Positions 1-64,000 of a stretch of 64,000 nucleotides of DNA are shown one piece after another. Every line of letters starts with the position of its first letter. Positions within the stretch are counted from its first letter, which is position 1. The translations under genes were made by a program, and so were the position numbers. The notes under the pieces are model-generated. The model did no database searches. It was not told where the DNA came from and saw only the letters and a program-made list of their open reading frames with translations. The stretch is taken from the NCBI GenBank assembly GCA_951406725.2, contig OX597814.1:117118001-117182000 (forward strand), written 5' to 3'. Origin of the DNA: Octopus vulgaris. Taxonomy: Eukaryota.

Positions 1-610
1 AAAGTGAGAAGAGATGGCATTTTTAGGGGATAGCTTTTTTAATTTTAATGATAATGTTTACAGTAAGTTATGACTTTCAAGCTTCAAATAGCCGTTTACA
101 AACTGAAGAATATATGTTTCACTGGTTGCTTAAATAGAAATATAATTAGATAGTAAAAAATGTATATGAAAAACATAAGAAAAAAGATATTAATAATGAT
201 GATGGAGAATAAGTTGAAGAAGAAGAATAAAGAAAGAAAAATAAGTAGAACAAGAATAAGAAAGACAAAGAAAGAAGAAGAGGCGGAAGAAGATGCAGAA
301 AGAGAGAGAAAGGGAAAATAAAATAAAGGTAAGAGTAAAAGTAAATATAAAAATAAAGATAGTAATTGTAAACAGATGGCGAAGGAGTGTTGAGTACACC
401 AAGAATACAGAAATGGAATATTTTGGAGAGGTGAATGTCATTGAATTGTCAGATGACCACTGGGTTGCCTGCTGATTTCAGGACACCTATTCATTTAGTT
501 CTCACACGTGGTATGATGTACACAACTCTAAACATACTATATGTATATATACATACACACATATATATGCATATGCATATACATATATATATGTATATAT
601 ATATATTTAT

Positions 611-1048
611 ATATTATAAAAATAGGGTTCAGTAAAATAATTTACTTTACCACACACCGAACTTTTTAGAAATAGCAGCCAAGAATTTTAGCTATTTCTT
701 CTACTGTAAGAAAAATCTCCCAGACAATGCATACTCAAAAATAACTCACACAGGTATAGAGGGAAACATACCGAAAGATCACACTATATAAGATTACCTG
801 AGAACATGCCCATTTCTGGATTAGTTGATTATAATGATCAACATTCCCTTCGTCAGCTCAAGGATTTCTGAGATTTGGATTTGAAAGTAATAAAAATCAA
901 ACATACCCGTCTGGTACGAGTAATCCCAGACAAACCATATCAGACCGCCAGTACCAACGAATTTAAAAATACAAGTGAGGCCTCGCATTCGTCCCCTTCC
1001 TCCGTGTGGTAAAATAAATTATTTTACTGAACCCTATTTTTATAATAT
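611..1048 (-). mobile_element. PLE-derived non-autonomous element with ~45 bp inverted termini and internal hammerhead motif, in (TA)n
   Basis: 612-655 TATTATAAAAATAGGGTTCAGTAAAATAATTTACTTTACCACAC is the reverse complement of 1004-1047 (1 mismatch). Minus-strand gag-CTGACGA...GAAA...GTT-ctc at 800-859. Confidence 0.7.
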
Positions 1049-1150
1049 ATATTTATATATATATATATACACAATATATACTATATATGCATATGTATAT
1101 ATATACATATATATATATTTATATATATACACAATATATACTATATATGC

Positions 1151-1190
<40 letters not shown>

Positions 1191-2345
1191 TATTGATATT
1201 GATATACGTACACGCGTCTTAATCCTTCAGTCACATATATGCATACACACACACACACACATACATACATATGTATTCAAGCATGCATGCGTAGCTATTT
1301 TGGAAAATGTGTTTGTTAAAAGGCGATATTAGTGCTTTTGCGCATATATACATACTTGGGATTATCTATAGTTTTATCTATAGTTTTATCTGCTTCCACA
1401 TCAACCGATCACAAACAGAATAATTTATAAGTTGTTTTTATAAGCATTTATAAGTTGTTCATACATACATTTTTTTGTTTATGTATATATATATATATTT
1501 ATACAGATTTGTTTTATTCACATTATTCCTGCACAGGTACAACAGGATTTAAGTATCCGGAATACTATTTCGCGCCTTTGTACGTGTTATGCTAGGTACA
1601 CAGCAGTTAATAATTAGGAAAATTCTATTAAATTCGAACTCGTGCAGTGTACTTTTAGAGAGCATTAAAAAGATGGGCAAAAAAGTAATAATTGGAATAC
1701 GTAGCAAGTAGAAAATGACGGACAAATAAACGACCATTAAATCTACCTGTTTATGTAGTAGATTTAAGAATGTGCTTCAATTTACCGGTAACAGTAATGA
1801 AATTAAATGCTTTACAGAAACAAATTCCGCCATTGATGTGATATACAATGTTGTAAAGGAATCACATAAACTTACAACCAGGCTCGTTTATTTTACAGTA
1901 GCGGATTTTCGGATTAAATATGAAATATTTTTTTAAGATCATTTTGAGTTCAGAAATATTCATAGCAAAATTTTCAATTTAGTTAATATAACCGTAAGAA
2001 TTACTGCAGGGAATGTGCTAAAATTCCTTAATCTACTTTCTCATATTATTAAAAAATACTCTGTGTAATATTTCATTATTTTGAATACAAAAATAAGAAT
2101 AATATTAACGAAACAATAACAAGAAAAATAATACTAATAATAATAATTTCAAATTTTGTCACAAGACCAGTATTTTTAGGGGAGGGGAAAAGCCAGTGTT
2201 CAACACGTACTTCTTTTATCAGCCTCTAGAGGATGACAGGCAAATATGACCTTGGAGAAATTTTAACTTAGAATGTAAAACCAAAAGAAATGTGGCTAAG
2301 TGTATGGTTCATCGTACAAACGATGCTGCTACGTCAACACATGAA

Positions 2346-2515
2346 TACTACTACTACTACTACTACTACTGCTGCTACTACTACTACTACTACTGCTACT
2401 ACTACTAATGCTGCTGCTGCTGCTACTACTACTACTGCTACTACTACTACTAATGCTGCTGCTGCCACTACTACTACTACTACTACTACTAATAATAATA
2501 ATAATAATAATAATA
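2346..2515. repeat. Compound (ACT/GCT)n-(AAT)n microsatellite
   Basis: Direct reading. Confidence 0.95.
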
Positions 2516-2519
2516 GCGA

Positions 2520-3025
2520 ATATCTGTCTGACTGATGGAAGGAACAACATACCTTCTAACCAAAACTGAAGAAGCAAAAAATTCAAAGAACCACCACCTA
2601 CAAGATACTCACATCCATGTTAACCGAAAGAATATAGACTTTCCTGGAACAGATCTCTATCCTTTCACGAGCTCAAGAAAATTTTAAGAGGAATTCTTGT
2701 GGAAGCAAAATCAATTACTCATAAATAACAATTTTAGAGAATTGCCAGAGCAAAAAGAACATGAGTATATTATGGATAGACTAGAAGAAAGATTTTGATA
2801 GTGTCACACAAGGCCCTTGAGATATACAAGATCTTTCTTGGAAGGTAGCATAGCCAAGTGGAATACACGACTCCTTCTAAACCATAGTAATGGGATGAAA
2901 CAATCTAACAATGTCAACATCAAACGAGGCATCTTTCAAGGTGACTCCTTCTCCCTATGACTCTTTTGCATGACACTGATCCCACTCTCAAACGAACTGA
3001 GTAACACCGGGCAAGGTTTCAAAAT
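2520..3025 (+). pseudogene. Degenerate R4/Dong-like LINE RT fragment
   Basis: Frameshifted WID..K.FDSV.H and GIFQGDSFS motifs, similar to 61960-62170; begins after (AAT)n. Confidence 0.7.
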
Positions 3026-3180
3026 GGCTTCTTTCAGTTTCCGTCTACCAAATCCACTCACAAGGTTTTGGTCGGACCAAGGTTATAGTAGAAGACACTT
3101 GCCCAAGGCGCCTACCACGCAGTGAGAAATTGACCCAGATCCGTGTGGTTGGTATGCAAGCTACTTACCACACAGCCACA
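3026..3180 (-). mobile_element. tRNA-derived SINE family A, 5' part
   Basis: Reverse complement of the head/core of 29913-30080. Confidence 0.8.
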
Positions 3181-4284
3181 TAGTATCTATGTAAATTTGC
3201 TTGCCGCTAGAATTTCAAACACAAAACAACGAATATACGCAATTTTCATTTGGGAACAAGATGTTTTATTGCATTGCTGTCGTTCCTTTCTATTTTACTT
3301 CCTCACGCAATGCAAAATATAACGTTTTATATACAAAATACTTTTAATATTTTGCGTTACACATACAAAAGTGTGCAGCATCCTTTTTACAAAAGTCGTA
3401 AGGACAAAACGTTGGTGGATGACATCTCTCTTCGGTTCCTCGACGGATGTTGAACTCGGAAGATAAAGGCGAGCGAAAGCATTTTGTTCGATGAAGCTAA
3501 CGATTCTGATAGCTGCCCGCCTTCAAAATAGTGTGCAATATCAAAATATAGTTGTTCAAAATTTAGTTATTCAAATTGAAAAATGCATTTCCTAAATAAG
3601 TAAAAGATCTCATTTATGTATGCAAAAATGTTGGTCATTATATTATCTATAAATAGAAAGAAATGCATAAACGTAAGCTAGCTTATCGATATTATTTGGG
3701 AGTAAGAAAAAAAAAAGGAATTAGAATATTAAACAATAAGAAATGTAAAAATAACTCCTGAGAGAATAAACAAATATTAAATTAAACTGGAAATCAATAT
3801 TTGAATAACTAAATAAATGAGGTGTAAAAATATATTGTAAAATACATATGGATATTAGAGAGACAAACATCGGATTACGAAAAATTATGGATATAAGTTA
3901 TTGAATATCAACCGAGACACATATGAACATATGTACGCAGAAATACACACAAACAAACAGAGAGAGAGAGAGACAGGGGTTGTGGATAGATAGATAGGAA
4001 CATATATGGTGTTCAATTTCCTATTACACAGTTTTCGTTCTTCTGTGTATATCTACGTATCAATGTATGCCTATATCAACAAATGTATCTACATAACCAT
4101 GCATGCGTATATATATATTGTTCTAGTTCTCGGTCGAGATGTCATACATGGGTTTCTATTTGTTTTTCTATGTAACTACTATTCGTAATCAAACATTCAA
4201 TAGGGAATAAATAATACCAAACATTTTTCTACTCTTCTGGTTTAATATTTAAATCCTTTCACTTTCTTTCTTTCTTTCTTTCTG

Positions 4285-4392
<108 letters not shown>

Positions 4393-4659
4393 TGCAGATA
4401 CATTTATATATGCTTTCCTGGCCGTCGGTATGCGGTGGACATTTCTGGGTAATGGTCTATAAGAGTTGTATTGAATGCAAACGTAGAATGCAGTTAACTC
4501 ATTCAAACAGTTCTGGTTGGTAATTGCCTAAGAGGTTTCCACAGTGTATGACCAATGGGGCGGCTTAAATAACTATGCAGTCACGCACACACAAACAAAC
4601 ACACGCATATATGCATGCGCCGGCACACACACGCACACATATACAAACACACACATCTA

Positions 4660-5040
4660 TTTTCTCATTATCTATTCTTCATTTCAGGCATTGGACTGGA
4701 GCCATGATGGGGCACGCCCATGAAGCACGTGATCGAAGAAATCGAAACCAATATAGACTTTATTTTTCCGCCTGGAGCTTAATCTGTTTGTCTCTTAAGA
4801 TTGCCCCGCTAGGTAACGGGAACAGAAAGAAATGAACACCAGTTGTCAAACGGTGGTGGCAGAGAAAGACACTTACAAGGGACCACACGTACACACATAC
4901 ACACAAATGCACCCCCTCACACAAACACACCCACATATAAACACAGACAAATGTGTTCAGCAGGCGTCTTTCAATTTCAGTGAGTCAAATCTCCTCACAA
5001 GATTATGGTCATTTCTTACCGCACAGCCATTTATGCGCCG
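4660..5040 (-). mobile_element. Degenerate SINE family A copy
   Basis: Similar to 31450-31630 and 32195-32300. Confidence 0.55.
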
Positions 5041-5082
5041 ATACCTTTAATCTGTACACATGCACACACACACACACACACG

Positions 5083-5120
<38 letters not shown>

Positions 5121-6163
5121 TATATATATATATATACATATACATATTTTATGCCAATCACATAGCCTCCTTCCAACATAGGAAGAAAGGTAAGGCTAAT
5201 ACGTTGGGCTTTGAAAGATAACGAAACACTGCATGTGTTTAAATGGGAATTGAAAAACATTATGTGAATGTCTCGAATGAATGTAGACTTAGTTTAGCTG
5301 ACAGAGCGCAGCGCCTCTTCAGATCTAACATCGCTAACTCTCTGTTGAAAGCCAAGTCAGAAAATTTCAGTAGCTCCATACATATTTATAAATATATTTT
5401 GAAGTATTGGAAAATACTCCCTATTCCTGACTGAATTGATATCTTTCCAGATTTATCATTTAAGGTCTGAGGAGGATAGCTCTTTTACCATTTTACTTTT
5501 TATTTTTTACATTTTAGTTTCTGATTTTCGTTTTCCGTTTTTGGTTTTCTGTTGTTTACTGTCTGCGTTTTCTATATTCTAGCTTCTGAATCATTTCGCG
5601 TTTCTTCTATTATTAAATTTCTTTAGTTCGTTGTTATATGTGATTTACGCCTGAAGAATATATGACACTATTAGTAGCGCTTTAATACATGTATTGTGAA
5701 CTTTATAAAAATAACACACACACACACACACACTCACACACATATAATTGTTTGAGAAAGAAGATTGATTCGAAATTCACTCACAATATAGAGATCTTGA
5801 GTTAGAAGTACTCAAGAGTAACTTGGGACGAAAGATATAAATATGTAATGCAAAGAAACAAAATCCGCAATCATGAGTTCGATTAGAAATGGATTTAAAA
5901 GTACATGATAGATTAAAAATACATAAATATGCAGACGTTTTTATTTAAAAAAAAAATTCGTAAGTAAATAAATATATTTAAAAATGTATATGTGTAAATT
6001 AATGGATTTTAAAGAATCTCCGGATGCAGACTTAAAATCGTTAAAACATGTTCGTATAGGTAAAAACATTGGAGAAAGTCTGAAGTGGTGATGCAAACGA
6101 ACAAAAAGATGTAATGAAGAGAGAAGTTAAAGTTCGGGCTAGTTAAAATTACTTAAAGTAGGG

Positions 6164-6252
6164 TACCAACAGCCGTTTCTGTGGCTTCATTTCGAGGGGA
6201 AAATAAAAGGATATAATACACATTATTTGGCTATCCTTCCTTCTTCAGGATA
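6164..6252 (-). ncRNA. Hammerhead-like motif in PLE pseudo-LTR
   Basis: tatc-CTGAAGA...(long stem II region)...GAAAC-GGCT-GTT-ggta. Confidence 0.5.
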
Positions 6253-6278
6253 AGGGGTTTCCCGTGTTGACAAGTACG

Positions 6279-6319
<41 letters not shown>

Positions 6320-6415
6320 TAATCCAAACAAGAAAGCACAAGAAAACACAACAACGCGAGGACGTGGAACAAATATAGTATTATTGGACGCTCAGGAAAG
6401 AAGGAAAGAAGAAGG

Positions 6416-6450
6416 GTTTAACGTTTCGAGCGGAGCTCTTCGTCGGAAAC
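6416..6450 (-). ncRNA. Minimal hammerhead motif (core U4C, probably inactive) in PLE end fragment 6313-6530
   Basis: gttt-CCGACGA-A-GAGC tcc GCTC-GAAAC-GTT-aaac. Confidence 0.6.
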
Positions 6451-6723
6451 ATAGGAGAAAGAAAGATCCACAGAAGGGAAGACAGAGGAAAAAAAATCGC
6501 CAACGGTACACACGAGGTCACAATTTGAAAGACCGATATATATATAGTTTTGGCCGTGTTGGCTGCTTCTTCTAGCATGTAAAAATTACTTGTTAAATTG
6601 TAGTTTACTTTTGAGTTTATATGTACACTATGTTAAAATAAGAATATGTTGTCTATTGACTATTTTTACATGCTAGGCCACTAGTGGCGATATTTCTAAC
6701 GAATATTCGCTACCCTATTGATG

Positions 6724-6779
<56 letters not shown>

Positions 6780-6991
6780 GTGAAATAGAAAGATGAATAA
6801 TCTTGTTGCAGATTAATCAAAAGTTTAATCGATACCTTGGTAGCAAAAATCACAGCAGAAGACAGCACGGTTGGAGGTACAACCATATGGTGTTGCAACC
6901 GTGCGTTGGTGCGGATAATTGAATTTTAATATTATTAGTGAATTGAAGAAATGGAGTTGAACGAAGATTGAACAGAAATCGTTTTATTTCA

Positions 6992-7071
6992 TTCTACACG
7001 TGTTTCGAAAGGCACAATTTACCAAATTCCGATTGAATAATGAGACCATATTGTGTCTTTCTCTTCAGGAA
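6992..7071 (-). ncRNA. Type I hammerhead ribozyme, intact core
   Basis: ttc-CTGAAGA-GAAAGACACAAT...ATTGTGCCTTTC-GAAAC-ACGT-GTA-gaa; palindromic stem III, GUA cleavage triplet. Confidence 0.8.
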
Positions 7072-7232
7072 GAAATAGGAAATCCGTTGGAAAAAACAAA
7101 AACAGAACAGAGGCGGAGCAAAACAAATCGAACTAGGCTCCTAAGAGCCCATGGTCAAACTGTTTATCAGTGTATGTTGAAAACGGGTGGTACCACCCGT
7201 TTTCAACATACCCGTTTTCACCCGTTTTCACC

Positions 7233-9015
7233 AAAATGTATTGTCAAACATGAAGTGGTTATTGTGTAGGATGAATTCAATTGATTTAGTAATGAATTCC
7301 TTACTGATCCTTTTTGGTATTTCTTCCGGAAATTGGTCTAACCAGAACTGTATTGCCTCCAGTCCATAATTATGAGGTATACTGGTATACAAGTTGACTA
7401 TAATGTTTGACAATACATTTTACCGTCAAAAATCCGGAATTGCTATGGGTACAAGGGCAGCACCAGTCATTGCGAACTTAACAATGGGATACATGGAAAT
7501 AATCATTTACCAGGAATCTCTATCAATCTTTGGAAACTCCCTCTCTCAAAACATAAAAGAGAATTGGAAACGATTCCTAGACGATTGTTTCATTCTCTGG
7601 AATGAAAACATAGATAAACTCCTAAAATTTAAAAACCTATTGAACAGCATAAACCCAAATATACAGTTCACAATGGAATACAACCAAAAGGAGCTCCCGT
7701 TCTTGGATATACTAATTAAAAAAATTAACCTTAAAATAGAAACAGACATTTTTTACAAAGCCACAGACGCCAAACAATACCTTCTTTTTAATTCATGCCA
7801 CCCAAGACACACTAAAACAAACATCCCCTTCAACCTTGCAAGAAGGATATGCACAATAGTGTCAGAACAAAATACCAGGAACTTTAGACTGCAAGAACTC
7901 AAAAACACCCTAATTGACAGACATTACCCAGCTCAACTCATAGAGGATGGGATCAGACGTGCAACAGAAATCAACATAGAAACTTTAAGAAAAGTTCAAC
8001 ACAACAACACACCTTCCCCGAAAATACTACCTTACATATCTACATACAACCCCAGAAACAAAGAAGCCTTCACCATCATCACCCAGAATTTACCAATACT
8101 TCATAAAAACCCAAAATTAAAGGAAATTCTAAACATACACCAAATCATTAAAAGCTACAAACAGCCTAAATCACTTAAAAAGATTCTCACAAAGGCAAAA
8201 TTGTCTTCTGAAATTACGGATGCAAAAGTAAAAAAATGTGGTAGATCGAACTGTGCAACATGTCCTAACCTATTGGAAGGATCAGAATTCTTCTTTAAAG
8301 AGGGACAGAAATTCAAGATCAAATCTAACTTTACTTGTGCCTCTGAAAACATAATTTATGTCATTAAATGCTCGGGCTGCCACCAAGACTACGTGGGTTC
8401 CACGGGACTATCACTCAGGCGTAGATGCACACTGCATCGACAACAAATTGCATTCCCAGAATATAGAATGATACCTTTTAGTGAGCACATTGAGAAATGC
8501 GCAAAGCAACTACTGCCACAATTTTTAATCTTCCCATTTTACCAATGTGCTTTCGGATCATCAACACAAATGAGACTGAACAAGGAAACATTCTTCATTG
8601 AATAGTACAAACCCAGACTCAACCATCCGAACATACTGACACAGAGAAATTAACAAGGAAATGGGAAAAAAATTTTTAAGCGATTATCTCCCTTACACCG
8701 GAAGAAATCACTCACTACCTCCCCTTATTTAGAAATCTCCTGAAAATAAACACAACGATAACTCCATGCAATATAAACATAACGTCACAAGAAATTTGAA
8801 AAGCTACACGCGAAACCGGTATTTCTTTAAAAATTTTCTTTAAAAATTATAAAATTATGTCATTTTAAGGAAAGGAAAAAAAATTTTTCCAATATTCTCC
8901 AGACATTTTGACACAAATATATAAATTTTTTTTAACATTTAAGCCTTCTGTCGTTTTTTCACTCTTTACCATTTTCTTATATATTCACCCACGTGCTTTA
9001 CCAAACAAACTTTCT
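7233..9015 (+). mobile_element. 5'-truncated, 5'-inverted Penelope-like retroelement (RT + GIY-YIG, with Cys linker)
   Basis: ORF 7394-8605: GIAMGTRAAP, RFLDD, LPFLD, KKCGRSNCATC, NIIYVIKCSGCHQDYVGST; premature TAG before YKPRLN. Inverted upstream RT piece NLYTSIP at 7233-7400 (-). Confidence 0.93.
8789..8827 (+). ncRNA. Hammerhead variant (U3-A8) in the 3' pLTR of the PLE
   Basis: aagaaa-t-TTGAAAA-GC tacac GC-GAAAC-CG-GTA-tttctt. Confidence 0.65.
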
Positions 9016-9025
9016 TATCTATCTA

Positions 9026-9092
<67 letters not shown>

Positions 9093-9107
9093 ATCTATCT
9101 ATCTATA

Positions 9108-9222
<115 letters not shown>

Positions 9223-10415
9223 TTACATATATATATGTGTATATGTATATATATATAAATATATGTATATATATGTGGCGGGGGGCGTCTGTGTTTGTGT
9301 GTGTGTGTGTATAATCATGCATAACAGTTTATTGAAACTGAAGCTGAAGGTTTTTCACGTCACTCGAGATTTAGCGATCCCGAAGAGAGAAATGCGTGTT
9401 GCTAGATAATTCACATTAAGAAACACTTCCCTCTACGACATATACTAATCTCTCGTGTCTCCTTCATACAACCAGCATAAAGAAACGCATGTGCCTATCT
9501 CTCGATATAAACATACGCAAAAAGATGCATTCACACTTACACTCGCATATATGAATGTGTGTGTGTCTGTATGTATACATGTATACTGGGACACGCGCAC
9601 TGTTCTGCACTCTCTAGGCATAACACCTATACATACAGGCTGGAAATTATGCTTAATATAACCTCTCAAAATATTTATTTCATTTATAAAACGTATCTTT
9701 ACTCCCATAGGCACATCAAGGAATATCATCAAAGCAATGCATTAATCCATCCTCTCTGATATATTTATGAATTGACTGCAACATTTTGCGTTTGACGTTA
9801 ATTGCCCTCGATACGACTAAAATATATTGCTTAATATGATATAGGTAATGGCAATATGCACAAATGATAAACCACATATATCTCCGCAATTTTCCATAAT
9901 TTCTCTGACCACTAATATTTATACGATGAAATCCATCCACTTATTGATATTGTCAAATGTAATTTGAATAAAATGTTAATATATAAAATTAATCGTCAGC
10001 TACCATTAACTGAGTAAACATATAACGAATTCATACCAGATCAACGATATTAACAAAAATTACAAAAAAATCAAAAAGAAATGAAAGGCTTTGGTGTATA
10101 CATGAATTTTATGATATACATTTTGCTGTGTATCTTATAAACTCTAGTAAATGGTTGTATTACGGATTCCACATCAAAGCAAATTCCGATATTCAAATAT
10201 CAATCATAAGTCTCTGACTGAATTCAGACAAACGGAGAAAATGTAAATGGTAATGTATTTAGTGTGTGTCTATCTAAGCATGAAACCCGTGCGGTACACT
10301 TATTCTGTCCAAGTGGTGCGTTTACTGGAACCGACACCGTTGCAAGCATTTGATCTGACGACCATCTCATTCTTCCTAAAATTCTGAGAAATCCGGTATA
10401 TGAATGTGTGTGATG

Positions 10416-10770
<355 letters not shown>

Positions 10771-11950
10771 ATCAATCATGATCATCGATGCACTGAAAAA
10801 CGCTCCACATATTGATATTGTGATGACAAATTTTGATAGTCCTCTGATAAACGAGAGGCTGGCTGGTGTCAGGTGAAATGTCGTTTGGCATCAACATGCT
10901 CTCCATACACTTTATCTGAATAAAAAGAAGTCCATGAAGGTTCCATCTGGAATACGTCTGCGCTGAAGCATAACCTAGCACTAAAGAGTAAATATGATAG
11001 TTGTCAGTCATTTAGCACTGGTATAATTAGAGTAAATCTCCTTTTAGTACAGTTTTCTACGTCATATAGTCTTCACTCTCTCTTTCTCACTTATATCCAT
11101 GTAAACACACACCCATATATTCTTACGTGTGTGCTTATGTTTTGTGTGTGCGAGCGTGAGTGAGTGCGTACATCTGTTTATGCGTGTGTTTGTGTGTGCG
11201 TGTTTTTGTGTAAGTGTGTGTGGGGATCCACATCTATTTCTGTAACGTTTTTTGCCGTTCTATTCTTTATTCCCCACTCTCTATAAAGATTTTGTTTCTG
11301 TTGCAATTCTATCCATACATAAAAATGTATCGCCTTCCCGAAAAGAAACAAAAAAAGAAAAAAAAAATTGGTGCCAGTGAGATAAAGATTAATAACAACA
11401 ACAAGAACAAGAAAAAAGTAAACAACAACATAACAATAGACTGCCCATACCAGATAAGCCATATCAGGAAGTAATTGATTCCCAAAGTAGTAGGAGATTG
11501 TCAACATAAATATCGAAAATATTCTCGATAAGTCTTCAGAAAATAATTTGAGATTTATTTCTTTTGGGAATCGTTGCTTTGATAATGAGAAGAGTGTTAT
11601 CGCAATTTGTGATTCTATATAGAGAAAAGATTGGAAAGAAATATCCTAATGCTCGCTCAAAACCATTCAAATGACTATCGCTATTGGTTGTTGTGTATAA
11701 GGTTACGGATGAATGTTTAGTTTTCAATAATAGAAATATAAGCGGGTTCCATCCAATAAAAATTCATAAATAAAGGAGAAAATGCAATATTACTGAAATT
11801 TATTATTAGAACTATGAATGCTGATATTTTCAATGAATGTGATGGACTTATTCATTTATAGCTAGACGTAGCTGAGTGGTACGGATTTTGTTTACAAACC
11901 TCATCGATCTAGTTTCAGTCCCGTTGCACGGTGCTTTGAATAAGTGTCAT

Positions 11951-12191
11951 CTTATTTCTTATTTCTTTATTGCCCACAAGGGGCTAAACATAAAGGGGAC
12001 AAGCAAGGACAGACCAACGGATTATGTCGATTATATCGACCCCAGTGTGTAACTGGTATTTAATTTATTGACCCCGAAAGGATGAAAGGCAAAGTCGAGC
12101 TCGGCGGAATTTGAACTCAGAACGTAGCGGCAGACGAAATACCGCTAAGCATATCGCCCGGCGTGCTAACGTTTCTGTCAGCTCACCGCCT
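11951..12191 (-). mobile_element. tRNA-derived SINE family B (Meta/MESC-like core), nested in a family A SINE (11862-11950 + 12195-12290, +)
   Basis: Head AGGCGGTGAGCTGACAGAAACG..., B box GAGTTCAAATTCC, core GCCTTTCATCCTTTCGGGGTC; other copies at 30662 and 61258. Confidence 0.85.
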
Positions 12192-12618
12192 AAAAATAAG
12201 TGTCTTCTGCTGTAAATCTGGGCCGACCAGAGAAATTTGTGCGGTGGTCACAGGCAGAAAATGAAAAGAAGCCATCTTTTCTTATATATACTTCGCGACA
12301 AATATCTACTCTCCAGCCGTGTTTTGTTCTTCATATGGTATCTGAAGTAGAAGAGCAAACCAGGTTTGGAGATGAAGGATACTCTCACGATTACAGCATT
12401 CTGGTTCTTCATGCACACTCTTTTTTACTACGACCGTACACAGAAAACATACCTCACCTTCCTGTGATAGGCCGGTTGGGGGTACAATATTTATCACAGA
12501 TTCAATTGATAACTGTAACCTTCCCCGGTGCGACAACACACGTAAATTATCAAGCCCGAAAGCTCCGGGCACTGTACAAGAGCGTGCGGGACGGTTTCAT
12601 CGTCCTTCCTGTACCTAC

Positions 12619-12850
12619 TGGTCGGCCCACAACAGGTCCTACCTGGGGGTGACGGCACACTGGCCTAAATGAAATGCCACGTCTAAGGCACGGCGGCTGT
12701 GGAAGCTGCAGCATGGGGGCGGCAGACTGGACGCGTTGAAGTGGAGGCTGGTGGTCTCCAAAATTACCAGGTGGAACTCTACCTATGACTCTGTTGTTGT
12801 CCTCAACAACCTGCTAGAGAAGATTAATGGAGCTGTCCTCAAGGTGATGA
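12619..12850 (+). pseudogene. Internally deleted hAT transposase remnant
   Basis: WSAHNRSYLGVTAHW (12619-12663) and TRWNSTY (12766-12786) in the same frame with one stop between. Confidence 0.85.
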
Positions 12851-13110
12851 TACCGCTGTAGCTGTATTAGTTTTAGTTAGTATTGGTTGTATTGAATTCA
12901 GTCCTTTGATTTGGCAAACTATAGATCAAATTTCAAAGATCCCCCTCTCTCTCTCTCTTCTCTCTCTTCTCTCTCTTCTTCTCTCCCACTCTCTATGTCT
13001 CTGTATATATGTTGTAGCATGGAAATCTAGATTTACTTACGGAGTCAGCAATTAAATATCGCCAGAGGAGATTCATATGGATCTTCTTCTACAGGTAAAT
13101 CGTTACATAA

Positions 13111-14240
13111 TCTTTATATATATAAAACTGAGAATATGTGTCTGTCTGTCTGTGTGTTTCCCTAAAACTTGAGAACTATACAGCCAATTTCATTCAAATT
13201 TTACACATGCCTTACTTAGGGTCCATGTCGTTTCATGGGCAAAAAAACTTTCAACTTCTTACCCAGAGCGAGCTCATAGCAATATCATATCTTCTCCACT
13301 ATTTCAGTATTACGTGTTAAAAGTGAAACAAAAACATTTCTCTATTTTATGTCAGATACTTTCACTTTAACAATGAAAATAATAATAACAATTGAATTAT
13401 ATGTAGTAAGTAATAATTAAAATCACACTAAAGTATAATATAATCGTAACATAGCAAAAGTAAAATGATAGCAAATGGTATAAAATTGCATCAATGACTT
13501 GAACTTGAATCAGTGGTTTCACATGAATGGGTATAAATAAAAAATAAAATTTAAGTGCAGAAATGGAATAATCCAGATGGAGGTGTGCACGGCTTTTACA
13601 TTAGATTATTTGCTAATTAGCTAGCTTTAAGCATTCTACTGAGTACCGCTGTTAGTTTATTTCTGATCCATAAAGGCCTATAGCTTCAACAGAGTACTGC
13701 TTTTTGGTTTACTGTAAGGTTTGTTGCTATTATTATTTCTGTTTAACTATTGATATCACATTTGTTGGTTCCTCGTGAGGAAAGCGTTGTTGTGTTACAT
13801 TTGTTAAATAATTGTAAACCGTAACCCTCCCTCTTTGGGAGAAGGAGCTTTGGTTATTGTTTAAAAATTGAATTGTGTCCCTGTTTGGGGAAATTGATAA
13901 TATTTTCACCGTTTACACGGAAGTAGTTTTGTTAAAATGTCTTCGATAGAAGAAAGTTCAAAAATGAATTTCGCTGCAGCCTTCGGATTGTAGCCACACT
14001 TATATACAAGAGGGAGGATAAGATACAATTGATCGAAATTACAAGAGACGGGCTAACAATTCCAGTTTGTTATATATTTTGAGTATTGTTATCACTAGCG
14101 ATATCAAAATATAACCTTGTATTTTGTATTTTATGTGTAGATGCATATATATAGATGTACATGTAATATGTACACATATATATACACATATATACATGCA
14201 CTAGCACTGTGACCCGGCAACGACGGGTCTTTAATGCTAG
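13111..14240 (+). mobile_element. Non-autonomous Helitron
   Basis: 5' TC after A; 3' hairpin GACCCG gcaacga CGGGTC (14211-14229); terminal CTAG followed by T; no TSD. Confidence 0.85.
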
Positions 14241-14389
14241 TTTAATTTAAATTTAACTCTAAATCCTGTATATATATGGATCCGTACGTATCGAAGCCTT
14301 TGTAGAGATTATTAAAAAGCAGCCTATCCGAGCATACTGTTCCTTTTGATTCTTTTACTTTTTACTTTTTTACTTTTTACTTTATGCAC

Positions 14390-14438
<49 letters not shown>

Positions 14439-14930
14439 CATACATGTAAGCATGCATGCATTTATGCAGATTGAAGCACCAGAGGAGAAAACTTCCTAGG
14501 CAAAGTATGATGATTTGATGACATGTCGACAAATCTATGTAAGAGAATTTGTAGAGGTTTTATTTTAAACAAAGAATTGTATTTATTGTATTAACATTAA
14601 AACGTTTACCAATCGTAAATCCATTAAGACATTTCAGACATTACATTAAACATTGTTAAGGAGGAATAGCAGAAAATTTGAGTTGAAATGCAACGTAAAT
14701 GTTTATAATTTAACATACTATATAAGGATTTCTTACTTTAGTTAATGTAAGGTAATAGATAAAAGGCTTAAAGTTTGAAACTATTCACATGTGTTAGTCC
14801 TATTTTTATGCTTTTATGAGTTAAAATGTGACAACCCTCTGATCCAACATACATGGATACGTTCATATATAAGTACACGCTTACACACACACACACGCAC
14901 AAACACACACACACACACACATACATATAG

Positions 14931-14977
<47 letters not shown>

Positions 14978-15268
14978 TATATTTATATTTATATATATGG
15001 CCACTTCAAAGTATGGAGACGAGGAAATAGTATTGATTCAACCGCTTCATACTTTGAAATGGTTAAACATGAATTGCTATTGGAACTTACTTACCATGTA
15101 CAGGAAACTTCTTTTTTATCACTACTATACACCATTTTCCTCGAATAATGGAACTGCAACTACAATATCTTTATATATCTTATTTCTACTTTCATTCTCT
15201 TATTTACCTCTATATTCCTTATCTCCTCCTTTTCCACAATAATTCTATTTCAAATATTTTCTCACACT

Positions 15269-15316
15269 GTCTCTGATGAAGGGATATCCATAGTATCCCA
15301 GAAAGAGCTGTAAGAC
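15269..15316 (+). ncRNA. Hammerhead motif in PLE 3' end fragment (~15000-15375)
   Basis: gtct-CTGATGA-A-GGGATA tccatag TATCCC-A-GAAA-GAGCTG-TA-agac (stem III first pair mismatched). Confidence 0.7.
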
Positions 15317-15427
15317 TATTTCATTATAAATGTCCTGAAAACTCCTCTCAGCCTTGGTTTTATCTCATTGTGTCTAATATATATGTATATGTATGTGTGT
15401 GTTTGTGCGTGTGTGAGCGTGCGTGTG

Positions 15428-15471
<44 letters not shown>

Positions 15472-15492
15472 TGTGTGTGCGTGTGTGTGTGT

Positions 15493-15718
15493 GGAGGCAC
15501 ATGGCATAATGGTGAGAGCAGCTGATTTGCGGTTCCTGCAGAAGGTAATGGCGAACTTCTGCTGACTCTTTCGATAGAACTTTCTCTCACTCTTCCCCCC
15601 TGCATTTTGCAGCTCACCTGCGGCAGACCGCCATCCCGTGGAGTTGGGGAACCTGTACGCCAAGGAAACCGGGAAACCGGCCAAGCGTGGCTCGATAAGT
15701 AACAAACAGCAACAGCTT
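15493..15718 (+). mobile_element. tRNA-derived SINE family C-related, internally deleted
   Basis: Head GGAGGCACATGGCATAATGG; tail ...GGGGAACC..TACGCCA.GGAAACCGGG similar to 34398-34634. Confidence 0.6.
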
Positions 15719-15725
15719 ATACATG

Positions 15726-15805
<80 letters not shown>

Positions 15806-16056
15806 TACAGAGATATATTTTAATAATTCGCTGAGGCATAGCGAAATAACTTTCCCAAATAAAGTCCACTTCATATTCAAGTCTCTAATGACGCTATAGG
15901 ATGGTATCCTGGTACTTAACTAAGATTCCACCACATCCTATAGCAAAAAGAGCTGTAAACGAATAAAGAACATTAGAGAATATTTGCCGTTTCTGATGTC
16001 CTCTTATTGTTTCTACACACATATACATTCACACATGCATATGTATATATATATGT

Positions 16057-16125
<69 letters not shown>

Positions 16126-16346
16126 ATCACACACACACACTGATTCCTATTTCTAGAAATACCGGAGGCGAATTGTGTCTTTTGTCACTTTAGTGACGTC
16201 TATGTATCTGCCTGCCGGCTGTAAAAGTGCGAAAAAGGTAGCATTTATTATTATCATCATCACTATTATTATTATTCTTATTATTATTATTATTATTATT
16301 GTTATGATTATTATTATTATTATTATTGTTGTTGTTGTTGTTGTAG

Positions 16347-16384
<38 letters not shown>

Positions 16385-16405
16385 ATTATTTATTATTATT
16401 ATTAC

Positions 16406-16441
<36 letters not shown>

Positions 16442-16563
16442 CATATATGTGTGTGCGTATAGGCAAGACGTTGAAACTTTGTGTGTCCCATGACACTATA
16501 TAGACCCTATGTAATACGTGTGTGAAGTAAACACACAATCAGACACACATCCTGTGTTATATA

Positions 16564-16614
<51 letters not shown>

Positions 16615-16689
16615 GTGTGTGTGAGTATGTGTGTATGTGCGTGTGTGTGTCTGTGTCTGTGAGAAGTTATGTGTGCGTGTGTGTGTTTC

Positions 16690-16965
16690 ATGTTCTAATG
16701 CTTAAAGGCTGTGTTTCGAGCCATGATTGGACACCGCCTTTCAGTGTGAATGGGTATCGTTTCTGTATTATTTCTTGTGAATTAGCGAGTTGCACGGAGC
16801 TACAATTCTGTTGTGTCATCTGCCGCAATGAGCTCTCATCTGGTATCTCAGATAAAACATTTTTCAGATGTTCTTTGTAGATCTCCACAACTTCATCTTC
16901 CATATCTACGATTGGCAGGATGCCGAATAGTTGTGGACCCATAAATCCCAAGCTATCCCACTACT
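16690..16965 (-). pseudogene. CR1/L2-like LINE 3' end fragment
   Basis: GPQLFGILP...LSEIPDE C-terminal motif. Confidence 0.55.
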
Positions 16966-17236
16966 GCGTCTTTATATATATATATATATAAAGTTGAATA
17001 GAGGAAGTATTAACGTCTTAAAGGGATGATTATATCCAAGAAAACAATGGTTCTATACGTAATATTGATCGGAAATAAATTTTTTGTAAATCAATATGTA
17101 TATATTATGTATATAATTAGTATTCAATTAACAGAAGACAAGAAAGTTTTAATTTACTTAATGAGAACAATTGAGACAGATGTGGGAAGTTTGGTATATC
17201 ACTTTATTAATAAATAATCATGAACTTTACACGCAC

Positions 17237-17278
<42 letters not shown>

Positions 17279-17379
17279 AGTAGAATAAATAGTAAGTCCC
17301 TGGTACAGTATTTGAGAAAAATGGATACAAAAAGTCATTTCTATTAATTTATTTCGGTATTATGAGTGGGTTTTGAAAC

Positions 17380-18065
17380 AGCTGTTTGACCATTGAGTGT
17401 CATATACGTTTGGTTTACAAAGCCATTTGATAAGGTAGATCATGGCATAATACATTGTAAGCTGCGAGACCTCGGTATTTCTTGTAAACTGGGAGCGTGG
17501 ATATATGACTCCCTTAAAAACAGAAGTCATGTAGTTGCAGCCAATGATACCCTTTCTGAGGAAGCTCAAATCCTAAGGAGCACTGTTCTAGGATTATTAC
17601 TTGTCATAATACCCCTTTTAGATATGGTCATGGTAACTCAGACAGCCACTATCACTAGCTACCCCGATGATACAAAATTATCACAGACAATATAAAGTCA
17701 ATGTGAAATTACAATCAAATAGCAATACCTGAATGTAATGTACAAGTGGGCCGAAGTTGACAACATGCTGTTTAACACTCTAAAATTTCAAGCAGTGCAT
17801 TATCAGCTCACGAATGCATTGCAACCTGCATATACAGAACCTGAAAGCCCTGTAATCCCAGAGTCACAGACAGTGAAAGGCTTGGGTGACAGTATGTGCA
17901 ATGATGCATCATTTCATATGCACATTACAAAAATGTCAGCAAAGTGTAGGCAACTTGCAGTATGGATACAAAGTCTTACTTTACAAGAAATCAAGAAGTT
18001 ATGTTTATCATGTGGAAGACATTTGTTCTTAGGCAGCTAGACTACTGCTCCCAGTTGTCGTTATC
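17380..18065 (+). pseudogene. CR1-like LINE RT remnant
   Basis: FTKPFDKVDHGI, STVLGLLL, SYPDDTKL, KWAEVDNMLFN. Confidence 0.85.
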
Positions 18066-18097
18066 ATATATTCTTTGTAGAACCTTTGTTAAACACG

Positions 18098-18202
18098 TCA
18101 ACAACGAATATCGCAATCCCACCTAGGAATCTCTACATGGAACTCTAACTACAGAAGATTAACGACTTCATCACTCAAATGAGGTGGAGAGCCCTTTACT
18201 AT
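18098..18202 (+). pseudogene. Fragment resembling a PLE ORF N-terminus
   Basis: STTNIAIPPRNLYMEL*LQKINDFITQMRWRALYY resembles the NIPIP...MRWKA N-terminal motif. Confidence 0.5.
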
Positions 18203-18608
18203 GCTGCGTTAAGGTCTGAAATGTAAAAAATTTTCTCTGAAAACGGAGGTACGTTTCAAACTATGTTAAATATTTCCATAACATCGCATTTTCTTATGGA
18301 TCAAATCTACAAATATAATTATGGATCACGGTGCACGCGAAAACAGACACTAGACTTGTAATACCATTCTTCCACCACTTTAACTTTCTATAATATTTGT
18401 ACGCTGTGTAAGATGGATCTTTTCAAAAGTATACAGATTTTGTATTTGATGTATTTAATATACTTCATATATTCATGTCTAGTTTGCTTATTCACACAAT
18501 AGCTTCTATATATGTGTATATGTATGTGTATATGTATGTGTATGTGTATATACATATACATACATTTATATATATATACATATACGCACTCACACACACA
18601 CACACACA

Positions 18609-18650
<42 letters not shown>

Positions 18651-19368
18651 CTATATATTAAGAGAGAAAAAGAGAAAGACAGAAGGTGTGAGAGAGGCAT
18701 ATCCAATACAAAGAAAAACAAGTGCAAACAACAAAATTTAAATACATGTAAACAGTTAATACATTATGTTGACTCTTAGAGAAAGTTTTAGATTAAAATA
18801 TCTGAGTAGCTATAGCGTTTCGAGGATTGCTCTTTGTCTGATAGGGGAACATGTCCAAAGAGGAGGAAAAAAACGTGAGGAGCCGATAGTACGGTGTAAA
18901 CTACCTGTGCCGTTTCATGAACAAAAAATAACTGACCAGACGTTGAAGAGAGAGGTGAAACATGTGGCTGTGCAGCAGTATGGTCACGCATCGCAAGCTA
19001 AATGTACGATCATAATATTTGCAGGAATAGTTTCTGAAAAATGATAAACTATTTTTTTAAAAATTCAAAAACTGGAACGGCATGGACGCTTGCAGTTAAA
19101 TTTTAGTCTTCAATTATACATACATACATAAATACATATATACATACATACAGACTTGTATGTGTGAAAGACAAAGAATGAGTGCCAGATTGACTTAGGC
19201 CTCTATCAAATATTCAGATAAGTGATTGAATTTTCATTAATATATAGAAAAGTTGTCATGTACTTATTTCATATGCTTCTTGCTAGAGTAAAAGTACCTG
19301 ATCATAGTTGTAGGTCTCCAGATGGGGAATAGAAAGCACAAACCCTCACACAAATTATCGCTCTCTCT

Positions 19369-19410
<42 letters not shown>

Positions 19411-19710
19411 AGAAACACACACAGAAACTGTCACTCATACGCATATTCTTATATTGATTGAAATGCAGCCATACAGGTACAGTGATAGCAGTATTTGCAA
19501 AATTTATAATCACGGGAGAAATAAATGTGCATGTAATTTTATATCTATCTATTTATCTATCTATCTAACTAACTTTGTATCTATCTATATCTTTCTCCCT
19601 CTCTCCTTTCTCTCTCCCTCTCTCTCTCTATATATATATATATACATATATATACATACATACATATGTATATATGTGTTTATATATGTATATATATACA
19701 TGCATATATG

Positions 19711-19760
<50 letters not shown>

Positions 19761-20032
19761 CATATATATGAGTGTATAAATATATATATAACGTATATTA
19801 TAAATATATATATATAATATTAGGGAGTATAACTCCCAGCTTACAGGGAAAATTAAATCCAATTTCACAATATGAATTTATAATATATATAAATTAGAGG
19901 AAAGACACTATTATGCAATTCAAACAATTATAGACATAAACCAAATCATAAATAAGAAATAAAATAAATTTTAGAACATAAGTAGATCACAAAAAGTACA
20001 AAAAGGAATAAACGATATATAATAAGTAAAAA

Positions 20033-20134
20033 GACTACATACGCTTCATGGCTATAATTTAAATTCGAATTAAAATTAAATTTGAATTAAATCGAAAAAC
20101 AGTTTAATTTAACACTATAGTCACTCCTCAGGTC
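20033..20134 (-). ncRNA. Degenerate hammerhead in PLE end (~19815-20140)
   Basis: gac-CTGAGGA-gtgactata...tatagccat-GAAGC-GTAT-GTA-gtc. Confidence 0.55.
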
Positions 20135-20153
20135 AAAAATAATACTAATAAAT

Positions 20154-20210
<57 letters not shown>

Positions 20211-20211
20211 T

Positions 20212-20345
20212 ATGCAAGGAAAATAAGACAAGGTAGAAAATGCTAAAATAGTTTTATCATGAAGGACATTTTAATACCGGTTTCAGTCATTGCGACTTTT
20301 TCAACTTAGAGCAAAATATGACAAACAATTAAATTCATTTCTGAA
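20212..20345 (-). mobile_element. PLE end related to the 45950-46390 arms, with U3-A8 hammerhead
   Basis: aag-TTGAAAA-AGTC gcaat GACT-GAAAC-CG-GTA at ~20274-20307; shared TAGAAAATGCTAA segment. Confidence 0.6.
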
Positions 20346-20518
20346 TAAACGTTTCACACAAGTTCTCATGACAACTTTCTTGCATATATAGGTCATATCC
20401 ATTTAAACAGTTGGTTGTATATAAGTAAGTCGTTTTAAATTATTGAATGATACTTTCTTTCTCCTGATTAAAATCGTGATTCATGATTTTAATTCAGTAT
20501 TTATCACAACTGCCCGAC

Positions 20519-20583
<65 letters not shown>

Positions 20584-21527
20584 TGCATATATATACATAT
20601 ATATATGTGTTTGTGTATGTGCGTGTGTGTGTTTGCGCGCGCGTGTGTGTATGGTAGTATTGAGATATGTATATATATAGATGGATACAGGCAAACATAT
20701 AGATAGATACGTGTGTACATCTCCTGAGGTTTAGAAAGAAAGATAGAAAGAAATATTTACTCAAATCGCTCCTCCCTGTCTTAGATCTTGATATATTACT
20801 GTGTTGGACAGCAGTTTATATTTCATGCATAAAGATGAAGATACTGACAGAATAGGCCAGAAAATATACCAGTGTATGTGTGTTTGTGTCAGTGTGTACG
20901 GATATATATATGTGTCTGTGGTGTATATATGTATTGTTTCTCTGTGTTTGTGCGTATGTGTATCTGTGTGTGTGAATGTGTGCGTGTTTTTGTTTATGCT
21001 ACCGGATCATCCTTCTAGGTGATTAATAAGTCATCTACTTGAATTGTCAGGGACCTAAGAGCCGAAGGACATCTTAATATTTGATTAAAAATAGATCACA
21101 TGAAGAAATTATATATTCAAAGATGGTGCTTTTAGTTATACTTTTTTAATCTCAGGCCTAAGCAGTCCCACACAAAATTCTACCTATGCATACATATACC
21201 TGATTACAAACATACGTACATAGGTAGAAGCAGATTGAAAAAGAAAGACACAGTCATACTCACACAAACACACACACACAGACACACATTCATTCATTGG
21301 TTTCAGTTAGTCCGCTGTTGCCAGGCTGAGTCATCATCGACATCTTTGATTATATCGATCGCGATTCATGAGTGGTACTTGATTGCCCTCTGTCTTTCTC
21401 TTTTCCAGTACATATGCATATGTGTATATATAATACACACACACGTACATAAATACATATATGTATATATATATAAATATACATATTTATGTATATATAT
21501 ATATATATAATATATATATATAATATA

Positions 21528-21565
<38 letters not shown>

Positions 21566-21566
21566 G

Positions 21567-21629
<63 letters not shown>

Positions 21630-21648
21630 TATATTAATATATATATAT

Positions 21649-21711
<63 letters not shown>

Positions 21712-22423
21712 GTAAATATGTGTGTGTGTGCAATCTTTCGTGAAGATAAGATTGACAAAAAGTACTCCATTTAGTGAGAGATAAATATTCTCTAATGAAC
21801 ACTATAAATATTATGAGCTTCTAATAGATTCATGTGCGATGCAAACGACACAGAGATCCTTTAATAACATGTCTGGTACCTTTAAGCAATCTACAATCTT
21901 TGCACATGACATATATAAGCTTAGAGATAAGAGAAAATTCAAGAAAAATGCGAGAACTTAGAAGTAAAACGTGGAAGGTTGAAAATTTGCCAACAGGAAT
22001 ATGTCAATATGCTTACATATCTGTAATTCAGTAATACGATGATCATCTTACATGAGGAAAGGATCTGTGATCTTTCAGCAATGGATTATTTCCAATATTT
22101 AAAATGTGGCATGTTTTATTTATCTATGTTTTTTTATGTTTCCTACTTGATAGCATGTGATATGGCGTTAGATTTCAAAACCCTATACGTGGCTAGCCAC
22201 TGTAGTGGTTTTTACTTTTATTCCTGTGCCGGAATGAGGATACCTAGTCAGCATAGCAATTTTTGAAGTCGCCCTCACAAATCACTGAGCAAATTTTATT
22301 TTCGGTCATGTTGTCATTTTGCCTTGTAAACTCTGCCTTATATATCATGGAAATAATTAGGCACCCCTGGTCGAAAGGATAAATTCTTCGGTCTTGACAT
22401 TTATCTCTCTCTCTCTCTCTCTC

Positions 22424-24221
<1,798 letters not shown>

Positions 24222-24222
24222 G

Positions 24223-24280
<58 letters not shown>

Positions 24281-24298
24281 CCTACCAATCTATCTATA

Positions 24299-24375
<77 letters not shown>

Positions 24376-24599
24376 GTATGTATGCATGTATGTATGTATG
24401 TATGAATGTATGTGTGTGTATGTATGTATGTGTGTGTGTGTGTGTATGTGTGTGAGTTTGTTAGGTGTGATTTTAAAGTGTACCCGATAGTGAGACCTTG
24501 GTTCCGGGTTTTTAGGAACTACTTCTCAGCCACTACTGTTCGCAGCTCTACTCTAACACGGAATAATGACACTAATCTAGGCCCCAGCTATGAGTAATA

Positions 24600-27495
24600 T
24601 AAAGGATATATGCACGTATGTATTAACTCATGAGAAATGTTTTCAAGATGTGAGCATCATTAGTACCGTACGATAGAAGATGCTGTTCGAGCTTACATCA
24701 CGTTTGCGATTGCTTTTATTTTACATCAAATCTTTTTAATGCGCTTCTGTGCCTAAGCTTGCGTATCTCTCAGAATTATCTAATTTTGGTGTCATTTAAT
24801 CCTTATTTTAACTTAATCCTCAGCAGTAAGTATTCTGCTACTGTTTAACATAGAGCTGTTTCGGAGTCTGATTGCATGTTTATCACAAAAGTCAACTCAA
24901 ATATCGAAATAATGATTGTTCCATGAAATTACTCTATTGAATCCACATTCAGTTATGTTGGGTAGCAAATAATAACGATCATTTGAACTTCTCTTCACAG
25001 TTTCAGATATTTATTTCGCAGCTGACAGTTGCTTTGTTCTCTTTCCTTTTAAATTGACTAAACCTAAAATCCGTCTCAAGCAGTTTTTTGGATTTCTGCT
25101 TCACCTCAGTTGAGAAACCTAACTCAAGATACTAATGTTTAACAGATCGTTAAATGTTTCGTATCTTTTTGCACCTTATGTAGAATCGATTGTTAATCAC
25201 CATCCTGTTTATGCCCATCTCCATGATTGAAATTGTAAAAATAAGTCCTATATTACATTGATAGACTGTGTATTTATTTTGATGTAAGGGCATCTGTAGC
25301 GTAAAGGTTTTTTTTGCTTTGTAATATCTTCCCGAACATTAATATTTCTATTCCTATTAATTACTCACAGCTATGTTACTACATTATTCACACTGTAGCC
25401 AAATTAATTCCATTAGAAAATGGACAACAAAATTGAAGTGGAATGCTGTTACCCACAACTGCAAGATTTACTGACCAATATCCTAAAAAATAATGAATGC
25501 GTAGCATTGCCAGATCCTTTACTTCAAGAGTTCTTATGAGTTATTTCCAATATCTGGTTTTATTATCATTTCACTCATTAAACTTCCACCACATTTTACA
25601 GAATTCGTCACGGTGATCTTTGTATTCTACACACATGATAAATTTCTTAACGAAACTTCCACTGTTTATGTGCTGCACAGTTTCATCCGCAACGATGAAG
25701 TGGCGAACACCTACAATTAATCCAGACAACGCAAAATCAAAATATTCCCTAGCCTCATGTGTTATTTGATTTATCTGAAATACTCTTAGCCGAGTCTTAC
25801 ACCTCCCTCTCGCTCTTTCTTTCTCTGATTAAAATTAGGATTTAAAAATGCTGTTGTTAATGGAGTTCAGTCGGAAGCTTCCTTGACACAGACACCATGT
25901 AAATTTGACAGAAAGAACATTAATACTCTGGTGAACCGCATAGTGTAATAATTTTCAGACAGTCGAAGTTCGTGACATTAATTACCCATAATATAACCTT
26001 TTAACAACTCTGATCAAATGCAAATTGTAATTGGCTCCCCCTTTCTTCACCGACAAACAAGTATCAACCATAAACAAACTAAACACCTCAGGCCAGAAAA
26101 ATGTATTCATATAAAAATATGTGCGCTTGGGAACATTATTCTTTATTGTCAATGCAAAATTTTCTGTTATAAAAGAACAAAGGCTTATGCAACCCATGAA
26201 CAAGGGAGAATATTTAACTTTCCTTCTCGGACAGGCAAATATTCATGGAAATTCATAAAAAGTAATACAATTGCAATGGTTTAAAATCGTTGATTTCTGA
26301 TGAGATTCGCGAAATATATGTTCCTAAATCTGCGTTACAATAACTTTCAGATAATGTTTTGTTAATCTTGTACAAAGCTGATGCGAGGCTTATATTTGAA
26401 AACTGATGATATCTCTGGGATCTCCCTTGATAGCATACAGTCATCGCAGACTATATGAGAAAGAGTATATCACTGATACTGAAATTCAAACCTCATAACA
26501 CATCAGTAATTGAATCCTTATGGTATTTCATGTCTCCAGAATATCTGGATATTCTGGATATTTACTTCTACAGTTCACTGGTTACGCTTATGAAATTTCA
26601 CTTCCCAGATCCTTTTCTAAACATATGAGTAAATCCTTCCACCTTTGAACTATGGTTTTATGGGATTCCTGTTGTACCAAATCAATATTAAGACAAATAT
26701 TCAATGCTTCAATCTTACCAGAATATAAAAGTATACACACGTCTCGGATTCTGTAATAATATGAAGTAATCCCTTGACTATCGTGGGTGTTACGTTCCAA
26801 CTCCCACTGCGAAAGGTGAAAATCTGCGAAGTAGAAACGGTACTGTACTGTATATATATTTTTTTATTTTTATAATTTGTATATATTTATTTTATTACAA
26901 ATGCAAAACAACACTACAGTGGAATCGACGTAAGCTTAAATAATAAACCGTGATAGGTGAACTGGGATATGGCGAGGGATTACTGTATGACAGAAATGCT
27001 ACCATAGGGAAAACATCACAATAAAAATTAGTACGGATGGTTTATTATTATACGGTGGTTACAACCAAACATTTCAATGGTTTAGAAAAACATTATTCCT
27101 CTAATTCTCATAAATGTTCTTCTTCCTACATATATGAGCAGCATCGCTGTTTCATTAAACAACTTTAACATTCTTTCGTCTTCGTAACACATTGCATCAA
27201 ACATAAGTGGTGTTTTAAGAGAGACATAACAGGATTTAGGGTTAAATTAATAGAACATGTTTGTCTTTTAGAGCATGCCCTAAAAAAATACTGAACTCAT
27301 CGGATAGGCATGTATTTTTTAACTCTTTATGTTGTAAACATATCTTGTTTATTTGAGATAAGCATGTTTCTAGGATCCGTATCACTTTCTGGAATAATGT
27401 CATAGCTTGTAATATTTAAGGAAGACAACTTCAGTATCTCTAGCGTCGCCGTGAGCACTGCATCATTTGCACAATGTGGAAAATATACCACCAGT
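24600..27495 (-). pseudogene. Endogenous negative-strand RNA virus L polymerase fossil, blocks III-V
   Basis: Colinear degenerate motifs: NET..LLIYVG..RG (~27150), VL*GLNF (26484-26498), REIPE (26413-26427), SMNI (26238-26249), WPEVFSLF..T.L.V..G (26078-26095), RG (~25808), SGNATH (25497-25514), TDAL...VYQ (~25260). Confidence 0.65.
26764..26985. mobile_element. Tc1/mariner-pogo (Tigger-like) MITE
   Basis: Imperfect TIRs AGTAATCCCT... / ...AGGGATTACTG followed by TA. Confidence 0.7.
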
Positions 27496-28763
27496 GTTGG
27501 AAAACATCCTTAATTTTGGATTCAGAATGCATCCGGAGCTGAGGACTCCTGCTATACGCCCCATAACCAATTCGGGATTACAACACATACAGTCACTAAA
27601 ACACATTTTCTTTTTCTCAACAGACTCTACTCTACTTAACATTGACCCAAAACAAATCGAAGAACAAGATCCCACCATCTACATAAAAAATCTGGACAAC
27701 ATTCTTCAAGGTATAACAGTTAAGCCACCTATAGCTGGAGGCATCTCAATCAGCAACAACTCTCTACATGAATGGGCCACGATACTACAAAACATAACTT
27801 AAAAGTGACTCAACAGATTCTATCAGGTGGTGCTATTAAGTCAGGCATCGACTGGACCAGTGCTAGGTCGAAATGTATCTACGTTATATTATGACATGTT
27901 TCTTATATTTGCACAAAATCCCATCGATATTTTGTAGTTTTGAAAGGAGCAAAGTAAATTGAATTTACATACTTGAGTGATACATGCTTTACATAACCTG
28001 GAGGCATATAAATGCATAACGTGTACAATTAAATATGAAAGCAGATGGAGAAGGAACTTTCCTTTATCGGACTAACTTCCAGATATAGTTAATCAAATTT
28101 TGCTCAACTCACAGCTTGTCATCTTTAAAAAAACACAGGACGCATTAGATACATCGCTTTAAAAAACAAGCGGATTTTTTTTCCTGATTGCAACAACTTA
28201 GATTTAGATTGACAGCTAAACAATAACAACGGAAACATATGCCAGCCAGCGAACAACTGTGTGGTCAATAACTAGGTTGCCAGATTTCGTTAAATTTGCT
28301 CACTGCCGTCTCAAGATGGGAAATATACATTCGATAATTAAATCTCAGACACTTTATCTCTTAAAAGGAATTACTGGATAGTGAAGGTTCTGGTTCGGAA
28401 AATGACAGTATATTATGCTGAATGACAGCGACAAATGAAACTAAAATATCGACGAATCGTTATTACAAGTTGCCATTTTAAAACTAAATACTGCAGAGAG
28501 CGCGAAAATTGTTCTTTCTTTCTTAATACAATGTGTCGTCACTTGGGATTTTAACAGATATTCTGAAAGAGTTTAATAAAGTTTTGGTTTCATCGGAATC
28601 GTGATATGCGTGACAAAATAAATGTTATAGATGCTAAATTATTGCAATAGTTCCGTATTTAAAACAAGAACGTGATTCTAAGAGATATCCATTGTTTTAC
28701 TTTCAATGATTATCCGCTGAACAAAGAAATATTTATATGCTGCAACAATACGAGAGACAACTG

Positions 28764-28778
28764 TTACTACTACTACTG

Positions 28779-28833
<55 letters not shown>

Positions 28834-28934
28834 AACAACTACTGCTGCTGCTGCTGCTGCTACTACCACTACTACTACTACTACTACTACTGCTGCTGCT
28901 GCTACTACTACTACTACTACTACTACTGTTACTG
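28764..28934. repeat. (TAC)n/(TGC)n microsatellite
   Basis: Direct reading. Confidence 0.95.
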
Positions 28935-29219
28935 CATTCAGAATAGATGCAATTACTGCCTGAAACATATAGGATTGATTCAACGTGTATAGTTGCAATT
29001 TAAAAATAAATTACCATATAATCTAATTCAACTCACATATACTTTAGACTTAATTACATTTCTGTATTTAAATATTATGAATTACAACTTGTATATACGT
29101 GTGTATATGTGTAGGGTGTTTAAATTTGACAATCTGTATAAAAAGACAAGAACACAATATCTCTTAACAATTATTTTAAAAATTAAAAATATCAACTGAA
29201 TTTTGTCTGAGAGATAACA

Positions 29220-29860
29220 GTTTACTCAGAGTAGTGGCCTTCAGCTTCCATCACGGCCTCAAGACCGCTTCGGAACTAGCAGCATATATTCTTCATTGTG
29301 TCCCTGAGAAGATACTCGTACACGTTTTTTATCTTCGCACAAAAATGACCATAGTGTTGCAGACAAAGCGGTTGTGTTTTCTCAACCGTGCCCCCAACAT
29401 CGGAATCAGAAGGCCAGAAGTTGGGATTGAAGACGCAGAAATTATTTGGGACAGAGGGACAAAGGTATGTACCATCACAGAGGTGGACCGCCATACAGAT
29501 AAAAATATCTCTTTATCAAAGAAAATCAAAGAAAAATAGGATATCTATAGACAGATGCTTCGAAACCTCCCGCTTCAATATCCAAACTATGAATTCATAT
29601 TCATACCAATAATAATTGGAGCACTAAATGCTTAAAGGATAATCTGGATAAACTGGGATTTTCAAAAGGAAAACAGATAGGTTAATTCGTACATTACAAG
29701 TCCAATCTGTGAGTGGAACAGTGAAAATATGCAAGACTTTTCTCAAGTTCCAAATGTGAATTTTTCTGTGTTAACTACTCCCCAAATATGGAGCCTTGTA
29801 TCTTTGTTGGAAACCGGCTCCCCCCTTAGTGGACGATTTATATTAATTAAAAAGTGAAGA
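29220..29860 (+). pseudogene. RLE-type non-LTR retrotransposon 3' remnant
   Basis: RRPEV..IIWD..CTITEV and IPIIIGAL resemble the restriction-like endonuclease C-terminus. Confidence 0.5.
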
Positions 29861-29912
29861 GACATACATATCTACATACATACAGACAGACACACACACA
29901 CATATATATATA

Positions 29913-30318
29913 GGCGTAGGAGGGGTTGTGTGGTAAGTAGCTTGCTTAAGAACCACACGGTTCCGGGTTCAGTCCAACTGCATGGCACATTAGAGAAATG
30001 TCTTCTGTTTGAGCCTCGGGTTGACCAAAGCCTTGTGAGTGGATTTGGTAGACGGAGACTGAAAGAAGCCCATCATATATATGTATATATATATGTATAT
30101 GTGTGTATATGTTTGTGTGTCTGTGTTTGCCCCTCCCCCAATCTCTTGACAACCGATGCTGGTGTTTACGTGGCCGTAACTTAGCGGTTCGGCAAAAAGA
30201 CCGATAGAATGAGAACTAGGCTTACAAGGAATGAGTCCTGGGGTCGATTTGCTCGGCTAAAGCGGTGCTCCAGCATGGCCTCAGTCACATGACTGAAACA
30301 AGGAAAAGAGTAAAAGAT
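29913..30318 (+). mobile_element. Full-length tRNA-derived SINE family A
   Basis: A box TGTGTGG, B box GGTTCAGTCC, core, internal microsatellite, 3' tail GACTGAAAC-AAAAGA. Confidence 0.85.
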
Positions 30319-30574
30319 ATATATATATATATATACACATAAATGAGTTTGGGGCGGAACTGACTTTAGCCATGACACGGACATGAGTGCGTCACCGCGA
30401 AAAGACATTCAATTAAGTTTTATTTTACAATCATTTATTGGGCACTACAACCCATTCGAGGTAAGAGTTATTGTGCGCAGAGGTGTAGCCGGGTGTCAGA
30501 AGTTAATTTGATGTTCGTTGAATATATTCTTCCAGGATCCGTTCGAACGTTATGAGATCGTTTTTGTCTCCAAC

Positions 30575-30886
30575 TGTTACTTAATTTATCGACCCCCGAA
30601 AGAATGAAAGGCAAATTCGACCTCTGTAGAATTTTAACTCAGAACCTAGACGAAATACCTATTTCTTTACTTCCCACAAGGTGCTAAACACAGAGAAGGC
30701 AGACAAGGACAGACCAACTGATTAAGTCGATTATATCAACCCCAGTGCGTAACTGGTACTTATTTAATCGACCCCGATGAAAGGCAAAGTCGACCTCGGC
30801 GGAATTTGAACTCAGAACGTAGCGGAAGACGAAATACCGCTAAGCATTTCGCCCGGCGTGCTAACGTTTCTGCCAGCTCACCGTCT
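30575..30886 (-). mobile_element. SINE family B full copy (30662-30886) plus adjacent partial copy
   Basis: Near-identical to 11951-12191. Confidence 0.85.
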
Positions 30887-31439
30887 ATGTTTATGGTAAT
30901 ACGATTCCTGCAATGTTGCTGAAACATTTTCCATATCATGCACATGATAATGCACCCATGCCAGAGTTGGAGAAAATGAAGTTTTAGATTCTCGAAACCA
31001 TCCAGATAACCATCACCTCTCATATCTTCTATTTTTTCTTGTGATCAGTCTTTGCATTGCTTCAATTTCCCTGTATCAAGACCACACACAGGTACACACA
31101 CACATACACTCATACGTATATGCTGACACGTATACACATACATAGATATTATATGTCTATACACACCCGTCACAAAGCGCATGTGCCTTTAACGTTTAAA
31201 CCGGCAAAATTGTTTTAATTATTTTTCAGGTTGTTCACAATTATATATCGACATTTTGTAAATTGATAAACAACGGCCGATAGGATAATTGCCAGACGGG
31301 AGTAATTTCTTATGGAGACATCCATGTTATCAGCAATCAAGTTTGTAGTCCATTGACTGACATTTGTAATCGAATGACCTATCACAAATAATAGAAAGTA
31401 ACGGAAGTCGAATTCGAACCATATGAGACACTTACTCAT

Positions 31440-31649
31440 TTACTATTTTACTATTTTACTTGTTTCAGTCATTTGACTGAGGCCATGCTGGAGCACCGCC
31501 TTTAGTCGAGCAAATCGACCCCAGGAGTTATTCATTGTAAGCCTAGTACTTATCCTATCGGGCTCCTTTTACCGAACCGCTAGGTTACGGGGACGTAAAC
31601 ACATCAGCATCGGTTGTCAAGCGATGTTGGGGGGCAAACATATATACAC

Positions 31650-31704
<55 letters not shown>

Positions 31705-32355
31705 TAAAAGAAATAAAACATATGCGTATATATAAACATATATGTACGTACCTACCTCTACATGTACATATACACGCATATAGGAGTACAGGACACCAAA
31801 GGGACGTCGAACACATAGAGAAACGAAAACATAGACACAAACCAAAGGAACAGGACATTTTTTTAAAAACAACAAAACAACGAAAAAACCACTTCTTCAG
31901 TCGCTAAGGTTTCATCTACTCTACGTTTCGAAGGATAAAAGCGAGACGTATCTTCGACAAGAAACTTTCCTTCCTGCGAAAAGCAAATCAATTAAAATTC
32001 TGAGATCTTTTCGCAGAGGGGTAAAAAATGGTAAAAAAACGAGACAGTAACGACAGTACAAAAATATAGACAGTAAAAAAAAATATATATATATATAAAC
32101 AGTAAAAAAATATATAAAACAGTAAAAGACAGGACAGGAGAACAAGATAAGAAGGGCTGTTGACGCCGAACGAAAAAAGTATTGCATATATACGACGGGC
32201 TTCTTTCAATTTCCGTCTACCAAATCCAATCACAAGGCTTTGGTCGGCCCGAGGCTATAGTAGAAGGCACTTGCCCAAGAACCCACGCAGTGGGACTGAA
32301 CCCGGAACCATGTGGCTCGTAAGCAAGCAACGTACCACACAGTCACTCCTACGCC
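31440..32355 (-). mobile_element. SINE family A interrupted in its internal (TA)n by element 31700-32187
   Basis: Both halves match 29913-30318. Confidence 0.8.
31700..32187 (-). mobile_element. (TA)n-inserted PLE-like non-autonomous element, same family as 54690-55305
   Basis: Reverse complement of ~54860-55305. Confidence 0.7.
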
Positions 32356-32908
32356 TACCTCTTGTTCATAATTTGGAAATAATTACATTACTGCAAACCG
32401 TTTAGTACTGTCTTGTAAACTTTCTTACAATTTCCCATACTTAGAACCACAAATATTTATATATATATTCGATAGCATTTATGTTTTAGCGGTTCTGTTT
32501 ATAGGTTTCTTAATATATCGATCTGTTTCCGTTAAATGTTATGATTTTAGTTTGATTGCAATTGTAAAAGTATGTAGTGAGCTTCTCTATATGTAGAAAC
32601 AGCATCGTAGGATAATCCTAATATTGGACATACACTTTATTTGCATTCCCCCTATCCTTACGATATTTATCATCGAGGCTATTAAAATATTGAATTTTCT
32701 CTTTGATATAATATTACTTCTCGTGTATCATCACATTTAATGTTTCTGTTTCCACTCTCTATAGTGTTGCATAACACTGCGAAGCAATTATTAAAGGAAT
32801 CATCTATACGAACAAATACAATATTGATTGAAGCCTTCCCTGAATAATCTCATCGGAAAGCAAAAGGAACTATAATCAAAATACACACATACATACATAC
32901 ATATATAT

Positions 32909-33015
<107 letters not shown>

Positions 33016-33752
33016 CGTGTCTATATTTATATGTGTGTGATTACTCAATTGCAAGCTTTCCAGTTTTCATAGCAATTATACGCAAGAGTTGAAATATTTT
33101 TTTTTAAGATTAAAGTAAATTGGTTAATAAAATCACTTACATTTCATTGATCTCATTTTGAATGGAATAAATCTAACTTAAAATAGCCACATTTGCAGAG
33201 TAAAATATTACTCTTTTCGGACAATGTAAATAGTGTTGTGAATAAGTCTTGAAATAAGTTAGCCAGAAATGATGAATGAAAAGATGAAAAGATATTGGAG
33301 AGAAACGCAGCGATATATTTGGATAATATCTCAAAGTGTGCTTCGAAAGAGCAGTGATAAAATGTGTAGAATGCAAAGCTAGTTGTTGAAATTTGAGTTC
33401 ATATGAATGATTTGTTGTGTAAAGGTTAGTTAACAGGTCATATGCATAACCTTTGGTAGGAATATGGCGACTGGAGTTGAATGCCAAATGATCCGTGACT
33501 ATAAGGTCAATAGAACTGTCTTATTTGCAATCTGTTATGAGAGGCTCCTTCAAGTTAATCTAATAGTATAGTAATTCTTTAAGATAATGTAATAAATCAC
33601 AATAACACTGTTATTTAAGCTCTTGTCATAGTTAATGTATATATATATATATAACGGTGGTGCATCAGCATGGCCGCAGCTCTGAGCTGAAACAAGAAAA
33701 ACGAAAAACGAAAGATAGATAGATAGAAAGATAGATATAGTTATAGATATAG

Positions 33753-33793
<41 letters not shown>

Positions 33794-33926
33794 TACATAT
33801 ATAAGCATACATACACACACATATGATAATATATATATATATATATACACTCTCCCATCCACCCACTCACACATACACACATGCGCGCACACACACAGAG
33901 AAATGCATGCACAGAGTCACACACAA

Positions 33927-33984
<58 letters not shown>

Positions 33985-34397
33985 ATTTCAGATTGTCCTT
34001 GGTAAATTTTTGAACGTCTATTATAATTCATAGTTATGTGGCAGGGAATTGATAAATTTCATTAGTTGAAGATACGAGAAGAAAGAAATATTTAGTTGAC
34101 ATGCCCGAAATGTAAACATCTTCATTGTGGGAAAATTTATCTTCCTTATTGATATTAAACATGAGAACCCTAGATATCTGTACATTTTTTTGCTATAAAG
34201 AAATGGAAATGCCATTAGCATGCGCTTTAACAAGAAATATTCATGAGATATATCGTGCTTATCACTACATTCATACACATATGGAGTTTCAAGTTTGTTA
34301 TCAAATATTTCTAACGTAATTTGGTGTGGTTTTCTCAATTTATCATTCCTAAAATAGTTATTTGTGTGGCAAATATTAAAAAATAAATAATAAACAT

Positions 34398-34634
34398 GCC
34401 TGTTTAAAGCCTAGCCACCCTCATGGGCCCGGTTTCTATGGCGTATGTGTTCCCCAGCTGGACGGGACGCTAGTCCATCGCAACCTTACTCCTTTTTTGC
34501 CAGTTGAGTGGACTGGAGCAACGTGAAATGAAGTGTTTTGCTCAAGAACACAACGCATCGCCCGGTCCAGGAATCGAAACCACAATCTCACGATCATGGT
34601 GCTGACACACTAACCACTAAGCCACGCGCCTCCA
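34398..34634 (-). mobile_element. tRNA-derived SINE family C (V-domain-like)
   Basis: Head GGAGGCGCGTGGCTTAGTGG, B box GTTTCGATTCC, GCGATGGACTAGCGTCCCGTCCAG; related head at 37699-37785 (+). Confidence 0.75.
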
Positions 34635-35759
34635 CATGGCAAATATTACATTCACTTAAATGCAACTTGTTTGTTTTTCTTCGGCGCAGATTTCTTCTCT
34701 AAATCATGTCCATCGCAGCATCTTGGAAGTTGCTTTATCCCACCTGTAGTTTTCAAGTCAGCTGGATCTACTGGGTGAATGTACTTGTTAAATTTGAAAT
34801 ATTGTACGGGGTTTGCAAACAGAAATCTTGGTGACAGGGACGGACATCAAGACGGCTTTATTGCTCTGGATCAAAAATATATCATTTGTCAAATTTTATT
34901 GGAGAAATTAACACAACATTTATAGTGGTCATTCCGAAAGTAGGAAAAAAAATTACAAATGACATAGCTGTCAACAAGTGTTGAATAAGTACAGAGATGT
35001 TGAAAATATGGTTCATAAATGAGAAATGTAAGAATGTATTCGATGAGAATTGATCATGGTGTTAAGTGAAATCCGAAGAGAAAGACGTATATAAAAGTTT
35101 TATGGGTAAAGTAGATCGATTATAAGATGCCTTGTTTATTGGCCATGCGTTTTAAGAGTGGAAGTACTATCAAGACTTATTGTCTTGTTGCATTTTTTAC
35201 AAATGTTTTGTAACCCAAGGTGCGTCCTGATCGAACAAACCTGGGAACAAAAGCATCTTATACATGACAATTTAATGGTTTTCTTATCAGAGAAGATTTA
35301 GTTTGGTTTCATAACTGTATCACGTATATAGAAGGTTATTTGCCTGCTGTTTTAGATCGACAAGTAGCAGAGAAGAGCGGGTGCAGAGATTCCATATATA
35401 GATATCAGATACGTTGACGCACAAGGATCAGTGAATTATGTGATGTAGAGGAAAAAGATGGCATGTATGCAATTGCGTTAAGGTGTTAGAATGAAATGCA
35501 TTGAATCATAACTGAGAATAAACAAGGATCATGATTCGGCATAGAGATATTTTCAATAGAAAACAACAGACCCATCTTCAACTATGCACGTGACCTATCA
35601 GCACTAGAGTACAATTGTTCAGATCAATACATATGTTTAACCTCTCATTGTTTTGTTTTCATAATGTGCTGGTGTATCGCAACATACTTACGGTGTAGTA
35701 TAATAAGAAAACAGCGTAGCGCAGTTATCAGGACAGGTTAGAAAGGTAAAGGAGTAGAA

Positions 35760-36080
35760 TGAAATACTGTAACTGAATAAAGAGACAGAAAGCTAGAACC
35801 TCGATGTGGTGGGTAACCTGTGATAGCCTTGTCACTTTTTGTTAGGTGAGCACTTCCGGGTCAAGATCCTTCATCAGACGTTCTTCGCCGCGTCTGCTTT
35901 TTATGGTGGTCATTGGTGGTCATCGCTGGTGTTGATTAAAGCCTCTGGAATCAGTATATGTACTTACAGCCATAGAGCTCATTCCCGCGGTTAGGACTGT
36001 GTGTTTTCTTCCACATGAAGTCTACCTCCTTAATCTGATATTGAGTATATCTTCCCCCTCAATGCCACTTCTCTAGTAAT
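35760..36080 (-). pseudogene. Old PLE 3' remnant with degenerate hammerhead (35845-35880)
   Basis: IKEV...PNRG..Y...IY resembles the PLE endonuclease C-terminus; cgt-CTGATGA-a-ggatc tt gaccc-g-GAAG. Confidence 0.45.
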
Positions 36081-37899
36081 CGAGATGAAGACCAGGAATA
36101 AGATATGAGTTCAGTTTTCTAATACGCTTTGAACACTAGCAGCAACGCAGCAGCAAGTTTCTACTACTCAACATGCAAATGCAGCAATCATATAAACATT
36201 AAGATAAAGGGAACATCGAATCATATTCAAAAGCTGAACATGCAGAAGTTCACAATTCGAAACCCTATGTATCCTTAAACCATAAATTGTTTTACAAATA
36301 TCATTTCACGCAGTCTTGTGTGAACATAGCTTCTGGAATAATTGAATAGTAAATAATGAATGCTCTCTTCTGTAGTGATAGGATATATTTTAAAGTTTAA
36401 GATATTTATATTATTTATAACGGATGTCGTGCATTATGTAAATTCGTTACATTTGAGAAAATGCATTTTCTTACATCTCCACATCTCCTCCAACCCTCTA
36501 CCCGTATATATTTAAATCTACAATCAATAACTGTAACTCGATCAAAATTAGATAACTTCGAAGATCTTCGGCCATTTTCTCATATTTTAACATAATCATA
36601 ATGAACAAGGTGGTTATTTTAGCTATAACTCACAACCTATAGGAATGAAATTATATGTTATTATATAGACAACCATAATCCTATTCTACTTACCGTTGTG
36701 TTTGTTTAGTTCGGTCATTATTGATTTTAAGAACGTTCTGGAGACGATAAAAGTTTGCTACAAATCTTAATGATATTGATTTCCATAAGTTCGGTAGGAA
36801 GGAATAAAGGTCGACCAGTACATTATTTTCAGTTCGACATGGAGAGAATATAATTTGAAACGAAATCACTGTTACTCTGATAGAGTACCGAACCCCGTGT
36901 ATGTCATTATTTCCTCATATCTCGCTTCTTTTTAAAGCTTGTTTTTAAATTTAGGAAAATGTCGATACATAACATCTATTAATAATTTTTCATCCATTAC
37001 TATATTTTTTTTTTTTGCAATACTCTATTTGTAAACGGCATCTGAAATGTTGAATACTACCTACAAAGCCGATGAATTTTACATATATATTTGAAGTAAA
37101 GTATTATCATAATACCTACATTCAGTAGCCGCTTTAGAATAAATATACATCATTTGCTCTTTATAAGTTGATGTTACTAAATCCTGGTAGAGTTTTGACA
37201 GCCAAACATCAGAACATTTTGTGCCTTCGCCAATTTAATTTCACCAGACAGAGAAACTTTGGCAACAAGTTGTTAAAAGAAACTTCTGAAACCTATAATT
37301 ATTAACAGAAGCTAAATTGAAATCAATTTATATCGTTCTAGACTTTTTCGATTATAAAATATTCATAAATTTGGATACAAAATCAAATTAGAAATTACAA
37401 GTTCAGATGTTGGGCAGAGGATATATTTTTAGGTTTATCGCTTATTCGTCCGTCATATTCAATGAAAGTCTAATAACATATATTAAGCTTTGTATTTGGC
37501 CATGCTTGAACACAAATATCTATAATATCAATATATAAATATTAACATGTTCTGAGTGGTATAAAGACAAAAGGATTCAGAAAGACTTCGTAACATATGT
37601 GTGTGTGTGTGTGTGTGTTAATTCTGTTAAGAGTGTAGTAGAGCACAGTATAAAGCTCATCCACCTTCTCATTTCACCCTGTATTATCCAGTAGTAGTGG
37701 AGACGCAATGGCCCAGTAGTTAGGACAGCGGACACGCGGTCGTAGGATCGTGGTTTCGATTCCCAGACCGGGCGTTGTGAGTGTTAGCCCGTAACCATAT
37801 AGCACGTCATGCATCTTGTCGATGACCACTAAGTCCGGTCAGTTATGCTCTAGCACCTGATCTGTTTAGATGGACAAATCTAACAGGATTTTGCTGGTT

Positions 37900-40750
37900 C
37901 CCAGACTCTGCCACTCTCTACGGTTTGTGCTTATGCTACGTCTTGCCTCTCCCTAGTCCCCACTTTTCATACAGTTTCCAAAGTAGCGGTTTCGCTAACT
38001 CACCATGTCACCACAATTTGAAGCGGGCAAGTCTAGGGCTTTCGTCCCCGAGATTGGATAGTTTCCTCCACTCTATTACAGATGCAATGCAGTAGAGACA
38101 TCACCGCTTTAATGGTTGACCCTCTGATTCATAACCAAAGCTTGGGCAGATGGAATTGAGTGGGTAGTCCCTTGTTGCGTAATGCTTCATGTCCTTTTTG
38201 AACTTCTTTCTTTTGAACTTCTTCCTTTGTTTCTCCCTTTTTCTCTGATTTCAATACTCCCTCATTCCTAACTAACACTACCATGGTTTCGCTTTCTTGG
38301 GATAGCTAACTCATTAAGCTCCCAAGTTGGATACGTACACAGTCTTCCATACTTAATAGTCCCATTTCTCCAATTTCACTCTTACTGTATATGGGATCAG
38401 TGTCTGAACGTGGACGATAGGTTCCATGCTTCAGAAGGAGATTTCTTGCCTTCCTGTCAAACTCCTTTCGTCCCTTCTTTGTCCACTCCATGATTCCGGT
38501 GCCATAGTAAACTACTGCGACTGCATGCGTGTCATCCATATCTTCTGTAATAATATACTTAAGGGGATTCTTCCGAACACAAAGATGAGTGGGGATACAC
38601 CGACTCCTGGAAGATTGCTCTCTTGATCTTCACCTCGCCTGATACCTGATATCCTGCTGTCAGTTCAGTTTTCCAATACTTCATACGATTCTAAATGAGA
38701 CTTATCTTATTTTCCGCTACTCCATACATTTCCATAGTTTTTGTTTTCCAGGGATGTGGTATCATATTGTTTGCTTTACGATAGTCAATCCATTCCATGC
38801 TCGTGTTTGCGTGTCTTCTCTTGCAGTTTCTGACAATTAGATTATCAGTTAACCGCTGATCTTACCTTCTCTAGCTTCTCTTTCGCCACTCTTTCTGTTT
38901 AACATGTAGCAGCCCACGTTACTCTAAGTATACATGTAGTTCACCCGCTAGAGCACCTAGCAAGAGCTTATGCATTAGTGAAAGACACGCTATTGGTCGA
39001 AAGCTGGATGCAATATTACCCTTTTCGTGATCCTCAGCACATGCATTTCCCTTTCCCCTTCAGCTTAGTACTGCGCCTTCTTGCAAGCACTCATCTCGCT
39101 CTTTTGCTATCCTTTCATGGATCCCTCTCAGGTTCTCCATCCTATAACTTTGGACTCCAATTTGTCTTCTGCTCTTCCAATTTGGGAGTTTCCTTAATTG
39201 TATTTCTATCATTTCTGTAGTTATTTTTATGTTGTCTTGGCCTTCTATATTTATTAACGTTTCTTGGACTCCATGGGGTCTAGCCCGCTTCATTATGATG
39301 CTTCACATGTTGGTCACAGATTCCTTCCCAGAATGACATGCTTTCGTCTGAATCTGGTATCATTGTTACGTGTAATTGCCTATCAAATTCCTGAAACCGT
39401 TTTTTTTTTGCTGGTTTGCTTCAAACACTCTGTTTTGCCTGAAGTGTCTTTTTCTATTGTCATGTATTTCCACTTTTGCCTTCATTGCAGCTAATCTTTG
39501 TTTCAATTCTCCAAAATCACATTATACTCTTTATCTCTTATTCTTTATGTTCTCTCCGGTTATATTCTTTCCTTGTGCAATTTCTCTCTTTTCGATCTAT
39601 CAACTTGTCTTAAATGCCTTTTTAACTTCGTTTGATTTTCACATATTCCTCAATGCCAGAACGGTTCTTTTTGGTCTCTTTGTTCCCATTGTTCTCTTCT
39701 GTTGTATCCAAATCTATCTGCAGCAACCATCGCTGCAGCCCAAATAATTGTTGTTAGTTTCAGTTATATTTCTCGTCTGAAGTAGTGAAAGGACAGAATC
39801 TATCCTTTCTATTTCAGTTTTGAGCTTGCGTCGATCAATCTAACTTAGATGAGGTGATGTTTGATCCTGGTCTTCTCTAATATATCGGCACATCATCCTC
39901 ACTATGCCTTGATGATTACCTTTGTATTCTTGTGATATAGCTTCTCCAATTATTTCTGCTTCATTTGCTGAGACTGTATTTGCATTTACACTTTATTCTA
40001 CCTCTTCCCTGACGTCAATCATTTCTCAGTAGGCATGTTATTTGCTGGTGAAATACTATCACTAGTTTCTATTTTCCTTTTAATATTTTCAACTACCATG
40101 TCCGTTATCTACACTTTTGTACTTATTGCTCAGCCAGGTCGGCTTACAGTTGCTCGGTTATCTTGAAAAGTCCGACTTCATTCCATTTTGCTTTCATGCG
40201 TTGTCGGAATCGCCTCGTACTGAATTCATTTCTGATACAACATTCAATTACAATTTAATCTGCTTCCTTATCTCATCTTTTTCTCTGCCTCTGACTCTGG
40301 TTATAAGCAGTCTCTGGATGACGAGTGTTCTTGCGTTGCTGGACCACAGGACACTTGCCGGGCGAAATGATTTCACCTTGGACTCCAGCTTCACTCACAC
40401 CATTATTTGATTAGATTATATACACCATTATTTGTATTAGATATATACACTCAAAACTGAGGTTTGTGTTTTTAGGTTAGCCACAAAGCAGTATTTTTAT
40501 CGAGATACCAACTCTAGCAAGACTGTCAACAAAGACTGGAGAGCCCTTGCTACCCATAAGCTGAGGCTGTTCCCATTCACATTTGTGAGTGTTAGGGTCT
40601 ATGTTAATCACGCTCACTAGAAGATCTGTGAATGTCGGTTAGTTCCGTATCCTCATCCAAACATTGCTTGGGCGGTAGGACACAATTCGCGCTTCATTTG
40701 TCTTTATCCGAAATATGGAACCGCTGGACACCGACACGTTGTCATCATTG
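37900..40750 (-). pseudogene. Degenerate R4/Dong-like LINE with 5' region
   Basis: ORF pieces ITTEMIEIQLRKLPNWKS and AVAVVYYGTGIMEWT...DRKARNLL..HGTYRPRSDTD; adjacent (ATT)n. Confidence 0.75.
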
Positions 40751-40799
40751 TGGTTAAGGAGTTCCATCTTCCCCAGTTTTTAAATCAGAAAAAATCACT

Positions 40800-40881
<82 letters not shown>

Positions 40882-40968
40882 CCATCATCATCATCATTGT
40901 CATCATCACTCTTCTTCTTTTTCTTGTTGTTGTTGCTATTGTTCTTCTTCGTCTTCTTTTTCTTCTTC

Positions 40969-41023
<55 letters not shown>

Positions 41024-41754
41024 GTAGTACAATATAAATTACGATGAGAAGTTATATGAAAATCCTTGCAGACACAGACAACAATAACTTGCAATTTCAA
41101 TAGTGAATCCAAGTAAATTATGAATAAGACCTTTCCTTACCACTTAAAGAGTACACGTTATAAAAATTCTATTGAGTAATTTAATATTCAAAATGATTTA
41201 TTGAAATTGTACACATATTCCAGTAGTGAATTTATAAACTCATATAATAAAAGCCCATAATTTCTTCTGCAAATGCTATTGTTGAAGAGATGATAAGGGT
41301 TTACATTTATGAACATGTAATAAGTCCATTACTGAAATATGCATATGTCCAAGCCTAATTTGAGTAAATAGTTTTAAGTAGTATATATATATATATATAT
41401 TTCAGCGTGGAAGGTATTAATTATCAATTTATAAAAAAAACGTTAGATTCACTTCAACGTTTAAATTTAATTTGCCAAAATATTCTCGTCGCTTTGAGAC
41501 CGCAACCTCGTCCCTGACAAAATACCGTGCTGACAAAATTCTTTATATATATGTATATATAATTATGATTATGATTATCTAAGAGATATCACCATGCTTG
41601 AGATAGCAGTCAAAGCTTGAATCTAAAACACTTTATATATTCCGCGGAGGTAGTTTGACTATATAGCACCTGGAGGTTAGACGGGCAGTTAAACCGGCCG
41701 TCTATATACGTACATATATCTGTATGTATACTTGCGTATATATAAGTATCCGTA

Positions 41755-41813
<59 letters not shown>

Positions 41814-41930
41814 CACCAACGCACGGTTGCAACACCAAATGGTCTTATCTCCAACCGTGTATTTTCTGCTGTGATACCCAGGTATCGGTTAAACTTTTGA
41901 ATAATAACAAGAAAATTCATCTTTCTATTT

Positions 41931-41993
<63 letters not shown>

Positions 41994-42099
41994 CATACAT
42001 ATATATTTGTAATTATTTACTATCTGTGTATATCTCACTGACGAGGCAGAGCATATTTTGATAGAAAGCCAGAAATCCGGATCTGAGATAATCCCTAAA

Positions 42100-43290
42100 G
42101 CGGACTCATGCATTCTACGGGCCGCTGTTATACTATTCTTTTAGGGCGCTTGCACTATGTCGAGTATGGAACTGACATTGCATATCCAGCGGATCATGCT
42201 AGCTTCATTTCTTTCAAGCTTACGCATGTCCTCAGCAGTCATAGCGTATGTTTGACTGCCGTGTAGCATGGTAGTTCGCACACATGCATCGTACATTTTA
42301 CATTTCATTCAGAGCGAGAGGCCCTTAGTTGCCAGCAGAAGTAGGAGCTCCCTGAACCTTGTCCAAGCTATTCGTTTTCTAGGCGCTACACTCTCAGAGC
42401 AACCACCCCAACTACAGACTTAGTGGTCTAGCTAGCGGTAGCTATTAGCTACTTTCTCCCCCTGACATGTGATGGAATCTGTTTTCGGTACATCTTCAGT
42501 GTTTACATCCCCTGTGGATCTGCCACACAAAAACTATCTTCCCGGTTAACGTTCCTTGGAAATTGCTGCACCTTTTATGTGTCTATAGCTTACACCGGGT
42601 ACATCGTATGGATTTTCTACCAACGCCTTTTTCTACAGATCGACCAGGACATTCTACCTGAAGGAGTTTTTGACTTGTCAGCCTTCCTAATTAAGAAGAC
42701 TTTGGTTTTTGCTAGGTTAACCCTAAGGTCATGCGATCGTACCCTTGCTTTCTCACCCTAAACTTCGTCTCTAGTTCTGGCAGTTACTCGGATTTTAGAT
42801 CAAGGTCATCAGCATAGAGGAGCTACCAGGGATAGCTTGTCTTTGATTCCTCTGTTATTGCCTGGAAGACTATGATGAATAAGAGGAGACAGAAGACAGA
42901 AAATCATTGGTGAACCCCTACTTCTACCCAGAATTCTTCATTATACTCGTTGCCAACTCTTCTCTTACTGAGAGAACCTCTGTACAGGGCTTGTACAGCT
43001 CTTATCAACCACTCATCTAACCCTAGCTTCCGCATTGACCACCAAATAAGGGATCGGGGTCCCTTTTAAAGGCTTTCTCCTAGTGAACAAAAGCCAAGTA
43101 CAGAGGTTTATATTTCGCTAGATATTTCTCCTGCAATTGCTTTACCAGAAATATAGCATAAGTGGAGTTTCTGTCTGGCACAAAACCAAACGGAATCTTA
43201 TCTAGGCTCACTCCCTCCCTAACTAGTTGGGCTATGACTCTCTCTGTATCTTTCATCGCCTGATCCAATAATTTGATACCCCTGTAGTTA
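42100..43290 (-). pseudogene. RTE-clade LINE RT remnant
   Basis: FGFVPDRNSTYAIFLVKQLQEKYL..LYLAFV and LLYADDL (~42800-42822). Confidence 0.8.
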
Positions 43291-43354
43291 TTTCTATCTA
43301 AAGGATCTCCTTTACCTTTACATATATATTATTCAAAAGAGTTTGATTACTTGC

Positions 43355-43404
<50 letters not shown>

Positions 43405-44044
43405 CTGTGTGTGTTTGTGTGCATGTACATCCAGGTATGAATCTGTGTCCTTGAATAGTTTTCGTCCAATTTTTTTTCATGTTAGAGATCCTTTATATTA
43501 AGAGCATTAATTCTTTGTGTTCACGTTTGCAGGAGCTTTATGAAAACTGATTTCAATAAATCGAATTTTCATCATATCATTTCGGTATCCATACGCTCCG
43601 ATACTGCACATACATGCATTATAATAATGCATGTGCATAGATATCCATTATGCAATCTCCATACGTATTCACATGATCCTCTTGTCGCATATGTACGTGT
43701 ATATAATCATGCTGACATAGAGTGGGCGACAACAACCGGATTTATATTGAGGATTATAGGATAACTTCTGCATGATTTTCAACATGGACGAATGCAATTT
43801 AGTCGTCAAAATAAGATTAAGTTCGCAGTTATATAATATTTTTGCATTGATTAAAAATGAAAGAATAAAATAGCTACATTTTGAGGTGTGTATCTTCACT
43901 TCAAAATTATTTTGTACGTTCAATAACATTTTTTTTTTCGAAAATAGCTAATCATGTAAAATGAAAAGTAAAATCCATTAAACCTGAATATTTATGTCTG
44001 AAAAGTTTTCTTTCTTTCACTTTCAAACGCACCTTCATTATTAT

Positions 44045-44128
<84 letters not shown>

Positions 44129-44289
44129 ATATATATATTTCCATACATGAATACTCACATGCATACATACATATATATGTAGGCATGTACACACAAACAT
44201 ACATACAACATGTTCATATATATATACATATATATATCATATATATATATATATATATACATATATACATATATATGTATATATAATTA

Positions 44290-44477
44290 TACAATCATGT
44301 AAATAAAGGTTATTTATATAAGCTTGAAGCTTACAGCGATCACCTTGCAATGACTAAGGAAAATAGTCTAATAAAGGGGCATATAAGCCCTGGACAAAAA
44401 AGAAGGCTTTCCTAACCGCGTGGGACTCGAACCCACATCAATTTGTTAACGCGTCTAAGTGTCTTATACACCTCACC
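44290..44477 (-). mobile_element. Short tRNA-headed element in (TA)n
   Basis: GGTGAGGTG...GTGGGTTCGAGTCCCAC T-arm/B box. Confidence 0.45.
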
Positions 44478-44489
44478 ATATATATGTAT

Positions 44490-45300
44490 AAAATACAAGA
44501 AAGCAAAACATCTCGACAGTTAAGTGATACAAAAATGGGACAACAAAACATCCAGATAGACGATATAAAATAAACAAGGACGGGTCATTTGAAGTTTTCT
44601 TTCCTCAGTCAGGTACCAGATTATCTTCGCAATTTCGTCTGACTATACTTGGAATTGCTCCAATCTGGTCATACCCAAGGAAAAACTAAGCTAAGAGCAT
44701 TAGATTCCTTGAAAGAAAGCAGCGAAGGTATACAAAAACAAGGGCAAAAAAGGGACAATGTAATACAAATACAATAAAATAATAACAGGACATTACAACG
44801 GGTGTCTTTCGACTAAGGACGAATTAAATTAAGCTTTCGTGTGTGGAAATGATGCCTTACGGCAGGGATACAATTTTTGACAAAGACAGGGAGGAATATC
44901 TATGTTGCACGGACAACGGGCAGACCAAGAAAGAAAGAACAGGCTTGGCCGAACGCCGGTCACGTGGCAAGAGAAGAGAGAGAAGTAGAAGCAGAGGGAC
45001 AGAAGAATTAAGTAGGGGCTAAAATATGACAGGGACACAGTGAAGTGAAAAGTGGAGGGAAAGTGAGCAAGAGGAGAAGGCAAAGAAATGTGAGGGAGGG
45101 GAAACGAAAGAACGAAGAGTGGAATGAACGAATAAGCGTGAAAAGGCTGGTCCATCTGCTTCTACTTCTCTCTCTTCTCTTCCCACGTGACCGGCGTTCG
45201 GCGAAGCCTGTTCTTTCTTTTTTTGGTCTGACCGTGTCCGTGCGACATTGATATTCCTCCCTGCGTTCGTGAAACCTTGTTTCTCATTGTTTTGACTTAT
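44490..45300 (-). mobile_element. Repeat homologous to 46470-47230, with internal fold-back
   Basis: 44540-44880 is the diverged reverse complement of ~46800-47200; inverted arms 44887-44995 / 45155-45263. Confidence 0.7.
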
Positions 45301-45918
45301 CAATGCCGTATACTGAACAGGGTCCCCTGATAGCTATATGCTAAATGATTTAGACACCATCTGTTAGCATGTCCCAACGATTCATACCACGGACGAAATT
45401 CAATTATAAAATTCAATTATGAATTGATATTCGTGGGTCGGCTGCGGTTTGTAAGAGTGAGAGAAAATTTTCTCTATGTACCTGGTGTAAAAAAAAAGAA
45501 GAACACCTGAAAGTAAGTTACTGGCAAGCGAGGTGATTCACAAAAGAGCCTGACTCTGACACAAATGGAAATATTTAGGCAGCTGATGTCTTTGATACGG
45601 ATCTATATAAGTTCATAACAATATTAACACATTCCTACAGTATTTCAATGTGGGAAAATAGGGTAGCGACTCAGCTGCCAGGATGCTTCGCGATTCACCG
45701 GTCGCTCCCCGGAGATATCTCACAGAATCTTGTACGATAATCGAATAGCATAGAGCGTTCACCTCTAATTCATAATCCATATATCTATGTGCGCGTGTGT
45801 GTGTGTGTGTATGTATATATGCCACCTACACGTTTTATAAATATATATACACATATATACATATACACATATATACATATATACATACACACACATATAC
45901 ATACACACACACACACAC

Positions 45919-45949
<31 letters not shown>

Positions 45950-45956
<7 letters not shown>

Positions 45957-46390
45957 GAAAAAACAAGTCAAAAATAGAAAATGCTAAGATAATTTTATAG
46001 TGAATCTTTCAGTATCGGTTTCGGTCATTTTGAGACCTTTTCAACTGTAACGATTAAATAATTAAATTTAGAAAAATTAGAAGAAAAGTTTTTTTAAAGA
46101 AATATTTCCATAGTAGTGTTCAGATATAAGTGGCATTCTGCCTTTCTCTGACTCCCTTGTTTGCACTTGGGAGTGCAAACAAGGGAGTCAGAGAAAGGCA
46201 GAATGCTACTTATATCTGAACACTACTACAGAAATATTCTTTTAAAAAAACTTTTCTTCTAATTTTTCTAAATTTAATTATTTAATCGTTACAGTTGAAA
46301 AGGTCTCAAAATGACCGAAACCGGTACTGAAAGATTCACTATAAAATTATCTTAGCATTTTCTATTTTTGACTTGTTTTTTCATATATAT
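45950..46390. mobile_element. Near-perfect palindromic element of two inverted PLE 3' ends
   Basis: Arms of ~215 bp around a 4-nt loop TGGG (46168-46171), (TA)n both sides; hammerheads at 46010-46047 (-) and 46292-46329 (+). Confidence 0.9.
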
Positions 46391-46416
46391 CAACTCGTGT
46401 GTTCCTTTCCACCCTT

Positions 46417-46469
<53 letters not shown>

Positions 46470-46470
<1 letters not shown>

Positions 46471-47232
46471 CATGTCTGTATTTATTTTTTACTGTTTACA
46501 TATATAATCGGCGGCTACGTATCCACAATTGTCCTTATACGATAAGTATATTTTTTCTCTAGCATTGATACGACTCTTGATCTGTCTCTTTCTCTCTCTC
46601 TCTCTCCTCCCTTATTCCCCTTCCTTTCTTTCCCTCTCCATCCGTCCCCCCCTTCTACGTTTCTCTATCTCTCTCACCTCCAGTCCCCTCGATCTGTCTC
46701 TTTCTTCTCCTCCCTCGTCCACCTTCTCTCTCTTTTTATCTGTCCCTTTCTCCTGTCTTTTGTTTCGTTCCAGCAGCCGTCGAAGCAACACGTATTTGTT
46801 CGTCTCCCTGCGGCCATTAGGCACAACTTCATAAGCCAGCCCCAAACTCAACTCGTCCTGTCGAAAGACCCTTGTCCTACGTCCTGGTTTTGTTTTGTTT
46901 TTTATCTTTACCGTTATTGTTTTTACGTTTTTGTATTCTTATTGGTGTCACGTATTCTGTATTTTTGTTCGTGTACTTCGTTCGTTTTCCGTCCTCGTGT
47001 TGTATACATTCGAAGCTTTCTTCCAGGGGATCTAATGCGCTTGGCTTCGATTTCCCTTGGCGGGTTGACCAGATCGGAGCAATCTCAAGATTAATCAGCC
47101 GAAATTGCGAAGATGATCTGGTTCTTGACTGATGACTGAGGGCTTCGAATGTCCCGTCCTGGGGTTCTTGTGTCGTCTCTTTGGTGTTTCATGTTCTTGT
47201 CCATGTCTGTATTTATTTTCTACTGTTTACAT
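46470..47232 (+). mobile_element. (TA)n-inserted element with ~30 bp terminal direct repeat
   Basis: TCCATGTCTGTATTTATTTT.TACTGTTTACA at ~46468 and ~47200. Confidence 0.7.
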
Positions 47233-47235
47233 ATA

Positions 47236-47267
<32 letters not shown>

Positions 47268-47274
47268 CATATAT

Positions 47275-47305
<31 letters not shown>

Positions 47306-47326
47306 CGTACATGCATGCATACATAC

Positions 47327-47381
<55 letters not shown>

Positions 47382-48018
47382 TATATATGATATAAGTATA
47401 TTAGAAAGGAAATACGCTGCTAAGGGCATGAATGGCTTAATTTATGTATCTAGGCTTTTTTTCAGCGCCGAATTTATTCAAGACCCTTTATATTTTTATG
47501 TATAATTCAGCGTGAATCAGAGGTATTGAAACCCAAGTTAAATATTAAGTAAGCCATTCCCTGAGATAAGGAACTAGATAAAAATGAAAGCACATTGCGT
47601 CCAAGCTTTCTCTATCTTACCTTTTTATACTGTCGAATATTGCTTTAGATGGAAGACTTTGGCATCAACTGAATTTGATATGAAATGCATAGAAGGAAAA
47701 TGGCTGAATTCTTATATAATATTTTATCAAAACTAATGGATTTCACTCTCTACTTGTGTGTTTGTGTGTCTTTCTTTATACATATATATATACACACACG
47801 CTCATACTTACAAACATGCACACACACACTCACATATATGTATACGAATGGCTTCTTTCATGTTTCTGTCTACCAAATCCACTCACAGGACTTTGGTTTG
47901 CCCAAGGCTATAGTACAAAACATTTACCGAAGTAATGGTTTTGAACCCAGAACCGTGTGGTTGGGAAGAAGGACGTTCCTTACCACACACCCAATGATAC
48001 ATATATATATAGCAAAAA

Positions 48019-48056
48019 CTGTCTGATGAACGGCAACGAGAAACTCAGAGTCACAG
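48019..48056 (+). ncRNA. Minimal hammerhead motif
   Basis: ctgt-CTGATGA-a CG gcaa CG a-GAAAC-TCAGA-GTC-acag. Confidence 0.7.
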
Positions 48057-48207
48057 ATTTTGTTGAATTTTCTGCCGCTATTTGCAAATTAAATAAAGAT
48101 TATAATACATAAAATTAATATAAAGTAAATAAATATATATATATATATATATAAAATATATATATATATATATATATGTTTGATTTCAAAATAGTGTTTT
48201 TCTCTAA

Positions 48208-50424
<2,217 letters not shown>

Positions 50425-50569
50425 CATATGAAATTATATACCTTAATATACATACGTAGATGCATCGGTGTATATTTATAGTTATGTACGTATATAAACA
50501 TATTGCATATGAATGCACATGTGTGTGCGTGTGTGTGAGTGTGAGTGTGTGTATGTCCCAAGTATCAAT

Positions 50570-50910
50570 TTGTTACCTTTTCCCAGTCATGAGACAGCAG
50601 TTATTATGGGGCTCTGCTGGGAAAGTTCTAATCGAAAAAATCGACCCTGGTACGTATTATTTTACACCTGGTTCTTATTCTAACGGTGTCTTTTTGCCGA
50701 CTCGCTAAGTTACGAGGACCTAAGATACCTACACCGTTTCTCAAGCCATGGATAATGTTAAGCTCAAACACACATGCACACACGCACAAAGGTACGTGCA
50801 TACAGACACACACACGCACACTCCTATAACTGGCTTCTTTCCATTTTCGTCTTCCCAATGCTATCAAGGCTGTGGTCGTCCTGGGGCTATAGGAGAAGAC
50901 CTTTGGCATT
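50570..50910 (-). mobile_element. Degenerate SINE family A
   Basis: Matches 31450-31630 and 32195-32280; similar copies at 47850-47990 and 58070-58400. Confidence 0.65.
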
Positions 50911-50929
50911 TGTGTATGTATATCTGTAT

Positions 50930-53290
50930 CCAAGTGTTATTCTTTCGTATTTATTCTTTGATATCTGATCGTTGCTAGATCATACATTTTCGGTATTGAA
51001 GTAGCTTTCTCTTCTGTCAAAAGCCGAAAGTGATCTTTAACATTGCTAAATTATAGACACGGGGATTAGCCTCAATCCCGTTGCAGTTCTCAACGTTAGG
51101 ACTATTCAATTCCTCCAACGAAACCCTTTAATTTATTTGCAGGAAAATCAACTTATTCTTCCGTGATATATAGCGAAATGCTTTCAAGCAATAACTGGCT
51201 TCTCTCTTCTGGTAGACCTCTCTTTTAATCCATAAAGTTAACCAGAGGTTGCCAACGCATAGTTAGGCGTTAATCAGATGTATTCAAATAGTATTTATCA
51301 ATGTTGTTCAACATTGTATTTGAAGATGTATCTTTCTACACTTATGTTAAAAATAGCTCTATTGTTAGCAGAATTGTTTGAAAAATGTTTTAAAATATCA
51401 AGATTAGTTTTAAGATATCAAGAATTTATGTATGTAGTAGTAACACATGTGTTTCTATTTTCAGAGAAAATATATTTTTCATTACATGTTCACAAAAATT
51501 ACAGCACTTTATTTATACAAGGCAATTTATAACTACAATTCATGTGCTTATTTTAAATTTTAGCGTAATTTTCTCTCTTCGGTATATTGTATAAGCACAA
51601 TTCGTCTCAGTTTGGCATGAAAACTGTGTTCTCATCTGTCGACTATTCTTTCTAGAAACGTCAGTGAGACTAAAACTGGTCTTTCATACACTTCGAATGG
51701 GAGCTTCGAGTGAAGTGAAACATTGGGAGCTGTCTCAAAAATACCATTTAATATTTAGCAAACTAATATAGGATGACCTGAGGAACGTAAGGAACAATAA
51801 ACCTCCACTGACTGGCGTGAATAAGCTTCTAAAAGTTCTGAATGTTCCAGTGATTTTATCATTCTTTTTTCGTCCTGCAACAGTTCGAGTACGTTGTCTT
51901 CCACTTCACTTCCGGCAATGCGCGACACCAGCACAATATTATAGTCCACTCATACTAACACGGCACTGTCCTGACCCACATCGGGTTTGGGATATTTCAA
52001 AGACTCCAACTCCCATTATTATGGCTCCAGCGACAAAACATTTTCTAAGAATAAGTCTTTATTAAAAACTAACAGATGCTTCTAAATTTCCTTTTTCTGC
52101 ACATTTCCAGATGTCATCTGCCGTTGATGATGGCTGTCGTAAGTAACCTTAAATAAAGTTAGAGTAACATATCCCAAAATAAGTATCTTCCGCTGATTAT
52201 AATCGGGATTGAACTGAGCACTCCTATTTTATGCACCAGTATATACGCCTAATTATAATTATCCACATACACTTTTAGTAACCAGCGATTGAGAGTTCCG
52301 TATTTAACTCAGGGGTCTGTCTAAACTACCGTAATTTAAAACGTTTTAATCTCTTAAAAAAATTCTTCTAATGCATTCATATCGTTTTACACAACCATAT
52401 TTTCGTTTACATTTTGCATCATAATTGCATTCCCTTCGCAATAATATTGAAGGCTGTTGCAAAATTTCCTTTATCATCAATATAATTTGAATGGTGACAA
52501 CCTGACTTATTTTATTCTTCGGTTGAAATAATCTCAACTTTACCAGAGCTTGTATAATTAGTTGTTCTGACACTGGTGTAGTAATTTCTCAGATCTCTTA
52601 ACTTTCCTTCTCTAAAACAAGTTAGAATTCTACTATTTCTTTCTTCTCGATTGTTAAGTTTAAATCAATCTTCAATTTCTAAATTTGGTAGCGTAGCTTA
52701 TCAGTTGTAGAATGTTAAGTTCAGTGCATTACTCTTCCACCGTACTGTTTTGAAAGAAATCACAGAAGGATATAATCTGAAGAGGACAAATTTAAACTGT
52801 TATCGCTCGAATTATGTTAGAAACAAAATTTGAACATGGATACAGATGTTTTATTTATGAAAACTATCAGTGGATATAATTATGAGGAATATATTTTGGG
52901 TTAGCTAATTTCATAATCTTGGGTTTAAATTGGAGTAAGCCGAAAAATTCGGTTGTTTAAATAGGCTATCATATATGCAGCTTTATACAGTTCTCTATTT
53001 AAGAGATCGGGAATTATGTACGTTATTACGTTATTTACATTATTTACAATTGACGGATACCATCTGCCGTTGATTTTAAAGAAGGAAAGTTAACAGGTTT
53101 AAGAAATTACTACAGCAGTGTCAGAACAACTAAATATACAAGTTCTGGTAAAGTTGAGAATATTTCAGACGAAGACTAAAATAAGTCAGGTTTTGCACCA
53201 CGGGCATATGACATTGTGGTTAAAAGCGCAGGCTACTAAATCCAAGATTCCGAGTTCGATTCCAGGCAGTGACATGAATAATAATAATAA

Positions 53291-53347
<57 letters not shown>

Positions 53348-53820
53348 CAACAAAAACAACAACAACATAAAAAATACCATAGGAATGAGAACCCAGGTTC
53401 AAGATTTCCCCAAGACACCTGAAGACGGCTGGAGGGTATATCAGTCGAAACGCTGTGTGAACAACAAACAAGATGAGGACAAATATCCGTCGAATGTAAA
53501 TAATGTAAATAATATGCAGCCTTATGTTTAATATGACGAGACGTTTATGTGTGTCGCTAAACACGTATCAAGTTTCCAGCAAGCGAGTCTTTGACTATTT
53601 ATATTGCCGGACTGTTTGAATTGCCGGGGCTACTAACGTGCAGATCACGAATATATAATTCATATTCCCAACAGAAATTCAAGTACATAAACTCTCCAGC
53701 CTGATAAGCTTTGAGAATTGTCCAAGGTCGTGTTAGCATGTTTGTAGAATCTAGGCAATAACTAACAGATACGTGGAACTACCTCACGAGGTGTTCAAAA
53801 TATTCAGACAGTTCCTCCAT
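50930..53820 (-). pseudogene. Endogenous negative-strand RNA virus L polymerase fossil, N-terminus to block II
   Basis: DLHVSSP (~53646-53626), EVYCSLRSSGHPIL (GHP 51778-51770), LRRIVLIQY (~51600), EANPRVYNLA..LLTE (~51070-51010). Confidence 0.7.
52985..53515 (+). mobile_element. tRNA-headed, hammerhead-tailed SINE-like element with inverted copy of its 3' end upstream
   Basis: A-box-like 53209-53219, B box GTTCGATTCC 53254-53263, (AAT)n, hammerhead 53415-53458; 53030-53059 is the reverse complement of ~53484-53513. Confidence 0.75.
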
Positions 53821-54456
53821 TGTCTAATCAGACATTCCCTATTTAAGCGTCCATTATGAATTTGAATTCGCTTAACATCACTAATAATATCTTCATTATT
53901 ATATCATAATTTTAATTTTATTGGATTTCAGCTGATTTATTTTTTATGGATATACCCTGGCACATATTCCCAACTCATGGCCTTATTTCCGCGAAGACGA
54001 TTTGTTTCATTACTTTGTACAGAGCTGACCAGAGGTCAACCAACAGTAAATCAAAAATCCATAAATATGATCTGTAATTCTGTATTGACTCGAATAGAAA
54101 GATATGTCGCTCAAGAAAGAACTTAGTTTGAAAAGTTTTCATGATATTTCATATTTAGATGCTTTTATTAAATTCATAAATATATCTAGGAATTAAATGG
54201 TTATGATTTATTGTCAGGTGACATTTGGTCAACCCTGTATTTGGCAATCATAGTTTTAACTAGAGAAGTCATGTCTTCGTTAGTTCTAAACTAGATTCAC
54301 ATTCAAGGTTTCATGATATTTATCTGTATTTTAAATTCATTGATCAAAGAAACAAGTATTATACATTGAATACATTTTTTTATTATACAAAAGGCAAAAT
54401 TGAAGTTACGATATACATTGAATGTACATGTATGTATGTATGTATCTATCTGTCTG

Positions 54457-54556
<100 letters not shown>

Positions 54557-54689
54557 GCTAGCTAGCTAGCTAGCTAACTAACTAGCTATCTCTCTGTATA
54601 CACACACACACAAATTTCTATATATATATATATATATAGAACAATCTTACTTAGAAGTGGATGCGTGCGTTCCGTCATATAATGAATTA

Positions 54690-55300
54690 AAAAATAAGAC
54701 ATATGCATATATACATACATATATGTTCGTACCTACCTCTACATGTATATATACACGCATATATGGGTACAGGACACAAACAATTATCGAACTGGCCTGA
54801 TTTCCTTGAAGTGTGGACGGCATTTTCTGCTGCTCCTTCGCTGTTCTCAAAAATAGCATTCGTAATACTTTTTCTCGTTCGGCTTAACAGCTCTTCTTGT
54901 CTTGTTATTCTCCTTGTCCTGTCTTTTACTGTTTATATTTTGTACTGTCGTTAGTGTCCTGTTTTTGTTACCATTTTTACCCCTCCGCAAAAAGATCTCA
55001 AATTTTATTTAATTTTTTTTCGCGGGAAGGAAAGTTTCTTCAAAAATGCGTATCGCCTTCACCTTCGAAACGCAGAGTAGATGAAACTATGGCGACTGAA
55101 GAAGGGGAATTTTCCTTGTGTTATTTGTCCTGTACTCTATTTTTCGTTGTTTAAGAAAAATGTCCAGTTCCTTGGTTTTGTGTTTATGTTTTCGTTTCTC
55201 ATTGTGTTCGACGTATTTTTGGTGTCCTGTACCCATATATGCGTGTATATATACATGTAGAGGTAGGTACGTACATATATGTATATATGTATATATGCAT

Positions 55301-55305
<5 letters not shown>
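54690..55305 (+). mobile_element. PLE-like non-autonomous element with ~80 bp inverted termini
   Basis: 54701-54777 inverted relative to ~55222-55302; same family as 31700-32187. Confidence 0.75.
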
Positions 55306-55350
<45 letters not shown>

Positions 55351-55749
55351 GTAATGTATTTGATTATTATGTCATGTATAAACAAGAGGTAAATGACCTT
55401 TGAGAATCTTCCTATAACCAATCATTGTCAAAAATATTTTGTGTTTATATTTCCCCTAGGCATGAATTCAGTGAGCAAATATACGATTATACCTTACATA
55501 TATCAACGGCAATGAGCTATAAATGCATAGAAATCTGTTTTGGTCCAAATTTAGATAACTTCAAAAACATTGTAGTGCTAGATTTATTAGTAAATAGTAA
55601 ACCTACTTCAAAATTGTTAGAGAATAAAATGTTAGATTTGTAACCTCAACCGCTGTATTGTCGTGTCTTTGTCAAAAGCAATACCAAAATCAATGTAGAG
55701 TATTCGTTGGCAAAATTTCAAGATACGACGCTAAAATTCTACATAATCT

Positions 55750-56520
55750 ACTTTACTGAATTCTAAGACAATGGAAATTACATACCTTATTTATCGTTTC
55801 CTTATATGCACACACTGATTAGATTTCTTTCTAAGAATTTTCTTTGGGTTTATAAACTTATATATATTCATTGAACATTTTCTGTTATAAACTCCAAGCA
55901 TTTTCATCTGGTTCAATCTTCTATTACTTAATTAATTCAGATTCACATTTGCCAGCATAATGATAACTTCAAAGTGGTATAAAGCTGGAAACTTGAATGA
56001 AATGAATAATTTCTTCCCCTAAACCCAAAATAAATTTGCTCTCATCTGCTTCCTGTTTGTTATCTAGCTAATTTACAATTGCGCAACTTTTCTATGTTAA
56101 TTTACTTTAAAATATAAAATAATACACTAATTCGTTCCAACATGCTATTTTGTCGCTTAGGTGTTCGCTTTGATCCGTAAGGAAAAGCTGGGATTATGAA
56201 ATGCTTACAAATTCATCTGTTATGGGCTAGGAGCATTTTGGAGCAAACCATTAAATTGCAAGCTAAGAGTAAGTCTTTCTTTTCTTCTTAAGTGGTGTTG
56301 TTTTAAAATATTTGAAGTTGTAATTTTCCTGATTTAAAAGAATCCTTTTTAACATTGATATCAGATACTCAAAAATTATATAACTTTCTATAAACTTTCT
56401 CTGTTGTATATTTAATTTTCATCCTTGTTCCAGCTTTAATATTTAATACTTCTGAGAGAGTTTGAAGTTCTTTCGGATCCTCTTTCACACCTAATGTTTT
56501 TGCACAAGATATATTGTCTA
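55750..56520 (-). pseudogene. Possible viral nucleoprotein-like fossil
   Basis: KFILGLGEEIISFKFPALYHF (~56040-55975) loosely resembles the N-protein [FY]PxL[YW] region. Confidence 0.3.
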
Positions 56521-56849
56521 CCAAATGCAAGATGATCGGTACTAGCTTGTGAATTTATCAGTGTTTAATAGCTTTGTTTCATTATGAATAAACTATAACA
56601 TTTCCCACTACCCTCTCATCAACAAATCTGACCTTGAATTGTAATAAAATCAGCGAATTCAAGTGTTTAGAACGTACGTAGAGGGACATACAAGGGATTC
56701 GGTTAAAAAGAAAAGAAAGCATCTTGGAGGCTTTTCTTCCTTTACTACAGGACATTTTCCAGGAATACATCTCAGAAAGGCAATGTATGATTTAAGTATG
56801 TAATGTACTCCAGTACAGTGAATAATTAATGTATCCTGTAGTATTCGAG

Positions 56850-57950
56850 TAAAGATATGGATGGTAATTAATTAAAGAGCAGAATATTGTTTGGTTGGAT
56901 TTCAATGTGAATAAATGTAATTCATCTTCAGAAATATGGTGAGATGTTTTAGAAAATTTTGAGATGAACTGGGTTTTTTTTTACCATTTCCTTTTAACCA
57001 ATATTGTATTTGATCACATTTATACAACGTGATTCCGTTCCATTTAAATGTTCTTAAAATTCGGCTTGCAGTTGATAATAGTTAATGTTGAGATCTTACT
57101 TCAGGATTCATTACAAGTGATTCTTGCAAATTGCCACATAAAGACAACTGCAACATTTTATTCTCTTATTTTATTCTCTTTCATATCATCTTCAATTTCT
57201 GTGGAAATCAGTAGGGTACAAATGAAGTTATCAACAACCTCAGAAAAAGTTTTATCGACGTTGTGTAACTAAAATATTCTGAACAAACAGCAGTGAAGAA
57301 CTACCAATAAAATTGAATGTGAGGAATTATATAACACACTTGATATATAATTAAATCCCTAAACAAAAATATATATATTCATAGACCTACACATGCTGCA
57401 AGTCTTCCTCCTTATTAATAGATATACGCAATATATTGGTATCCCTTGATCTATAACCACATTTCACGTTAAGGAAATAAAATGTACAACATTTGTTCAT
57501 ATAAGCATAAGATCGTGAATATAACGTCTTCATTATCATATTGATATCACTTGGATTCAGATCAGCAAATTAAAATTGAGATCAGTTCTCATACAGCTGA
57601 CGTCGAACGATCTGAAATTTGGCATTATATACCACATTCTACAAAAACAAATGATGATATGGAATCAGAACTAGTCATGATATAAGATATGTTAATATTT
57701 ATGTCTATATACTATGCTAGTAAATGTCGTATAATATATATCCATAAAATCTTAACAACTAACGTTATGGCTTCCGTACATTGATATGATTGGGTTCTCG
57801 CCTTGTCTTCGTCTTAGTGTTGTCATACAGAACATTAATTCACAGTAGTGGGTGGTTGTTGTGAAATAAGGAAAAGTACTAACTGTACTGCGACGTATTT
57901 CAACAGTTAATTGCTACTAATGAATATTATATATAATTTCAGCTTGATAG
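56850..57950 (-). pseudogene. Possible class III fusion glycoprotein-like fossil
   Basis: LCGNLQESLVMNPEVRSQH*LL...GITLYKCDQI (~57140-57005) has the C..NP..C spacing of gB/chuvirus-like G. Confidence 0.35.
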
Positions 57951-58639
57951 AATATAGCGATAGACTTATTTTGATAATCCGTTCCATATACGGATGCGGT
58001 GCGTAAGTGGTTCAAATCCCGTGGGAATAAATCTTTTCTCTTTCGAATTTCTATACGGGCGCGTGTAATACTCTTTTACACGTTTCAGTCATTTGACTGC
58101 AGCCATCCTGAAGCACCGAAGAAATCGACCATATGACTTATTCTTTCTAAGCTTAGTACTTATTATATCGGTCTCCTTTGCCGAACCTCTACGTTTTGGG
58201 GACATAAACACACCAACATCTTTTGTCAGGCGATGGTGGGAGCAAGAGACAGACACAGACACAGTTTTCGATTACCAAATCCACTCACAAGTCTTTCGTC
58301 GGCCCGAGGTTTGAGTAGAAGACACTTGCCCAAGGTTTCAAGCAGTGGTAGTGAACACGGGACCATGTGGTTGCGAAGCAAGCTTCTTACCACACAGTTA
58401 AATGGATGATGTTGCTCTCAGTGCGTATGTATAAACTCTCGCGTTGAGAAAAGTGGTACAATTTTAGTCTCATGTTTTTATGAATTTTACTTTATTTACT
58501 TTTGGCAAATTTATTATAAACCTGTGAGATATACATTTAGATTGAGGTGGATAGTTATTGAAGATTCGGTAGTATTTTCGTGAGGGGTTGTATAAGTTTA
58601 TTGCTCATTTAGTAAGCTACGAACTTCTTACATTCTTTC

Positions 58640-59600
58640 GATTTCCTGTAATTCAGAGCGTCTCATGGTCTCAGGAGAGAGAATGGAAAAGATGTTGCTC
58701 TGGAGGGTGGCAAGAAAGAAGCCCTGGAAGAACAATTCTGAATCACGGGGCCCACATTTCCGGATAGGTATATCGGCCTCGTTAGAGGTGAGGGGGTGGA
58801 AGATCCGAGGCCGAGAAGGCCGGAGGTCCGCACTGCCACAGATGCGACCATAGACCTGCTAGACGGTGATCCATATTTTGACAGATTGCTCTGTACAGCC
58901 TGGCGAGCTGCAGAGCCTGGGCTGTCATACAGTCAGGCCTTTTGCTGCCGCCTTGGTCTATCCACGCTGGCGCGAGCTGGAAGATGAAGCCCTTGGCGTT
59001 GAGACCATGCTTTACGATTTTATTTTGCGTGGTTTTTGTTGGAAGGCGGCCAGCACTGTTGCGACATGACAATGCGGGGGAATACAAAAGAATCCCCAAT
59101 GGACCCGCAGAGACATTCATGAGGCTAGTAGATCTGGAGACTGATGTGCGAAATCACCATCAAGCTGAGTGCCGAGCGCAAGTAATGGCAGCGCATCAAA
59201 CTAGATTACGCTGTTTCGGGGACTGAGGGGAAACATGCCAGACTGTACTGGTCACTGACTCGTCCGATAGCTTGTTATACTGTAATCCCATTTCTTTTGA
59301 GACCACCGGCCGTCCACAGGTGGTGGACCGACGGGAAGAAAGGCTGTAGTACCAGTGAAACTAGAGTTCGAAGGCCGAGACCGCCATATTTGAGGGTTGA
59401 GGTGATCTATTGCTATACAGTGTTTTCAAACCAAACGTTTGAGTCGTGAGTTGACGTTCAAGACCTCTGACTCGGACGAATTTATCTCGAGGCCGATTCG
59501 TGCTACAGCAGGAACAACTAAGTGGAGATTGTGTCAGACATTCTACCAGTCCACCTATCGCTGCATCGTCCAGGCATCAGACGTTGAAAGGAGCTATGAT
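58640..59600 (+). mobile_element. GC-richer retroelement remnant ending in (TATC)n, possibly L1/Tx1
   Basis: Compositional contrast, broken ORFs, weak LRVEVI/IAIQ APE-like motif near 59390-59420. Confidence 0.35.
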
Positions 59601-59601
59601 A

Positions 59602-59814
<213 letters not shown>

Positions 59815-60777
59815 TACCAACTTTCTCTTTGGGAAAAAGTAAAAGTTGGTTTCACCAAACACTTCGACAGCATTCCCAAAATCCGGAATGATGCCAAGTT
59901 CCCTCTGTTCTCTACAATCAAACACAGGAATGACTGGAAGCGTATAGATTACAGTTAATATCTATAAAAAGGTAGTGTGCAAGAAAGTGACATTCTTGGA
60001 GAAGCTGTCAGTTCCGATGGGCCTTGGAATTTCCAGAATCCCTTCACCTAGGATTTCCCATCAGCTCTACAATTATGAAGATAATGGCAGAGGAATCAGT
60101 ACAGAATTTGTGCTGTGCTACAAAAAAACTGTTTTTACATGCACTCCTTGAATGACGGAGCACTGTTAACTCATGAAGTTCCGTCAAGTTCAAGTAGTAG
60201 AATGTGGACACATACGGTATTCTTCCAAATCAAACGTTAGTATTGCCTCTTAGTATTCCTTTAATCTTACAAGGAAAGCAGCTTTATTCTCACTCTCTTA
60301 TGGCTGAAACAAAAGATGTGTACGGAAGTTCTTTAAGTTTCATTCGGAAAGGAGATTACGAGAGGGAAGAAGGTGCTCTCCTCAAACGAATCTACTGAAA
60401 ACAGTTAAATATTGCGAAAATGGCATGGATATATATCTAAGTATACCCCTATGAATCGGAGACATCTGTTGGAGATGCCGACCTGCGTTTCATGTTTAAG
60501 GGGATCTTCGATCACTGTAGATCAATATTTGAACCTTCATGGTTGCTATACAGCAACAGAATATATTGATCGTTTAATATGTTCTAAGCATATATATTTA
60601 CATTCCATCGTTGATATTTACTCCTTTGATTTTATAAGTTAATCCCTATAACTCGTGCCTATCTATCTAGCGTTCTCTTTCTTGTTTGTAACATTACTAC
60701 TACTACTACTGTTGGTGATGCTGCTGATAACAACAACAACAACAACAACAATAATGATGATGATGATGATGATGATG

Positions 60778-60822
<45 letters not shown>

Positions 60823-60834
60823 GTAATAATATCT

Positions 60835-61240
60835 GTCAAGACCTACCAAAAACTGAGCATAAAGATCTTGAAACAGAAATTGGCAAAATGCGGAACCTCA
60901 AGAATAAAACAATAGCTGTTGTCATAAGTGCACTAGGAATGATAGATTACGGGGCTGAATCCTACTTAGCTCAGTTACGAAGAAACCCCCCAAATAGCCG
61001 AAATTCAAAAGATACTGCTGAAAGGAACTGCCTATATCCTACGTAATATACTGTCTATGTAATCTCAAATTTTAAAATAAACTTATAATTTTCTTATGTT
61101 TTCTTAAACATTCTTCCTATGTGCAAACCCAAATATATGACACCTAAGCATAACTCCAATATAAACTTGTTGTCTCTTGGGGTCTCTTGGTGAAACTTGG
61201 AGTAAATTTCTACAAATACAAAGCAAAAATCAAACATATA
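60835..61240 (+). mobile_element. R4/Dong-like 3' fragment between (AAT)n tracts
   Basis: Similar to 63590-63803. Confidence 0.7.
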
Positions 61241-61257
61241 ATAATAATAATGATTTT

Positions 61258-61448
61258 TTGTTATTATTGCCTACAAGGGAACGAACATAGAGGGGACACA
61301 CAAGGACAGACAAAGGGATTAAGTCGCTTACATCGACCCCAGGGCGTTACTGGTACTTAATTTATCGATCCTGAAAGGATGAAAGACAAAGTCGACCTCG
61401 GCGGAATTTGAACTCAGAACGCAACAGCAAACGAAATAATACAAAGCA
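61258..61448 (-). mobile_element. SINE family B, 5'-truncated
   Basis: Matches 11960-12150. Confidence 0.8.
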
Positions 61449-61453
61449 TAATG

Positions 61454-61511
<58 letters not shown>

Positions 61512-61578
61512 TAACAATAACAACAACAACAATTATAACAATAACAACAACGACAATAATAATACTAATAACATTAAA

Positions 61579-61639
<61 letters not shown>

Positions 61640-61644
<5 letters not shown>

Positions 61645-63980
61645 ATTTAATAGCATTATGAATAACCCGGAAAAAACACCACGTTGGATGGCAAATGGTA
61701 TTACTTACCTCCTCCCCCAAAATAACAAAACGAAAGACCCAAAAAACTACCGGCCTATAACATGTTTATCTACTACCTATAAGATTTTGACATCTATTCT
61801 AGTAGAGAAAACATATACGTTTATGGAAGAGAATAACCTCTTTCCCACTGAACAAAAAGGATGCAGACGAGGCTCATACGGATGCAAAGATCAGCTCCTA
61901 ATTAATCGCATGATCCTTGAGAACTGCCATAACAAGCGCAGAAATCTCAGCTCTTCATAGATTGATTATAAAAAAGCCTTTGACAGCATACCACATTCGT
62001 GGATTCTGAAATCGCTGGACAATTTCAAAATATCTCCTGTGATTTCAGATTTTTTAAAGTATAATATGTCACTATGGAACACGAAGCTCCAATTATATCA
62101 TTCTAATGGAGTATTGCACAACATTAGCATAAACTGTGTAATTTTCCAAGGTGACTCACTTTGACCACTAATTTTCTGCATAGCACTAATACCACTCTTA
62201 AGTGAACTGATATGGCTACAAAATTGACAAGAAAATAATCCATCTATTTTATAAGGATGACTTAAAGCTATATGGCAAAGATGATGAAGAGCTTCAAGGA
62301 TTATTACATACTGTGAAAGGATTCTGTGATGATATCGGGATGGAGTTTGGCATTGAAAAGTGTGCCAAAGCCACTTTTAAGAAAGGGAAATTGGTAAAGT
62401 CTATTTCAATCGAATTAGATGTCGAAATAGTAATAAAGGAACTTGAGCTAGAACAAACCTATAAATACCTAGGAATAAATGAAGGCTCTGGTATCCAGCT
62501 TGCAAGCATGAAAGAGAAGGTTAGGAAAGAATGTTATAGAAGAGTTGGAGCAGCTCTGAAGTCTGAGCTGAATGCATATAATAAGGTTTTAGCCATAAAC
62601 TCTTTAGCAGTACCAGTTGTTCTTTATAGCTTCAATGTGCCTAACTGGAATACCAGTGAAATAATGAAAATTGACAGAAAAATCCGCAAGCTACTGACTT
62701 GTAATAAGATGCACCATCCAAAGGCAGACGTGGATCGCCTTTACCTTCCCAGAGCTCAGGGAGATCGAGGTTTGATCCAGCTTGAACTTACATACAAAAC
62801 CACCACAATCGGACTGGCCAAATACCTTGAAGCAACCAACGATTGGATGCTAACACTTGTTGAAAAACATGAAAGACCTAAAAAATGTCACTCTATTCTC
62901 AAAGAGAGCAAAAAATTCGCTGCTGATCTCTTAGATACCCACGAGATTGAGCAGGCTGAAGGAAATGCGTCAACTGCAGCTGCAAAGAAAATAAAATTAA
63001 TTGCAAAGACAAAAGCACATGAAAATTTAGCTAGCAGATGGGAACAGAAACCTCTCCATGGTAACTATGTGGCCTGTAGCAAACAAGCTGATATCGACCA
63101 GAAACAAACGCACCAAAGGTTACGAAGCTCAGGGCGAAAATCAGAGAGTGAAGGTTTCATATTAGCTGCTCAAGACCAAAGCTTATTAACCCGGGACTAC
63201 CAAACCAATGTCATAAAAAATGGAGCTGACCCAAAATGCCGATTCTGTAACGATGAGATTGAAACAATAGACCACCTAATCTCAGGGTGTAGAGTCTTAG
63301 CACCTGCAGAATATAAAGCAAAACATGACAGAGTCGGCCAGTATTTACATTGGACAATATGTCGGCATTATAAAATCAAAACCGCTGACAAATGGTATAG
63401 ACATCATCCTGAAGTTGTGACTGAGGAAGAAAATGTGTCGATTCTATGGGACTTCCCCGTGCAGATCGACAGGACTATAAAAGCTAATAAACCGGATATT
63501 ATTATAAAAGATCAGACAAAAAGGACGTGTTTATTAATTGACACGAGTATTCCCTGTGATCACAATATAGCGGCGAAATAATTTGACAAGATTAGTAAAT
63601 ATAAAGACCTGCTAATAGGAATTGAAAAAATGTTGCATCTCAAGGCAACTACAGTACCAGTGATTGTAGGATCTCTAGGAATGATAAAAAAAGATACTGA
63701 AACCTATTCGAAAATGATTCCAGGTTTACCATCCCTACAGGAAGTGGAAAAAATCGTATTAACTGGAACGGCTCATGTACTGAGAAGAGCACTATCGCTG
63801 TGAAAATAACATCCATCCATGAATTTATTTATTTATTAATTTTTAAATACATATTTTATCTGTGAACTTCCGTGTGTAATCTGGGAATGCATACAATGCC
63901 CTTCTCTGCCCTAGGTGTATGGAAAGCACTCGGCGAGAAACGGAAGAAAATTTGAAGAAAGAAGGAAAGAACATAACAAT
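61640..63980 (+). mobile_element. 5'-truncated R4/Dong-clade LINE (RT + CCHC + RLE), disrupted
   Basis: NYRPITCL, IDYKKAFDS, FQGDSL, YKDDLKL, YKYLG, CRFC..ETIDHLISGC, KHD, KPDIII..LLID; (AAT)n on both sides. Confidence 0.92.
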
Positions 63981-64000
63981 AATAATAATAATAATAATAA

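What the first reader, a model, noticed from the sequence alone, without database searches (positions are those of the whole stretch)
46292..46329. Hammerheads with a covaried U3-A8 core (UUGAAAA instead of CUGANGA)
Seen four times: 8789-8827 (+), ~20274-20307 (-), 46010-46047 (-) and 46292-46329 (+: cag-TTGAAAA-GGTC tcaaaat GACC-GAAAC-CG-GTA-ctg). Stems I and II differ between families but mostly keep pairing. Known: positions 3 and 8 form a tertiary Watson-Crick pair and rare U3-A8 variants exist. The palindromic ACCGGT stem III suggests a dimer-active form. Standard CUGANGA searches would miss this family.
Basis: partly seen in the sequence, partly recalled or inferred. Interest (0 to 1): 0.7.

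Follow-up and report, generated by a model that had tools for sequence, protein, structure and literature searches.

The report
Penelope-element hammerhead, known U3-A8 core
The motif is a copy of the small hammerhead-shaped RNA that sits in the terminal repeat of Penelope-like jumping genes, present thousands of times in this animal genome and predicted to cut itself in pairs; its swapped U-A core pair is already in print for such elements, so this is a new example of a known thing.

Summary
All four sites exist. They are minimal type I hammerhead motifs in the pseudo-LTRs of Penelope-like retroelements (RT + Cys linker + GIY-YIG). Genome-wide, TTGAAAA-N8-20-GAAACCGGTA matches 5,606 times against 8 for the reversed control; the CTGANGA version matches 22 times against 9. 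Across six families with unrelated stem I sequences, 26 of 30 stem I positions are Watson-Crick pairs (cross-family swaps: mean 9.2, max 16). N7 and H17 vary as hammerhead rules allow. Sites 46010 and 46292 are one truncated insertion plus its inverted copy on opposite strands, so they cannot pair in cis. Only 46292 is intact; the other three deviate. The variant is published: U3-A8 in nature (Perreault 2011) and in Schistosoma Penelope-like elements with about 1,300 hits and the same UUGAAAA core (Cervera and De la Pena 2014). This scan also noted it in other genomes. Cleavage is untested. One oddity: a young subfamily has amplified with a U3-G8 wobble and a one-base-short stem I junction. 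Verdict: new member of a known kind, low interest.

The parts
46292..46329 (+). Minimal type I hammerhead motif, family A, intact; U3-A8 core, 3-bp stem I, 4-bp stem II, ACCGGU helix III; predicted cut after A46326
   Evidence: same motif as in the full-length element L091
46010..46047 (-). Inverted duplicate of the same motif; palindrome broken (ACCGAU, change at 46015)
46172..46423 (+). 3' stub of a family A Penelope-like element (last ~220 nt of the 4,412-nt unit plus run-on, 96% to L091); its last 33 nt (46391-46423) are absent from the inverted arm, like the one-sided 30-40 bp 'tail' described for these elements
   Evidence: PMC8557442 passages
45949..46167 (-). Inverted 5'-truncated copy of the stub (219 nt, 97% complementary, 4-nt spacer)
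46424..46469 (.). (TA)n microsatellite flanking the insertion (a TA/TG-rich tract flanks the other side, about 45800-45948)
   Evidence: (TA)5 within 230 nt downstream in 26 of 30 genomic copies vs 20% window background
8790..8826 (+). Hammerhead motif, family C (2-bp stem II GC-TACAC-GC), one base short at the H17/stem I junction
7376..8605 (+). 3' part of a Penelope-like ORF: RT motifs, C-x4-C-x2-C linker, GIY-YIG-type endonuclease; 57% aa identity to family A; ends at a stop earlier than in relatives. The element runs about 7403-9026 with an inverted piece at 7207-7401
   Evidence: no Pfam hit for this fragment at E 0.001, while full-length relatives hit RVT_1 and weakly GIY-YIG
20272..20307 (-). 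Hammerhead motif of an older family B-like copy (stem II AGTC/GACT), stem I decayed; lies in a 120-nt fragment (20216-20335) 89% like L017

Best explanation
The motif is a minimal type I hammerhead with a U3-A8 core carried in the pseudo-LTR of Penelope-like retroelements, and it likely cuts the element's own transcript after GUA, working as a pair whose ACCGGU palindromes would anneal into a shared helix III. Shown: the motif, its place about 700 nt (family A) or 190 nt (family C) behind the RT-endonuclease ORF and about 120 nt before the ORF1 start codon of the next unit, two copies 4,412 nt apart in a full-length tandem (L091), and conserved pairing across families. Inferred: a transcript started in the upstream repeat holds two motifs; they dimerise, slowly or with help from the element's protein, and release a unit-length RNA for translation or reverse transcription. 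The window copies are truncated insertion stubs and probably inert.
For: 5,606 matches vs 8 control plus 3,754 vs 51 for N7 = C/G/T (some overlap). ORFs with RT, Cys linker and GIY-YIG next to the motif in 7 of 10 stretches chosen for holding close motif pairs and in full-length tandems. Stem I: 26 of 30 Watson-Crick pairs over six hand-picked families, against mean 9.2 and max 16 for 265 cross-family swaps and 7-10 when slid by 1-2 nt. The 10.1-11.1 pair appears as G-C, G-U and A-U among related copies. H17 is A, C or U in amplified families; G17 gives 154 scattered matches (control 22), and C3-A8 gives 96 (control 14). Cofolding two copies forms the 6-bp intermolecular helix III with stems I and II kept (dimer -23.9 vs monomer -7.0 kcal/mol, core held unpaired), whereas the monomer cannot form helix III. 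U3-A8 was reported active in vitro (Perreault 2011 citing earlier work).
Against: No cleavage data. Published metazoan minimal hammerheads cleave weakly even as dimers, and the Anolis element's motif cleaved only with protein and was not needed for insertion in vitro. Stem II is only 2 bp in family C and 1 bp in family I. A subfamily with a U3-G8 wobble and a shifted stem I junction has amplified recently. Copy counts reflect amplification, not independent selection; only the between-family comparison speaks to selection, and I picked those families by eye.
Confidence: 0.8

Rival explanations
1. The hammerhead fold is kept mainly as a structural or protein-binding element of the retroelement RNA (for example near the reverse-transcription start), and cleavage is weak, protein-dependent or dispensable.
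For: Anolis element: no cleavage without protein, catalytic mutants still insert in vitro, no RNA-seq reads ending at the cut site (PMC11167929 passages). Family D here amplified (59 of the first 100 listed U3-G8 matches; copies 97-99% alike; one open 775-aa ORF) despite a wobble core and a short junction.
Against: The catalytic rules hold across families: invariant U4 G5 A6, A9, G12 A13 A14, and no amplified G17 or C3-A8 family. That pattern is easiest to explain by selection on chemistry. U3-G8 motifs are also listed in another animal's element (Saccoglossus) and may retain activity.
Confidence: 0.14
2. A decayed canonical hammerhead that drifted to UUGAAAA in an AT-rich genome and was carried along by amplifying elements without selection.
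For: The genome is AT-rich, and both changes (C to T, G to A) are transitions towards A/T. Three of four window copies deviate from the intact form.
Against: Families whose ORFs are only about 67% alike in DNA and whose stems share no sequence keep the core, the palindrome and the stem I pairing.
Confidence: 0.04
3. In families A/B the stem I 5' strand (TTACAG directly before U3) is a 3' splice site, so splicing would swap stem I and switch the ribozyme, as described for Drosophila virilis Penelope.
For: A U-rich tract ending in CAG precedes the core; precedent in D. virilis.
Against: Families C, E and F have no AG at that place, and no strong donor site is visible upstream.
Confidence: 0.02

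Closest known systems
Minimal hammerheads (min-HHR) of metazoan Penelope-like elements, U3-A8 variant of the Schistosoma mansoni Cercyon family (Cervera and De la Pena 2014, PMC4209133)
   Same: Type I topology, short stem I, palindromic helix III, place in pseudo-LTRs, many solo and opposite-strand copies, U3-A8 core. The supplementary alignment lists UUGAAAA (S. mansoni 4), UUGAAGA (Saccoglossus 1) and a CG-loop helix III without an extra base after A9 (shrimp).
   Different: Here U3-A8 goes together with a 6-nt ACCGGU palindrome in at least six families; stem II is short (1-5 bp against 7-8 bp in Schistosoma); families A and C lack the usual unpaired base after A9. No ACCGGU entry was found in the searched supplement.
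Natural U3-A8 hammerheads (Perreault et al. 2011, PMC3088659)
   Same: Same compensatory swap of the 3-8 core pair.
   Different: That passage does not tie them to retroelements; the motifs here are minimal and predicted to need a partner.
Neptune/Nematis clades of endonuclease-bearing Penelope-like elements (Craig et al. 2021, PMC8557442)
   Same: C-terminal GIY-YIG, CX2-5CxxC linker, (TA)n flanks, partial tandems, inverted 5'-truncated copies, one-sided tail, ORF1 separated by a frameshift.
   Different: Clade not fixed by a tree with reference elements.
Rfam Hammerhead_HH9 (RF02275)
   Same: Best ribozyme hit at the site.
   Different: 22.9 bits against a gathering score of 52; HH9 is a full canonical motif.

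Membership tests
Minimal type I hammerhead of Penelope-like elements | Core YUGANRA ... GAAA ... UH with positions 3 and 8 able to pair | tested here: met
   U3-A8 in all four window copies; amplified families keep the core, N7 takes A/C/U, H17 takes A/C/U
Minimal type I hammerhead of Penelope-like elements | Stem I closing the 5' and 3' ends, with covariation | tested here: met
   26 of 30 WC pairs over six families vs swap mean 9.2, max 16; 22 of 30 unselected copies have at least 3 bp; not met in the window copy at 20274 and shifted in the copy at 8789
Minimal type I hammerhead of Penelope-like elements | Stem II between A9 and G12 | tested here: met
   4 bp at the focal site; 23 of 30 copies have at least 2 bp; only 1-2 bp in families C, H, I
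Minimal type I hammerhead of Penelope-like elements | Very short palindromic helix III that can form only between two copies | tested here: met
   ACCGGU self-duplex -8.3 kcal/mol and formed in cofolds, absent in monomers; broken in the 46010 copy
Minimal type I hammerhead of Penelope-like elements | Location in pseudo-LTRs flanking an RT ORF | tested here: met
   L091, L093, L094, L095 (family A) and L096 (family D) hold two same-strand motifs around the ORFs; families E, F2 and G were not shown to lie beside an ORF (RT hits only near L114, L126, L101 among L101-L130)
Minimal type I hammerhead of Penelope-like elements | Self-cleavage 3' of H17 | not testable with these tools
   Only assembled contigs were offered, which cannot show RNA ends
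Rfam canonical hammerhead families (HH9, clan CL00010) | Gathering score | tested here: not met
   22.9, 20.0 and 19.7 bits vs 52
Neptune/Nematis-type Penelope-like element | RT followed by CX2-5CxxC linker and C-terminal GIY-YIG | tested here: met
   CGRPNCGIC / CGRSNCATC linker, RVT_1 above cut-off, GIY-YIG E 0.0004 just below cut-off
Neptune/Nematis-type Penelope-like element | Placement in an RT tree with reference elements | not tested
   No reference sequences were fetched

The most novel reading that the evidence does not exclude
This genome holds a natural experiment: a whole group of Penelope-like families fixed U3-A8 with an ACCGGU dimer helix, and one young offshoot (family D, about 100-130 copies, 97-99% alike, one open RT-endonuclease ORF) spread with a U3-G8 wobble and a one-base-short stem I junction. 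If family D is cleavage-dead while families A and C cut, self-cleavage is dispensable for retrotransposition in vivo, and the fold serves another role.
Probability: 0.2. Interest if true: 0.45.

Novelty: new member of a known kind. Interest (0 to 1): 0.15.

Why it matters
Modestly. It confirms that CUGANGA-only and Rfam-threshold searches miss several thousand hammerhead motifs in this genome, and it offers a panel of natural variants (U3-A8, U3-G8, stem II of 1-5 bp, H17 = A/C/U) in young, nearly intact elements. That panel could be used to ask what hammerheads do for Penelope-like elements, a question the read papers call unresolved. The core variant itself is in print since 2011 and 2014.

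Tried and rejected
Rfam scans: only sub-threshold HH9 hits; the miRNA hits are microsatellite and hairpin artefacts. Pfam on the window's ORF fragment: no hit. Sequencing runs: no RNA holder listed; 14 holder runs were only guessed to be RNA. Four of them were laid as contigs on L091:2180-4000: one joint was listed (2218-2368, ends TA..AC, one run) and none ending at the CAG before U3; contigs cannot show ends, strand or absence, so this is no evidence either way. Splice-switch idea: set aside because the AG is not shared by other families. 'Four independent copies': rejected. In-cis dimer of the two 46-kb copies: rejected, they are on opposite strands. Two further loose U3-A8 pattern matches in the window (45303 -, 34304 -) lack stems and were treated as chance. 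Lunse et al. on dimer cleavage of such motifs is not held and is known here only through a review passage. A search for C3U/G8A kinetics found nothing useful, so the activity of U3-G8 is left open. The stem II count of 6 bp for family F allows a 2-nt loop and is overstated; 5 bp is realistic. No earlier notes exist on this genome.

Full report
Observation. The focal site reads CAG-TTGAAAA-GGTC-TCAAAAT-GACC-GAAA-CCGG-T-A-CTG at 46292-46329. In hammerhead numbering (recalled, and matching Fig. 1 as described in PMC4209133) this is stem I, U3-A9, stem II, G12-A15.1, a CG-looped helix III, U16.1, A17 and stem I again. The 46010 and 46292 sites are the arms of one 219-nt inverted repeat. Only 46292 is intact: 46010 has lost the palindrome, 8789 is one base short after GGT, and 20274 forms no stem I next to the core. 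Rfam scores the focal site at 22.9 bits for HH9, far below the gathering score of 52.

Abundance. The window lies in a 2.8-Gb animal-type assembly (G000); the host was not determined. TTGAAAA-N8-20-GAAACCGGTA matches 5,606 times (reversed control 8), and TTGA[C/G/T]AA-N8-22-GAAACCGGTH 3,754 times (control 51; the sets overlap somewhat). With the same tail, CTGANGA gives 22 (control 9), CTGANAA 96 (control 14), TTGANGA 219 (control 9) and U3-A8 with G17 gives 154 (control 22). So the ACCGGU families are U3-A8 families, and a CUGANGA search would miss them. The same genome also holds many canonical loop-less motifs (YTGANRA...GAAACGTH: 35,882 matches, control 7,227).

Context. In 7 of 10 stretches chosen for close motif pairs the motif lies behind an ORF with RT motifs, a C-x4-C-x2-C linker and a GIY-YIG-type endonuclease. 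Seven of 30 loci that matched the 5' end of that ORF carry a same-strand motif about 1.35 kb upstream. L091 is a full unit: motifs 4,412 nt apart, an ORF1 start codon about 120 nt after the predicted cut, then a 784-aa RT-endonuclease frame overlapping ORF1 in the -1 frame. The window's 46-kb pair is the last 220 nt of such a unit (96% identical) with an inverted copy and a 33-nt one-sided tail, between TA repeats; 26 of the first 30 genomic copies have (TA)5 within 230 nt downstream, against 20% of random window positions. The 8789 motif follows a related, truncated ORF at 7376-8605 (57% aa identity). Partial tandems, inverted truncated copies, tails, TA targets and a frameshifted ORF1 are all described for Penelope-like elements (PMC8557442, passages).

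Is the fold selected? Copy numbers within a family are not independent, so I compared families. From loci in hand I took one natural copy for each of 11 motif types and kept six with unrelated stem I sequences (A, C, E, F, G1, G2), leaving out five near-duplicates (B, B2, H, I, F2). Of the 30 first stem I positions, 26 are Watson-Crick pairs; 265 cross-family swaps give a mean of 9.2 and at most 16, and sliding by 1-2 nt gives 7-10. The families were chosen by eye. N7 takes A, C or U and H17 takes A, C or U, while the rest of the core and the ACCGGU palindrome stay fixed. The G17 and C3-A8 matches are scattered over many families, as expected for decay after insertion. Among the first 30 unselected copies, 22 have at least 3 bp of stem I and 23 at least 2 bp of stem II.

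Mechanism. A single copy cannot form helix III (two pairs around a 2-nt loop). Two copies can: cofolding with the core unpaired gives stems I and II plus a 6-bp intermolecular helix (-23.9 vs -7.0 kcal/mol for the monomer). The likely role, inferred from the published model, is that a transcript spanning a tandem holds two motifs, which dimerise and cut after GUA to release a unit-length RNA. The two window copies at 46 kb face opposite ways and cannot do this in cis. Against a simple picture: such motifs cleave weakly in vitro; the Anolis motif needed protein and was dispensable for insertion in vitro (PMC11167929, passages); and family D here has spread with a U3-G8 wobble. Family D makes up 59 of the first 100 listed U3-G8 matches (hand count) and 71 of the first 100 listed short-junction matches (hand count), against 1 of the first 100 normal-junction matches; its copies are 97-99% alike and 94% like family C.

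Comparison with what is known. Perreault et al. 2011 (PMC3088659, passages) report natural U3-A8 hammerheads and cite in vitro activity. Cervera and De la Pena 2014 (PMC4209133; parts 1-2 of 4 of the main text; supplementary file 2 searched and part 2 of 3 read; file 1 could not be searched) report U3-A8 in Schistosoma Cercyon elements with about 1,300 hits, list UUGAAAA and UUGAAGA cores in element-linked motifs, and describe small palindromic helix III forms. A review (PMC6765202, passages) gives the dimer model. A 2026 preprint on retrozymes (passages) added nothing on this variant. Searches for this host group returned only PMC8557442, and 'hammerhead' with 'U3-A8' returned only PMC4209133; the library lacks most subscription papers, including Lunse et al., so these particular families may or may not be annotated elsewhere. 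Seven earlier notes of this scan describe variant-core motifs of the same kind in other genomes; they are unchecked and came after I had read the 2014 paper.

Verdict. Real, correctly read, well explained: a new member of a known kind. Interest 0.15. The one lead worth a bench test is family D.

Noticed in passing
L091:3860-3910 (family A) and L096, unit position 1514 (family D): ORF1 and the RT-endonuclease ORF overlap in the -1 frame at an in-frame T TTT TTA slippery-type heptamer that is kept in both families (67% DNA identity); in D it is followed by a G/C-rich stretch that could fold. A frameshifted ORF1 with pseudoknot is mentioned for these elements in PMC8557442 Fig. 1 legend.
   Followed up: partly
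L096-L098, L100 (G000, family D): Young subfamily with U3-G8 wobble core and a one-base-short stem I junction; its unconstrained dimer fold pairs the core with the downstream U-rich strand.
   Followed up: partly
L096:5759-5855 (-): A family D element begins 96 nt after a family A motif, i.e. one family inserted into or next to the tail of the other.
   Followed up: no
L103, L106, L110 and others (family F): Abundant U3-A8 family with UUGACAA core, 6-bp stem I and extra unpaired or mismatched bases on both sides of stem II; H17 differs by subfamily (A, C, U).
   Followed up: partly
G000 genome-wide: Tens of thousands of canonical loop-less minimal hammerhead motifs in several families (35,882 pattern matches vs 7,227 control).
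   Followed up: no
window 22361-23137 (+), 48553-50320 (+), 61412-63581 (+): Fragments of other non-LTR retrotransposons (zf-RVT, RVT_1, C2H2 hits).
   Followed up: no
window 29911-30083 and 32185-32357: 173-nt inverted repeat, 83% complementary, 2.1 kb apart.
   Followed up: no
L053:6360-7499 (-): 380-aa open frame resembling a PIF1-type helicase of a Helitron (by recalled motifs, no search) next to a family A element.
   Followed up: no
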